Part shown: positions 1 to 26,519 of the stretch, piece after piece | Position numbering within the stretch: position 1 is the stretch's first letter | How the letters are laid out: each line of letters starts with the position of its first letter | Origin: Alphaproteobacteria bacterium | GTDB lineage: Bacteria; Pseudomonadota; Alphaproteobacteria; Rhizobiales; JAJRRF01 | Direction of reading: 5' to 3' | Assembly: GCA_024279735.1 (NCBI GenBank) | Contig: JAJRRF010000087.1 | Span: 1-26,519 of the forward strand | Length of the DNA: 26,519 nt | Made by a program: the position numbers and the translations under genes | Notes under the pieces: generated by a model | What the model was told of the DNA's origin: nothing | Seen by the model: only the letters and a program-made list of their open reading frames with translations | Database searches by the model: none

Positions 1-68
1 CGCGCTTCAAAAGCAGGTAAATCTTTCGGAAAATCTTCCCAAAGCTCTCTCTTATGGTCTTCTGTCAT
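1..68 (-). CDS. hypothetical protein, N-terminal fragment (MTEDHKRELWEDFPKDLPAFEAR...). The gene continues beyond the window start.
   Basis: Minus-strand ATG at about 66-68 is preceded by GGGAG about 9 nt upstream. The frame stays open to the window edge. It is too short for the ORF track and has no recognisable family. Confidence 0.3.
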   Translation of the reverse strand, partial: MTEDHKRELWEDFPKDLPAFEA

Positions 69-357
69 GTCATATTCTCCCTAAACTATTAACAACAGAG
101 AATACAATGAATATGAGCCTTAATTAAGGGGATAGGTATGAGCTGTTCCACTGTGAGTGCTTGAACGCTTCGGCGCGATGGTATGAGTAGGAAGATGGGA
201 CACTTTAATTTTGTACCATGCGTGACAGGGGATACCGATTTTACCTAGCGTTTATGATGGCAGTGTAGGCAGGGCGTTACAGAAGTTTTGTGACTCCATG
301 CCAAAACTGTCAGAGTAACAACAGGGACTGTCTTAACCTGTCACCCGTATAGCTTTA

Positions 358-385
358 TTGGAAAAGTCCCTGGCGACCTTATGCT
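358..385 (+). promoter_or_regulatory. candidate sigma70-like promoter (TTGGAA-16-TATGCT) upstream of the SPFH gene
   Basis: Hexamer spacing read directly from the sequence, about 45 nt upstream of ATG 428. Confidence 0.25.
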
Positions 386-427
386 TCCCTGTCAGTTTCA
401 TTAATCATTGTAGAGAGCCTGAATATT

Positions 428-2008
428 ATGCCAGAAATTCAAAAAAATCTCGATGTTTTCAAGTCTGTTATCATTAAAGAAAATGAGATTGGCCTACTGA
501 TGGAAAATGGTCAGTTTAAAAAAATATTGCAGCCTGGAAAATACACGTTCTGGAGTTTGAGGGCAGAACGCAAGGTTCATATTTTAGATACATTTTCAAC
601 AGAACTCGCAGAGTTTTGGGCTGTGATCTTGCTCAAAAAGAGGCCTGCTGAGGCTGCGAAATTGTTTGAGGTGGTTGAGACAGGGGCAGACCAAATTGCC
701 TTGCTCTATCAGGATAACAAACCAGTCATGTTACTCAAGCCCTGGCAAAAAAAATATTTCTGGAAGATGCGCCACACGATTGATGTGGAATATATTTCCA
801 TCCAGACAGGTAAGGTTCTGTCTGAAGAGTACCGTACTGTCATGGAACAAATAAGACCTGAAAGCATGGTTGTCTCCCAGACAATAGGAGCTTCCCATAT
901 TGGATTGATGTATATTGATGACCAGTTTGACAGGGTGCTGTATCCTGGTGTCTATAGCTTTTGGAAGAATGAGGGGAAAATCTCATTTGAGCGTTATGAC
1001 TGTCTTAACAGAGCCAGCAATGGATTGCTTGAAAAACAGGCCAAGGAATTATTGGCTCATGCCCCAGACGAAGCCGACAAGCTGCTAGAAGTTGTCACTA
1101 CAAAAGAAAGCCAAGTGGCTGTTGTCTCTTGGGATGAGAAGCCCTTTTTAGTATTGAAACCGTGGCAGACCAAATATTATTTCAAAAAGCTTTCTAATGT
1201 CCATGTTGACTATATTACCATTGCCACAGGTCAAGAAGTGCCCAAGGAGTATCGCGCTGTTTTGGAAAAGCTCGATACAGGCCAGTTGGTACAGTCTTTG
1301 ACAATAGCGCATTTCCACACTGGTCTGATGTTTGTCGATGGCAAACTGGTGCGGGAACTGAAGCCCGGGGCCTATAGCTTTTGGCAAAATGAGGGGCAGG
1401 TTGCCTTCCAGATCATTGATTTGCGGCCACAGCAGCTTGAGGTTACAGCCCAGGAAATTTTGACCAAGGACAAGATTTCCCTGCGTGTCACCCTGTCTGC
1501 CTTTATGACGGTGCGGGATGCCTGCAAGACAGTAGAATCCTCTGTTGACCATAACGAGCATCTTTACCGCCTGGTTCAGTTTGCTGTGCGTGAGGCTGTG
1601 GGCAACCGTAGCCTGGATGAGGTCTTGGGCAGCCGCGAAAAGGTTGACAGCCAGATCGTGAATCATGTCCGTGAACATATGGGTGATATTGGTATCAGCT
1701 TGGAGGGGCTGGGCATTAAGGACATTATCCTACCTGGTGAGATGCGTGACATGCTCAACAAGGTGGTGATGGCCGAAAAGACTGCCCAGGCCAATTTGAT
1801 CCGCCGCCGCGAGGAAACAGCAGCAACTCGGTCCTTGCTCAATACTGCCAAGTTGATGGACGGCAGCCCGACCCTGATGCGGCTGAAGGAGCTGGAAACT
1901 CTGGAAAAGCTGACCGAAAAGGTTGGCCGCATCGACCTTCACGCAGGCGACAAGGGCGGCCTGGACGCGCTACTCTCTGGGTTGCTGAAAAGTGAGAAGA
2001 GTGAGTAG
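428..2008 (+). CDS. SPFH/band-7 (stomatin/flotillin-like) domain protein with triplicated N-terminal repeat region and C-terminal coiled coil. It has no predicted TM segment.
   Basis: The C-terminal about 180 aa (LRVTLSAFMTVRD...LGIKDIILPGEMRDMLNKVVMAEKTAQANLIRRREETAA...) matches the SPFH core. The N-terminal beta-hairpin motif PGxYxFW recurs at residues about 36, 173 and 313. Confidence 0.85.
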   Translation: MPEIQKNLDVFKSVIIKENEIGLLMENGQFKKILQPGKYTFWSLRAERKVHILDTFSTELAEFWAVILLKKRPAEAAKLFEVVETGADQIALLYQDNKPVMLLKPWQKKYFWKMRHTIDVEYISIQTGKVLSEEYRTVMEQIRPESMVVSQTIGASHIGLMYIDDQFDRVLYPGVYSFWKNEGKISFERYDCLNRASNGLLEKQAKELLAHAPDEADKLLEVVTTKESQVAVVSWDEKPFLVLKPWQTKYYFKKLSNVHVDYITIATGQEVPKEYRAVLEKLDTGQLVQSLTIAHFHTGLMFVDGKLVRELKPGAYSFWQNEGQVAFQIIDLRPQQLEVTAQEILTKDKISLRVTLSAFMTVRDACKTVESSVDHNEHLYRLVQFAVREAVGNRSLDEVLGSREKVDSQIVNHVREHMGDIGISLEGLGIKDIILPGEMRDMLNKVVMAEKTAQANLIRRREETAATRSLLNTAKLMDGSPTLMRLKELETLEKLTEKVGRIDLHAGDKGGLDALLSGLLKSEKSE

Positions 2009-2017
2009 GGGCTAACC

Positions 2018-2048
2018 ACTGTCATCCCGAAGAAATGCGGGATGATAG
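2018..2048. repeat. REP-like hairpin GTCATCCCG-aagaaat-GCGGGATGA, terminator-like, directly after the SPFH stop
   Basis: Stem of 8/9 bp with a 7-nt loop. The same motif recurs at 20205-20237 and inverted at 20318-20352. Confidence 0.5.
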
Positions 2049-2081
2049 TAATGGGGGCATTAGGCTTGCTTTAAAGTTGCA

Positions 2082-2188
2082 CTAGAGCATAGTGCGAGCA
2101 AATCGAATCGACTTAACTGGTTAAAGTATGTGACCAATTAAGAATCTAGGGCAACCTCTTGACCATGTTTAAATGCAGGTTGCTCTAG
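2082..2188. repeat. MITE-like dispersed repeat, copy A (about 107 bp), with terminal inverted repeats CTAGAGCA...TGCTCTAG
   Basis: Shares GCATAGTGCGAGCAAATCG at the 5' end and GCAGGTTGCTCTAG at the 3' end with copies at 14024-14126 and 24679-24784. Confidence 0.7.
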
Positions 2189-2221
2189 ACCAGTTGGTCT
2201 AATTGTTGTATAGCTTGCCAA

Positions 2222-3151
2222 ATGCAAACAATACTCTCAATCAAGAACCTGACCAAGACTTATGGTGAGGACTTTACTGCCCTGAACGATGTATCCCTTG
2301 AGATCAGGAAGGGCGAAATCTTTGCCCTGCTTGGGCCAAACGGGGCAGGTAAGACCACCTTAATCAGCACGATTTGCGGTATTGTCAATCCAAGTGGCGG
2401 CACTGTTACGGTGGATGGCCATGACATTATCACAAACTACCGCGCTGCCCGCGCCATGATTGGTCTTGTGCCGCAAGAACTCACGACTGACAGTTTTGAA
2501 ACGGTCTGGGATACGGTCAGTTTTACACGCGGCCTGTTTGGCAAAAAGCGTGATAACGCGCTGGTCAGCAAGATTTTAAAAGACCTCTCGCTGTATGACA
2601 AGAAAGACAACAAGATCATGACGCTGTCTGGCGGCATGAAACGCCGCGTCCTGATTGCCAAGGCCCTGTCGCATGAACCAAGGATATTATTCCTGGATGA
2701 GCCGACAGCCGGGGTGGATGTCGAGCTGCGCAAGGACATGTGGGCGGTGGTGCGCGGCTTGCAGCAAAGCGGGGTGACCATCATCCTGACCACCCACTAT
2801 ATTGAGGAAGCCGAGGAAATGGCTGACCGAGTGGGCATTATCAGCAAGGGCGAGATTATCCTGGTGGAGGACAAGGCCACCCTGATGGCCAAGCTGGGCA
2901 AGAAGCATTTGACGCTGGAACTGTGTGAAAAGCTGGAGACTGTTCCAGACACCCTGAAAGGCTATGACCTGTCCCTGTCAGACGACGGTTTTTCGCTGGT
3001 TTACCAATATGATAGCACTGGCAAGACGACTGGTATTACTGGCCTGCTCGACAAGCTAAAGGGCGAAAACATCGCCTTCCGCGACCTCAGCACAGGCCAA
3101 CGTTCCCTGGAAGATATTTTTGTGGGGCTGGTGAAGGGGGGAGAGGGATGA
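2222..3151 (+). CDS. yadG: ABC transporter ATP-binding protein, ABC-2 exporter type (YadG-like)
   Basis: Walker [12 protein letters not shown], signature LSGGMKRRV, Walker [13 protein letters not shown] and H-loop TTHY are all present. The overall layout matches E. coli YadG. Confidence 0.9.
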
Positions 3152-3435
3152 CAGGCCAGAAAACGGCTGAACTCATCAAGGTTGTGGATGAAATGACTGT
3201 TTTGCTGAAACAGCATAGTGAAGAAAACTGGGTAAGCTGGATGGGGCAGGTCTCTGCCCGCCTTAAAAATTCGGACTATTCAGGAATAGAAAAGCTGCTG
3301 GGGGCGTATGGCGGCATGGGGTCTTTTAATGATTTCGTGTTGATTGCGAAGCCCTCAGCCAATGAACAGCTCAATGTCTTGAGGCATAAGGCTTGGCAAC
3401 TGGCGACTGATATAAAGCGGGATTATACTGGTTGA
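3148..3435 (+). CDS. small hypothetical protein (95 aa) inserted between the ABC ATPase and permease genes
   Basis: ATGA start/stop overlap with yadG. A strong SD GGGGGAGAGGG lies 5-8 nt upstream. No recognisable domain. Confidence 0.55.
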
Positions 3436-3455
3436 CATAAATAAAGGCCTTTCTT

Positions 3456-3548
3456 GTCGGTCGACTGCTCTGTAGTTGACTGGAACGTTTTGACACTCAA
3501 GGTTGTTGGGCAGTAACGTTCCAGTTAAGGACAGAGCTCTTAACCGAC
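3456..3548. repeat. 93-bp compound inverted repeat (stems 6+7+10 bp: GTCGGT/ACCGAC, GCTCTGT/ACAGAGC, CTGGAACGTT/AACGTTCCAG) in the yadG-yadH intergenic region
   Basis: Complementarity read directly. Internal TTGAC motifs occur at about 3476 and 3490. Confidence 0.6.
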
Positions 3549-3794
3549 ATGTGGCGACAGGGATTTGGAGAAGCAGAATAATGCGAGGCTATGTCAATAT
3601 TCTCCAAAATTCACTATAACCCCCCATACTTTCCATCGTCATCATCGGGCTTGTCCCGCTGTTCCATGTCTTAAGTTTTGGTCTTGATACAAAGGCTGGT
3701 TATTGTGCTTTACAGTTTAAAAGATGGATAGTTGGAACAAGTCCAACTATGATGTGTGATGAGAAAATTAGGGGCAGGACGGAAAAGGCAAAAT

Positions 3795-4580
3795 ATGAAA
3801 AAATTCAACATGCAGTCTCTTAATATCAGAGGTGTAAAGGCGATTTACCTGTTTGAAATGGCGCGGCTGCGGCGTACCCTGTTCCAGTCGATTGCCTCGC
3901 CTGTGATCTCGACGCTGCTTTATTTTGTGGTGTTTGGCTCGGCGATTGGCTCGCGCATTGAACAGGTGGACGGCATTACCTACGCCCAGTTTATTGTGCC
4001 TGGCCTGCTGATGCTCTCGCTGCTGACCCACAGCACCTCAAATGCCTCGTTCGGGATCTATTTCCCAAAGTTTACAGGGACAATCTATGAGGTTTTGTCC
4101 GCGCCGATTTCTTATTTGGAAATTGTGATGGGATATGTTGGGGCAGCGGCCAGCAAGTCGATTATATTGGGCGTGATTATCCTGGTCACGTCTGCCTTTT
4201 TTGTTGACCTGCAAATAGCGCACCCGTTCTGGATGGTGTTCTTTCTGCTGATGACCTCCATCACCTTTGCCCTGCTTGGATTTATCATTGGTATCTGGGC
4301 GGACAATTTTGAGAAACTCCAGGTGATACCGTTATTGGTGATTACCCCGCTGACCTTTCTTGGTGGCACCTTCTATTCGCTCGACATGCTACCCCCGTTC
4401 TGGCAGACGGTTTCCCTGTTCAATCCTGTGGTCTACCTGATATCGGGTTTTCGCTGGAGTTTTTATGAGATGGCAGATGTCAATATTTCAGTTTCCGTCT
4501 TCATGATCTTCTTTTTCCTGTTTTCCTGCCTGGGCGTGGTATGGTGGATTTTCAGGACAGGCTATAATATCAAGCAGTAG
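3795..4580 (+). CDS. yadH: ABC-2 family transporter permease (YadH-like). Alignment to E. coli YadH suggests the true start is the ATG at 3810 ([10 protein letters not shown]...).
   Basis: Six predicted TM helices. The conserved motifs [21 protein letters not shown] and [11 protein letters not shown] match the YadH family. Confidence 0.85.
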
Positions 4581-4588
4581 GAGGAAAA

Positions 4589-5173
4589 ATGGCTGATTAT
4601 CCCCAATATAGCCTTTGTATTGAAGGTGTGGGATTGCCTTTGGAATGTGTGGAAGTCTTTCTGAAGGCAGAAAATGGGAAAGAAATAACAAGAAATGATA
4701 TGAGGGGGTTTCCTGAGGAGCTTGTGGGTTTTATGGATATCCTAAATGCCAAACTGTTAGACCCAAACTATGTAACCAATAAATTTTTTACAACATCTGT
4801 TTGGGATGGGGAAAAAACAATTGATCAGGGTTTTCATTATCGTTTGATGGGGCGATTTCGGGATATGAATATCGTGATTTTGCAAGCGTTTTTAGCTTGG
4901 GTTTGTCAGTTCAGTGTTAAGAATTCAATGTTGGGAACTATTTTTCAGGAAGGTAGTCTCTCTCCCACTTTAATAATGTCTATAGAGAAAAGGGTTGTCG
5001 AAATATCCTTTGTAGAGCATGAATATCCCCCTAAATTGGAAAAGAGTTGTTGTAATCCTGAGTTCTTGGCATCTGTGATTGATTGGGAGAAAGGGTGGGG
5101 TGAAGTGGAGGTGGGACTGACTGGGAAATCCCTATATTTGAATTACCTTTCTTGGGATGAGATAGTAAAATAA
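4589..5173 (+). CDS. hypothetical protein (194 aa), compositionally AT-richer than neighbours
   Basis: Strong SD AGGAGG 7 nt upstream, 9 nt after the yadH stop. No recognisable family. Confidence 0.6.
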   Translation: MADYPQYSLCIEGVGLPLECVEVFLKAENGKEITRNDMRGFPEELVGFMDILNAKLLDPNYVTNKFFTTSVWDGEKTIDQGFHYRLMGRFRDMNIVILQAFLAWVCQFSVKNSMLGTIFQEGSLSPTLIMSIEKRVVEISFVEHEYPPKLEKSCCNPEFLASVIDWEKGWGEVEVGLTGKSLYLNYLSWDEIVK

Positions 5174-5186
5174 GGGGGAAACAAAA

Positions 5187-5612
5187 ATGTCTGATTGTTG
5201 TGGCGGCGGCAATGCGCAGAAAACTGAACACAATGCACCAACCAAGCGCGCTTGTCCCTCTTGCGGCAAGGATGGCCTTACAGTTCCCTTTGCCACTATG
5301 CTTCATCACCTGAAAACGCCGTGGGCAAACCTGGCCAAGGATCAGCCATATTATTTTTGTGATGATCTGGAGTGTGAAACAGTCTATTTTGGCAGTGACG
5401 GTACTGCGATTGCCAAAGAGGAACTGCGCACGAAAATGCTGGTCAAGGGCGATGCGGATGGCCTCGCCTGTTTCTGTTATGGGGTGAGCGCGGAAGATGC
5501 GGCCGACCCTGCCGTCAAGGCCTTCATTATGGCACAGACCAAGGCCAAGAACTGTGCCTGTGACCGCCGCAACCCGTCAGGCCGCTGTTGCCTGAAATAT
5601 TTCCCGAAGTAG
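5187..5612 (+). CDS. cysteine-rich (14 Cys in 141 aa) putative metal-binding protein with an N-terminal CxxC...CxxxxC zinc-ribbon-like motif and a C-terminal CxC...CxC...CC cluster
   Basis: SD GGGGGA 8 nt upstream. Cys spacing read from the translation. There is no signal peptide. Confidence 0.6.
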   Translation: MSDCCGGGNAQKTEHNAPTKRACPSCGKDGLTVPFATMLHHLKTPWANLAKDQPYYFCDDLECETVYFGSDGTAIAKEELRTKMLVKGDADGLACFCYGVSAEDAADPAVKAFIMAQTKAKNCACDRRNPSGRCCLKYFPK

Positions 5613-5619
5613 CTGTAAT

Positions 5620-5630
5620 CCCCCCCCCCC
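5620..5630. repeat. homopolymeric C11 tract in the convergent intergenic region
   Basis: Read directly from the sequence (aatcCCCCCCCCCCCatttt). Confidence 0.9.
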
Positions 5631-5669
5631 ATTTTAGAGGAAGGCACTTAAAACAAAGGCGGTAAGCCA

Positions 5670-8600
5670 CTAGCTTTTAGGTAGCGGTTGCTGCGGCTGT
5701 TGGGGTGGCACTGGTTCTGGTTTTTTGTAGCCAAAGGGCTTGCCGTCATCACGCAGCACCACATAGATGGCAGGGATAATCAGCACAGTCAGCAAGGTCG
5801 AGGAGATCAGGCCAAACAGCAGTGAGATGGCCAGCCCCTGGAAAATGGGGTCTGTCAGGATGACCACAGCCCCGATCATGGCCGCGACAGCAGTGAGCAG
5901 GATAGGCTTGAAGCGCACCGCGCCAGCCTCTACAACGGTATCACGCAGCGACTTGTCATCGCTTTGGTTATGGCGGATAAAGTCCACCAACAGGATAGAG
6001 TTCCGTACGATAATACCCGCCAACGCAATAAAGCCAATCATGGAGGTGGCGGAGAACGGCGCGCCAAACAACCAGTGTCCATACATGATCCCGATCAGGG
6101 TCAGCGGGACGGGAGTCAGGATCACAAGCGGCAGCTTGAAAGAGCCAAACTGGACAACCACCAGAAAATAAATCCCAAGCAGGGCGACCATGAAGGCCGC
6201 GCCCATATCGCGGAAGGTAACATAGGTCACTTCCCATTCGCCGTCCCAGAGCAGGACAGACTTGCTCTCGTCACTGGGTTGGCCATAATAGCTGATTTCA
6301 GGTTTGGGAAGGTTTTTCCAGTCATGGGCATCAATCGCCTTGGCGACAGCCATCATCCCGTAAATAGGGGCTTCAAACTGTCCCGCCAGTTCAGCCATCA
6401 ACATTTCTGCGTTATGGCCATTATGGCGGAAGATGGGGTAGGAGCTGGTTTCTTTATGCAGTTTGACAATATCACCAAGCTCTACAACTGTTCTTTTTTG
6501 TCCCGGACTGCCTGAAGGTATCTGAGCCATCCGCCGGGAGGGGACAGGGGTTGTCAGGGTACGGCCAGAGACTGAAAGGTCTTTATTGGACATCTTTACA
6601 GCTATCTCTACAGGATGGCGACCTTCGCCTTTATGGGAATAGCCAATACGCACGCCATGAAGATAGGTCTGAACAGTATTGAAGACATCAGCCTCTGAAA
6701 CCTGGTGAAATTCCAGGTTATTCTGGTCAATGGTGAAGCGCAGGCGTTGGGCAGGCGTGCCAAAACTGTCATCCGTATCGACAATAAAGGGGATCTTCTC
6801 AAAGATGCCGCGCAATTCATTGGTGACTGCGCGTCTTGTCTTTGCATCCGGGCCATAAATTTCAGCCAGCAGGGTGGCCATGACGGGTGGCCCGGGGGGA
6901 ACCTCGACAACCTTGAGGGAGCCGCCCTTGGCAATATCCATGCCCTTCAGCAGTTTGCGGGCTTCCAGGGCAATTTGGTGGCTGGTGCGGCTGCGGTGAT
7001 GCTTGGCCGTCAGGTTGATTTTCAGGTCGCCCATTTCCGGCTGGTTACGCAGGTAATAATGGCGCACCAGGCCGTTAAAGTTAAACGGTGCGGCTGTGCC
7101 AGCATAGGACTGGATAGAGAGCAGTTCTGGGATGTTTTTCAGCCTGTCAGCAGCCATGCTCAGGACGCGGTCGGTCTCTTCCATCGTTGAGCCTTCAGGT
7201 AGGTCAAGCACAACCTGGAACTCTGACTTGTTGTCAAACGGCAGCAGTTTGACGGTGACCATATTGAAATAGAACAGGGTCAGTGAGGCAAGGGTGGCTG
7301 CACCCGTCAATAATAGGAAAAGCCAGCTGAAAAAACGATATTTCAGGATAGGGCGGGCGACAGCAGCATAGGCTCTTCCGAGTATGCCGCCATCCTTTTT
7401 CTCAACATGATGCGCACCTTCTTTTGGCCTGGCAAAACGGATCATCAGCCAAGGGGTCAGGATCATGGCGACAAAAAAGGAAAAAATCATGGCAGCTGAG
7501 GCATTGGCAGGGATTGGGGACATATACGGCCCCATCAGGCCAGAGACAAACAGCATAGGCAACAGGGCAGTCACAACAGTCAGGGTGGCAATCACCGTTG
7601 GGTTGCCAACTTCAGCAACTGCTTCAATGGCGGCCTGCTTGTGCGAGCGGCCATCATCCATGCCCCAGTGTCGGGCAATATTTTCAATCACAACAATGGC
7701 ATCGTCCACCAATATCCCGATAGAGAAGATCAGCGCAAACAGCGACACTCTGTTAATGGTAAAGCCCATCATCCAGGAGGCGAACATGGTCAGCAGGATG
7801 GTGGTGGGTATCACAACCAAAACAACGCCGCCCTCGCGCCAGCCAATGACAAAGGCCACCAGGATAACAATAGATATAGTGGCAAGGCCAAGATGGAACA
7901 GTAGCTCATTGGCCTTTTCATTCGCAGTCTCGCCATAGTTACGGGTGACAACGACCTCCACCTCATCAGGGATCAGGCGGCCACGCAATAATTCAGTCTG
8001 TTTTAGGATTTTTTGGCCGATCTCAACCGCGTTTGCCCCAGCCCGTTTGGCAATGGCAATGGAAACAGCTGGCCTTTTCATAAATGTAGTGTTGTCTGTC
8101 TTGTCATGCCCTTCGGTGGCCGTATGGACTGCTTTATGCTGGCTCGCAGTGCCGCTATAGTGCCAGACATAGTTTTTGGAAGGCTCTGCGCCAACAACAA
8201 CATTGGCGACATCCCTGACATAAACAGGCTGTCCCCCACGTGTGGTGAGTAGCAAGAGGCCAATATCCTTGATGCCGCTCAGGGTCTGTCCTGCCAAAAC
8301 AGGGAGGCTCTTATTGTTGCTCCTGATGCGTCCAGCAGTAAAGGAGCGGTTGGCAGCTTTCAGTTTGCCAACAAGCTGGTCGAGGGTCACGCCATAAAGG
8401 GAAAGCCGTTCTGGATCTGGTTCAATCCTGATCTGATCCTTGCGACCACCAACCATATAGGACAGGCCGACATCCGGAAGTTTGGCAATCTCGACCAAAA
8501 GGTCGTTGGCAATATTATAGAGCTGGTTATCTGACCAGCGTTTCGCGGCGTGTGGTTTTGGTGTTAGGGTCAGGGTGACAATGGCAACATCATCAATGCC

Positions 8601-9020
8601 GCGCCCAACAATGAGCGGTGCAGGGATGCCTGTGGGCAGGCGGTTCATGTTTGCGCGAATTTTTTCATGGACGCGGGCTATCGCATCATCGGCATTGGTG
8701 CCAACCAGGAAACGAGCGGTCACCAGGACGTGGTTGTCAACCGTGTTACTGTAGACATGCTCAATCTGGTCAATTGCCTTGATAATGGTTTCCAGAGGCT
8801 CTGTGACCAGCTTGACAGCATCAATCGCCTTCAGACCATCCGTATTGATATGGATGTCTACCAAAGGCACTGAAATCTGCGGTTCTTCTTCACGCGGCAG
8901 GCTTTGCAGGGCAATAAACCCAATGATCAGGGCGGCAAACATGAGTAGGGGGGTAAGTGGGGAGCTGATAAAGGCCTTGGTCAGGTTGCCAGACAGTCCC
9001 AGTTCTACTTTGTTATTCAT
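5670..9020 (-). CDS. efflux RND transporter permease subunit (AcrB/AcrD/AcrF family), 1116 aa with a Pro/Gln-rich C-terminal tail
   Basis: Twelve-TM RND architecture with large periplasmic loops. Typical N-terminus and conserved TM4 region (ILVDDAIVVIENI). Confidence 0.92.
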   Translation of the reverse strand: MNNKVELGLSGNLTKAFISSPLTPLLMFAALIIGFIALQSLPREEEPQISVPLVDIHINTDGLKAIDAVKLVTEPLETIIKAIDQIEHVYSNTVDNHVLVTARFLVGTNADDAIARVHEKIRANMNRLPTGIPAPLIVGRGIDDVAIVTLTLTPKPHAAKRWSDNQLYNIANDLLVEIAKLPDVGLSYMVGGRKDQIRIEPDPERLSLYGVTLDQLVGKLKAANRSFTAGRIRSNNKSLPVLAGQTLSGIKDIGLLLLTTRGGQPVYVRDVANVVVGAEPSKNYVWHYSGTASQHKAVHTATEGHDKTDNTTFMKRPAVSIAIAKRAGANAVEIGQKILKQTELLRGRLIPDEVEVVVTRNYGETANEKANELLFHLGLATISIVILVAFVIGWREGGVVLVVIPTTILLTMFASWMMGFTINRVSLFALIFSIGILVDDAIVVIENIARHWGMDDGRSHKQAAIEAVAEVGNPTVIATLTVVTALLPMLFVSGLMGPYMSPIPANASAAMIFSFFVAMILTPWLMIRFARPKEGAHHVEKKDGGILGRAYAAVARPILKYRFFSWLFLLLTGAATLASLTLFYFNMVTVKLLPFDNKSEFQVVLDLPEGSTMEETDRVLSMAADRLKNIPELLSIQSYAGTAAPFNFNGLVRHYYLRNQPEMGDLKINLTAKHHRSRTSHQIALEARKLLKGMDIAKGGSLKVVEVPPGPPVMATLLAEIYGPDAKTRRAVTNELRGIFEKIPFIVDTDDSFGTPAQRLRFTIDQNNLEFHQVSEADVFNTVQTYLHGVRIGYSHKGEGRHPVEIAVKMSNKDLSVSGRTLTTPVPSRRMAQIPSGSPGQKRTVVELGDIVKLHKETSSYPIFRHNGHNAEMLMAELAGQFEAPIYGMMAVAKAIDAHDWKNLPKPEISYYGQPSDESKSVLLWDGEWEVTYVTFRDMGAAFMVALLGIYFLVVVQFGSFKLPLVILTPVPLTLIGIMYGHWLFGAPFSATSMIGFIALAGIIVRNSILLVDFIRHNQSDDKSLRDTVVEAGAVRFKPILLTAVAAMIGAVVILTDPIFQGLAISLLFGLISSTLLTVLIIPAIYVVLRDDGKPFGYKKPEPVPPQQPQQPLPKS

Positions 9021-9144
9021 TGAATTTCATAGCCCCCACTCTTTGAAATTACGACAGGTGATGTTGGTTTATCCCCTGATATCTTGATGAGGATATAGTA
9101 CAGGCCTGACTTTGCAACACTTAAACGGTTGAAGCAAAATAATA

Positions 9145-9195
9145 TTACCCCACCTACACAACAATGGAATCTTGCCAGGGTGCAATGTGGGGTAA
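9145..9195. repeat. perfect 9-bp inverted repeat TTACCCCAC-N33-GTGGGGTAA within the unusually long (378-bp) spacer between the MFP and RND genes
   Basis: Read directly from the sequence. Confidence 0.6.
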
Positions 9196-9397
9196 TGGGA
9201 CAGCAATTTTCTGTGTTTCTTTGTTGTATACTCCCCCAACATCAAAACCCAGATTTTCAGCTGGCTCTTTTGCGTTCTGAAGTCGTTCCGCCCTTCTTCC
9301 AATGTTAAGGCATTGCAGCGAAGAACGCGCCTATCCAGATCACGAAATTTCTCACCTGAAAAAACTGGGTTTTCACGTCGTATGAGTATAGCCTGGA

Positions 9398-10483
9398 TCA
9401 GGTAGCAGCTTTGGGCATAAGAATATGGTCGCCCTCCTTAAGGCCTGAAAGAACCTCAACCTCATCCTTGTTGCTATTCTTTTCAGTTATGACTGCACTG
9501 CCAAGCTGGATAATAATGTCCATTGGCTTGTGGCCAGAGCGTTCCAGCCTGACATAATCCAGGCCATAACGTTTAAATGTATAGCTTTTGGGGATGACTA
9601 TTGTTTTGCGTCTTTCAGCGGTAATACGAACCAATGTGCGCTCACCGACAAAATAGTTTCCTGGCTGGTCAATCTTGACATCTGCTATCAGGCGGCCATC
9701 CTTCAGCTCAGGATAAATCTGGATAATGGTTCCCGTACCAACTGATTTTTCATCAGGGTCAAGACCGCGCGCACCAACAACCACCTTGTCACCAAGCTTG
9801 ATGAAACGGGCATGGCGTTCTGGCAATTGCAGCCTGAGGATATAGTTGTTGGCAGCTATGCTGACCAGGCTTTCACCAGGCATCACAACACTGCCCTTGG
9901 TGACAGAAACCTTTAGGACACGTCCGTCTGAAGGTGCTAGGACATCACCCTGCTTCATCTGTTCAACAAGTACAGCACGTTCAGCCTGTGCTGATTTCAG
10001 GTTGTCCAGGTTGACGTTATAGGTCGTCTTGAGTTCGTCAAGCCGTGAAGTGGTGATGACACCGCTTCTCTTGAGCTTGCGTCCCCGTCCCAAATCTTTC
10101 TTGGATTTCTGCATCAAGGCTTTTCTGGCTCGGATCTTGGCATCCAAAGAGGCCATTTTCAGCCTGATTTTTTTGTCAACAATACGAGCAACCAGGTCGC
10201 CTCGCTTGACCCGTGAGCCCTCATCAACATTCAGGCTGACAAGTGTGCCTGAAATTCTGGCGCGTGCCTCATTCTTGTCAGAGCTGCGAGCCGTGGCAAA
10301 GACGGCCTTGCTGTCAGTGATGGTCTGCCTGACAACAGGAAGTCCCGTAAGCTGGATGGATTCCTGAACCTGTTCTGTCTTGACGGGCGCTGCAACGGAA
10401 GTGTTGGCGGAAAAGGCAGCGAGTCCTGTAAAGACTGCGAGAGAGCTTTTTTGTAGCCAATGTCCTGAACGGTTTACCATCAT
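9398..10483 (-). CDS. efflux RND transporter periplasmic adaptor (HlyD/membrane fusion protein family) with signal peptide
   Basis: N-terminal signal/anchor sequence. Lipoyl, beta-barrel and coiled-coil hairpin layout typical of membrane fusion proteins. Lies upstream of the RND gene on the same strand. Confidence 0.9.
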   Translation of the reverse strand: MMVNRSGHWLQKSSLAVFTGLAAFSANTSVAAPVKTEQVQESIQLTGLPVVRQTITDSKAVFATARSSDKNEARARISGTLVSLNVDEGSRVKRGDLVARIVDKKIRLKMASLDAKIRARKALMQKSKKDLGRGRKLKRSGVITTSRLDELKTTYNVNLDNLKSAQAERAVLVEQMKQGDVLAPSDGRVLKVSVTKGSVVMPGESLVSIAANNYILRLQLPERHARFIKLGDKVVVGARGLDPDEKSVGTGTIIQIYPELKDGRLIADVKIDQPGNYFVGERTLVRITAERRKTIVIPKSYTFKRYGLDYVRLERSGHKPMDIIIQLGSAVITEKNSNKDEVEVLSGLKEGDHILMPKAAT

Positions 10484-10545
10484 AACAATGTCCTTATATT
10501 CTGCTTATTTGCCTTGATGTGATTACCGAGGGCAGGGCAGACGAG

Positions 10546-10600
10546 ATAATATATGAATATTACGTATTAATATATTCGACTTGTTGAATATGCATGATCT
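10546..10600. promoter_or_regulatory. AT-rich cluster of palindromes and direct repeats (AATATatgaATATT, TACGTA, TGAATAT x2) upstream of the MFP-RND operon. Candidate operator or promoter.
   Basis: Lies 60-120 bp upstream of the MFP start on the minus strand. The symmetry was read directly. Confidence 0.35.
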
Positions 10601-10669
10601 TTACGCTCTTGACAAGTTTACTAGGTATTCTTCGCTTATGACTGGTTAAGAAGTTGTGAAAGGTTAGCA

Positions 10670-11680
10670 CTATACTTTAAATTGTAGCCTTAAAAAGGCA
10701 GCTATGTCCTGGCGGGCGGCGCGGTGTGCTTTACGCAAAAGTCGGCCCATGCCCATAAAGCCGTGGATAGTACCTTCATAGTCGAGATATTCAACAGGTA
10801 CGCCAGACTGTTCCATTTTTTTGCCATAGGACAGAGCCTCGTCCTTCAGGGGGTCAAGGCCAGCAGTCATGATCAGGGTAGGGATTTGGGCATAGTTGTC
10901 ATATTTCATGGGATGGGCACGTTTGTCATGAAGCGGCCAAGTTTCCCCAAAGTAATGGTTAAAGAACCATTCCAGGGTGTCAGCGGGAACAGGGAACATG
11001 TCGGACAAGCTTTTGCGGGAGAGGCTGCTTCCTGTGACATCTATTGCCGGATAGATCAGGAGTTGGGCACAGGGCATGGTCTTGACCTTGCCAAGGCATT
11101 CTTGAACAGTTGCAGTCATGATCCCAGCCCCAGCACTGTCTCCAGTCACTGCAATACGGGCAGGGTCAATCCCCAGTTCCTCTGTGTTTTCGATAAGCCA
11201 GCGAAAGGCAGAGATACCGTCCTCAATCGGAGCCGGGAAGGTATGTTCGGGGGCAAGGCGGTAGCCTACAGAAATAACAATGGCCTGTGTGTCTGCGCAA
11301 AGCGCGGCGCAAAGCGGTTCGTGGGTGTCCAGATCGCCAAAAACGCAGCCGCCGCCGTGACAAAACAATATTGCAGGGTATTTTAGACCCTTCTGTTGAT
11401 CCTGGGGGCGGTAAATGCGAAGGGGCAGCTCGCCACCCTGTCCCCTTATGGTAATATTCTCTATTGAGGCAACCTCTGGCGCGGGAATATCTGTTTTGGC
11501 AAGAGATTTCTTGTAGTTTTCGCGGGCTGTCTGGGGGGTGAGTGAGGAGACAGGCTGGCTTTTGGCCGCAGAGAACCAGTGCAGCAAGGCTTTTGTCTCC
11601 CCGTCCGTAAAGGCTGCCGGCAGGGGCGTTTTTGAAGTTTTTTGAGTTTCGGTGTCAATGTTTTCCATAATGTAAGTCAA
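10670..11680 (-). CDS. alpha/beta hydrolase, esterase/lipase of the hormone-sensitive-lipase (Aes) family
   Basis: HGGG oxyanion motif (FCHGGGCVFG), GDSAGAG nucleophile elbow, and a downstream conserved Asp and His. Confidence 0.88.
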   Translation of the reverse strand: MTYIMENIDTETQKTSKTPLPAAFTDGETKALLHWFSAAKSQPVSSLTPQTARENYKKSLAKTDIPAPEVASIENITIRGQGGELPLRIYRPQDQQKGLKYPAILFCHGGGCVFGDLDTHEPLCAALCADTQAIVISVGYRLAPEHTFPAPIEDGISAFRWLIENTEELGIDPARIAVTGDSAGAGIMTATVQECLGKVKTMPCAQLLIYPAIDVTGSSLSRKSLSDMFPVPADTLEWFFNHYFGETWPLHDKRAHPMKYDNYAQIPTLIMTAGLDPLKDEALSYGKKMEQSGVPVEYLDYEGTIHGFMGMGRLLRKAHRAARQDIAAFLRLQFKV

Positions 11681-11759
11681 TATAAGGTATGTCCTGATGA
11701 AAACAAGCCTAAATAATTTGGGTTTTTGTTGCAGCCATGCCGAATGGCAAGGCTTTATC

Positions 11760-11787
11760 TTGACACTTGGGAAAGTAGGCTTATAAG
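11760..11787 (+). promoter_or_regulatory. sigma70-like promoter TTGACA-16-TATAAG for the atp (F0) operon
   Basis: Near-consensus hexamers about 40 nt upstream of the atpI ATG at 11828. It lies inside the over-extended ORF-track frame. Confidence 0.55.
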
Positions 11788-11827
11788 CTTTAGCGATGTT
11801 TTCATAAGGATCGGCAGGGGATTGGTT

Positions 11828-12232
11828 ATGACAGGGCAGGGTAAAAAAGAGACTGGTCAGGACGAAAGGTCTCTTAAGGATATAGAAAGCCGTCTTGGTC
11901 AGTTGGGTGAAAAGCTGGACAAGGTGCGTGACGAAAATAGCCTGAGTGAAAATGCAACGAGGTCAATTGCGAGAAGCCATAACCAGATGGGGACAGCTTT
12001 CCGAATTACATCGGAGCTTGTGGGTCCTGTTCTGGTCAGTACCTTTATTGGGTATTGGCTGGACCAGTATTTTGCCACCAAGCCTGTGCTGATGATATTG
12101 TTCTTTGTCCTTGGGGTCGTGACTGGTTTTGTCAATGTTGTGCGCGCCGCCAAGAAAATGCAGCAGGAAACGATTGATTCAGGAGCCTATAAAGAGGCAA
12201 AGGATATGCCTTTTGATGACGATGATGATTAA
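11828..12232 (+). CDS. atpI: ATP synthase protein I (AtpI/ATPase_gene1 family), two TM helices and an acidic C-terminal tail. The start was reassigned from the ORF-track TTG at 11726.
   Basis: Directly upstream of atpB. The TM pair FRITSELVGPVLVSTFIGYWLDQYF...LMILFFVLGVVTGF fits the family. The promoter lies inside the longer frame. Confidence 0.75.
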   Translation: MTGQGKKETGQDERSLKDIESRLGQLGEKLDKVRDENSLSENATRSIARSHNQMGTAFRITSELVGPVLVSTFIGYWLDQYFATKPVLMILFFVLGVVTGFVNVVRAAKKMQQETIDSGAYKEAKDMPFDDDDD

Positions 12233-12318
12233 TCTGTAAATTAGCATTAATGGCTGTTGATATTTGCTTTTTGTTAAGGTAAACACAGCCTTGAAATTTA
12301 ACGCAACGGGGAAAATCC

Positions 12319-13098
12319 ATGGCAGCGGAAACGCAGATTGAGCAGGCAGGTGGTTCTGGGCCTAACCCAATGGCACAATTTGAGGTCAAACGTATCTTTG
12401 ACATTGACCTCATGGGGTATGATGCGTCCTTTACCAATTCTTCCCTGTTTATGATTCTGGGGGTCGTTCTTACGAGTACCTTCTTGATTTTTGCCATGCG
12501 CAAAAAGTCTATGATTCCTGGCCGGCTTCAGTCGATTGCGGAGTTAAGCTATAACTTTATCTATGATATGGTGCTGAGTGCGATTGGGCCGAAGGGTATT
12601 AAATACTTTCCTTTTGTATTTACCCTGTTTTTGTTCATCCTCGCCATGAACATGCTTGGCATGTTTACGCTGCCGCTTGGGCATTTGTCCTTTACAGTGA
12701 CCAGTCACATCATTGTCACCTTTGCCATTGCCATGGCAATCTTTCTGGGTGTCACTGTGATTGGTTTTAAAAATCATGGTTTCGGATTTTTGAAACTGTT
12801 TGTGCCGTCCGGTGTGCCTGCCTTGCTGTTGCCCCTGATTATTGTGATTGAGATCATTTCCTACTTGTCCCGGCCAATCAGCTTGTCTGTCCGCCTGTTT
12901 GCCAATATGATGGTCGGGCATACACTTCTGAAGGTGCTTGGCAGTTTTGTTGCTGCTTTGGGGGTTGCTGGCATTGGCCCTCTTTTACTTATGATTCCGT
13001 TCACGGGACTGGAAATCTTGGTTGCCTTTTTGCAGGCTTTTGTTTTTGCTGTCCTGACCTGTATTTATTTGAATGATGCTATTAACTTGCATCACTAA
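12319..13098 (+). CDS. atpB: F0F1 ATP synthase subunit a
   Basis: Conserved essential Arg region (SLSVRLFANMMVGH) and five TM helices. Confidence 0.93.
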   Translation: MAAETQIEQAGGSGPNPMAQFEVKRIFDIDLMGYDASFTNSSLFMILGVVLTSTFLIFAMRKKSMIPGRLQSIAELSYNFIYDMVLSAIGPKGIKYFPFVFTLFLFILAMNMLGMFTLPLGHLSFTVTSHIIVTFAIAMAIFLGVTVIGFKNHGFGFLKLFVPSGVPALLLPLIIVIEIISYLSRPISLSVRLFANMMVGHTLLKVLGSFVAALGVAGIGPLLLMIPFTGLEILVAFLQAFVFAVLTCIYLNDAINLHH

Positions 13099-13187
13099 AC
13101 GGATTAACCCCTGGATGCCCTGTTTTTAAATATAAAGGGTTTGCAGTGAATTGAAACTAATTTTAAAACGTCTAAATGGAGAAGAAT

Positions 13188-13412
13188 ATGGATGTTGAAG
13201 CTGCTAAAATGATTGGTGCCGGATTGGCTTCAATCGCGCTTGTCGGTGCCGGTATTGGTATTGGTAATATTTTTGGATCTTACCTTTCTGGTGCATTGCG
13301 CAATCCTTCAGCTGCAAAAGCCCAGTTTTCCAACCTTTTGCTCGGTTTTGCCCTTGCAGAAGCAACTGGGTTGTTTGGTCTGGGTGTCGCATTCCTTATC
13401 CTATATTCATAG
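13188..13412 (+). CDS. atpE: F0F1 ATP synthase subunit c (start moved to the ATG with SD GGAGAAG)
   Basis: Hairpin proteolipid GAGIGIGNIFG...ALAEATGLFGLGVAFLIL carrying the conserved carboxylate E. Confidence 0.93.
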   Translation: MDVEAAKMIGAGLASIALVGAGIGIGNIFGSYLSGALRNPSAAKAQFSNLLLGFALAEATGLFGLGVAFLILYS

Positions 13413-13477
13413 GGTCTTGATGGGGCGAAAATCCAGTTTGGATGCGCGCCTAATGTTCGCTGAAACATAACAATGAG

Positions 13478-13501
13478 CCTGGGCAGGTCTGTCCAGGTTT
13501 T
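13478..13501 (+). terminator. GC-rich stem-loop (CCTGGGCAG..CTGTCCAGG) plus T4 after atpE. Candidate partial terminator or attenuator.
   Basis: Read directly from the sequence. Confidence 0.35.
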
Positions 13502-13541
13502 GGAACTGTTTTGTTAGTTTTCTTTTGGAAAGCATAGTCTT

Positions 13542-14027
13542 ATGCCACAGCTCAATCCCGAATTTTTTGCGCCCCAGTTGATCTGGCTGGCTCTGACCTT
13601 TATTGTGTTCTATTTCATAATGTCTCGTAAGATTGTGCCTCTCATTGGCAATGTCATTGAAAAGCGTGAGGAACGGATCAGTTCAGATCTTAAGAAGGCT
13701 GAAACGCTGAAGAAGGATTTGAGTGAAGCAATTGCCAGTTATGAACAGGCGATTGCGGAGGCCAGAAGCAAGGCGTATGATATTGTTCAGGCAAACCAAA
13801 AGAAGCTTTCTGCTGAAGTGGAGGCCGAACAAAAGCTTGTTGAGGATCAGATAGACCAAAAGACCAAAGATTCAGAGCAGCGGATTGCTGCTGCCAGGGA
13901 TACAGCACTGGCACAGATTAATGATATTGCGGTTGGTACGACCGAAGAAATATTACAGTCTCTGACAGGGTCAAAGCCTTCTGGAGATAAGGTTTTGGAT
14001 GCGATTTCTTCGGTATCTTCATCTTAG
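13542..14027 (+). CDS. atpF2: F0F1 ATP synthase subunit b'
   Basis: Single N-terminal TM followed by a long charged coiled coil. Its position between c and b is typical of alphaproteobacteria. Confidence 0.88.
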   Translation: MPQLNPEFFAPQLIWLALTFIVFYFIMSRKIVPLIGNVIEKREERISSDLKKAETLKKDLSEAIASYEQAIAEARSKAYDIVQANQKKLSAEVEAEQKLVEDQIDQKTKDSEQRIAAARDTALAQINDIAVGTTEEILQSLTGSKPSGDKVLDAISSVSSS

Positions 14028-14126
14028 TGCATAGTGCGAGCAAATCGTTACGATTTGCGGGTTATATGCGCCATCATAGGGGCTAGGCAAGGTCAACTGA
14101 CCGAACCTGCTTGCAGGTTGCTCTAG
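14024..14126. repeat. MITE-like dispersed repeat, copy B (about 103 bp), between atpF2 and atpF. Its 5' end overlaps the atpF2 TAG stop codon.
   Basis: Nearly identical to copy C over about 60 bp. The same TIR termini are present. Confidence 0.7.
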
Positions 14127-14198
14127 GTTTGCGGGTCTCTCATAGTTATTTTATAGTGTAGGGACGATAGTTTCTATAAAATGGTAGGAAATGTTTTC

Positions 14199-14711
14199 AT
14201 GACGCTTGCTCTTCATATGTTTGATGGCTGGTCTGACCCTGCAACTTGGGCGGCTATTTCCTTTGTGGGATTTTTGGCGGTTCTGTTCTGGAAAAAAGTG
14301 CCAGCTGCCATTAACACGTCATTGGATCAGCGTGGCCAGTTGATTGAAAAAGAGCTTGAGGAAGCGCGTAAGTTGCGTGTTGAGGCACAGGATATTCTGG
14401 CCGACTATCAGGACCGGCAGAAAAATGCTGCAAATGAGGTTGCCGGTATTGTTGAGCAGGCTCAGCGTGAGGCTGAGAGTGTTGCCGCAGAAACCCGTGA
14501 AAATATGAAAGAGATGTTGGCGCGACGGTTGCAAGCTGCTGAAGACCGGATTGTTCAGGCGGAGCACCAGGCTGCCAATGAAATTCGTTCGATTGCAGCA
14601 GACCTGTCAGTGGCAGCAGCTGAAAAGATGATGTCCCAGGAGTTGGCTGGCAGTGTCAATGATACCCTTTTTAAGGATACATTGACTGACCTGAAAAGCA
14701 GGTTTAACTAA
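14199..14711 (+). CDS. atpF: F0F1 ATP synthase subunit b (start placed at the ATG with SD AGGAAA; the ORF-track start is 14181)
   Basis: N-terminal TM followed by a coiled coil. Last gene of the F0 cluster. Confidence 0.88.
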   Translation: MTLALHMFDGWSDPATWAAISFVGFLAVLFWKKVPAAINTSLDQRGQLIEKELEEARKLRVEAQDILADYQDRQKNAANEVAGIVEQAQREAESVAAETRENMKEMLARRLQAAEDRIVQAEHQAANEIRSIAADLSVAAAEKMMSQELAGSVNDTLFKDTLTDLKSRFN

Positions 14712-14968
14712 AGTTTTTCTTTGGGGTGATGTTCTCAGCCAGGATGATGAAATTTAGATTGATTGGGGCTGGGTTTCAATATTTTTGGTTTTGGAAGATT
14801 TAGGCTATCGACAAATAATTAGTTTTGTTGTAAGAGCTTTAGAGAATCTTCTTAAAAATTTATTTTTTAAAAATGTGCAGGCGCACATGCAACTGTTGTT
14901 GGTATCATTAAGGTTTTCCGTTTGGATGGGAAAACTGTGCAGCCGCCGAATTGATGAAAGCATGAGAG

Positions 14969-15382
14969 ATGAATATTATACAGCAGCTTGAAAAAGAACA
15001 GGCTGACAGGCTTGAAGCCATTAGGCCAATCCCAGAATTTTCCCCAGGTGATACATTACGTGTGATTGTGAAGATCCATGAGGTGAAGGCTGCCAAAAAA
15101 GGGAAGAAGCCGGATGCTAAAGCGAAGGCCTATAGAACCCAGGCTTATGAAGGGGTCTGTATTGCCCGTAGTGGTGGCGGCATCAATGAAAGTTTTACAG
15201 TGCGTAAAATTTCTTATGGTGAAGGCGTTGAACGTGTCTTCCCAGTCTATTCTCCAAATATTGAAGAAATTGAAGTGTTGCGCCGTGGCCGTGTCCGGCG
15301 TGCAAAACTCTATTATCTTCGTGGCTTGCGTGGTAAGGCTGCCCGTATTGCAGAGAAAAAAGATCATACCAGAAATAAGTAA
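14969..15382 (+). CDS. rplS: 50S ribosomal protein L19
   Basis: Conserved L19 core (FSPGDTLRV...[36 protein letters not shown]). Confidence 0.93.
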
Positions 15383-15418
15383 AAGACGATTTGGTTTTGC
15401 TCTTTATTGATTTTGAAT

Positions 15419-15461
15419 GCGTCAGCTAAGCCTGTTTTGGCCTGGCTGGCGCATTTTTTTT
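15419..15461 (+). terminator. rho-independent terminator of rplS: 14-bp stem (GCGTCAGCTAAGCC / GGCCTGGCTGGCGC) plus T8
   Basis: Read directly from the sequence. Confidence 0.7.
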
Positions 15462-15492
15462 GAACAGTTTTTGGATACAAGGTGAGGTAGTC

Positions 15493-16890
15493 ATGGCAAG
15501 AACACTCTATGATAAAATTTGGGATGACCATGTTGTTCATGAGCAGGAAGATGGTACGTGCCTGCTTTATATAGACCGTCACCTGGTTCATGAAGTGACA
15601 AGCCCACAGGCATTTGAGGGCTTGCGGATGACAGGGCGGGCAATGCGGTGTCCCCAAAGGACGCTGGCTGTCCCTGACCATAATGTGCCAACCAGGGGGC
15701 GCGAACACGGCATTGAAGATGACGAGTCGCGGTTGCAGGTTGAGACCCTGGTCAGCAACTGTAAAGAGTTTGGCATTGAGCTGTTTGACATGGATGACAA
15801 GCGGCAGGGCATTGTCCATATTATCGGTCCGGAGCAGGGCTTTACCTTGCCCGGCACCACCATTGTCTGCGGCGACAGCCACACCTCTACCCACGGGGCG
15901 TTTGGTTCGCTGGCGCATGGCATTGGGACATCTGAGGTTGAGCATGTCTTAGCAACGCAGACCCTGATCCAGAAAAAGGCCAAAAACATGCGTGTTGTGG
16001 TCAACGGCAAAATCCCTGAGTATATTTCTGCCAAGGATATCGTACTGGCCATTATTGGCGAGATCGGGACAGCTGGCGGCACAGGCCATGTGATAGAGTT
16101 TGCAGGCGAAGCGATTGAGGCCTTGTCGATGGAAGGTCGCATGACCGTCTGTAACATGACGATTGAGGGCGGGGCGCGGGCTGGCCTGATTGCCCCTGAC
16201 CAGACAACAATAGATTATTTTAAAGACCGTCCTATGTCCCCTAGCGGGGAGCAGTGGGACGAGGCTGTTGCTTATTGGCAAAGCCTGTTTACTGATGACG
16301 GCGCGCATTTTGACAAGGAAATTGTGCTTGAGGCAGATGAGTTGCCGCCTGTCCTGACCTGGGGTACTAGCCCAGAAGATGTCAGCGTCATTAGCGGGGT
16401 TGTCCCCGATCCTGCTGACTTTGAGGGAGATGCCAGGCAACAGTCTGTACAACGCGCTTTGGACTATATGGGGCTGACGGCAGGCACTAAAATGACTGAC
16501 ATTAGCATTGACCGCATGTTTATCGGTTCATGTACCAATGGCCGCATTGAGGATATGCGCGAGGCGGCAGCTATCATCAAGGGTCGTCATGTCCATGAAA
16601 ATGTCCAGGCCATGATTGTGCCAGGTTCTGGCCTGGTCAAGGAGCAGGCCGAGGCGGAGGGGCTGGACAAGATTTTTACCCAGGCCGGCTTTGACTGGCG
16701 TGATCCAGGCTGTTCAATGTGCCTGGCCATGAATGCTGATAAACTTGAGCCTGGCGAACGCTGCGCCTCAACCTCAAACCGTAATTTTGAAGGCCGTCAG
16801 GGCAGGGGAGGCCGCACCCACCTGGTATCCCCCGCCATGGCCGCCGCCGCCGCCATTGCCGGCCACTTCGTAGACATCCGCGTGTTTTAA
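15493..16890 (+). CDS. leuC: 3-isopropylmalate dehydratase large subunit
   Basis: Aconitase-family motifs ([49 protein letters not shown]). SD GGTGAGG upstream of the ATG at 15493. Confidence 0.95.
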
Positions 16891-16921
16891 GGCAGGGTTG
16901 GCCTTTGGTATCTCTCTTTCA

Positions 16922-17041
16922 TTCCCAAGCTCTGGCTTGGGAACGGGGAAATGTTGGTCAACAGTTGTACTGTTGACCAGAACGTTACAGATAAATGCTG
17001 GCTTAATGTTGTAATGTTCCGTTGAAGAGTTCAACTCTTCA
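16922..17041. repeat. three consecutive palindromes downstream of leuC: TTCCCAAGC-tct-GGCTTGGGAA, GGTCAACAGT-tgt-ACTGTTGACC and TTGAAGAGTT-c-AACTCTTCA
   Basis: Read directly from the sequence. None is followed by a U-tract. Confidence 0.6.
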
Positions 17042-17279
17042 CCGACAAGTAATAAAAATCCTCACTTTACCCATAAACTAAATCACCCTGGTAGAATGGC
17101 CATCAGCGAGGGGACAATTTTGAGATCCCTGCGCCCAGAGCCTTGGTTGAGGTTTGTCGGTCTTGGTGATAAGGTGGGGTGGTAAGTGTGGGTAGGTTGC
17201 TTTGGGAAAGCAGGGCTTCCCTTCGGGGGCATTGTCTAAGCAGTGTTTTGTAACAAGAGAGAAGAAACGAAAGTAAAGT

Positions 17280-18110
17280 ATGGAAATAGCATCAAGAAAA
17301 CCAAAAGTATTTATAGCTTCTTCATTAGAGGGAAGAAGTATTGTTGATGCTATTCACGTTAACATAGAACATGAATGTGAAGTCACTCCTTGGTATCATA
17401 GCTTTACACCTTCTAGTAATACCTTAGATGATTTGATTATATCATCTAGTGCTTCTGATTTTGCTTTGTTTGTGTTTCAACCCGATGATCTCACACTTAT
17501 AAGGAGTAAAGCAGAGCCAATGGTTAGAGATAATGTTCTATTTGAAATGGGAATATTTATCGGGACTCTTGGTCGGGAAAGGGTGTTTCTTCTGAAGCCG
17601 TCTCATGAAACATTATGCTTGCCAACTGACTTAGCTGGTTTGATTTATTTGGGATATGAAGCAAATAGAACTGATCAAAATTTAGAAGCAGCCACTAATC
17701 CCGCCTGCTCTAAAATAAAGAAATGTATAAAAGAAAGAGGGGCTTTGAATTTTGGAAATTTTTCAAAAACCAACAAGCAAAGTGTCAATTTTCCTGAATA
17801 TGAACTTGATGAAATAGATTATATTTTCTTGCAGAAATGTTCTGCTAGCCATACTTCCCATCCTGAAGGGTTAACCTTTGAAAGTCTTTCTTTTTCTATT
17901 AATAATAGGAAGAAAGAAGACGCAATAAGAAAATCAGCTCTTAAACTTCACAGAATGAAATGTATTGATCTTAGTATAGAAGTAGAAGACTTCGATATAA
18001 ATGATCCGCCAAGACAAGAGTATTACTATACCATCACAGAAATAGGGATTGATCTATTGTTAAAACACGATTTTTCAAAAAAGACTTTTGACGATGAGAT
18101 TCCATTCTGA
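17280..18110 (+). CDS. TIR-like domain protein (COG4271/PF10137-type 'predicted nucleotide-binding protein containing TIR-like domain') fused to a C-terminal winged-helix-like domain. It is AT-rich and likely horizontally acquired.
   Basis: Motifs KVFIASS, ALFVFQPDD, RDNVLFEMGIFIGTLGRERVFLLKP and PTDLAGLIYL. The first 120 nt are about 33% GC. Confidence 0.8.
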   Translation: MEIASRKPKVFIASSLEGRSIVDAIHVNIEHECEVTPWYHSFTPSSNTLDDLIISSSASDFALFVFQPDDLTLIRSKAEPMVRDNVLFEMGIFIGTLGRERVFLLKPSHETLCLPTDLAGLIYLGYEANRTDQNLEAATNPACSKIKKCIKERGALNFGNFSKTNKQSVNFPEYELDEIDYIFLQKCSASHTSHPEGLTFESLSFSINNRKKEDAIRKSALKLHRMKCIDLSIEVEDFDINDPPRQEYYYTITEIGIDLLLKHDFSKKTFDDEIPF

Positions 18111-18187
18111 TGATGTTGGTCAGGGGCTCTGTCCTATGGGGAATCTCATTCACACAACTATTAAAAAGTGAGTACGGATTCTGTAGG

Positions 18188-18210
18188 GGGGCATCCGTGT
18201 ATGCCCCTTC
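18188..18210 (+). terminator. hairpin GGGGCAT-ccgtgt-ATGCCCC plus TTC, downstream of the TIR-like gene
   Basis: Read directly from the sequence. Confidence 0.4.
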
Positions 18211-18434
18211 TAACGTAACGGGTCTTGGGTGATGTTGGGACGGAATTTGAAGCAACCAGCTGTTTTGACAGGTTATTTTATGAGCCTTTAGCCAGCAGGG
18301 CGGATACATGGATTCGCCCCTACATTGTGTGCCTGTATCCTTATTGGTCGCATACTTTAACCAGACAAGCCGCAGGCGACTTGTCTTCATGATGCTCTAA
18401 CGCCTACAGGCAATAAAACAAGAAAGCCCCTCAA

Positions 18435-19313
18435 ATGTCGATCACGCCTATAGCCCGCCGCCTTACCGCGCCTGATATTGCAAGCCGCAAGAACGGGCAG
18501 CCGATTGTCTCGCTGACAGCCTATCATGCCCATACGGCGGCGATGATTGACCCCTATGTGGACTTTATGCTGGTCGGGGATAGCCTGGGGATGGTGATGC
18601 ACGGCTTTGAAAGCACTGTGCCTGTGCCGCTGGAACTGATGATTATGCACGGCGCGGCGGTGGTGCGCGGCTCTTCCCACGCGTTGGTGGTGGTCGACAT
18701 GCCGTTTGGCTCCTATGAGGAAAGCCCGAACATTGCCTTTCGCAATGCGGCAAGGGTGATGAAGGAAACGGGATGCGGCGCGGTCAAGCTGGAGGGCGGG
18801 GCGCGGATGGCACAGACCATTGACTATCTCACCCAGCGCGGCATTCCGGTGATGGCGCATATCGGCCTGACCCCGCAATCTGTCCATGTCATGGGCGGTT
18901 TCAAGACCCAGGGACGCGAGCAAAGCCAGTGGGCGGCAATTGAGGACGATGCCAGGACGGTGGCAGAGGCTGGCGCGTTTGCTGTTGTGGTTGAGGGGGT
19001 GGCGGAAAAGCTGGCCGACCGACTTACCAAAATGATAGAGATTCCCACCATTGGCATTGGGGCCTCTGCCCAATGTGACGGCCAAATTTTGGTGCTGGAG
19101 GATATGCTTGGCCTCAGCCCGCGTGTGCCTAAATTTGTCAAGGAATTTGCCAGCCTGGGCGCGGCGATAGGGGGCGCGGTTAGTGCCTATTGTGATGAGG
19201 TGCGGGGACGGACATTTCCTGGGAAGGAGCATGTTTACGCAATGAAAAAACAGGCTGGTGCTGTCAGCGGGGATACGAAAGACAGCAAAAAGACTAACAA
19301 ACCGGACAGTTAG
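18435..19313 (+). CDS. panB: 3-methyl-2-oxobutanoate hydroxymethyltransferase
   Basis: PanB motifs (LTAYDA-like [23 protein letters not shown]). Confidence 0.93.
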
Positions 19314-19344
19314 TTTTTTTCAGTTTGTGTTTTTGCCCCTACTC

Positions 19345-19373
19345 TTGCTATAACATGTAAAAATCCCTATATG
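19345..19373 (+). promoter_or_regulatory. candidate promoter TTGCTA-17-TATATG upstream of the YfgM-like gene
   Basis: Hexamer spacing read directly from the sequence. Confidence 0.35.
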
Positions 19374-19452
19374 GGCAGGAAGAAAACTGCCACCCCATGC
19401 CTGACGTGATGTCAAAAATGTGGGACTAAATACAGAAGAAAGCAATAAGATC

Positions 19453-20175
19453 ATGAGTGATGATGATGGCCTGTTCCGTGAGATTGCTGAGGATGTACGC
19501 CGTGACCAGATGCAGGAAATTTGGAGAAAATATGGTGTTCTTATCCTGGGGGTTGTTGCTGCTGTCATTATTGGGGCGAGTGCCTACCAGCTCAATGGTT
19601 ATTGGTCAAAACAGGCAGCTGAAAAGGCTGCTGATCATCTTTATAAGGCTGAATCCCTGGCTGACGAGAAGAAAAAAGAGGATGCACTGAAGCTTTACAG
19701 CAAACTTGCCAAGTCAGGTCCGGCTGGCTACGCTGCCATATCCAAGTTGCGGATTGCATCACTCCAGGCTGCCAAGGGCAATAAGGAAGATGCGATAAAC
19801 CAGTTTATCAGTGTGGCCAATAATGGCAGGATTGACCCTATTTTTTCTGACTTTGCGGTTATCCAGACAGCCATGCTGACGCTTGACAAGGAACTTCCTG
19901 CCGATGTTAAGAAAAAGCTTGTTGTCATGAGTGCTGGGGCAGGGAGCTGGCGGCACAATGCCAGGGAAATACTGGCTCTGTCAGACTATAAGGCCAAGAA
20001 ATATAAGGAAGCGAGCGCGACATATGCCATGATCCTGGCAGACATCAAGTCACCAGCAAGCCTGAAGAAACGCGCAGAAATGATGGTGCGTATGATCAGT
20101 AATACATTGGCAGAACAGGAAAGCGCGGCCTCTGCCAAGACTGTGCCAGCTAAGACACCAGAAAAAAAGAAGTAG
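19453..20175 (+). CDS. membrane-anchored TPR-like protein (YfgM/UPF0070-like architecture: cytoplasmic N-terminus, one TM, periplasmic helical domain, Lys-rich tail)
   Basis: TM segment GVLILGVVAAVIIGASAYQL after about 30 N-terminal residues. The start was moved to the ATG (MSDDDGLFREI). Confidence 0.65.
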   Translation: MSDDDGLFREIAEDVRRDQMQEIWRKYGVLILGVVAAVIIGASAYQLNGYWSKQAAEKAADHLYKAESLADEKKKEDALKLYSKLAKSGPAGYAAISKLRIASLQAAKGNKEDAINQFISVANNGRIDPIFSDFAVIQTAMLTLDKELPADVKKKLVVMSAGAGSWRHNAREILALSDYKAKKYKEASATYAMILADIKSPASLKKRAEMMVRMISNTLAEQESAASAKTVPAKTPEKKK

Positions 20176-20204
20176 GCTGCACATCCTAACACCCTACCAT
20201 TGTC

Positions 20205-20352
20205 ATACCGTAGAAATGCGGTATCCATGCCGTGAAATTTGCGTTGAAATCGCAAATGTTTGTTTTGGTATTGTGAGCCGCTGGATCGTAAAAAATGTTG
20301 GTCTTTTTCATGTTGACAGTGCAGGGCATGGATACCGCGTCGTAGCGCGGCA
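20205..20352. repeat. about 150-bp composite element: two inverted copies of the hairpin repeat (20205-20237 and 20318-20352) flanking about 80 bp that contains the palindrome ATTTGCGttgaaatCGCAAAT
   Basis: The reverse complement of the right copy aligns with the left copy: TGTCAT(a/g)CCG...GCGGTATCCATGCC. Confidence 0.6.
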
Positions 20353-20433
20353 TGACAGTGGGTGTGTACTTTACACTTAAAAGAGTGTCGAGGTCTGAAG
20401 GAATTGATAAAAGTGCTTGTTTTGCGGGTGTTC

Positions 20434-20859
20434 TTATCGCAGCCGTTTGGGCAGGAAGCCATCATTTCTGTCCCTGCGGTAACGGCCAGAACCGTTATCA
20501 TCCTTTTTATCGCTGTCAGGACTGTCAAACATGGCATTGAGTTGCCGTGTCCTGGCGAGGTAATGCCCTCTGACGCACCTGGTATTCCAGCGGCAGGCAT
20601 GGCGCGAAACAAGCCAGCCATCCTGTTCAGCGCGTAACATACGCTTGAGATAGGCGGGAGCCTGTTCCATCAGTTCCTCAAAGACTGCAACCATCCGTTC
20701 ATCAAGCTGGCTCAGCTCAGGGTCGCTACAGATCAGCTTTTCATCAGCCTTCTTGCCATAGCGGCAATTAAAGCTTTGGCTTGAGGCTGTTACGGAAAAC
20801 AGCACCAGCAATACAGGTATTATTAGGATGCGCAACATTAGACAACTCTCAACAGGCAT
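20434..20859 (-). CDS. DUF1311 (lysozyme-inhibitor LprI-like) family secreted protein. The likely true start is M8 (MLRILIIPVLLVLFSVTASS signal peptide, about 20838).
   Basis: C...PELSQLDERM...QDGWL..R...C pattern typical of DUF1311, plus an N-terminal signal peptide. Confidence 0.55.
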   Translation of the reverse strand: MPVESCLMLRILIIPVLLVLFSVTASSQSFNCRYGKKADEKLICSDPELSQLDERMVAVFEELMEQAPAYLKRMLRAEQDGWLVSRHACRWNTRCVRGHYLARTRQLNAMFDSPDSDKKDDNGSGRYRRDRNDGFLPKRLR

Positions 20860-21023
20860 GACACCAAGCCCCAGTCCGAACTGTCCATTGGCCTGGGCGT
20901 AATGGCAGGGTGGGCTTTGGGGGTGTGACGATCCATTTCATAATTTTAAAAAATTATGAGGACGAAAATGGTTTAGAACGGTTTGTTAAAGTATAATATC
21001 GGGACAAGGCTAGAGCCGTGATG

Positions 21024-21112
21024 TGTCATTAATATTATGATGATGCGTTTATATTTAGTATTATTTTTGTCATCAATACTTATCATTACCTTATTTTGAC
21101 TGTTTTAGTCAA
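21024..21112. promoter_or_regulatory. AT-rich intergenic region with a 21-bp imperfect direct repeat (TGTCATtAATAtTATgATgA at 21024-21043, TGTCATcAATActTATcATtA at 21068-21088) and the palindrome TTGACTgttttAGTCAA (21096-21112)
   Basis: Read directly from the sequence. Candidate regulator binding sites upstream of the LprI-like gene. Confidence 0.35.
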
Positions 21113-21150
21113 ATTTTTATCAAGATGGACTTGGTATGATTTGGCCGTTG

Positions 21151-21747
21151 TTAATGCCATTTGATGGTATTGCCAGCAATACGCATAATCTTGTCCTGTG
21201 GGACATCTATTGAGGGTATTTTTTTGGGTTCCAGGCCTTCAAGGAAGCCGCGCAGGCAGCGGTTTATGCCGCCATGTCCCGCCACGATAGTATCTTGGCG
21301 AATTTCGGAAAGCCAGTCCAAGGTTCTTGACGAGAGCTGGGCATAGTTTTCCCCTTCTGGGGCAAGGGTATTCCATGGGTCTGTAAAGCGGGCATGAACT
21401 TGGTCAGGAGCCTTTTCCCTGAGTTCGTCCCAGGTGTTGCCTTGCCATTCGCCATAATTAATTTCCATCAGGCGTTCATCAGTGCGGTAGCCCCTGGAGC
21501 GTATACCGAGTTCGTAACGGACTATTTCCATTGTCTCGCGGGCGCGGCAAAGCGGACTGGATACGAAATCATAACAGGAAGGGTCTTTGGGCAAGATATT
21601 CTTGAGTTCATTGCCGTTACGCCTGGCCTGCTTTCGCCCAATATCATTCAGGGGGACATTGGTTTGCCCCTGCTTACGCTTGATCACGTTCCAGTCAGTC
21701 TGGCCGTGGCGTATAAAATATATATCATGTGATTTTACATATTTCAT
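21151..21747 (-). CDS. histidine phosphatase family protein (phosphoglycerate mutase-like)
   Basis: RHGQTDWN catalytic motif at the N-terminus and AGHGG near the C-terminus. Confidence 0.85.
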   Translation of the reverse strand: MKYVKSHDIYFIRHGQTDWNVIKRKQGQTNVPLNDIGRKQARRNGNELKNILPKDPSCYDFVSSPLCRARETMEIVRYELGIRSRGYRTDERLMEINYGEWQGNTWDELREKAPDQVHARFTDPWNTLAPEGENYAQLSSRTLDWLSEIRQDTIVAGHGGINRCLRGFLEGLEPKKIPSIDVPQDKIMRIAGNTIKWH

Positions 21748-21886
21748 CAGGCCACACTCAATAGATTGTATTTAGACTATAATATTTTCCTATGCCTTGT
21801 ATAGCAGAATAAGGCGAACAAAATTCGGGGCATTTTGTCCTGCCTTGCTTCCCCAGTATAGACCCCGATGTATTAGCCTACCTGGG

Positions 21887-22699
21887 TTATACGACAGATA
21901 TGTCCGGGGCATCTTCAGCCTTCATGCCCACAACATGATAACCGCAATCGACATGAATATTTTCACCTGTTACACCGCGCCCCATATCAGAAAGCAGGAA
22001 GACTGCACTGTCGCCAACTTCATCAATTGTGACTGTGCGGCGCAGGGGCGAATTATATTCGTTCCATTTTAGGATATAGCGAAAATCCGAAATGCCGTTG
22101 GCGGCAAGAGTCTTGATAGGGCCGGCTGAAATGGTATTGACCCGAATATTCTGTTTTCCCAGGTCTTCTGCCATATAGCGGACGCTGGCTTCCAGTGCTG
22201 CCTTGGCGACACCCATCACATTATAGTGGGGCATGACCTTCTCTGCACCATAATAGGTCAACGATAGCATAGATCCGCCATCCGGCATCATTTTTTCTGC
22301 ACGTTGCGCAATCGCGGTAAAGGAATAGGCAGAAACCAGCATGGTCTGGGTGAAGTTTTCCTGGCTGGTGTCGACATAACGGCCATTCAACTCAGCCTTG
22401 TCAGAAAAGGCGATGGCATGGACAACAAAGTCCAGTTTGCCCCACTCCTTTTCAAGGGTGGCAAACAGGGCATCAACGCTGTCTGTATCAGTGACATCAC
22501 AGGGCAAGATCAAACGAGACCCTGTTGATTCGGCCAAAGGAACAACCCTTTTTTTCAGGGCATCGCCCTGATAGGTATAGGCGATTTCAGCCCCCTGTTT
22601 ATGAGCCGCATTTGCAATGCCCCATGCAATGGAGTTCTTGTTTGCAACGCCCATAATCAAGCCGCGCTTACCGGCCATAAGCCCAGCAGAATTTGTCAT
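21887..22699 (-). CDS. fabI: enoyl-[acyl-carrier-protein] reductase (NADH)
   Basis: GKRGLIMGVAN NAD-binding motif and a Y..M...K catalytic region (LTYYGAEKVMPHYNVMGVAKAALE). Confidence 0.93.
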   Translation of the reverse strand: MTNSAGLMAGKRGLIMGVANKNSIAWGIANAAHKQGAEIAYTYQGDALKKRVVPLAESTGSRLILPCDVTDTDSVDALFATLEKEWGKLDFVVHAIAFSDKAELNGRYVDTSQENFTQTMLVSAYSFTAIAQRAEKMMPDGGSMLSLTYYGAEKVMPHYNVMGVAKAALEASVRYMAEDLGKQNIRVNTISAGPIKTLAANGISDFRYILKWNEYNSPLRRTVTIDEVGDSAVFLLSDMGRGVTGENIHVDCGYHVVGMKAEDAPDISVV

Positions 22700-22883
22700 T
22701 TCTTGTCTCCGAAAATGTCACAACCCTTATTGTCCAAAAGATCATGTCATTTGGTTAGTCCTGGCAGGATAACCTTCATTTTAACGGGACTATACAATAA
22801 ACTGGCAAGGTAAGTAAATGACACTTTTTAGCCGTAATGTATTTTTTTGATATTTCGGGGCTGAAGTCCTGTTTCAGGCTGTA

Positions 22884-23396
22884 TCAACTTTTGAGCGTCC
22901 ATTGTCCGTTTTTATTGCGGCATGCCAGAGCCTGGCTGTTTTTATGGGCAGTGATATAGGATAGGGAAATATAGATATGGCGGCAAAGCTGCCCTGATGT
23001 GTTGAAATATGTTGATGTTGGCCTTATGCGTCCTGTCAGTCTTGATCTTTTATGATGCCAGCGATAGCTTGACCCGTCTGCAACCTGTCTGAGGGCATGG
23101 CGTATTGCGCTCAGGGTAATACTTTTTCGCGCTGAAAGTTTGTTGGCATGGAGCTTGTGTGTATTTTGCGTCCTGACGGTCTTTACTGTTTTGACGATGC
23201 CGCCACCAAGCACGGGAAAATGAGCCGCATTGGCCTTGGGGATGAGCAGGGAAGAGCTAAAGGCGATGATGAGGGTAAGGAAACTCAGCCTGGCTGATGC
23301 GCTGGCGAGTTTTAGCAGTAAATTGATATTGGGCACTTTACACCTGACTTGACTGGAGACTAAAAGGGAGGAACTACTATCCCTACTGTGCGACAT
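22884..23396 (-). CDS. hypothetical secreted protein. A GTG at about 23336 would give the signal peptide VPNINLLLKLASASARLSFLTLIIAFSSSLLIPKANA with an AGGTG SD; the ORF-track start is 23396.
   Basis: Signal-peptide-like hydrophobic stretch with an ANA-A cleavage site. The C-terminal domain has conserved W/C residues and no recognisable family. Confidence 0.45.
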   Translation of the reverse strand: MSHSRDSSSSLLVSSQVRCKVPNINLLLKLASASARLSFLTLIIAFSSSLLIPKANAAHFPVLGGGIVKTVKTVRTQNTHKLHANKLSARKSITLSAIRHALRQVADGSSYRWHHKRSRLTGRIRPTSTYFNTSGQLCRHIYISLSYITAHKNSQALACRNKNGQWTLKS

Positions 23397-23440
23397 TATG
23401 GTTAATTAAGGGATAATGAATTTAGGAAGAGGTAAGAAAA

Positions 23441-24088
23441 ATGGCTGACAGTCCTGATGCGCCAGGTGATTTTTATAACGGTACTGAAGCTGGTGACTTT
23501 ACGGGTGAGAGCGAGCCCATGGCTTTGTTCCATAACTGGATGAAGGATGCTGAAGGCTCAGAGATCAATGATCCGACTGCGATGTCAGTGGCAACCGTGG
23601 ATGCTGACGGGATGCCTGATATCCGCATGATCCTGCTGAAGGGCGCGGATGACAAGGGGTTTGTGTTCTACACGAATTATGACAGTGTCAAGGGGCGGCA
23701 ATTGTTGGGACAGCCCAAGGCCGCCCTTTGTTTTCACTGGAAAAGCCTGCGTCGCCAGGTGCGGGTTCGGGGAAATGTGGTGCAGGTCAGTGACCAGGAG
23801 GCGGACGATTATTATAACAGCCGCGCACGGGGTAGCCGTATTGGCGCGTGGGCCTCGCAGCAGTCGCGCCCGTTGGAAAGCCGTTTTGCACTTGAAAAGG
23901 CTGTCGCTAAATATGGCGCGAAATATGCGGTTGGTGCTGTGCCGCGCCCAAAATACTGGTCCGGATTCCGTATTGTCCCAAGCCAGATAGAGTTCTGGCA
24001 TGACCGCCCGTTCCGTCTTCATGACCGCGTGGTGTTTCGCCGTGGAAATGAGGGAGAGGCGTGGAGCAGCGAGCGGCTTTATCCGTAA
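23441..24088 (+). CDS. pdxH: pyridoxamine 5'-phosphate oxidase
   Basis: PdxH motifs (RMILLKG...[26 protein letters not shown], the C-terminal W...RL.P). Confidence 0.93.
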
Positions 24089-24116
24089 GAGAGGCAAACT
24101 TGTGTTCATACATAAG

Positions 24117-24148
24117 AAAGCCCTTCTGCGAGCAGAAGGGCTTTCTTT
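24117..24148. terminator. bidirectional intrinsic terminator AAAGCCCTTCTGC-gag-CAGAAGGGCTTT between convergent pdxH and the cytochrome c gene
   Basis: A 12-bp perfect stem with T/A-rich flanks on both strands. Confidence 0.7.
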
Positions 24149-24172
24149 GGAACGTATTGTAATCTGGCAAAC

Positions 24173-24577
24173 CTATTTGGCATCTGAAAGTGTCTTGAGA
24201 TAGGCAAGCAGGCGGTTACGCTTCTTGTCTTTCTTTATTCCAGAAAAAGACATTTTTGTACCCTTGACCAGTTTGGCAGGTTTCTTCAAATATTCGCTGA
24301 GAGTGGCCTCATCCCATACCTTGTCGCCTTCACCAAATTTTTTCATGGCTGTGGAATATTTATAGCCTTCAGTTGTTGCAATCTTTTTACCCATAATACC
24401 GAACAGGTTAGGGCCAACCTTGGCCTTGCCGCCTTTATCCATTGTATGGCAGGCTGTGCATTTTTTCTTGAACATCTTGGCACCTTTTTTGATGTCTTTT
24501 GCTTCATCAGCAAAGGCACCGCCAGAAAAGGCAACCATTGAAACGGCAATAAGGCCAGCTTTTAGAATTTTGTTCAT
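24173..24577 (-). CDS. class I c-type cytochrome (c2/c550-like) with signal peptide. The start is set at MNKILKAGLIAV...; the ORF-track start is 24622.
   Basis: CTACH heme-binding motif, a distal Met ligand region (KMSFSG) and an N-terminal signal peptide. Confidence 0.88.
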   Translation of the reverse strand: MNKILKAGLIAVSMVAFSGGAFADEAKDIKKGAKMFKKKCTACHTMDKGGKAKVGPNLFGIMGKKIATTEGYKYSTAMKKFGEGDKVWDEATLSEYLKKPAKLVKGTKMSFSGIKKDKKRNRLLAYLKTLSDAK

Positions 24578-24678
24578 ATCTCTTTGTTCCTTCATTTCTC
24601 TATAGTGTGTCACCAGATGCAAAATCTAGTTCCTGCATCATAATAAACCTTCCCCAAACAAAAAGTACGTAGAAATAC

Positions 24679-24784
24679 CCTAGTGCATAGTGCGAGCAAA
24701 TCGTTACGATTTGCGGGTTAAGATATGCGCCATATAAGGGCTAGAGCAAGGTCGGATGACCGCAATTGCTTGCAATTTGCTCTA
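24679..24784. repeat. MITE-like dispersed repeat, copy C (about 106 bp)
   Basis: CTAGTGCATAGTGCGAGCAAATCGTTACGATTTGCGGG...TTTGCTCTAG. Nearly identical to copy B. Confidence 0.7.
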
Positions 24785-24980
24785 GACCTCCACGAACATT
24801 TGATTTTCCTGAATTATCGACAACAAATCAGATAGAATTAAGGCCATTCAGCGCGACGAATCGTAGCGTGGAAAACAGCAATAATACGCAAGTCTTTATC
24901 ATCTCATGTATTTTTCAGGTTTTACTTCTTGTCTGGACGCTAACTAGCCGATTATACTGGAAAGATAAAGGGAGAAGATT

Positions 24981-25913
24981 ATGCTTGGGAAAACCTTGGT
25001 TGTTCTTATGACAGGCCTGTTATGCGCGAAAGCTGCTGTTGCAGGGGAGATGGGGGCTGCTGACACAGTGACAGGGCGGCAGTTTGATGCACCCTCAAAC
25101 CGTTTGCCAACAGACAAGAAATTCTGGTGGTCTGATGACTGGTATGACAGGGGCATTTTACCTGTTCCTGTCAATGAGCAGGTGATTGAACGCAAGACCA
25201 GCTATACCAACACGGCAGACGGGACGGATGTGCCTGCGATCATCTACCGTCCGAAAAGGGCTGGCAAGTTTCCGGCCATCTTCTTTCAGCACGGGCGGCG
25301 CGGCCTGGACAAATATGTGCAGCGGCTGGCGCGGCGCATGGCAGCGCGGGGGTTTGTTGTGCTTGCGCCAGATGTTTATGAGGCACGTTTTATCAATGTC
25401 ATGCCTTTGGAACATAAGCGGGAGACAGAAGGGGATGTCAATGCTGGGATTGATGTCTTGCTTGCCCTGCCAGATGTCTCAACCTCAAAGGCTTGCATCT
25501 ATTCGCATACACGCGGCGGCTATTATTCCTTGCGGGTGGCTGTTCATTTCAAGCGGCAACAGGATGCACTGGCCTGTTATGTGTCGTTTTATCCGCATTG
25601 GCAAAACCCCAATGCCACCGAACCAGAGCAGGTTTATCGTTATGCTCCCGAGCTGGACAGGTTGACATTGCCGACCCGTATTTTTATCGGGGAATATGAG
25701 CAATACCAACGCCGACGTTCTATAGAGACAGCCGTAAAGCAGATGAAAATCATGGGACGAGATGTCAGGCTGATTATTTACCCAGGTGTGGGACGGGGTT
25801 TTGATTTTCGCCCACCGCATGTCCGTACATTCGCTGATGACCTGGCCACAAAGGACAGTAACCTGCGGGCAGCAGCTTTTTTCAGGAAACAGCTGGCGAA
25901 ATGGAAAAAGTGA
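24981..25913 (+). CDS. dienelactone hydrolase family alpha/beta hydrolase, secreted
   Basis: Signal peptide. DLH-like fold motifs (AIFFQHGRRG, VVLAPDVY). SD AGGGAGAAG. Confidence 0.8.
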   Translation: MLGKTLVVLMTGLLCAKAAVAGEMGAADTVTGRQFDAPSNRLPTDKKFWWSDDWYDRGILPVPVNEQVIERKTSYTNTADGTDVPAIIYRPKRAGKFPAIFFQHGRRGLDKYVQRLARRMAARGFVVLAPDVYEARFINVMPLEHKRETEGDVNAGIDVLLALPDVSTSKACIYSHTRGGYYSLRVAVHFKRQQDALACYVSFYPHWQNPNATEPEQVYRYAPELDRLTLPTRIFIGEYEQYQRRRSIETAVKQMKIMGRDVRLIIYPGVGRGFDFRPPHVRTFADDLATKDSNLRAAAFFRKQLAKWKK

Positions 25914-25919
25914 GGTCTT

Positions 25920-26423
25920 TCATACCCAGCGAAAAGCCTTTTTCAGCCGTTGAACAGTATTCTCTGTAATGATTTTGCCATGTGCCATGATGATGGTCTG
26001 GGGATGCCAGCCCATAATGGTATCCAGAGCCTTTTGCATTTGCTGGTGATGCCCCCAATAGGTCAGACGCAGGTCTTTAGGGGTTGAGCCATTTGGGGAG
26101 AGTACCTCGCCTATCTTGGCAAGGGGGCGAATCCAGTAAGGCAGCTTGCTGCTTTCAAAATTCTCAATCATATCTGCCAGAATGAGTGTCTTGCTGGTTT
26201 TGTGAAAAAAGATAACCTCTTCCATAAAACGCCCACCGCGTGCAATAACCTGGTCAATATCGGTCGCCCAGGCGGGGGCAGGGCTATCTGTCAGGTCATG
26301 GTCAAAACCAAAGCCCTGCTTTTGTGCCGATGGGCGTACCTTTGGCGAGGCCCATTTGGTCGCATTCGGGTAGGTCTTGCGTAACTCCCCAGCTTCTTTT
26401 TTCACGTAAATACGCGGTTTCAA
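25920..26423 (-). CDS. DUF4336-like protein that apparently lacks the N-terminal about 80 aa of the family. It is either a truncated gene or a short variant.
   Basis: The C-terminal two-thirds matches DUF4336 (DIDQVIARGG..EVIFFHKTSKTLILADM...IIMAHGKIITENTVQRLKKAFRWV). The frame is closed by a stop immediately upstream of the TTG start. The upstream DNA is AT-rich and looks non-coding. Confidence 0.5.
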   Translation of the reverse strand: MKPRIYVKKEAGELRKTYPNATKWASPKVRPSAQKQGFGFDHDLTDSPAPAWATDIDQVIARGGRFMEEVIFFHKTSKTLILADMIENFESSKLPYWIRPLAKIGEVLSPNGSTPKDLRLTYWGHHQQMQKALDTIMGWHPQTIIMAHGKIITENTVQRLKKAFRWV

Positions 26424-26519
26424 GCGGAATACAGTCTAAAAATCCTGTTTTTTAATGGAAAAATGATCATATTTTAGTGGTTTTAAAAATAACGATTTAT
26501 TTTTATCGTTATTTATCAA

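Follow-up and report, generated by a model that had tools for sequence, protein, structure and literature searches.

An anchorless SPFH protein with four extra SPFH1-like units, and a candidate structured RNA class upstream of its family genes

Results

The SPFH gene and its locus

The window, the whole 26,519-nt stretch of alphaproteobacterial DNA that was analysed, carries at 428..2008 on the forward strand an intact open reading frame of 526 aa, with an ATG start and an in-frame stop codon 5' of the start. It lies by itself, with a divergent gene upstream and an ABC-2 transporter on the other side. The rest of the window is ordinary chromosomal DNA (an F0 ATP synthase operon that has two b subunits, rplS, leuC, panB, fabI), its LeuC being 76-79% identical to Hyphomicrobiales proteins. 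The comparison of gene neighbourhoods that had been proposed as a check found no conserved protein-coding neighbour or partner gene common to the neighbourhoods of five relatives. A role in a defence system was considered and rejected: PADLOC-DB gave 0 families at E<=1 for the SPFH protein, and the genes nearby encode an ABC-2 transporter, an RND pump and housekeeping functions.

Pfam detected Band_7 (PF01145) at residues 298-463 with 104.1 bits, against a gathering cut-off of 23.6, which agrees with the SPFH/band-7 identity assigned by the first-pass annotation. In the Pfam search Band_7 was confined to these residues, apart from weak N-terminal Band_7 matches. Stomatin chains from the PDB sequence search align to residues 296-497, and QmcA also matches only there. 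The AlphaFold2 model, built from 99 family sequences (mean pLDDT 86, pTM 0.57), has two sub-units in each 140-aa module, a fifth five-stranded unit at 288-331, then the SPFH2 alpha/beta part, helices at 437-499 and a low-confidence tail. Each sub-unit consists of five beta strands followed by a helix, which is the outcome of the model check suggested for the repeats. The SPFH1 and SPFH2 fold followed by long coiled-coil helices is thereby present in the window protein, whose order is A1-B1-A2-B2-SPFH1-SPFH2-CC (A-B-A'-B before the core). The parts are as follows.

428..2008 (+): SPFH (stomatin-like) protein, complete open reading frame, four extra SPFH1-like units, anchorless
458..643 (+), aa 11-72: unit A1, A-type SPFH1-like (AlphaFold2 secondary structure and profiles)
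644..862 (+), aa 73-145: unit B1, B-type, carries LLKPWQKKYFWK (AlphaFold2 and profile)
863..1063 (+), aa 146-212: unit A2 (A'), SPFH1-like (identity and profile scores)
1064..1282 (+), aa 213-285: unit B2, second B-type, 47% identical to B1 (with AlphaFold2)
1283..1477 (+), aa 286-350: the core's canonical SPFH1 subdomain, five strands (Pfam, AlphaFold2, C-type profile)
1478..1735 (+), aa 351-436: SPFH2 alpha/beta subdomain
1736..1924 (+), aa 437-499: long C-terminal helices, equivalent of CC1/CC2 of SPFH cages (AlphaFold2, invariant columns)
1925..2005 (+), aa 500-526: C-terminal tail of low model confidence (pLDDT 44-56)

Unit A1 has five beta strands (11-54) and helices at 62-79, carries PGKYTFW at residue 36, and scores 62.5 bits with the A-type profile versus 34.2 with the C-type. 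Five strands (80-124) and a helix (133-141) form unit B1, which gives 61.9 bits with the B-type profile. Unit A2 aligns with the core SPFH1 at 46% identity over 59 aa (score 124), versus 43% over 30 aa (score 69) with A1; its profile scores are 34.2 bits (C-type) versus 23.0 (A-type), and it falls in class C of our unit census. The core SPFH1 carries PGAYSFW at residue 313 and reaches 93.4 bits with the C-type profile. The helices of aa 437-499 are the most conserved part of the family, and the stomatin alignment runs through residue 496-497. The C-terminal tail keeps the family consensus motif VGRIDxHAG and is possibly ordered only in an oligomer. By Pfam, NCBIfam and PADLOC the N-terminal 300 aa are not a different known domain, since they returned nothing but the weak N-terminal Band_7 matches.

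Internal repeats and their origin

The sequence observations on which the first-pass annotation had built were largely reproduced. The PGxYxFW motif is found at residues 36, 173 and 313, as reported. Among the three linker motifs said to recur 140 aa apart, A[AD]KL[FL]EVV.T (residues 76 and 216) and [LV]LKPWQ.KY[FY][WF]K (residues 102 and 242) have exactly this spacing; the third pattern is mismatched in copy 1, where I-D-V replaces the proposed V.V, although its offset is still 140, with identities at V120, Y122, I123, I125, T127, G128, E134, Y135, R136, V138 and E140.

Self-comparison showed that the repeats are significant. Residues 1-140 and 141-280 are 40% identical over 131 aa (blastp E=1.9e-31), with a Smith-Waterman score of 239 versus 29+/-5 in 300 shuffles (z=39). 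Residues 141-280 match residues 281-420 (42% over 64 aa, E=5.9e-15), and a shorter match joins residues 1-140 to 281-420 (30% over 43 aa, E=1e-6). The C-terminal 106 aa have no match to either 140-aa module. There are two full modules, and the third, partial copy is the start of the protein's own SPFH core; it was correctly noted that only this copy continues into a complete core and coiled coil (Band_7 at 298-463, stomatin alignment at 296-497, helices at 437-499). The DNA segments coding for the two modules are 53% identical and the modules themselves 40% identical in amino acids, as fits the old duplication that had been proposed.

The period of 140 aa is real; it is not the basic unit. The basic repeat is a five-stranded beta unit of ~65-70 aa, and the 140-aa module is a higher-order repeat of it. 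In hhalign comparisons from the family alignment, half A matched half B with 94.8%, A matched the core SPFH1 with 97.9% and B matched it with 95.5% (E between 5e-8 and 3.5e-13 for the A/B/SPFH1 comparisons), and none of the three matched SPFH2 plus the coiled coil. These profile comparisons show that the two module halves, A and B, and the opening ~65 residues of the core (SPFH1) are homologous to one another.

The proposed triplication of an N-terminal module has to be replaced by a different plan. A-B-SPFH1 is the arrangement in 116 of the 120 best homologues, which argues against a triplicated N-terminal module; the family ground plan is A-B-SPFH1, and the window protein adds one [B+SPFH1-like] block to it. 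In-frame tandem duplication of a ~140-aa [B+SPFH1] block is the most likely source of the extra pair, as the unit relationships suggest: A2 is nearer to the core SPFH1 than to A1, as such a duplication would leave it.

Within 428-2005 we also observed a step in GC3, from 0.40-0.52 over the repeat units (aa 1-300) to 0.62-0.72 over the SPFH core. The step in GC3 and in identity between units and core could reflect recombination or differing constraint.

Family members and unit counts

Almost all of the best 120 homologues are ~381 aa long with one module and are matched over ~70% of the query; two clusters of 724-744 aa have three modules. The module-only profile, searched against 1.84 billion representatives, detected 570 proteins at E<=1e-3. 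The 1437-aa P0241 from this search was discarded as a low-complexity false positive. Source annotations of the homologues read 'slipin family protein' or 'regulator of protease activity HflC'. Named members are mostly alphaproteobacterial, Maricaulis having at least two loci among the matches listed in a single-protein search of genome contigs, and the family represents a widespread bacterial SPFH lineage.

Counting all SPFH1-like units including the core's own, 65 full-length representatives at 50% identity have two (n=2), three (n=37), four (n=9), five (n=12), six (n=2), seven (n=2) or ten units (n=1, the 894-aa P0129). The window protein forms a cluster of its own, from one metagenome-assembled contig. 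Its order, ABCBC, was found also in the independent 50%-identity clusters P0121, P0122 and P0125, and the seven-unit forms, present on more than 15 contigs, read ABABCBC or ABCBCBC. The architecture profile that had been proposed as a check thus recovered the five-unit pattern, with relatives extending to seven and ten units, and showed that it is not unique to the window. We regard the window protein as an SPFH family member with a new architecture, not as a new kind of protein. Proteins with such repeated SPFH1-like units were not found described in the literature searched, in agreement with the earlier remark that multi-repeat SPFH proteins are poorly characterised.

The closest relative of the window protein is P0002 (73% identity), whose core is 87.5% identical versus only ~45% for the module, suggesting that the units evolve much faster than the core. 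The P0002 gene, like that of the window, has lower GC3 in its 5' part.

Membrane anchor, NfeD and HflK/HflC

The absence of a TM helix, claimed from the sequence alone, was corroborated: the highest 19-residue Kyte-Doolittle mean in the window protein is 1.12, and a signal-like hydrophobic N-terminus is absent. Loss of a TM segment through a frameshift or a mis-called start was considered and rejected, as no ORF in the 427 nt upstream exceeds 39 aa or is hydrophobic, and no TM-coding stretch was found there in any frame. An N-terminal membrane anchor has been called the unifying feature of SPFH proteins (PMC13100048); we detected no such TM helix, hairpin or lipidation in the window protein. 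Among ~270 relatives a TM helix was detected in two, P0002 and P0152, in both cases N-terminal and directly before unit A. The P0002 gene (L008:732-1997) has a GTG start and encodes a strongly hydrophobic N-terminal helix (Kyte-Doolittle 2.69) and a single module. As P0002 is anchored and the window protein anchorless, both versions coexist in one close clade.

The missing nfeD was likewise verified, with no NfeD among the 20 neighbouring window proteins scanned and none in the neighbourhoods of the relatives P0013, P0017, P0019 and P0089. The window protein therefore does not have the operon with nfeD that characterises the p-Stomatins (SPFH1a/b of Hinderhofer 2009). Compared with prokaryotic stomatins/slipins (P. 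horikoshii PH1511, E. coli QmcA), it lacks both their N-terminal TM or hairpin anchor and their NfeD operon partner, and the family has two (common form) or four (window protein) extra SPFH1-like units before the core.

HflK and HflC were compared by their equivalog models, which gave 39.4 bits versus a cut-off of 159.4 for HflK (TIGR01933) and 12.4 versus 134.4 for HflC (TIGR01932). In contrast to HflK/HflC, the window protein has no TM helix, no gene pair and no FtsH linkage; no gene for FtsH or another protease was linked in the loci examined. Hinderhofer et al. 2009 (PMC2636767) describe SPFH8 and SPFH9 as 'most likely soluble' and as alone among the prokaryotic SPFH subfamilies in lacking a predicted TM region. 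The likeness of our family to them is by description only, and that paper mentions no N-terminal repeats.

A structured RNA upstream of the family genes

A long gap always precedes the SPFH gene in the relatives, where an Rfam scan gave tRNA matches on the same strand, and alignment of the leaders revealed conserved non-coding blocks that are shared with the window. We collected 80 further loci from metagenomes, giving 81 in total with the earlier ones and the window included; GGAT[AG]CCG lies at a fixed distance of ~-220 in 55 of the 81.

Forty leaders were aligned with MAFFT, without fitting to structure, and an RNAalifold consensus was derived, in which 19 of 25 pairs showed compensatory change. 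For 29 pairs in 5 helices, 92.2% of the cells are paired versus 34-42% with the partners slid; the covariation score is 0.494 versus 0.08-0.115 slid, with none of 500 shuffles reaching the observed value, and 23 pairs include double changes. Two covarying helices enclose invariant GGAUACC and YCAAG blocks that lie opposite each other. In 370 kb, both strands included, a covariance model (R1) gave 68 matches, and all 68 are directly upstream of the gene on its strand, about 28 of them in non-training loci (examples: L005:5668-5933, L012:174-437, L023:1155-1418). A leader RNA of ~270 nt is present directly upstream of most family genes. Carriers that can be cultivated include Bradyrhizobium jicamae and Sphingomonas sp. 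So64.6b.

The RNA has no family in Rfam 15, which gave only RF00005 tRNA for the tRNA-like parts in the relatives, and it was not found described in the literature searched. Identity with a known RNA was rejected on this basis and from three large surveys of bacterial structured RNAs, in which SPFH, band 7 and the tRNA-like elements do not appear. The tRNA-like element or elements, the ~270-nt covarying RNA and the SPFH gene together are a candidate new RNA class. One locus has two tandem copies of the tRNA-like element plus RNA (L057:432-820 and L057:1020-1410) with no ORF after the first, which hints that the RNA is able to act as a stand-alone molecule. At L069, L081, L086 and L087, which encode proteins of the two-module type, the leader RNA was not matched, and upstream tRNA-like genes are present.

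tRNA-like elements

Of 59 RNA copies, 29 have a single tRNA-like element upstream by ARAGORN and a further 18 have two, as in the following examples.

L004:5384-5533, L005:5517-5664, L017:1000-1146, L034:997-1143: tRNA-like elements, one or two in tandem

They end a median of 1 nt before the ~270-nt RNA. At one homologous position, 27 different 'identities' were called; anticodon loops are aberrant in 21 of 65, and with one exception the elements measure 69-77 nt, whether or not they were called Ser, Leu or SeC. A conserved identity or anticodon, a regular 7-nt loop and the class II length of Ser, Leu and Sec tRNAs, by which canonical tRNAs are recognised, are therefore not features of this set; the 27 identities, aberrant loops and class I length point to tRNA-shaped elements with an unconstrained anticodon. 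These elements are probably RNase P/Z processing signals that set the 5' end of the RNA, and not working tRNA genes.

A similar arrangement is known for the Y-RNA-like YrlA RNAs, where a tRNA-shaped element whose anticodon is not conserved likewise abuts a larger structured RNA; MALAT1-mascRNA is another case of such a tRNA-shaped element next to a larger RNA. YrlA gave a sub-threshold match over the tRNA-like junction (20.8 bits versus a cut-off of 69). The ~270-nt RNA, by contrast, is linked to an SPFH gene, not to Rsr/Ro60.

The probable RNA copy in the window

Two features were assigned to the leader of the window gene.

216..348 (+): probable leader RNA core, divergent (independent model R2, 11.9 bits)
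109..378 (+): leader RNA, full extent (alignment to model R1, circular, as the window is in the training set)

Model R2 was built without the window and L008. In the window leader it matched the core at 216-348 with 11.8-11.9 bits, with E=0.0025 within nt 60-430 (371 nt) and E=0.62 when 90 kb are searched; all its other matches in the leader were below 0 bits. The L008 leader was matched by R2 over its full length (E=0.0013). In the window core the helix UGCGUGACAGG / CCUGUCACCCGU flanks the invariant GGAUACCG and CUUAAC blocks, and over the full extent (109..378) the outer helices are poorly formed. Strong membership of the window leader in the RNA class was rejected, since its 46 bits with R1 come from a window-trained model and R2 gave only 11.8-11.9 bits. 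Its single-sequence fold (z=-2.4) is uninformative, Rfam on window positions 1-460 gave nothing at E<=10, and no tRNA-like element was found in the window. The window copy is probably a divergent, low-GC, partly eroded family member in which only the core is kept, as read from its sequence.

Discussion

We suggest that the window protein assembles in the cytoplasm into a ring or cage, with the SPFH1-like units adding length to its wall, and that it may be free or peripherally attached to the membrane. We hold this proposal, drawn by analogy, at about even confidence. The conserved SPFH2 and coiled coil would form a homo-oligomeric ring or dome, as in every solved SPFH assembly; these assemblies are the basis for predicting a ring or dome driven by SPFH2 and the coiled coil (PMC12624060). 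The chain of SPFH1-like units would hang from the rim of the dome and lengthen its wall, and the unit number (2 to 10 across the family) would set the dome height. An assembly that lacks an anchor would either float free in the cytoplasm or sit peripherally on the membrane's inner face through its first unit, and the TM-bearing relatives P0002 and P0152 suggest that the first unit is able to face a membrane. In most relatives the gene would probably be transcribed behind one or two tRNA-like elements and the ~270-nt RNA.

This layout parallels that seen in the major vault protein (MVP), which has a stack of beta domains, an SPFH shoulder and a cap helix; the array of beta domains, the SPFH domain, the cap helix and the lack of an anchor are all found in the window protein. 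In the window protein the stack consists of SPFH1 copies; bacterial and Asgard MVP homologues have 5-9 repeat domains. A domain array in place of the anchor has been described as unique to MVP (PMC13100048), and the vault, a tall closed cage made of repeated beta domains, as the lone exception to SPFH anchoring (PMC12624060, PMC13100048). Homology to MVP by sequence was rejected: no match to the Pfam Vault and MVP shoulder models was obtained, even at E<=0.1-1, with the window protein, with seven relatives or with 13 isolated modules, and the module profile matched only HflK among PDB sequences.

The best-placed alternative, which we consider unlikely but clearly ahead of those that follow, is a peripheral-membrane scaffold, in which the extra SPFH1-like units would be membrane-binding modules instead of wall extensions. 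By avidity, and independently of a TM helix, several copies would hold a stomatin-like dome, ordinary in other respects, on the inner membrane at its cytoplasmic face. In erlin and prohibitin it is SPFH1 that contacts the membrane, through hydrophobic and aromatic residues (PMC12624060); an aromatic PGxYxFW or KPWQxKYxW turn is kept in every unit, and the TM helix directly before unit A in P0002 (73% identity) and P0152 places that end at the membrane. However, the units contain no hydrophobic stretch (Kyte-Doolittle maximum 1.1), the conserved aromatics lie within predicted strands and turns, where their role may be no more than that of core residues, and ten units in a row, as in P0129, are hard to fit side by side under one ring protomer.

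We regard as improbable that the system is a vault-like ribonucleoprotein, whose RNA would be freed by cleavage at the tRNA-like elements (RNase P or RNase Z) and then bound or enclosed by the protein assembly. The strict linkage of RNA and gene (68 of 68 model matches directly upstream on the gene's strand) speaks for it but is equally expected for a cis-regulatory 5' leader. Also in its favour, the RNA starts a median of 1 nt past the tRNA-like element, the tandem copies at L057, the first without an ORF, suit a stand-alone RNA better than a purely cis-acting leader, and the protein resembles MVP in layout, MVP particles being known to contain small RNAs. On the other side, RNA binding by SPFH domains has no evidence here, the window RNA is degenerate and without tRNA-like elements, and L069, L081, L086 and L087 have no RNA match, which indicates that the protein can exist without a well-formed RNA. 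A bolder form of the idea would make the family an independent bacterial counterpart of the vault, evolved from a stomatin-type ancestor as a cytoplasmic ribonucleoprotein container with an anchorless cage, its barrel made of SPFH1 duplicates (2 to 10 per chain), and a dedicated ~270-nt structured RNA excised at the flanking tRNA-like elements. We give it little credence; if it were true, the MVP repeat domains of eukaryotic vaults could descend from SPFH1 duplications.

Equally doubtful is a non-cage adaptor, a monomer or small oligomer acting for instance as a protease modulator, with the units as protein-binding modules. The source annotation 'regulator of protease activity HflC' and the weak similarity to HflK (TIGR01933, 39 bits) would fit such a role, but both the HflK and the HflC cut-offs are missed widely (39.4 vs 159.4; 12.4 vs 134.4), no FtsH or other protease gene is linked in the loci examined, and the coiled coil, which drives ring formation in other SPFH proteins, is the family's most conserved part. 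Mis-assembly or gene decay as the source of the two-module ORF, as its singleton cluster on one metagenome-assembled contig and the GC3 step (modules 0.44-0.46, core 0.62-0.72) might suggest, is very improbable, given a frame intact over 526 codons, modules so diverged in DNA (53% identical) that an assembler would be unable to collapse or duplicate them, the ABCBC order in P0121, P0122 and P0125 with seven-unit forms on more than 15 contigs, and the lower GC3 in the 5' part of the P0002 gene as well.

The family is of interest because it departs from the SPFH anchoring rule as the vault does, with repeats that are traceable to SPFH1 itself. Natural variants with 2 to 10 units open the evolution of SPFH cages, in wall height and in closure, to direct testing, and may shed light on the origin of the vault repeat array. 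The leader RNA, with its clear genetic association and plausible processing, provides the first experimental lead on the function of this uncharacterised protein family.

Additional observations

Several other features were detected in the window. At 3148-3435 (+), between the ATPase and permease genes of the ABC transporter, a 95-aa DUF6966 protein is encoded, its gene overlapping the stop codon of the ATPase gene. Directly 3' of the ABC-2 permease gene, a 194-aa ORF of low GC (0.39) at 4589-5173 (+) had no Pfam or PADLOC match. The gene at 17280-18110 (+) encodes a 276-aa protein with a CAP12/Pycsar-type TIR effector domain (Pfam 2e-27; PADLOC TIR effector 2e-44, PycTIR 5e-34) and is located in a low-GC islet (GC 0.34, GC3 0.24) between leuC and panB; no cyclase partner was seen for it, and it is likely a horizontally acquired defence gene. 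Among the relatives, a tRNA-Ser(gga) and an SRP RNA gene (L003:2498-2705) lie directly 3' of the gene for the three-module P0013, which itself starts only 127 nt from the contig end.

Follow-up and report, generated by a model that had tools for sequence, protein, structure and literature searches.

A short CTAG-bounded, MITE-like repeat family in an alphaproteobacterial contig

Short structured repeats and CTAG-targeting elements

MITEPsy1 from Pseudomonas syringae pv. phaseolicola is a 100-nt MITE derived from the IS5 group, with a CTAG/YTAA duplication (PMC3189936). RUP from Streptococcus pneumoniae, a MITE derived from IS630/Tc1-mariner, measures 107–108 bp. The target of IS630 is TA within 5'-CTAG-3', as given in the entry for Tenzen and Ohtsubo (1991) listed in PMC2170065. 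IS711 duplicates TA at YTAR (PMC3163539), and Bru-RS1 and Bru-RS2 of Brucella, which are palindromic intergenic repeats of 103–106 bp, serve as hot spots for it (PMC3163539, PMC10800456). Structured intergenic repeats also include ERIC, Correia/NEMIS, RIME and the double-hairpin Pae-1 and Efa-1 (PMC2267715); all of these are often co-transcribed with their neighbors.

The DNA analyzed here, referred to as the window, spans a whole contig (26,519 nucleotides) of an NCBI metagenome-assembled genome and contains a repeat family that can be set beside these systems. Like MITEPsy1, the element is ~100 nt long, non-coding, lineage-restricted and bounded by a tetranucleotide, with imperfect inverted ends (18 nt in MITEPsy1). 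Unlike MITEPsy1, it carries a third CTAG internally and is built of two hairpins; there is no sequence likeness between the two (the ends of MITEPsy1 are GGAAGGTCTGAAAAAGCC), and for MITEPsy1 a parent IS (ISPsy2) is established and transposition events have been trapped. IS630 and RUP are likened to the element by size and target, not by end sequences: the length is similar to that of RUP, the junctions are CTAG, and the asymmetry of one copy (B) fits a TA-only duplication, but the searches for the present element turned up neither an IS630-family member nor an end that matches. With Bru-RS1 and Bru-RS2, compared by description only, it shares a near-identical length, a palindromic build, intergenic placement, the link to YTAR and a Hyphomicrobiales-type host; the Bru-RS repeats are, however, described as targets of IS711 and not as elements that IS711 moves. 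It also belongs to the 100–150-bp class of ERIC, Correia/NEMIS, RIME, Pae-1 and Efa-1, being non-coding and mostly intergenic with one or two hairpins, and their mosaic or modular organization is found in it as well. No sequence match to families of this type was found by Rfam, plasmid BLASTN and 19-nt probes in GTDB representatives, which are indirect tests.

IS5 of Escherichia coli offers a further comparison. The copy in NZ_CP023826.1 shows a 4-bp duplication (CTAA-GGAAGGTGCGAACAAG...CTTATTCGCACCTTCC-CTAA), and such a 4-bp YTAR duplication is typical of the IS5 group. Shifted by one base, the IS5 inverted repeat GGAAGGTGCGAACAAGTCC and the element's left end, AGCATAGTGCGAGCAAATCG, agree at 13 of 19 positions; they disagree at the very tips (GGAAGG in IS5 versus AGCATA), and the right end fits the IS5 repeat less well, at 8–11 of 17 positions. 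The resemblance is a lead, drawn post hoc and with one family only.

The reading preferred here is that the repeat would be a lineage-restricted, non-autonomous, MITE-like derivative of a DDE transposon, non-coding and 103–107 bp long, to which a probability of roughly 0.55 is given on the basis of sequence comparison. The element is most likely ordinary in kind, a previously unnamed bacterial MITE or structured intergenic repeat.

Copies and boundaries of the repeat family

Three full copies and one partial copy are present in the 26.5-kb contig, where the chance expectation is 0. Copy A (2082–2188, + strand, 107 nt) and copy C (24680–24785, + strand, 106 nt) run from CTAG to CTAG, copy B (14024–14126, + strand, 103 nt) runs from TTAG to CTAG, and copy D (18329–18400, − strand) is a partial copy of the 5' module only, starting with TTAG. 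The initial annotation had placed three copies in the window; all were recovered, with copy C lying one base further to the right than first described. The (C)TAG start that it gave to every copy applies as CTAG to A and C, but B begins with TTAG. A profile made from the three full copies returns them with nhmmer E-values of 1e-27 to 5e-32 and detected copy D at E 2e-5 over model positions 2–70. The 19-mer GCATAGTGCGAGCAAATCG occurs exactly three times in the window, once per full copy and always on the + strand, and was matched in 0 of 100 shuffles even with three mismatches tolerated.

In the alignment of copies A, B and C, likeness ends precisely at YTAG on the left and at CTAG on the right; on the left, A and C have CTAG and B and D have TTAG, and on the right all three full copies have CTAG. 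Between B and C, identity is 100% for the first 40 nt and 75% for the last 63 nt; near identity had been described over about 60 bp. Copy A has its first 24 nt and last 15 nt in common with B; its core, already described as diverged, is unlike those of B and C and resembles the core of D (35 nt, 83%). Because A shares its ends with B/C and its core with D, the family is mosaic. The elements contain no open frame, with stops in nearly all frames, in keeping with the lack of coding capacity first reported. Copy D, whose hairpin is GACAAGTCG/CGGCTTGTC, gives way to a REP-like hairpin of unrelated sequence. A complete 3' end of D on the far side of this insert (near 18246–18262, degenerate) was considered and set aside as marginal, as 34 of 500 shuffles scored equally.

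Inverted ends and modular organization

Terminal inverted repeats are present as originally claimed, but they are imperfect and ~22 nt in length, not 8, with the form CTAGWGCAnnnTGCRAGCAA. In copy C, the left end (24680–24701, + strand) is CTAGTGCATAGTGCGAGCAAAT, and the corresponding left 22 nt are at 2082–2103 in A and 14024–14045 in B, both on the + strand; the right end of copy C (24764–24785, + strand), whose reverse complement is CTAGAGCAAATTGCAAGCAATT, matches its left end at 13 of 18 positions. The same comparison of the left with the reverse-complemented right end past CTAG gives 10/18 matches in A and 11/18 in B, and the shuffle p-values are 0.006 for A, 0.0016 for B and 0.0002 for C. 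Among the YTAG...CTAR pairs spaced 60–300 nt apart in the window, only the three full copies have such ends. The sole candidate for a CTAG-bounded analogue in the relatives (L002 3541–3662) was rejected, being AT-rich and unrelated in sequence to the element.

A third, internal CTAG is found near position 62 of every full copy, and the element is thereby divided into two modules. The 3' module is 43–45 nt long across copies and is closed by CTAGRGCAA/TTGCTCTAG; in copy C it is a 45-nt unit (24741–24785, + strand) closed by CTAGAGCAA/TTGCTCTAG, with equivalents at 14083–14126 in B and 2146–2188 in A, both on the + strand. CTAG is otherwise scarce: the contig contains 21 occurrences versus 102 expected, and eight of the 21 fall within the three full copies, which together span 316 nt, leaving 13 outside the elements versus about 100 expected from base composition (about 8-fold depletion). 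The depletion is milder in related loci, for example 35 versus 72 in L002.

Hairpins and structural constraint

The 5' module forms an irregular hairpin, GCAUA/UAUGC around GCAAAUCG/CGAUUUGC. In copy C the hairpin at 24696–24714 (+ strand) reads GCAAATCG-TTA-CGATTTGC, and that of copy B (14040–14058, + strand) is identical to it. The palindrome GCAAATCG-N3-CGATTTGC, which had been described as conserved, is perfect in B and C but degenerate in A (AAATCG/CGACTT, five of six pairs). The 3' module of copy C encloses two small hairpins, GGTC-GGAT-GACC and AATTG-CTTG-CAATT. Over the four-sequence alignment, the 21 proposed pairs give standard pairs in 90.7% of cells, against ~30% with the partners slid, and three pairs are altered on both sides: one in the 5' hairpin (A-U in B/C, G-C in D) and two in the 3' hairpin (ACCUG/CAGGU in B versus AAUUG/CAAUU in C). 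With few sequences, this covariation is statistically weak, since 48 of 500 shuffles do equally well. RNA folding, a check proposed with the initial annotation, gave two local hairpin modules with z-scores of −1.8 to −3.4, which are modest and alike on both strands. The hairpins are taken to be real features, but selection on them is suggested at most, and template-switch correction of quasi-palindromes can imitate compensated changes without selection.

A rival reading takes the element to be mainly a host-selected, functional RNA or DNA module that would spread by recombination or gene conversion and not by transposition, acting either as an mRNA-stabilizing or processing hairpin pair or as a putative protein-binding site on the CTAGAGCA motif. 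This explanation, which is considered improbable, draws on the local folding of the two modules (with 91% of cells paired and both partners altered in three pairs), on G-U wobbles that occur on the element strand only, on mosaic copies that recall BIMEs and RIMEs, and on a CTAGRGCA motif of which each element has three, in a genome where CTAG is scarce; the full copies are, in addition, co-oriented with downstream genes, and B sits within an essential operon. Weighing against it are the modest and strand-symmetric z-scores, the ability of template switching to produce the compensated changes, the lack of a promoter or terminator signal and of an Rfam match, the functionally unrelated neighboring genes and the antisense position of copy D relative to its neighbors. 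The element is, moreover, missing from the same operon in every sampled relative, so it is dispensable there.

Genomic context and the stop codon of atpF'

The genes of the window point to an alphaproteobacterium (an atpI-B-E-F'-F operon, leuC, rplS and panB), and the best named matches of its ABC ATPase are from Hyphomicrobiales at about 72% identity. Copy A is flanked by an SPFH/Band-7 gene (428–2008) and by an ABC-transporter ATPase gene (2222–3151) that starts 34 nt downstream; copy B lies inside the ATP synthase F0 operon (atpIBEF'F), between atpF' (b') and atpF (b); copy C lies between a divergent cytochrome c gene (24173–24622, − strand) and a dienelactone-hydrolase-family gene (24981–25913); and copy D, in antisense orientation, separates a TIR-domain gene from panB. 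Each full copy has the same orientation as the gene downstream of it, and no consistent promoter, terminator or sRNA gene signal was found at the elements.

The description of all copies as intergenic is accurate for A and C, which lie between genes, but has to be amended for B, which lies within an operon and whose left junction supplies the TAG stop codon of atpF' (14025–14027, + strand). The C-terminus of AtpF' (...SSVSSS) is of equal length in the window, where the gene ends in TAG, and in the related loci L003 and L011, where it ends in TAA. As the end and length of AtpF' are the same as in these relatives, copy B is placed exactly on the stop codon, which the junction regenerates, and its insertion would therefore be harmless.

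Several further features surround copy A. The SPFH/Band-7 gene (526 aa) contains a direct repeat of 97 nt (880–976 and 1300–1396, 70% identity, 420 nt apart), which is a duplicated protein segment. Directly 3' of copy A is a palindrome, AGACCAGTTGGTCT (2186–2201), which precedes the ABC-ATPase start by about 20 nt; it is kept in a relative, L009, as AGACCAATTGGTTT (903–920) and looks like a putative operator of the transporter operon, outside the element. Between the ABC ATPase and the ABC-2 permease, the window (3148–3755) has a DUF6966 gene and about 320 nt of non-coding DNA; L009 (1872–2774) has an EamA transporter gene in this interval, and the operon interior has thus been remodeled. An inverted repeat with 35-nt arms (3455–3489 and 3515–3549, 80% complementary, 25-nt loop) lies between the DUF6966 and ABC-2 permease genes; one arm recurs at 83% at 18113–18135, right after the TIR-domain gene, and the inverted repeat is possibly a third repeat family.

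Absence of the element at orthologous sites

Related loci were gathered via the AtpF protein, and the site of copy B was compared in L002, L003, L004, L005, L006 and L011. Copy B is missing in all six atpF'-atpF spacers, including that of L005, the closest relative found, with 89% AtpF identity and a spacer of 69 bp. The spacer measures 30–33 bp in L003, L004, L006 and L011, and that of L002 is 165 bp of unrelated sequence. Copy A is likewise missing upstream of the orthologous ABC ATPase (85% identity) in L009 (GCA_054001895.1). A second related assembly is GCA_054001935.1. About 47 kb of relatives' DNA contains 0 copies of the element, compared to four in the 26.5 kb of the window. Judged from these sequences, absence at orthologous sites is what a recent, lineage-specific insertion would leave. 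The initial annotation had already favored a MITE-type mobile repeat and had named conservation at orthologous positions as the observation that would speak for a regulatory motif; no such conservation was seen for copy B (6/6) or for copy A (L009).

At site A, the relative L009 has a single CTAG, ...TGCAA-CTAG-ACCAATTGG (ACCAATTGGTTTG), where the window reads ...TTGCA-CTAG-[element]-CTAG-ACCAGTTGG (ACCAGTTGGTCTA). This single CTAG at the unoccupied site fits an insertion with TA or CTAG duplication, and the YTAG/CTAG junctions of the full copies likewise agree with the initial suggestion of TA or CTAG as the target. Orthology is clear for the right flank. The left flank has been rearranged and has another upstream gene; its similarity does not reach significance (a score as good arose in 74 of 500 shuffles), and the L009 sequence resembles the element's own 3' interior about equally well (27 of 500 shuffles). 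Owing to this weak left flank, a target duplication at site A is compatible with the data but unproven.

It could be argued that the repeat is instead an ancestral regulatory motif that the relatives have lost, since their spacers vary widely (30–165 bp) and deletions clearly occur. This is very improbable. Copy B is lacking at 6/6 loci, both close and distant, which one gain explains with much greater parsimony; the 40 nt over which B and C show 100% identity contrast with flanking intergenic DNA too diverged to be aligned among relatives; and the contexts of the four sites are unrelated to one another.

Searches for further copies and a partner enzyme

Rfam gave no match at gathering thresholds, and none at the elements up to E 10. 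BLASTN of copies A and C against 72,556 plasmids, rhizobial megaplasmids included, returned no match, and a composite of translated frames from gene calls reading into the element had no match up to E 10. The exact probe GCATAGTGCGAGCAAATCG was found 0 times in GTDB species representatives and 0 times in IMG/VR, and a two-part pattern also gave 0 matches in IMG/VR. A second probe, GGTTAAAGTATGYGACCAA, had two matches in GTDB representatives, both in unrelated contexts and dismissed as chance. Neither a transposase nor a Y1/RAYT gene was seen within the window, and the roughly 47 kb from relatives likewise contains no transposase. A full-length IS with ends like GAGCATAGTGCGAGCAA was found neither in the window nor by exact probes in GTDB representatives, JGI and IMG/VR.

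In JGI metagenomes, the probe GCATAGTGCGAGCAAATCG had one match, on a soil-type contig (L001). At positions 1987–3059, this contig carries an element of the IS5 family (DDE_Tnp_4) whose inverted ends measure 22 nt and whose transposase is frameshifted. It was rejected as a parent IS: the 19-mer is found about 5 nt inside the terminal inverted repeat, at some 27 nt from the tip, and the IS5-family ends (TAGACATTATCGG) and TAA/TNA-like duplication are unrelated to the element. The match is attributed to chance, and a few chance matches to a 19-mer are expected in a collection of the size of JGI. Two other classes of element were also set aside, namely integron attC sites, as no GTTRRRY/RYYYAAC core is present, and a group II intron fragment, as 105 bp with inverted ends does not fit an intron.

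Other repeats and features in the window

Two REP-like units, TGTAGGGG(C/G)G-ATCC-TGTAT-CCGCCC, each with a GTAG head and a GC-rich hairpin, are located at 18182–18208 (+ strand) and 18298–18324 (− strand). They are inverted and about 90 nt apart, an arrangement that is REPIN-like, and the second abuts the truncated copy D. The pair suggests that a RAYT/Y1 system may exist in the genome. A second small hairpin family, ACCAYTGTCATMCCG...CGGKATGA, occurs at 2015–2050, 20196–20224 (+ strand) and 20348–20360 (− strand), just 3' of the SPFH and TPR_21 genes; one unit is immediately upstream of copy A, and the two units within 20196–20360 face each other.

The gene of a CAP12/Pycsar-type TIR-domain protein (PF10137, E 2e-27) is found at 17280–18110, between leuC and panB. 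The GC content of this stretch is 37% versus 48% overall, and 3 of the 13 CTAGs outside the elements are located there. The gene is missing from that position in relatives, and in L002 an SMC gene follows leuC; the stretch is probably a small defense island.

Proposed mechanism of mobility

For the preferred MITE-like reading, a DDE transposase encoded elsewhere in the genome would bind the inverted ends and direct insertion to the TA within a YTAG site, with TA duplicated; a 4-bp CTAG duplication would be a close alternative. Target use of this sort is known for IS630 (TA duplication within CTAG), for the IS711/IS427 group (TA within YTAR) and for the IS5 group (4-bp YTAR). The junctions read Y-TA-G on the left (C, T, C and T in the four copies) and C-TA-G on the right in 3/3 full copies. 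If the element proper runs 5'-G...C-3', both junctions would read YTAG/CTAG as seen, and TA duplication in a TTAG target would give the asymmetry of copy B (TTAG left, CTAG right) without later mutation. The transposase could be of the IS630 or of the IS5/IS427 type. After insertion, the element probably rides passively in transcripts as a stable hairpin pair. The repeat family, its boundaries and inverted ends, its absence at orthologous sites and the single CTAG at one unoccupied site were observed directly, and from them we infer the transposase class, the duplication size and any RNA effect. Besides the lack of a transposase in the window and the weak left flank at site A, two observations speak against a MITE: the three full copies share one strand, and the ends are imperfect, with the right one palindromic and its arms changed in a compensated way between B and C, as would be more typical under a structural constraint than for a protein-binding end.

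An alternative is single-strand DNA movement by an HUH/Y1 enzyme (IS200/IS605 TnpA-like or RAYT-like), as for PATEs, REPs and REPINs. Insertion would then occur 3' of YTAG without duplication, the invariant right CTAG would be the element's own cleavage site, and the two subterminal GCAA...TTGC hairpins would be the recognition structures. Such movement would be consistent with a left tetranucleotide that varies (CTAG/TTAG) beside a right one that is constantly CTAG, and with a GCAA-NNNN-loop-NNNN-TTGC hairpin near both ends whose inner pairs are changed in a compensated way, but the covariation is weak, with 48 of 500 shuffles reaching the same level, and the true inverted repeat extends beyond the hairpins, whereas IS200/IS605-type elements are usually without one. 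The location of the three full copies on the strand of positive GC skew is the bias expected of single-strand transposition, yet with three copies this shared orientation lacks significance, and the partial copy D has the opposite one. REP-like GTAG-hairpin pairs in the same contig indicate that an HUH system may exist, but no Y1/RAYT gene was seen in the window; the L009 site is equally consistent with insertion 3' of CTAG, but GCGA, the 4 nt preceding the left hairpin, has no obvious guide-type match to YTAG. On balance, single-strand movement is a doubtful alternative, and it is slightly less probable still that the family is a new REP/PATE-like class moved by an HUH enzyme, with a YTAG site, two modules, three CTAGRGCA motifs and hairpins that are both selected and RNA structures in operons. 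DDE-mediated movement of a MITE-like element is the mechanism given preference.

Significance of the repeat family

Small mobile repeats mark recent genome change and can alter operon expression. They can also mislead annotation, and here an ATP synthase gene takes its stop codon from copy B. The element alone opens no new biological question; its neat details are a CTAG-rich sequence in a CTAG-poor genome, a landing on a stop codon and compensated changes in its hairpins. The family is apparently confined to one poorly sampled lineage, for which the best named protein matches are from Hyphomicrobiales, and it could serve as a strain marker; with the whole genome, it would point to its transposase.

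Follow-up and report, generated by a model that had tools for sequence, protein, structure and literature searches.

The E. coli ABC-2 pump YadGH is a reported macrolide exporter (PMC13462070), and the Fe-S domain of Archaeoglobus fulgidus CopZ is reported by a review to reduce Cu(II) (PMC7558416). Relatives of both meet in the stretch of DNA analysed here, 26,519 nucleotides in length (the window), in which a yadH-type permease gene is followed on the same strand by two short genes, which we call orf194 and copZN. Both open reading frames put forward in a sequence-only reading of this DNA exist, at 4589-5173 (+) and 5187-5612 (+), and encode 194 and 141 amino acids, respectively. That reading treated the two as a pair appended to the exporter. 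Our comparisons make it likely that they are instead two unrelated things: copZN a native member of the CopZ_Nterm_CC family, and orf194 a lineage-specific inserted orphan.

The exporter operon starts with a yadG-type ABC ATPase gene (2222-3151, +; Pfam ABC_tran 1.3e-36; NCBIfam drrA subfamily 250 bits, below cut-off), the stop codon of which is overlapped by 4 nt by a gene encoding a 95-aa DUF6966 protein (3148-3435, +; Pfam PF22294 3.2e-16), a domain on which we found no literature. After a 360-nt spacer follows the yadH-type ABC-2 permease gene (3795-4580, +), which scores 239.5 bits with NF011648/PRK15066 (cut-off 225) and 2.8e-35 with Pfam ABC2_membrane. The frame is already free of stop codons from 3756 onwards, the alignments with homologues begin at approximately 3810, and there are thousands of such homologues at 70–85% identity. 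The spacer contains a long hairpin with 35-nt arms (3455-3549, +) and an RNA fold of -54.1 kcal/mol (z = -6.0; 0 of 200 shuffles as stable) that is not followed by a U-tract; neither the rest of the window nor the fetched loci contained a second copy, and scanning the whole window against Rfam at the gathering thresholds gave 0 hits. A consensus scan also identified a promoter-like TGGATA / TATGAT pair (3725-3753, +), occurring once in the window, that encloses a perfect 9-5-9 palindrome (3728-3750), and this element may serve yadH-orf194-copZN as promoter and operator.

The yadH stop codon (TAG, 4578-4580) is 8 nt from the orf194 start codon (ATG, 4589), and the orf194 stop codon (TAA, 5171-5173) is 13 nt from that of copZN (ATG, 5187). 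As read from the sequence, orf194 is preceded by a Shine-Dalgarno AGGAGG (4579-4584, +), which overlaps the yadH stop codon and lies 4 nt 5′ of the ATG, and copZN by a Shine-Dalgarno-like GGGGGA (5174-5179, +) 7 nt 5′ of its ATG. The coupling to yadH through Shine-Dalgarno sequences and short spacers, a claim of the earlier reading, is therefore real. No terminator-like site was found between yadH, orf194 and copZN, nor was a terminator found 3′ of copZN. In this genome copZN lies 3′ of yadH, with which it probably shares a transcript. In 75 of 77 other loci yadG and yadH are immediate neighbours. Different insertions have broken up and lengthened the yadGH operon in this clade, namely DUF6966 and orf194 in the window and EamA in the nearest relative, which makes it a small example of operon remodelling via single-gene insertions.

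The 141-aa copZN product is a stand-alone protein homologous to the Zn/[2Fe-2S] domain of the CopZ N-terminus, and it carries an MSDCC motif at its own N-terminus. It scores 141.9 bits (cut-off 100) with the NCBIfam model NF047645 (CopZ_Nterm_CC), residues 1-140 aligning with model positions 1-138 of 138; the model is described as 'putative iron-sulfur cluster-binding metallochaperone' and its members are approximately 140 aa long. Pfam PF18423 (zf_CopZ) is matched at 55.5 bits (cut-off 28.4, E = 5.5e-15), and residues 22-136 match PDB 2HU9, the A. fulgidus CopZ N-terminal domain, with E = 2.8e-11 and 32% identity. This alignment places copZN C23/C26/C58/C63 opposite 2HU9 C4/C7/C38/C43 (pattern CxxC...C....C) and copZN C95/C97/C125/C134/C135 opposite 2HU9 C75/C77/C109/C118/C119 (pattern CxC...C...CC), with 9 of the 9 aligned 2HU9 cysteine positions kept. 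We take 2HU9 C4, C7, C38 and C43 to be Zn ligands and C75, C77, C109 and C118/C119 to be [2Fe-2S] ligands. These ligand roles in the A. fulgidus CopZ N-terminal domain reportedly come from Sazinsky et al. 2007 (J Biol Chem 282:25950).

Eleven cysteines are invariant across 36 copZN homologues (alignment A1). They include all of those aligned with the [2Fe-2S] ligands (C95, C97, C125, C134/C135) and the vicinal pair C4 and C5 of the MSDCC motif (36 of 36). Position 26, the second Zn cysteine, is non-Cys in 34 of the 36, copZN being one of the few family members to retain it (2 of 36); with this position mostly non-Cys, the Zn site may vary across the NF047645 family. The AF2 model of copZN reaches a pLDDT of 76, with the cofactor-binding loops modelled without metals and the N-terminal Cys4-Cys5 tail variable and of low confidence. 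A Foldseek search with this model, a check proposed with the earlier reading, returned 2HU9 as its top and sole significant match (probability 1.0, E = 1.9e-4), yet the superposition was loose (TM 0.40, rmsd 12 Å). No match to the HMA domain PF00403, with its CxxC Cu(I) site, was returned for copZN at E <= 1, and its sequence stops at residue 141. Lacking an HMA domain, copZN does not strictly qualify as a CopZ chaperone. Its GC content (54.0%) and GC3 (57.7%) resemble those of its neighbours, its codon usage is the most host-like among the genes tested, and its dN/dS against the relative L009 is 0.11. On these comparisons copZN is native, is maintained by selection and belongs to the known CopZ_Nterm_CC family; its product is predicted to be a small cytosolic protein. 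We found no experimental characterisation of the stand-alone CopZ_Nterm_CC family, including metal or cluster binding, in the searchable literature.

Much of what had been read from the letters of this gene stands: all six motifs (MSDCC, CPSCG, YYFCDDLEC, CFCYG, NCACDRR and GRCCL) occur in its product, for which no signal peptide was predicted. The protein has 12 cysteines, not 14, and the GC content of about 42–48% attributed to both genes describes neither, orf194 lying at 38.8%. The structural guess was sound as to a zinc ribbon and to [2Fe-2S] and metallochaperone-like features, which the family and the 2HU9 alignment bear out, but not as to a BFD-like fold, since Pfam returned only zf_CopZ and a sub-threshold DUF5795, with no Fer2_BFD match at E <= 1. 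The statement that neither product belongs to a recognised family holds for orf194 and is wrong for copZN, which does have a known family, although not a housekeeping one.

The gene context of the family was counted over 85 loci, for which the genome loci were the best 80 of 324 in species-representative genomes; these 80 are mostly from Gamma- and Betaproteobacteria. A MerR, MerT, MerP, MerC or MerE gene lies within 4 kb of the copZN homologue in 20 of the 85. The homologues are repeatedly found on the same strand directly 3′ of MerT/MerP/MerC genes, four loci have the order merT-merP-copZN-merA-merE, and a MerR regulator gene is adjacent in 15. We found no literature on this mer-operon link. 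The sister family NF045877 (CopZ_Nterm_CU), with which copZN scores 60 bits (cut-off 190), carries Cys-Sec at the same motif. Because the A. fulgidus domain reduces Cu(II), because the sister family has Cys-Sec at this position, and because approximately one quarter of the members directly follow MerT/MerP or MerC importers, we infer a metal-handling role for copZN. The protein would bind Zn in a structural role and carry a [2Fe-2S] cluster with redox activity, its invariant vicinal Cys4-Cys5 tail would pick up a cytoplasmic thiophilic metal ion, Hg(II) or Cu, and it would then pass this ion on or reduce it. The mer placement of stand-alone CopZ_Nterm_CC proteins thus provides a concrete, testable hypothesis for a protein that is widespread in species-representative genomes.

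Alternatively, copZN could be a small redox protein, acting in electron transfer through its Fe-S cluster or in thiol-disulfide exchange, with no part in metal trafficking and with a metallochaperone name merely inherited from the A. fulgidus fusion. Approximately 75% of the family loci have no nearby metal genes, the window itself is a housekeeping context in which no MerR, HMA, P-type ATPase or any mer gene was found over all 26,519 nt, the Cys-Sec sister family suggests redox chemistry, and copZN, standing alone, is without the HMA domain through which a true CopZ binds Cu. We nevertheless regard this explanation as unlikely, given the recurrent same-strand position directly behind MerT/MerP/MerC genes, also inside merTP-X-merA-merE operons, and the 15 loci with an adjacent MerR gene. 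MerA, moreover, handles Hg(II) with vicinal Cys pairs on flexible tails.

The second gene has a different history. A low-GC segment of 588 bp (4580-5167, +), nearly all of it orf194, is missing in the close relative L008, which has 18 bp instead: blastn aligns window 4422-4579 with L008 1-158 and window 5168-5612 with L008 177-620. The open reading frame fills the segment almost exactly, its end lying inside ancestral intergenic sequence, and AAATAAGGG upstream of copZN is common to the L008 intergenic region. The yadH-copZN junction was compared between these two genomes alone, and both an insertion here and a deletion in L008 fit the comparison. The GC content of orf194 is accompanied by a GC3 of 36.9%, a GC skew of +0.34 and atypical codon usage. 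Its ATG-initiated product is predicted to be soluble and acidic (pI 4.7, net charge -10), with a vicinal Cys pair at 153-154, no confident transmembrane segment and no signal peptide. Searches for homologues returned only the self-match, both among 5.8e9 (5.8 billion) protein clusters and in an exhaustive phmmer search of 1.84e9 (1.84 billion) representatives. No Pfam family was matched even at E <= 10, NCBIfam, PHROGs and PADLOC profiles gave 0 matches, and the best match among PDB sequences had E = 1.6. There was likewise no match in plasmids or phages (tblastn) or in a scan of viral contigs, no paralogue in the window or the 170 fetched loci, and no internal repeat.

From these data, orf194 looks like an orphan gene specific to its lineage, carried on a recently inserted segment of foreign composition. 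The segment would have entered exactly between the yadH stop codon and the copZN ribosome-binding site. With its own strong Shine-Dalgarno sequence orf194 is probably translated, into the predicted soluble acidic protein, and our working view is that it may be a recently acquired passenger gene expressed via read-through from yadH. We considered an integron cassette or another mobile element as the form of the segment and rejected it: no repeat pair (attC-like imperfect inverted repeat, terminal inverted repeats or target-site duplication) brackets 4580-5167, and the spacers are just 8 and 13 nt long.

Could orf194 be no gene at all, the 588-bp insert being non-coding foreign DNA with one frame open by chance? 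The lack of homologues leaves it without evidence from conservation, its single-sequence AF2 model has a pLDDT of 33, its codon periodicity is only moderate (chi-square p = 0.003, compared to 1e-14 or lower in the neighbouring genes), and its codon usage is atypical. However, just 1 of 5000 composition-matched shuffles of the segment produced 190 or more consecutive codons without a stop, a consensus AGGAGG stands 4 nt ahead of the ATG, the frame almost exactly fills the insert, and the first codon position is enriched in G (33%). Singletons are in any case expected to give poor single-sequence AF2 models. A chance open frame is therefore quite improbable.

The sequence-only reading took both proteins to be dedicated accessories of the YadGH ABC-2 exporter, adding a metal-handling or peptide-maturation/export function. 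The junctions speak for it, with 8- and 13-nt spacers, one Shine-Dalgarno sequence that overlaps the stop codon of yadH and no intervening terminator, and so does the recurrence of the yadH-copZN adjacency in L008, where yadH has diverged by approximately 17% in amino acid sequence (dS about 1.4). Against it, none of copZN, orf194 or DUF6966 occurs in the 81 other yadH loci, and yadH is next to copZN in just 1 of 85 family loci, namely L008, the other 84 being without yadH. In L008 copZN directly follows yadH without orf194, which is present in one contig alone. In the closest yadH relative, L170, copZN is on another contig, beside parDE. The gene 3′ of yadH is variable in general (33 of 43 are singletons), and no peptide-maturation domains are present, leaving the peptide-maturation part of the proposal without any indication. 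A dedicated accessory role for the two proteins is, in our assessment, very unlikely. Nor do they form a pair, copZN being native and conserved and orf194 a foreign singleton absent from L008, and the proposed neighbourhood comparison does not show a pair travelling with yadGH: copZN accompanies yadH only in L008, and in L009 it accompanies the RND gene. Since the yadH-copZN arrangement is limited to one close relative, it most likely represents a clade-specific gene position, with copZN not a subunit of the exporter. The adjacency in two genomes as diverged as these could, on the other hand, mark a real functional link. The locus can be explained without a new exporter system, as the Cys-rich protein is already catalogued and its 'operon partner' is a singleton orphan insertion.

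In a more far-reaching proposal, the clade-specific unit yadH-(orf194)-copZN could be a new thiophilic-metal route, with copZN capturing cytoplasmic Hg, Cu or Cd on the Cys4-Cys5 tail near the [2Fe-2S] cluster and giving the metal or a metal-thiolate to YadGH, and with orf194 (Cys153-Cys154) as a newly recruited adaptor; more widely, CopZ_Nterm_CC proteins could be an overlooked cytoplasmic part of mer operons, taking Hg(II) from MerT or MerC. We consider this combined proposal a long shot.

Downstream, copZN faces a gene for a divergent RND permease (5670-9020, -; 1116 aa; Pfam ACR_tran 5e-140; below every NCBIfam subfamily cut-off) across a 57-nt spacer that contains a C11 homopolymer (5620-5630) and no stable hairpin; the upstream partner of the RND gene encodes a periplasmic adaptor (MFP; 9398-10483, -; TIGR01730 124 bits, cut-off 94.9). 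A heavy-metal CusA/CzcA type was considered for the permease and rejected, as it scores 242 bits with that model (cut-off 701) and higher with multidrug models. That copZN partners this RND-MFP pump rather than yadGH, delivering or sensing metal for heavy-metal efflux, is, in our view, highly improbable: the convergent order is kept in L009 (RND amino acid identity 95%), 5 of 85 family loci have an RND gene at a distance of up to 4 kb and the CusA/CzcA score is partial, but convergent genes are not co-transcribed, multidrug models fit the permease better, RND pumps capture their substrates in the membrane or periplasm whereas no signal peptide was predicted for copZN, and L008 has another downstream gene.

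Compared with known systems, the locus resembles the E. coli YadGH ABC-2 pump in having a YadH above the PRK15066 cut-off together with an ABC ATPase, and differs from it in that the operon is interrupted and extended, whereas the E. coli type keeps yadG directly by yadH. Unlike the N-terminal domain of A. fulgidus CopZ, copZN is bacterial, not archaeal, and stands alone, without a C-terminal HMA/CxxC copper domain; relative to 2HU9 it has the extra invariant MSDCC motif and an extra invariant Cys123. It conforms to NF047645 in its full-length match above cut-off, its similar length and the same eleven invariant cysteines, and departs from the rest of that family in keeping Cys26 (2 of 36), in lying on an alphaproteobacterial-type contig and in following an ABC-2 permease gene, not mer transporter genes. 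With NF045877, the CopZ_Nterm_CU Csac_0668 family 2Fe-2S (seleno)protein, it shares the domain and the N-terminal dyad motif, but it is far below the cut-off and has Cys-Cys in place of Cys-Sec. The likeness to mer accessory functions is one of position, as family members sit between merP and merA or after merC, in the merC/merF slot, and the vicinal Cys pair on a low-confidence, variable tail recalls the MerA C-terminus. MerC and MerF, however, are membrane proteins to which copZN is not homologous, the window is without mer genes, and Hg handling by copZN is putative. Finally, orf194 is like other lineage-specific ORFans on foreign DNA in its lack of homologues, low GC3, atypical codons and absence at the syntenic site of a relative, and unlike them in its insertion into an operon with near single-gene precision, free of mobile-element hallmarks, repeats or an attC-like site.

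The ABC-2 permease gene of the window scores above the YadH model cut-off (PRK15066, 239.5 bits versus 225), has an ABC ATPase gene (yadG) on its 5′ side and is followed immediately by orf194 (4589-5173, + strand, 194 aa) and then by copZN (5187-5612, + strand, 141 aa). The close spacing and Shine-Dalgarno sequences described in the sequence-only reading were borne out: AGGAGG (4579-4584) shares bases with the yadH stop codon (4578-4580) just ahead of the orf194 start at 4589, and 3′ of the orf194 stop codon (5171-5173) stands GGGGGA, separated by 7 nt from the copZN ATG at 5187. No terminator-like site was found between the three genes, and orf194 is probably expressed from the yadH transcript. 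The low GC content assigned to both genes holds for orf194 (GC 38.8%, GC3 36.9%, GC skew +0.34, negative host-codon score) and not for copZN (GC 54.0%), the codon usage of which is the most host-like among the genes tested. copZN and the RND gene run towards each other across a 57-nt spacer that holds a C11 homopolymer (5620-5630); no terminator hairpin was found there.

The copZN product is a newly found member of an already catalogued family. It matches NCBIfam NF047645 ('CopZ_Nterm_CC, putative iron-sulfur cluster-binding metallochaperone') over its full length with 141.9 bits (cut-off 100) and Pfam zf_CopZ with 55.5 bits (cut-off 28.4), so that the earlier statement that neither protein matches a family now applies to the 194-aa protein only. 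The one related protein of solved structure is the N-terminal domain of Archaeoglobus fulgidus CopZ (2HU9, E = 2.8e-11). Residues C23, C26, C58 and C63 align to C4, C7, C38 and C43 of 2HU9, and C95, C97, C125, C134 and C135 to C75, C77, C109, C118 and C119; these 2HU9 sets are reported to be the Zn and [2Fe-2S] sites (Sazinsky et al. 2007). With 36 homologues as input, AF2 gave a model (pLDDT 76) whose sole significant PDB match is 2HU9 (probability 1.0), with a loose superposition (TM 0.40). Both the family and the cysteine alignment agree with the structural guess of a zinc ribbon plus a [2Fe-2S] domain; the BFD-like assignment is not supported, the BFD domain giving no match, and the protein contains 12 cysteines rather than 14. 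A CopZ chaperone proper is ruled out because the HMA domain is absent. According to a review (PMC7558416), it is through its Fe-S domain that A. fulgidus CopZ reduces Cu(II).

In the copZN alignment His41 and 11 cysteines are invariant (C4, C5, C23, C58, C63, C95, C97, C123, C125, C134 and C135), while position 26 is mostly Asn and is Cys in just two of 36 sequences. Cys4-Cys5 sits on an N-terminal tail of varying length and low model confidence; at the corresponding motif the sister family NF045877 carries Cys-Sec (PMC13188914). The gene is under purifying selection, as judged by a dN/dS of 0.11 against the homologue in another genome (L009).

The proposal that the two genes form a functional accessory pair of the exporter found little support in gene neighbourhoods. 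Neither of them generally travels with yadGH: copZN, orf194 and the DUF6966 gene of the window were each found in 0 of 81 yadH loci (70-85% identity), and the genes downstream of yadH are unrelated in most loci (33 of 43 are singletons). Conversely, only one copZN locus contains yadH, the 1.6-kb contig L008, in which the yadH C-terminus is 83% and copZN 63% identical to the window and copZN lies 35 nt behind yadH. In L009, copZN (72-73% identical) is convergent with an RND gene 95% identical to that of the window, and in the genome with the closest yadH relative (L170, 85%) copZN is on another contig, beside parDE. These distributions mark the position of copZN behind yadH as clade-specific rather than as a trait of one family or the other. 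The gene 3′ of yadH in L170 (3614-4555) and that 3′ of copZN in L008 (634-1434) encode homologous multi-pass membrane proteins (24% identity, E = 2e-12) that match no family and have no homologue at the corresponding position of the window.

For orf194, a search of 5.8 billion clusters and an exhaustive phmmer search of 1.84 billion representatives returned no homologue but itself, and there were no matches in Pfam (to E = 10), NCBIfam, PHROGs, PADLOC or PDB, nor among plasmids, phages and viral contigs. An AF2 model from the single sequence was uninformative (pLDDT 33). Several features indicate coding capacity: the Shine-Dalgarno sequence has the consensus form, only one of 5000 shuffles matched in composition attained the ORF length, codon positions show periodicity (p = 0.003), and G is enriched at codon position 1. 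An acidic protein is predicted (pI 4.7, net charge -10), with one vicinal Cys pair (153-154) and no confidently predicted transmembrane segment or signal peptide. When aligned to L008 DNA, homology breaks at 4579/4580 and 5167/5168 of the window, 588 bp standing where L008 has 18 bp; the orf194 stop codon lies within sequence common to the L008 intergenic region. No repeats flank the segment. Its foreign composition favours an insertion in the window rather than a deletion in L008, and from sequence we conclude that orf194 is a putative lineage-specific orphan gene (ORFan) on foreign DNA.

The operon is unusual upstream of yadH too. Of 77 loci, 75 have yadG directly abutting yadH; in the window the two are split by a DUF6966 gene (3148-3435, + strand, 95 aa, ATGA overlap with the yadG stop) and a 360-nt spacer; in L170 an EamA transporter gene occupies the junction instead. 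Just 3′ of the DUF6966 gene is a very stable hairpin (3455-3549, 35-nt arms, -54.1 kcal/mol, z = -6.0) with no U-tract after it and no second copy in the window or fetched loci. At 3725-3753, some 45 nt 5′ of the yadH start, promoter-like hexamers (-35 and -10) enclose a perfect 9-5-9 palindrome, ATAGTTGGA-ACAAG-TCCAACTAT (3728-3750); the palindrome occurs once in the window and looks like a candidate operator.

The rest of the contig is housekeeping (atp operon, rplS, leuC, panB, fabI, pdxH), with no metal-resistance genes. The divergent RND permease gene (5670-9020, - strand) falls below all NCBIfam subfamily cut-offs (multidrug 381 versus 1250; CusA/CzcA 242 versus 701); its MFP partner is at 9398-10483 (- strand), and no outer-membrane factor gene adjoins the pair. 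Inserted beside leuC is a gene for a TIR-domain protein (17280-18110, + strand; Pfam CAP12-PCTIR_TIR; PADLOC TIR effector/PycTIR, 1e-34 to 1e-44), with a GC content of 33.9% and codon usage more atypical than that of any other gene in the window; it resembles a stand-alone gene of defence type on foreign DNA. The SPFH/Band-7 protein (428-2008, + strand, 526 aa) has an N-terminal region of two similar ~140-aa modules before Band_7 (e.g. KPWQKKYFWK...YISIQTGK and KPWQTKYYFK...YITIATGQ), encoded by a part of lower GC. Overall, the observation of the sequence-only reading was partly confirmed and its interpretation partly supported; the family of the Cys-rich protein is already known, and the other gene is an ORFan.

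The most useful lead is the association of CopZ_Nterm_CC with mer operons at the family level. A protein search returned 263 homologues of ~140 aa, and scanning a single genome for each species gave 324 loci, the best 80 of which are for the most part from Gamma- and Betaproteobacteria. For 85 loci we clustered the neighbouring genes up to 4 kb away and named the cluster representatives with Pfam; recurrent neighbours were MerR (15), MerT (8), MerP/HMA (8), MerC (6), CDF (5), RND (5) and MerE (4), and 20 of the 85 loci had at least one mer-type gene. A literature search found no publication on CopZ_Nterm_CC genes in mer operons. Given this neighbourhood, we propose that the CopZ_Nterm_CC protein may act as an acceptor or reducer of thiophilic metals in the cytoplasm. 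Elsewhere in the family copZN lies directly 3′ of merT-merP or merC; L010, L011, L012, L019, L020 and L079 are among the loci that have it there or inside a mer operon. In four loci (L076, L078, L084 and L089; copZN at about 10001-10438 in each) the gene order is merR / merT-merP-copZN-merA-merE, an operon type in which MerA reaches 1049 bits and the NF047645 score of the copZN homologue is 168.7 bits.

Follow-up and report, generated by a model that had tools for sequence, protein, structure and literature searches.

The repeat at the junction of atpF2 and atpF

The window, by which we mean the whole 26,519-nt stretch of DNA that was analyzed, contains the F0 operon of ATP synthase in the order atpI-atpB-atpE-atpF2-atpF, which is of the alphaproteobacterial type and is the same in relatives. 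The positions of the first three genes were taken from the list of open reading frames. The genes of the b′ and b subunits were identified by their homologs, which carry the Pfam ATP-synt_B domain and, in the case of atpF2, bear the source name "F0F1 ATP synthase subunit B′". The start codon of atpF was set at ATG 14199 by alignment to relatives of 170–173 aa. No exact protein match is on record for the b′, b, and a subunits of the window. Between atpF2 and atpF lies a repeat element, here called copy B, which is followed by the remainder of the native spacer:

11726–12232: atpI
12319–13098: atpB
13176–13412: atpE
13542–14027, plus strand: atpF2, ATP synthase F0 subunit b′, 161 aa, stop codon TAG at 14025–14027
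14024–14126, plus strand: copy B of the repeat, 103 nt, at the atpF2–atpF junction
14127–14198, plus strand: native spacer remainder, 72 nt, carrying the Shine-Dalgarno region of atpF (AGGA), aligned with the relatives L095, L001, L003, and L004
14199–14711, plus strand: atpF, ATP synthase F0 subunit b, 170 aa

The string cTTAGTGCA at 14023–14031 contains the TAG stop codon of atpF2, which therefore lies within the boundaries of copy B. An assembly artifact as the source of this arrangement was ruled out, because the genes flanking copy B are syntenic with those of five relatives. As copy B is located inside the atpI-B-E-F2-F operon, it must be tolerated in the mRNA, a point that was correctly made in the sequence-only reading of this DNA.

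Copies of the repeat in the window

Copies of the repeat were detected by a repeat search of the window, MAFFT alignment, and an nhmmer profile built from copies A, B, and C, while their neighboring genes were named by Pfam. The nhmmer hit to copy B (E = 4.5e-29) starts at 14024/5. The other copies are as follows:

2082–2188, plus strand: copy A, 107 nt, between an SPFH-domain gene and an ABC-transporter ATPase gene (nhmmer E = 7.7e-27)
about 18329–18400, minus strand: copy D, a partial mosaic, between a TIR-domain gene and panB, upstream of panB (nhmmer E = 2e-4)
24680–24785, plus strand: copy C, 106 nt, between divergent cytochrome c and dienelactone-hydrolase genes (nhmmer E = 3.2e-31)

The data showed that three full copies and one partial copy are present within 26.5 kb, all four of them intergenic and in unrelated gene contexts. 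Copies B and C show 100% identity over 40 nt at the start and 75% over the remainder, while the sequence common to copies A and B is limited to 24 nt at the start (CTAGAGCATAGTGCGAGCAAATCG) and 15 nt at the end (TGCAGGTTGCTCTAG), with a different interior. The partial copy D, which was first seen as an inverted repeat, has TTAGAGCAT as its 5′ end and the same interior module as copy A. The recurrence of the copy A interior in copy D indicates that the repeat family is mosaic. Stop codons are present in all three forward frames of copies A, B, and C, which shows that they are non-coding. Their terminal inverted repeats are only 8–9 bp long and match at 8 of 9 positions in copy A and at 7 of 8 in copies B and C; beyond these terminal nucleotides the two ends are dissimilar. 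The tetranucleotide CTAG, which is found at the termini of the elements, is much rarer in the window than expected (21 occurrences versus 102), and eight of the 21 are inside repeat elements. Neither a transposase, nor an autonomous insertion sequence with matching ends (TA-GAGCATAGTGCG), nor a gene for a Y1 transposase or RAYT was found within the window. The nhmmer hits, the multiple copies, and the short terminal inverted repeats, together with the empty sites in relatives described below, uphold the proposal that 14024–14126 is a copy of a dispersed, short, non-coding, MITE-like repeat.

Predicted fold of the repeat

The RNA fold prediction showed that copies A, B, and C each form two independent arms joined by a linker. 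The predicted energies of the plus-strand RNA were −30.8 kcal/mol for copy A, −37.4 kcal/mol for copy B, and −39.9 kcal/mol for copy C, with z-scores from −2.1 to −3.7 (B, z = −2.1; C, z = −3.7). In copy B the predicted arms are located as follows:

14027–14071, plus strand: left hairpin arm, 16 base pairs including the stem GCAAATC/GATTTGC, all pairs kept in copy C
14083–14126, plus strand: right arm, a CTAG-bounded stem around two small hairpins, GGTC..GACC and ACCTG..CAGGT

The right arm is bounded by CTAG at both ends, as CTAG(A)GCAA...TTGCTCTAG. When copies B and C were compared, all 25 predicted base pairs of the four helices were kept and none was broken. At two base pairs both nucleotides had changed (C-G to A-U and C-G to U-A), and the other differences were located in loops, in linkers, or were indels. 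The compensatory score of this pair was also reached by 118 of 500 shuffles and, as it comes from two sequences only, it has no statistical weight. Such upkeep of hairpins by compensatory changes is usual for palindromic mobile repeats, and does not require a function of the RNA.

The atpF2–atpF junction in relatives and the end of the b′ subunit

Protein searches and exact look-ups yielded a set of relatives, whose atpF2–atpF junctions were compared with that of the window:

L004/L087 (GCA_054001895.1): element absent; b′ of 161 aa, ...SSVSSS-TAA; spacer 30 nt
L088 (Logan SRR32234004): element absent; b′ of 161 aa, ...SSVSSS-TAA; spacer 30 nt
L003 (ENA): element absent; b′ of 161 aa, ...SSVSTS-TAA; spacer 33 nt
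L095: element absent; b′ ...SSMSSSSS-TGA, two serines longer; spacer 69 nt
L001 (GCA_054001935.1): element absent; b′ ...SSVS-TAG, two residues shorter; spacer 165 nt, unrelated to the element

The closest relative found was L095, from a hydrothermal-vent metagenome, whose AtpF is 89% identical to that of the window, and in which the 3′ end of atpF2 aligns closely with that of the window. The site that is filled by copy B in the window is empty at the orthologous junction of four lineages (L003, L004/L087, L088, and L095). In three of these four the b′ protein is 161 aa long, ends with SSVS(S/T)S, and stops at the same codon position as in the window, where b′ also has 161 aa, the commonest length in the clade, and ends with ...SSVSSS. 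Parsimony from the lineages more distant than L095 suggests that 161 aa was the ancestral length of b′. The serine-rich tail of b′ varies by up to two residues in either direction among lineages free of the element (L095, +2; L001, −2), and the fact that it is L095, the closest relative, which is two serines longer and ends with TGA counts against an ancestral b′ of 161 aa.

It had been proposed from the sequence alone that the repeat provided the stop codon of atpF2, and that b′ might end differently in relatives without it. The TAG at 14025–14027 in copy B is indeed the stop codon of atpF2; what did not hold is that it is a new stop or that the b′ end is altered, because relatives without the element stop at the same codon. 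The comparison of the junctions went largely against the proposal, since L004/L087, L088, and L003, which do not have the repeat, encode a b′ of 161 aa with the stop at the same position. Judging from these sequences, the end of the b′ protein was not reshaped by copy B.

The spacer between atpF2 and atpF

The view that the element occupies the whole spacer was wrong, because 72 nt, including the Shine-Dalgarno sequence of atpF itself, separate copy B from ATG 14199. Within this segment (14127–14198) a conserved ribosome-binding region, GTAGGAAATGTT(A/T)TC-ATG, lies between copy B and atpF. The spacer of L095, which has 69 nt and no element, aligns in its 3′ half with the 72 nt of the window. 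The native 69-nt spacer of L095 indicates that the sub-lineage had a spacer of about 70 nt beforehand, to which copy B added about 100 nt, and the atpF2–atpF spacer of the window is now 171 nt in total. In 68 other species of Hyphomicrobiales, for which start codons were assigned approximately, the median atpF2–atpF distance was about 7 nt; the values lay between −29 and +33 nt, except for one of 80 nt. In this clade the coupling of atpF2 and atpF is relaxed: the spacer has widened to 30–33 nt, further to about 70 nt, and has reached 171 nt in the window. The 165-nt spacer of L001 was also considered as a decayed copy of the element, and was rejected because its local alignment was no better than those of shuffles (p = 0.28–0.9).

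Possible function of copy B in the operon RNA

The stable fold and the position of copy B raise the question of whether it is an RNA element selected for a role inside the operon, in which it would set the b′/b ratio by determining processing or stability or by uncoupling translation. The two stable arms predicted in plus-strand RNA of copies B and C, and the stems kept through compensatory changes, are consistent with such a role. A terminating ribosome would melt the left arm, since this arm begins with the last base of the stop codon, a situation comparable to that of ERIC in Yersinia. Also, the 171-nt spacer is a real change of architecture when set against the median of about 7 nt in 68 species. 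On the other hand, none of the relatives examined, L095 among them, has the element at the atpF2–atpF junction, and the same element is found at unrelated places, including a divergent promoter region. A spacer of about 70 nt, in which atpF had a Shine-Dalgarno sequence of its own, predates the insertion, and the conservation of the stems is usual in mobile repeats and does not call for an RNA function, at a score that many shuffles reach. In F-type ATPases with b and b′ subunits the two proteins form a 1:1 heterodimer. A device that skews their ratio is, hence, unexpected. For these reasons we consider a selected RNA element at this site very unlikely.

The scans for regulatory signals gave a similar picture. 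On the plus strand of 14024–14198, consensus scans detected neither terminator-like nor promoter-like sites, and the right arm of copy B is followed by GGTTTGCGGG rather than by the U-tract of an intrinsic terminator or attenuator. None of the Rfam 15 covariance models matched the element at gathering thresholds, and it remained unmatched at E ≤ 5, at which the only hit was to a model of an unrelated lncRNA at another place in the window. A scan for tRNA or tmRNA was also negative for the element. The suggestion that copy B affects the b′/b ratio is not borne out by these data, given the lack of terminator-like or promoter-like sites on the plus strand, the unrelated contexts of the copies, and the absence of the element in all relatives examined. 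The decay of mRNA is influenced by ERIC elements, through RNase E, and by Correia elements, through RNase III (PMC10969869, PMC2229807), and by analogy an effect of copy B on the processing or decay of the mRNA is conceivable.

Insertion site and origin of the stop codon

To describe the insertion site the flanks of the three full copies were compared:

copy A: gcaC-TA-[GAGCA...TGCTC]-TA-Gacc
copy B: atcT-TA-[GTGCA...TGCTC]-TA-Ggtt
copy C: accC-TA-[GTGCA...TGCTC]-TA-Gacc

The junction pattern common to all three is Y-TA-[G...C]-TA-R, so that in these copies, which are only three, TA (or TAG) is found on both sides and overlaps the conserved CTAG termini. If TA was duplicated, the targets would be CTAG for copy A, TTAG for copy B, and CTAG for copy C, that is YTAG. 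In copy B the duplicated target would consist of TA 14025–14026 and TA 14125–14126, and the element proper, from G to C, would span 14027–14124. A duplication that includes TA is favored by parsimony when the position of the stop codon in relatives is taken into account. Removal of 14024–14126 without a duplication was rejected, as it leads to an ancestral b′ five residues longer (...SSSFAGLS), a form which is present in no relative. A member of the IS5 family from Hyphomicrobiales, IS711 of Brucella, is reported to duplicate TA within a YTAR target (PMC2266754, PMC3163539), and a TA target is also used by IS630-type elements and their MITEs, for example RUP (PMC2229807).

These data suggest that copy B is probably a MITE-like repeat whose insertion was tolerated, and which entered the TA of a TAG stop codon that atpF2 already had. 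Its family would comprise intergenic repeats of the MITE type, non-autonomous and each about 100 nt long, that carry short inverted repeats at the termini and two independent hairpin arms, and for which a transposase of the IS5/IS427 or IS630 type would be supplied in trans. In the sequence before the insertion, ...tca tct TAG gtt..., the stop codon would already have been present. Copy B would then have entered the TA of the TTAG target, with duplication of TA. The left TA and the first G of the element would re-form TAG at 14025–14027, while the original G would now be at 14127; since the element begins with G, the stop codon would be rebuilt at the same position. In this way b′ would have kept its 161 aa, and atpF its own 72-nt leader and ribosome-binding site. 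Because atpF retains this leader and ribosome-binding site, the operon can still work. Copy B would be carried in the polycistronic mRNA as a structured, non-terminating, and presumably neutral passenger. That one copy in four coincides with a stop codon is unremarkable, since three of the 62 YTAG sites of the window outside the elements are stop codons, and 10 of its 27 genes end with TAG.

An alternative is that the same mobile repeat was moved as single-stranded DNA by a Y1/HUH transposase, either as an IS200/IS605-derived palindrome-associated element or as a REP/RAYT element, and was inserted 3′ of YTAG without duplication. The whole TAG stop codon would then be host sequence, and the element would start at 14028. 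The same pre-insertion sequence, ...atcTTAGgtt..., follows from this alternative, which is equally compatible with the empty sites. It would also agree with the conserved YTAG at the left flank and the similar CTAG at the right end, with the two independent subterminal hairpins and linker in place of one long end-to-end stem, and with the ends being largely dissimilar beyond 8–9 nt. What argues against it is the terminal inverted repeat of 8–9 nt (CTAGAGCA/TGCTCTAG), which is missing from the ends of IS200/IS605-type elements, and the lack of a Y1 transposase or RAYT gene in the window. Additionally, REPs typically carry GTAG, not CTAG, which counts against a REP/RAYT origin. Hence, we regard mobilization by a Y1/HUH transposase as rather unlikely. 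The shortness of the terminal inverted repeat, with the rest of the ends dissimilar, also counts against the duplication of TA by a DDE transposase, and fits a Y1/HUH enzyme too.

Search for further members of the family

To look for members of the family outside the window, about 485 kb of sequence from related loci was subjected to motif scans. Only one element with some likeness to the repeat was found, located at 567–709 of contig CBDCYD010000016.1, upstream of atpI, in a Hyphomicrobiaceae metagenome-assembled genome (L042). This 143-nt element is delimited by CTAG on either side and has a pair of strong hairpin arms (z = −6.6). With copy A it shares the terminal 17 nt of the 3′ end (AATGCAGGTTGCTCTAG), a match that could be due to chance (E of about 0.002 within the loci searched), and its 5′ end, CTAGATCATCGTG, resembles TTAGAGCATCATG of copy D. 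It differs from the copies of the window in being 40 nt longer, in having an unrelated interior, and in belonging to a GC-rich genome, and the b′ proteins of L042 and the window are only 42% identical. The L042 element is probably a distant relative of the repeat. Two other candidates from the same scans, L009 and L039, were rejected as coding sequence or chance matches.

In searches of larger collections, the 19-mer from the 5′ end of the repeat (GCATAGTGCGAGCAAATCG) had no exact match in 185,579 species genomes, in which the family in this form is not represented. Neither copy A nor copy C had a blastn match among 72,556 plasmids. The same 19-mer had one match in the JGI metagenomes (L006; 19–20 nt), which lies 6 nt within the right-hand inverted repeat of what looks like an unclassified insertion sequence (1987–3059) with a disrupted reading frame on a GC-rich contig. 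This was rejected as the cognate insertion sequence and is probably a chance match, because the similarity ends after 20 nt, the left end is dissimilar, and one to a few chance matches are expected. The four exact matches of the 3′-terminal 16-mer to viral contigs in IMG/VR were all located in ordinary coding sequence. One could consider that the repeat belongs to an undescribed two-hairpin group spread across Hyphomicrobiales, which would home to YTAG sites including TAG stop codons, and in which copy B might uncouple b′ from b or create a processing site. The likeness of the L042 element would be in accord with such a group, which we nonetheless consider very unlikely.

Comparison with known repeat families

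Copies A, B, and C have the features of MITEs, as they are 103–107 nt long (below about 300 bp), non-coding, and multi-copy, with terminal inverted repeats and with filled and empty sites. They resemble RUP of Streptococcus pneumoniae and Correia elements (CREE) of Neisseria in being intergenic, non-coding repeats of about 100 nt in multiple copies, with TA termini and terminal inverted repeats. RUP is mobilized by IS630-Spn1, and in both RUP and Correia elements all frames are interrupted by stop codons, and transcription takes place together with the neighboring genes (PMC2229807, PMC10969869). In contrast to Correia elements, in which the terminal inverted repeats are about 26 bp long, those of the repeat described here have 8–9 bp. 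The fold is also different than that of RUP and Correia elements, because it consists of two separate arms rather than one end-to-end stem, and no sequence similarity to these elements was detectable with Rfam or among the plasmids.

The repeat is also similar to elements of alphaproteobacteria, with which it was compared by description only. Bru-RS1 and Bru-RS2 of Brucella, which belongs to the same order, have 103–106 bp and are likewise palindromic and intergenic; the Bru-RS elements have been associated with insertion at YTAR/TA by IS711 (PMC10800456, PMC3163539). The CIR1–4 elements of Caulobacter and other alphaproteobacteria, of about 110 bp, have two long inverted repeats that form two arms joined by a linker (PMC2229807), which is the arrangement predicted for copies A, B, and C. 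The GANTC methylation motif that defines CIR is missing in copies B, C, and D, unlike in copy A, which has two. By this analogy, it is the alphaproteobacterial CIR and Bru-RS1/2 elements that the repeat most resembles in size and two-arm architecture.

The location of copy B between co-transcribed genes of an unbroken operon is similar to that of Chunjie in the pst operon of Geobacter, MIRU in polycistrons of Mycobacterium tuberculosis, and ERIC in Yersinia, although these organisms and sequences are unrelated to those studied here. Intra-operon repeats including Chunjie, Correia, and ERIC elements have been reviewed (PMC10969869), and the ends of MIRU overlap the termini of neighboring genes in a polycistron (PMC3184786). 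Unlike MIRU, which are tandem units that preserve translational coupling, copy B is at a junction where the coupling is lost, and atpF uses its own ribosome-binding site.

Implications

Taken together, copy B is probably an ordinary tolerated insertion and not a new regulatory device. The finding is of little importance beyond annotation, where it shows that a small repeat can sit on the stop codon of a gene in an essential operon with the protein unaltered. For gene callers and readers of raw sequence it is a caution that an element targeting TA/YTAG is expected to leave behind a stop codon that it seems to provide, which is not evidence of gene remodeling. For the organism, it shows that an uncultured lineage of Hyphomicrobiales from hydrothermal vents carries dense families of small palindromic repeats. 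As atpF2 and atpF usually lie close together (about 7 nt apart in 68 related species) but have become loosely spaced in this clade, the locus might serve as a natural test of the translational coupling of b′ and b.

Small repeats of the window and the genes beside them

Besides the main repeat family, the window contains two further families of small repeats and a direct repeat within a coding sequence, and a repeat-rich region lies next to a TIR-domain gene.

Features of the window
2015-2043 and 20196-20224: second small repeat family, found by repeat search; 29-nt hairpin, ACCAYTGTCATMCCG-WAGAAAT-GCGGKAT
3455-3549 and 18081-18162: third family; palindromic intergenic repeats
880-976 and 1300-1396: internal direct repeat of 97 nt, 70% identity, inside the SPFH/Band-7 gene 428-2008
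17280-18110: TIR-domain gene, 276 aa; CAP12/Pycsar-effector-type TIR domain (Pfam PF10137, E = 2e-27)

The two 29-nt hairpins differ by a compensatory change, with the stem CATCCCG/CGGGATG in one copy and CATACCG/CGGTATG in the other. Both follow + strand genes (428-2008 and 19420-20175) at 7-21 nt from the stop codon, which is TAG in each case. The first of these genes also contains the 97-nt direct repeat, which indicates a putative tandem domain duplication within the SPFH/Band-7 protein. In the third family, the repeat at 3455-3549 has arms of 35 nt that are 80% complementary, and a 23-nt core, AGGACAGAGCYCYTRACCRACAT, is common to both loci. Because its second copy adjoins the partial copy D of the main family, the intergenic region 18081-18400 is a repeat patchwork. 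This repeat-rich region directly follows the TIR-domain gene, whose domain type suggests that the product may be an anti-phage defence protein. The synteny between the window and L001, the atp locus of a relative (GCA_054001935.1), is lost just past leuC, upstream of the TIR-domain gene.

The tetranucleotide CTAG is about fivefold depleted across the whole window (21 sites observed versus 102 expected from base composition), and 8 of the 21 sites are inside copies of the main repeat; in relatives the depletion is weaker. Copy B carries the 9-mer TTTGCGGGT in its left arm (14053-14061). This 9-mer occurs again at 14129-14137, which is 3 nt past the end of the element, and at both positions it is directly followed by TCATAG. 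The second occurrence could be due to chance, or alternatively, it could be the leftover of an older truncated copy.

The atpF2-atpF junction in relatives

The spacer between atpF2 and atpF is also unusually long in L001 (8755-8922), where it reaches 165 nt. This spacer is unrelated to the element of the window, and no repeat of its filler was found within the 18.7 kb of L001 examined. The junction seems to be expansion-prone in this clade. The Ser-rich C-terminal tail of b′ also differs in length among close lineages, as seen when the closest relative (L095, 181-213) is compared with the window (13995-14027), and in L001 the protein is two residues shorter, ending in ...SSVS-TAG.

C-terminal tails of b′
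SSVS: L001
SSVSSS: window and two relative lineages
SSVSTS: L003, a further relative
SSMSSSSS: L095

This variation in tail length suggests that the 3′ end of atpF2 could be slippage-prone in its serine codons.

Repeats in other loci

Repeats were also present in loci outside the window.

Features of other loci
L006 (soil metagenome contig Ga0065705_10108547), 1987-3059: apparent insertion sequence; reading frame interrupted by stop codons
L042 (Hyphomicrobiaceae MAG, CBDCYD010000016.1), 567-709: CTAG-bounded element of 143 nt, about 150 nt upstream of a putative atpI
L001, 3775-3915, 15234-15345, 16066-16131 and 17124-17167: intergenic repeats of a family different from those of the window

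The apparent insertion sequence has 22-nt inverted repeats (TAGACATTATCGG...) at its ends and TA flanks, and its termini, like those of the window repeat, are of the TA-GA... type. Located 6 nt inside the right end of this insertion sequence are 20 nt that exactly match the conserved 5′ block of the window repeat, probably by chance. The predicted fold of the L042 element, at -66.5 kcal/mol (z = -6.6), has two strong hairpin arms. The final 17 nt of this element are those of copy A, and its initial 13 nt are similar to copy D. The repeat units of L001 are 70 nt long and about 81% identical, with the motifs CTAGTATAAGAGCC...TTAGTATTA in both orientations. The fact that L001 has an intergenic repeat family of its own indicates that dense small repeats are a trait of the whole clade.

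What the first reader, a model, noticed from the sequence alone, without database searches (positions are those of the whole stretch)
17280..18110. AT-rich orphan TIR-like (COG4271-type) plus wHTH gene inserted between leuC and panB
The 276-aa product carries the signature motifs of the TIR-like nucleotide-binding family found in Cap12, Pycsar and Thoeris-type antiphage effectors: FAxVLLTPDD-like ALFVFQPDD, RDNVLFEMGIFIGTLGRERVFLLKP and PTDLAGLIY, including the conserved Glu. Its C-terminal about 130 aa looks like a winged helix (LTFESLSFSINNRKKEDAIRKSALKLHRMKCIDL...YYYTITEIGIDLL). The gene is about 33-38% GC against about 50% in the flanking housekeeping genes leuC and panB. It has no partner cyclase or other defense gene within several kb. 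This fits a horizontally acquired single-gene sensor/effector, or an orphan effector of a system encoded elsewhere. I am not aware of a described TIR-like-wHTH fusion family.
Basis: partly seen in the sequence, partly recalled or inferred. Interest (0 to 1): 0.8.

Follow-up and report, generated by a model that had tools for sequence, protein, structure and literature searches.

The report
Solo TIR enzyme with SSB-tail mimic

Summary
An intact 276-aa ORF lies at 17280..18110 (+). It has GC 0.34 and GC3 0.24, against GC3 of 0.38-0.67 in host genes, and sits between leuC and panB in an otherwise housekeeping contig.

The winged helix is acidic in every member (pI 4.1-5.1), so DNA binding is doubtful. 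The protein also ends in FDDEIPF, which exactly matches a documented SSB C-terminal heptad. Of 92 representatives of the C-terminal module, 68 end in xPF (consensus D-[F/M]-D-D-D-I-P-F) after a variable disordered linker.

The gene is absent from panB loci in 81 relatives. Across 51 non-redundant homologue loci no partner gene is conserved. Homologues sit in an integron cassette, at P2-like prophage ends, in Tn7-like islands beside Zorya or R-M systems, and on plasmids beside PD-T7-4.

Best reading: a single-gene, mobile abortive-infection NADase coupled to the SSB interaction network by tail mimicry. The trigger is inferred. This is a new variant of a known kind.

The parts
17280..18110 (+). 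Complete gene for the 276-aa TIR-wHTH-SSB-tip protein, including the stop codon
   Evidence: ORF list. GC 0.339 and GC3 0.242. The identical protein is recorded once, on this contig only.
17304..17660 (+). TIR domain core (residues 9-127), CAP12/Pycsar type. The PADLOC and PDB alignments extend it to about residue 156 (nt 17747).
   Evidence: PF10137 E=2.2e-27. PADLOC TIR effector 2e-44 and PycTIR 5e-34. PDB 7UN8 TIR-STING 8e-17 and 8JSJ PycTIR 8e-16.
17544..17546 (+). Codon for Glu89 in the motif RDNVLFE(89)MG, the putative catalytic glutamate
   Evidence: Invariant in 13 full-length homologues. It aligns with RDNVVFEFG of TIR-STING 7UN8 and RDNVHLEFG of PycTIR 8JSJ. That this Glu is catalytic in those enzymes is from my own knowledge.
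17748..17804 (+). Low-confidence inter-domain linker (residues ~157-175)
   Evidence: pLDDT of about 30 in the full-length model. Poorly conserved columns.
17805..18065 (+). Acidic winged-helix domain (residues ~176-262) with H-H-H-beta-beta-H topology. It contains the conserved S-x-T-S-x-P-x-G loop, the AAIKLERLGY-type helix 3 and an acidic/aromatic wing.
18066..18086 (+). Short flexible linker (residues 263-269, HDFSKKT)
   Evidence: In homologues this linker is 3-37 aa (median 21), rich in K/E/S/N/P/A, and not conserved in sequence. pLDDT 61-66.
18087..18107 (+). C-terminal heptad F-D-D-E-I-P-F, the SSB C-terminal tip (SSB-Ct) mimic
   Evidence: 68 of 92 module representatives end in xPF, with consensus D-[F/M]-D-D-D-I-P-F. 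FDDEIPF, FDDDIPF and LDDEIPF are documented natural SSB heptads (PMC13490951; PMC5872125). The tail of homologue L154 is 17/17 identical to an annotated Vibrio SSB terminus.
17233..18170 (.). Low-GC (0.345) block taken as the acquired segment. It is bracketed by an imperfect 24-nt direct repeat (17209-17232 and 18171-18194, 17/24 matches).
   Evidence: Fine-scale GC. Repeat D1. The repeat is weak: 8 of 200 shuffles reach 17/24. It is listed as a possible boundary only.

Best explanation
The gene encodes a horizontally acquired, self-contained (single-gene) anti-phage or anti-invader abortive-infection protein.

SHOWN: It has three parts. (1) An N-terminal CAP12/Pycsar-clade TIR domain with the catalytic-Glu motif intact. 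(2) An acidic winged-helix domain. (3) A short flexible linker ending in FDDEIPF, an exact copy of the C-terminal tip by which bacterial SSB docks its partner proteins. The wHTH, linker and tip travel together as one conserved module. The family is rare. It lives on mobile elements and in defence islands, and it has no conserved partner gene.

INFERRED by homology: The TIR domain is an NAD+ glycohydrolase that is inactive as a free protomer and becomes active when TIR domains are packed together, as in TIR-STING, PycTIR and PucTIR.

INFERRED, the least certain step: The SSB-tip mimic plugs the enzyme into the SSB interaction network. My preferred version is a decoy. Invader replication or recombination proteins normally capture host SSB tails, for example oligomeric Red-beta/RecT-type annealing proteins, helicases or polymerases. 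These would capture several copies of the bait tail, with the wHTH providing dimerisation or additional recognition. That would cluster the TIR domains, switch on NAD+ depletion and abort the infection.

Sub-confidences: architecture 0.95; defence role 0.7; NADase effector 0.7; tail functions as an SSB-Ct mimic 0.6; decoy trigger specifically about 0.3.
For: - TIR domain: PF10137 E=2e-27; PADLOC TIR effector models 2e-44 to 5e-34; alignment to solved TIR-STING and PycTIR with the RDNV-FE-G motif conserved; E89 invariant in the family.
- Assembly activation of this TIR clade: 10.64898/2026.08.12.744502.
- wHTH fold.
- Tail: 68 of 92 module representatives, and 36 of 51 non-redundant full-length genes, end in xPF. 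Another 7 end in an acidic stretch plus a terminal aromatic residue. This holds despite linkers of 3-37 aa with no sequence conservation.
- The most frequent heptads are FDDDIPF (15), MDDDIPF (6), LDDEIPF (2) and FDDEIPF (2). Three of these are the exact SSB heptads of E. coli, Rhodobacter and Halomonas/Thioclava (PMC13490951).
- The L154 tail is 17/17 identical to an annotated Vibrio SSB end, and it hits annotated ssb genes in 653 plasmid records.
- Phage Red-beta/RecT recognise the last 7 residues of host SSB (10.1101/2020.04.14.041095).
- Single-gene status: no neighbour family occurs in more than 5 of 49 loci, and the V. mimicus homologue is one cassette between attC/VCR repeats.
- Defence or mobile context: Tn7-like islands next to Zorya I, MTase+GmrSD and type I R-M; P2-like prophage ends after gpD/ogr; a plasmid copy adjacent to PD-T7-4.
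- Foreign origin here: GC3 0.24, and absence from 80 + 1 relatives' panB loci.
Against: - Nothing was tested experimentally: no phage protection, NADase activity or tail-partner binding.
- About 15% of non-redundant members lack any tail-like end (8 of 51, one of which is IS-truncated). These include the Vibrio integron-cassette form. So the tip is not indispensable for whatever the core protein does.
- The full-length AF2 model was poor over the TIR half (pLDDT 54.7), so no inter-domain geometry is available.
- The family is not a recognised system in PADLOC 2023, and it is absent from GenBank phage records.
- The decoy trigger is one of several ways an SSB-Ct mimic could act, and no data here discriminate between them.
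- MGE carriage also fits a function that benefits the element itself and not the host.
Confidence: 0.6

Rival explanations
1. DNA-sensing TIR effector built like SSB. The wHTH binds invader DNA or a DNA structure, cooperative binding polymerises the TIR domains, and the acidic tip acts as in SSB: it folds back on the nucleic-acid-binding surface as an autoinhibitor and is released on DNA binding, possibly then recruiting repair enzymes.
For: The fold is that of the MarR/PadR/RosR DNA-binding domains. The order 'folded binding domain, then disordered linker, then acidic tip' copies SSB architecture. Assembly-activated TIRs are the rule in this clade.
Against: In all 13 full-length members examined the wHTH is acidic (net -4 to -9, pI 4.1-5.1). 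Helix 3 is neutral in most members (+5 in the window protein itself) and the wing is acidic and aromatic instead of basic. There is therefore no evident basic surface for DNA or for the acidic tip to dock on. The whole protein has a pI of about 5.
Confidence: 0.15
2. A function that serves the mobile element and not host immunity. The protein competes with SSB for SSB-interacting enzymes (ExoI, RecJ, RecQ, RecO, UDG and others) to protect or establish incoming element DNA, or to exclude rival elements. The TIR domain would provide a regulatory or toxin activity.
For: The family is carried by conjugative and other plasmids, P2-like prophages, Tn7-like elements and integrons. An exposed SSB-Ct peptide is in principle a competitive inhibitor of SSB-partner interactions (PMC5872125 abstract).
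Against: The immediate neighbours are defence systems (Zorya, R-M, GmrSD, PD-T7-4) and not anti-defence or leading-region genes. The catalytic Glu is invariant, and the nearest characterised homologues are suicide NADases. A stoichiometric competitor would not need an enzyme domain. The copy studied here is chromosomal with no recognisable element around it.
Confidence: 0.1
3. Ordinary regulator. The wHTH is a transcription factor and the TIR-like domain is a nucleotide-binding sensor, as in the database name 'nucleotide-binding protein'. There is no immune role.
For: The wHTH fold is that of transcription regulators. Sources name homologues 'nucleotide-binding protein'.
Against: The wHTH is acidic. 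The gene has no conserved target or neighbour operon, is patchily distributed on mobile elements, is absent from relatives, conserves the catalytic Glu, and carries an SSB-docking tip that a repressor has no known use for.
Confidence: 0.07
4. Orphan effector of a CBASS, Pycsar or Thoeris-type signalling system encoded elsewhere in the genome and activated by a diffusible nucleotide.
For: The TIR domain belongs to the clade used by CBASS Cap12 and Pycsar PycTIR effectors. The rest of this genome is not available.
Against: The non-TIR domain is a wHTH, not a STING, SAVED or cNMP-binding domain. The Cap12 equivalog models score 91 and 60 bits against cut-offs of 450, and only over the TIR part. 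No cyclase or ThsA-like gene is found in any of 49 homologue neighbourhoods. One homologue is a single-gene integron cassette.
Confidence: 0.05

Closest known systems
CBASS Cap12 (TIR-STING; PDB 7UN8, 9LMQ)
   Same: Homologous N-terminal PF10137 TIR domain in the same position (query residues 7-131 align to residues 10-132 of 7UN8, E=8e-17). The RDNV-FE-G catalytic-Glu motif is shared, and both are two-domain effectors of about 300 aa. By inference it likely shares the NADase chemistry and assembly-dependent activation.
   Different: The C-terminal domain is an acidic wHTH plus SSB-tip, not a c-di-GMP-binding STING domain. The NCBIfam equivalog cut-off is missed by a wide margin (91 against 450 bits). 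There is no CD-NTase operon here or in homologue loci.
Pycsar PycTIR / Pucsar PucTIR (PDB 8JSJ)
   Same: Same TIR clade (E=8e-16; PADLOC PycTIR 5e-34), with filament-activated NADase as the mechanistic precedent.
   Different: In PycTIR the TIR domain is C-terminal to a cNMP-binding domain (the match is to residues 156-304 of the chain). Here it is N-terminal, there is no cNMP-binding domain and no cyclase gene.
Bacterial SSB (C-terminal tip, SSB-Ct)
   Same: Identical terminal heptad (FDDEIPF here; FDDDIPF and LDDEIPF in homologues). It is preceded by a variable low-complexity linker and follows a folded domain.
   Different: There is no OB fold and no basic ssDNA-binding surface. The folded domains are an acidic wHTH and a TIR enzyme. 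The protein mimics the SSB docking motif and is not an SSB homologue.
MarR/PadR/RosR winged-helix regulators
   Different: No sequence-level family membership (no Pfam or NCBIfam hit; 11-15% identity). It is acidic where these regulators have a basic DNA-contact surface. It is fused to an enzyme and an SSB tip.
Defence systems that monitor phage SSB or ssDNA (DARNA). From my own knowledge and not checked here, retron Eco8 and others.
   Same: Conceptually similar: immunity keyed to the ssDNA/SSB replication-recombination machinery of the invader (10.64898/2026.02.22.705581).
   Different: Those systems sense the phage SSB or SSB-coated ssDNA. Here the immune protein itself displays the host-type SSB tail, which would report on proteins that bind SSB tails. 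The proteins are unrelated and use a different effector (tRNA cleavage against a TIR domain).

Membership tests
Pfam PF10137 CAP12/Pycsar-effector TIR domain (COG4271-type) | Score above the curated gathering threshold over the full domain | tested here: met
   95.8 bits against a cut-off of 24.7, E=2.2e-27, profile positions 1-118 of 119.
Pfam PF10137 CAP12/Pycsar-effector TIR domain (COG4271-type) | Conserved catalytic glutamate in the (R)DNV-FE-G motif | tested here: met
   E89 is invariant in 13 homologues and aligned with the same motif in 7UN8, 9LMQ and 8JSJ.
Pfam PF10137 CAP12/Pycsar-effector TIR domain (COG4271-type) | NAD+ glycohydrolase activity on oligomerisation | not testable with these tools
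   Requires enzyme assays. Inferred from homologues.
CBASS Cap12 (TIR-STING) effector | NCBIfam equivalog score at or above the cut-off, covering both domains | tested here: not met
   NF050172 scores 91.3 bits against 450 and NF050171 scores 60.1 against 450. Only model positions 1-154 (the TIR part) match.
CBASS Cap12 (TIR-STING) effector | C-terminal STING cyclic-dinucleotide-binding domain | tested here: not met
   The confident domain model (pLDDT 83.5) matches wHTH regulators and not STING.
CBASS Cap12 (TIR-STING) effector | Encoded in an operon with a CD-NTase | tested here: not met
   No nucleotidyltransferase in the 26.5 kb contig. No conserved neighbour in 49 homologue loci.
Pycsar PycTIR effector | N-terminal cyclic-nucleotide-binding domain followed by the TIR domain, next to a pyrimidine cyclase | tested here: not met
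   Only the TIR part of the PycTIR models or chain aligns (PADLOC positions 148-286 of 288; 8JSJ residues 156-304). The TIR domain starts at residue 6 of this protein, and there is no cyclase.
Thoeris (ThsB TIR + ThsA) | ThsB-type TIR (PF08937) with an adjacent ThsA or other signal-responsive effector | tested here: not met
   PF10137 is the only Pfam hit at E<=0.1. No conserved adjacent effector.
Winged helix-turn-helix (MarR/PadR-like fold) | Three-helix bundle plus beta-hairpin wing topology with significant structural similarity | tested here: met
Winged helix-turn-helix (MarR/PadR-like fold) | Basic recognition helix and wing compatible with DNA binding | tested here: not met
   Domain net charge -4 to -9 and pI 4.1-5.1 in all 13 members. 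Wing net charge -1 to -5. Electrostatics only; no binding assay was possible.
SSB C-terminal tip (SSB-Ct) short linear motif | Acidic residues followed by I/V/L-P-F at the extreme C-terminus, after a disordered linker | tested here: met
   FDDEIPF-stop here. 68 of 92 module representatives end in xPF, with consensus D-[F/M]-D-D-D-I-P-F and a linker of 3-37 aa. Exact identity with the published SSB heptads FDDEIPF, FDDDIPF and LDDEIPF. 17/17 identity of the L154 tail to an annotated SSB end.
SSB C-terminal tip (SSB-Ct) short linear motif | Binds the SSB-Ct pockets of SSB-interacting proteins | not testable with these tools
   Needs peptide-binding assays or complex prediction.
Bacterial SSB family | OB-fold ssDNA-binding domain | tested here: not met
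   No SSB or OB Pfam hit. The folded domains are TIR and wHTH.
Horizontally acquired island gene | Atypical composition and absence from the orthologous locus of relatives | tested here: met
   GC3 0.24 against 0.38-0.67. No homologue within 6 kb of panB in 80 Hyphomicrobiales-type genomes, nor in the closest relative, whose PanB is 90% identical.
Horizontally acquired island gene | Recognisable mobility signatures at the borders (integrase, tRNA, target-site duplication, attC) | tested here: inconclusive
   No tRNA, no gene remnants or dispersed repeats in the flanks, no Rfam hit. There is only a weak 17/24 bracketing direct repeat, reached by 8 of 200 shuffles.

The most novel reading that the evidence does not exclude
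This family would be an immune 'tail decoy'. The effector displays a copy of the host SSB docking peptide as bait, so that any invader protein evolved to grab host SSB tails (annealing recombinases, helicases, polymerases, nucleases) unavoidably captures and clusters a suicide NADase. The bait heptad tracks the SSB-tip flavour of the host lineage: DDEIPF in this alphaproteobacterium and DDDIPF in most members, whose named hosts are mostly gammaproteobacteria. That would be a bacterial short-linear-motif analogue of the integrated decoys of plant NLRs, and a new way of sensing infection through an essential, hard-to-mutate host-virus interface.
Probability: 0.3. Interest if true: 0.85.

Novelty: new variant of a known kind. 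Interest (0 to 1): 0.68.

Why it matters
TIR NADases are a central, conserved arm of immunity in bacteria, plants and animals. The open question for each new one is what switches it on. Here the sensor half is not a second-messenger receptor. It is a small acidic winged helix ending in an exact copy of the SSB C-terminal tip, the peptide through which many replication, repair and recombination proteins, and phage recombinases, dock onto SSB.

If the tip works as it does in SSB, this is a compact (~830 bp) single-gene system that links immunity directly to the SSB interactome. It is easy to test by tail deletion, tail swaps, E89A and pull-downs. It could reveal which invader proteins depend on host SSB tails. 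It could also supply a portable module (wHTH, linker and tip) for recruiting proteins to that network.

The work also adds a rare, mobile family (92 clusters at 50% identity among 1.84 billion representative proteins) to the catalogue of candidate defence genes carried by integron cassettes, P2-like prophage ends and Tn7-like islands.

Tried and rejected
1. C-terminus as a STING, SAVED or cNMP sensor: rejected by the fold search and by the NCBIfam and PADLOC coverage.
2. Conventional DNA-binding wHTH: made doubtful by electrostatics.
3. A conserved partner gene: clustering 250 neighbouring ORFs across 49 loci found none. The DUF6471 gene and the ~374-aa Ig-domain gene recur only in three related Tn7-like loci, have no PADLOC hits, and are absent from the window.
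4. A clean insertion into a conserved leuC-panB junction: rejected, because no relative has leuC within 6 kb of panB.
5. Mobility signatures at the borders: no tRNA, integrase remnant, attC-like site, dispersed repeat, Rfam family or significant RNA structure. The promoter and terminator scan was no better than shuffles.
6. PDB sequence search with a 27-aa tail: no hits, as the query is too short. It was replaced by tblastn against annotated plasmids, which worked.
7. Full-length AF2 model: poor over the TIR domain (pLDDT 54.7), so it was not used for fold search or domain packing.
8. The afdb50 fold library was unavailable.
9. Homology between this wHTH and the C-terminal domain of a second Vibrio TIR group (P0015-P0020): hhalign probability 0.3%, so not demonstrable.
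10. GenBank phage genomes: no homologue. PHROGs gave only a TIR-fragment hit to a family of unknown function.
11. Literature: ten searches found no description of a TIR-wHTH-SSB-tip protein or of an SSB-Ct mimic in defence. The library is incomplete, so this is absence of evidence only.
Full report
**1. The observation**

Its GC is 0.339 and its GC3 is 0.242. The neighbours leuC (0.545/0.589) and panB (0.582/0.669), and ten other genes of the contig, have GC3 between 0.38 and 0.67. The low-GC block coincides with the ORF to within about 50 nt.

The flanking genes are an aconitase-family 476-aa protein of LeuC type and PanB. The rest of the 26.5 kb window appears to be the whole contig. It encodes SPFH, ABC and RND transporters, the F0 ATP synthase cluster with b and b' subunits, rplS, a TPR_21 protein, a histidine phosphatase, a FabI-like reductase, PdxH and similar genes. 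There is no cyclase and no known defence gene.

**2. The N-terminal domain**

Residues 9-127 match Pfam PF10137 (CAP12/Pycsar effector TIR domain) end to end, with E=2.2e-27 and 95.8 bits against a cut-off of 24.7. PADLOC's TIR effector models match at 2e-44 to 8e-35 and PycTIR at 5e-34, always over the TIR part only. NCBIfam's two Cap12 (TIR-STING) equivalogs reach 91 and 60 bits against cut-offs of 450, again only over the TIR part.

Against solved structures, the domain aligns with TIR-STING 7UN8 (8e-17), Cap12 9LMQ (5e-16) and PycTIR 8JSJ (8e-16). The motif RDNVLFE89MG lies on RDNVVFEFG and RDNVHLEFG. E89 is invariant among 13 full-length homologues. The protein is therefore a member of the PF10137 TIR clade but not a Cap12 or a PycTIR.

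**3. The C-terminal domain**

No library (Pfam, NCBIfam, PADLOC, PHROGs) matches residues ~160-276. A full-length AlphaFold model was poor over the TIR half (mean pLDDT 54.7) but confident for residues 175-262. A domain-only model built on 17 sequences reached pLDDT 83.5 and pTM 0.71, with the order helix, helix, helix, strand, strand, helix.

The domain is acidic in every full-length member: net charge -4 to -9, pI 4.1-5.1, an acidic/aromatic wing such as IETDDQDGYDYYSY, and a helix 3 that is neutral in most members (+5 in the window protein). That is not what a DNA-contacting wHTH looks like, so I do not assume DNA binding.

**4. The tail**

Aligning the homologues showed that most end in ...D-D-[DE]-I-P-F. 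I built a profile of the C-terminal module and searched every representative of about 15 billion proteins. Only 92 clusters (at 50% identity) among 1.84 billion match.

- 68 of the 92 end in x-P-F. Many of the remainder are gene fragments.
- The counts for the last eight positions give D-[F/M]-D-D-D-I-P-F.
- The stretch between the last helix and this tip is 3-37 residues (median 21), rich in K/E/S/N/P/A, and not conserved.
- In 78 full-length genes from metagenomes, viral contigs, plasmids and genomes (51 groups at 85% identity), 30 groups have a canonical acidic-[IVL]PF end, 6 another xPF, 7 an acidic stretch with a terminal aromatic, and 8 none, one of them IS-truncated.

DDDIPF is the conserved SSB C-terminal hexapeptide through which SSB binds its partner proteins (PMC5872125). 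Published natural SSB heptads are FDDDIPF (E. coli), LDDEIPF (Rhodobacter, found in 5,795 alphaproteobacterial assemblies) and FDDEIPF (Halomonas and the alphaproteobacterium Thioclava) (PMC13490951). The family's commonest heptad is FDDDIPF (15 cases). LDDEIPF and FDDEIPF each occur twice.

The window protein ends in FDDEIPF, the DDE flavour found in Alphaproteobacteria, which is the host's class. The 32-residue tail of one homologue (L154) hits the 3' ends of annotated ssb genes in 653 plasmid records and is 17/17 identical to a Vibrio maritimus SSB terminus. The tip is therefore a genuine, selected mimic of the SSB docking motif, and 'folded domain, then disordered linker, then acidic tip' copies SSB architecture without an OB fold.

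A minority of module-bearing proteins (7 representatives starting CFVIQPFD...) carry a different N-terminal domain, divergent and similar to nucleoside 2-deoxyribosyltransferase or TIR, at sub-threshold scores. So the wHTH-linker-tip unit behaves as a module.

**5. Is it foreign, and is it alone?**

The PanB sequence places the host among Hyphomicrobiales-type alphaproteobacteria, with best matches at 77-82% identity. In 80 such genomes panB stays linked to the downstream TPR_21 gene, but none has leuC or a homologue of this protein within 6 kb upstream. Neither spacer has DNA similarity to them.

A closer relative whose PanB is 90% identical (GCA_054001935.1) also lacks the gene and has other genes upstream. 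DNA homology with the window begins only inside panB, at 18456. The gene therefore lies at a lineage-specific synteny breakpoint. With GC3 0.24 this makes horizontal acquisition the only reasonable reading.

The mechanism of insertion is not recoverable. There is no tRNA, integrase remnant, attC-like site, dispersed repeat or Rfam family, and only a weak bracketing direct repeat (17/24 matches, reached by 8 of 200 shuffles).

Across 49 homologue loci with flanks I clustered 250 neighbouring ORFs. No family recurs in more than five loci. The contexts are:
- The five-locus family and its companions are P2-type late genes (GpD, GpU, tape measure, Ogr). There the gene sits convergently at the prophage end.
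- Three loci are Tn7-like elements (TnsA/B/C, TniQ) where the gene is followed by Zorya type I, an EcoRI-type methylase plus GmrSD, or a type I R-M system.
- In Vibrio mimicus VM603 the gene is a single cassette between VCR/attC repeats of the chromosomal integron.
- On plasmids it occurs in conjugative pAQU2, next to PD-T7-4 in Spartinivicinus ruber pB, and IS30-truncated in Pseudomonas fragi.

This is the signature of a self-sufficient, mobile, defence-associated gene.

**6. Mechanism**

What is shown is the architecture, the conservation of the catalytic Glu and of the SSB-tip mimic, the acidity of the wHTH, the lack of a partner gene, and the mobile or defence context.

What follows from established knowledge is this. 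PF10137-clade TIR domains (TIR-STING, PycTIR, PucTIR) are NAD+ glycohydrolases that become active only when ligand-driven assembly packs TIR domains into filaments (10.64898/2026.08.12.744502). SSB tips bind pockets on many genome-maintenance proteins. Phage Red-beta/RecT annealing proteins specifically read the last seven residues of host SSB (10.1101/2020.04.14.041095).

My inference is that this protein is an abortive-infection NADase whose tail ties it to the SSB interactome. The version I favour is a decoy. Oligomeric invader proteins that must seize host SSB tails also seize several bait tails, clustering the TIR domains and triggering NAD+ depletion. The wHTH would supply dimerisation or a second recognition surface. 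Its invariant S-x-T-S-x-P-x-G loop, R225 and Y250 are candidate contact residues.

I give the general statement about 0.6 and the decoy trigger about 0.3. Rivals are listed separately: an SSB-like DNA sensor with an autoinhibitory tip (weakened by the acidity), an element-serving competitor of SSB interactions, a plain regulator, and an orphan cyclic-nucleotide effector (essentially excluded).

The main caveats are these. Nothing has been tested experimentally. About 15% of non-redundant members lack any tail-like end, so the tip modulates the core activity and does not define it. I could not model complexes.

**7. Comparison with what is known, and novelty**

The effector half is a known kind (Cap12/PycTIR-clade TIR). 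The protein fails the defining tests for Cap12, PycTIR and Thoeris membership: domain content, equivalog score and operon partner.

The sensor half has no family in Pfam 2025, NCBIfam 2026, PADLOC 2023 or PHROGs. Ten full-text searches found no paper describing a TIR-wHTH-SSB-tip protein or an SSB-Ct mimic in an immune effector. The recent systematic TIR survey deals with multi-gene Thoeris-type signalling systems. The integron-cassette defence preprint does not mention TIR. The library is incomplete, so this is not proof of novelty.

I classify the finding as a new variant of a known kind. It is a single-gene TIR effector with a previously undescribed sensor or targeting module. Its SSB-tail mimicry would surprise a specialist and is directly testable.

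Noticed in passing
window 14018-14126, 24681-24785, 2083-2130 (partial); L194 4708-4821: A dispersed intergenic repeat of about 110 nt (83-87% identical copies). It has internal palindromes (GCAAATCGTTACGATTTGC, CCTGCTTGCAGG). It is also present upstream of panB in the closest relative, GCA_054001935.1. It looks like a REP or MITE-type element of this lineage. It is not present in the flanks of the TIR gene.
   Followed up: partly
window 16891-17279: leuC is not followed by leuD. The 389-nt spacer after leuC holds two near-perfect hairpins (16955-16979, 11-bp stem; 17020-17044, 12-bp stem) without T-runs. No relative has leuC near panB, so this is a lineage-specific rearrangement point.
   Followed up: partly
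L154 2317-3183 (metagenome contig MDTG01146251.1): This homologue's last 17 residues (KPQYNEPPMDFDDDIPF) are identical to the C-terminus of an annotated Vibrio maritimus SSB. That suggests recent recombination with, or very tight convergence on, a host ssb tail.
   Followed up: partly
P0107, P0110, P0112, P0115, P0116, P0122, P0128 (exhaustive-search representatives): The same wHTH-linker-SSB-tip module is fused to a different N-terminal domain (CFVIQPFD... start). That domain has only sub-threshold similarity to nucleoside 2-deoxyribosyltransferase and PF10137. The module therefore combines with more than one putative N-glycosidase-type effector.
   Followed up: partly
L087 10001-10435 (Candidatus Nitrosoglobus, JBRDZU010000026.1): A 144-aa wHTH-linker-EFDDEIPF protein without a TIR domain begins with residues homologous to the end of the TIR domain. 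It lies 170 bp downstream of a uracil-DNA glycosylase gene, and from my own knowledge UDG is an SSB-tip-binding enzyme in E. coli. It could be a remnant or a stand-alone module.
   Followed up: no
L093 (Spartinivicinus ruber plasmid pB, NZ_CP048880.1) 1866-8502: The homologue sits directly upstream of a PD-T7-4 defence gene and about 3 kb downstream of a lambda-exonuclease/RecT pair. Its tail is degenerate (...SYDEASFL). It is tempting to link tail loss to co-residence with an SSB-tail-binding recombinase, but this is a single case.
   Followed up: no
L001 8314-12185, L003 8239-12003, L086 8425-12245: Three Tn7-like elements share a conserved block: tnsA, then a divergent DUF6471 gene, then the TIR-wHTH-tip gene, then a convergent ~374-aa putative Ig-domain protein. 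This is followed by different defence systems (Zorya I, methylase+GmrSD, type I R-M). The block lies on the tnsA side, where cargo is not usually expected.
   Followed up: partly
L175, L179, L180, L183, L124 (IMG/VR and metagenome contigs): In P2-like prophages the gene lies convergently just after gpD/ogr, at the very end of the predicted viral contig. That position is a candidate moron or defence hotspot at the prophage end.
   Followed up: partly
P0015-P0020 (Vibrio, Aliivibrio; 250-254 aa): A second group of solo PF10137 TIR proteins has a different C-terminal domain of about 95 aa. It has a wHTH-like sequence pattern, no SSB tip, and no detectable profile similarity to the module studied here (hhalign probability 0.3%).
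   Followed up: partly
window 18034-18390 (-): A 118-aa ORF on the opposite strand overlaps the 3' end of the TIR gene and the downstream spacer. It was not searched against any library or analysed further and is probably spurious.
   Followed up: no
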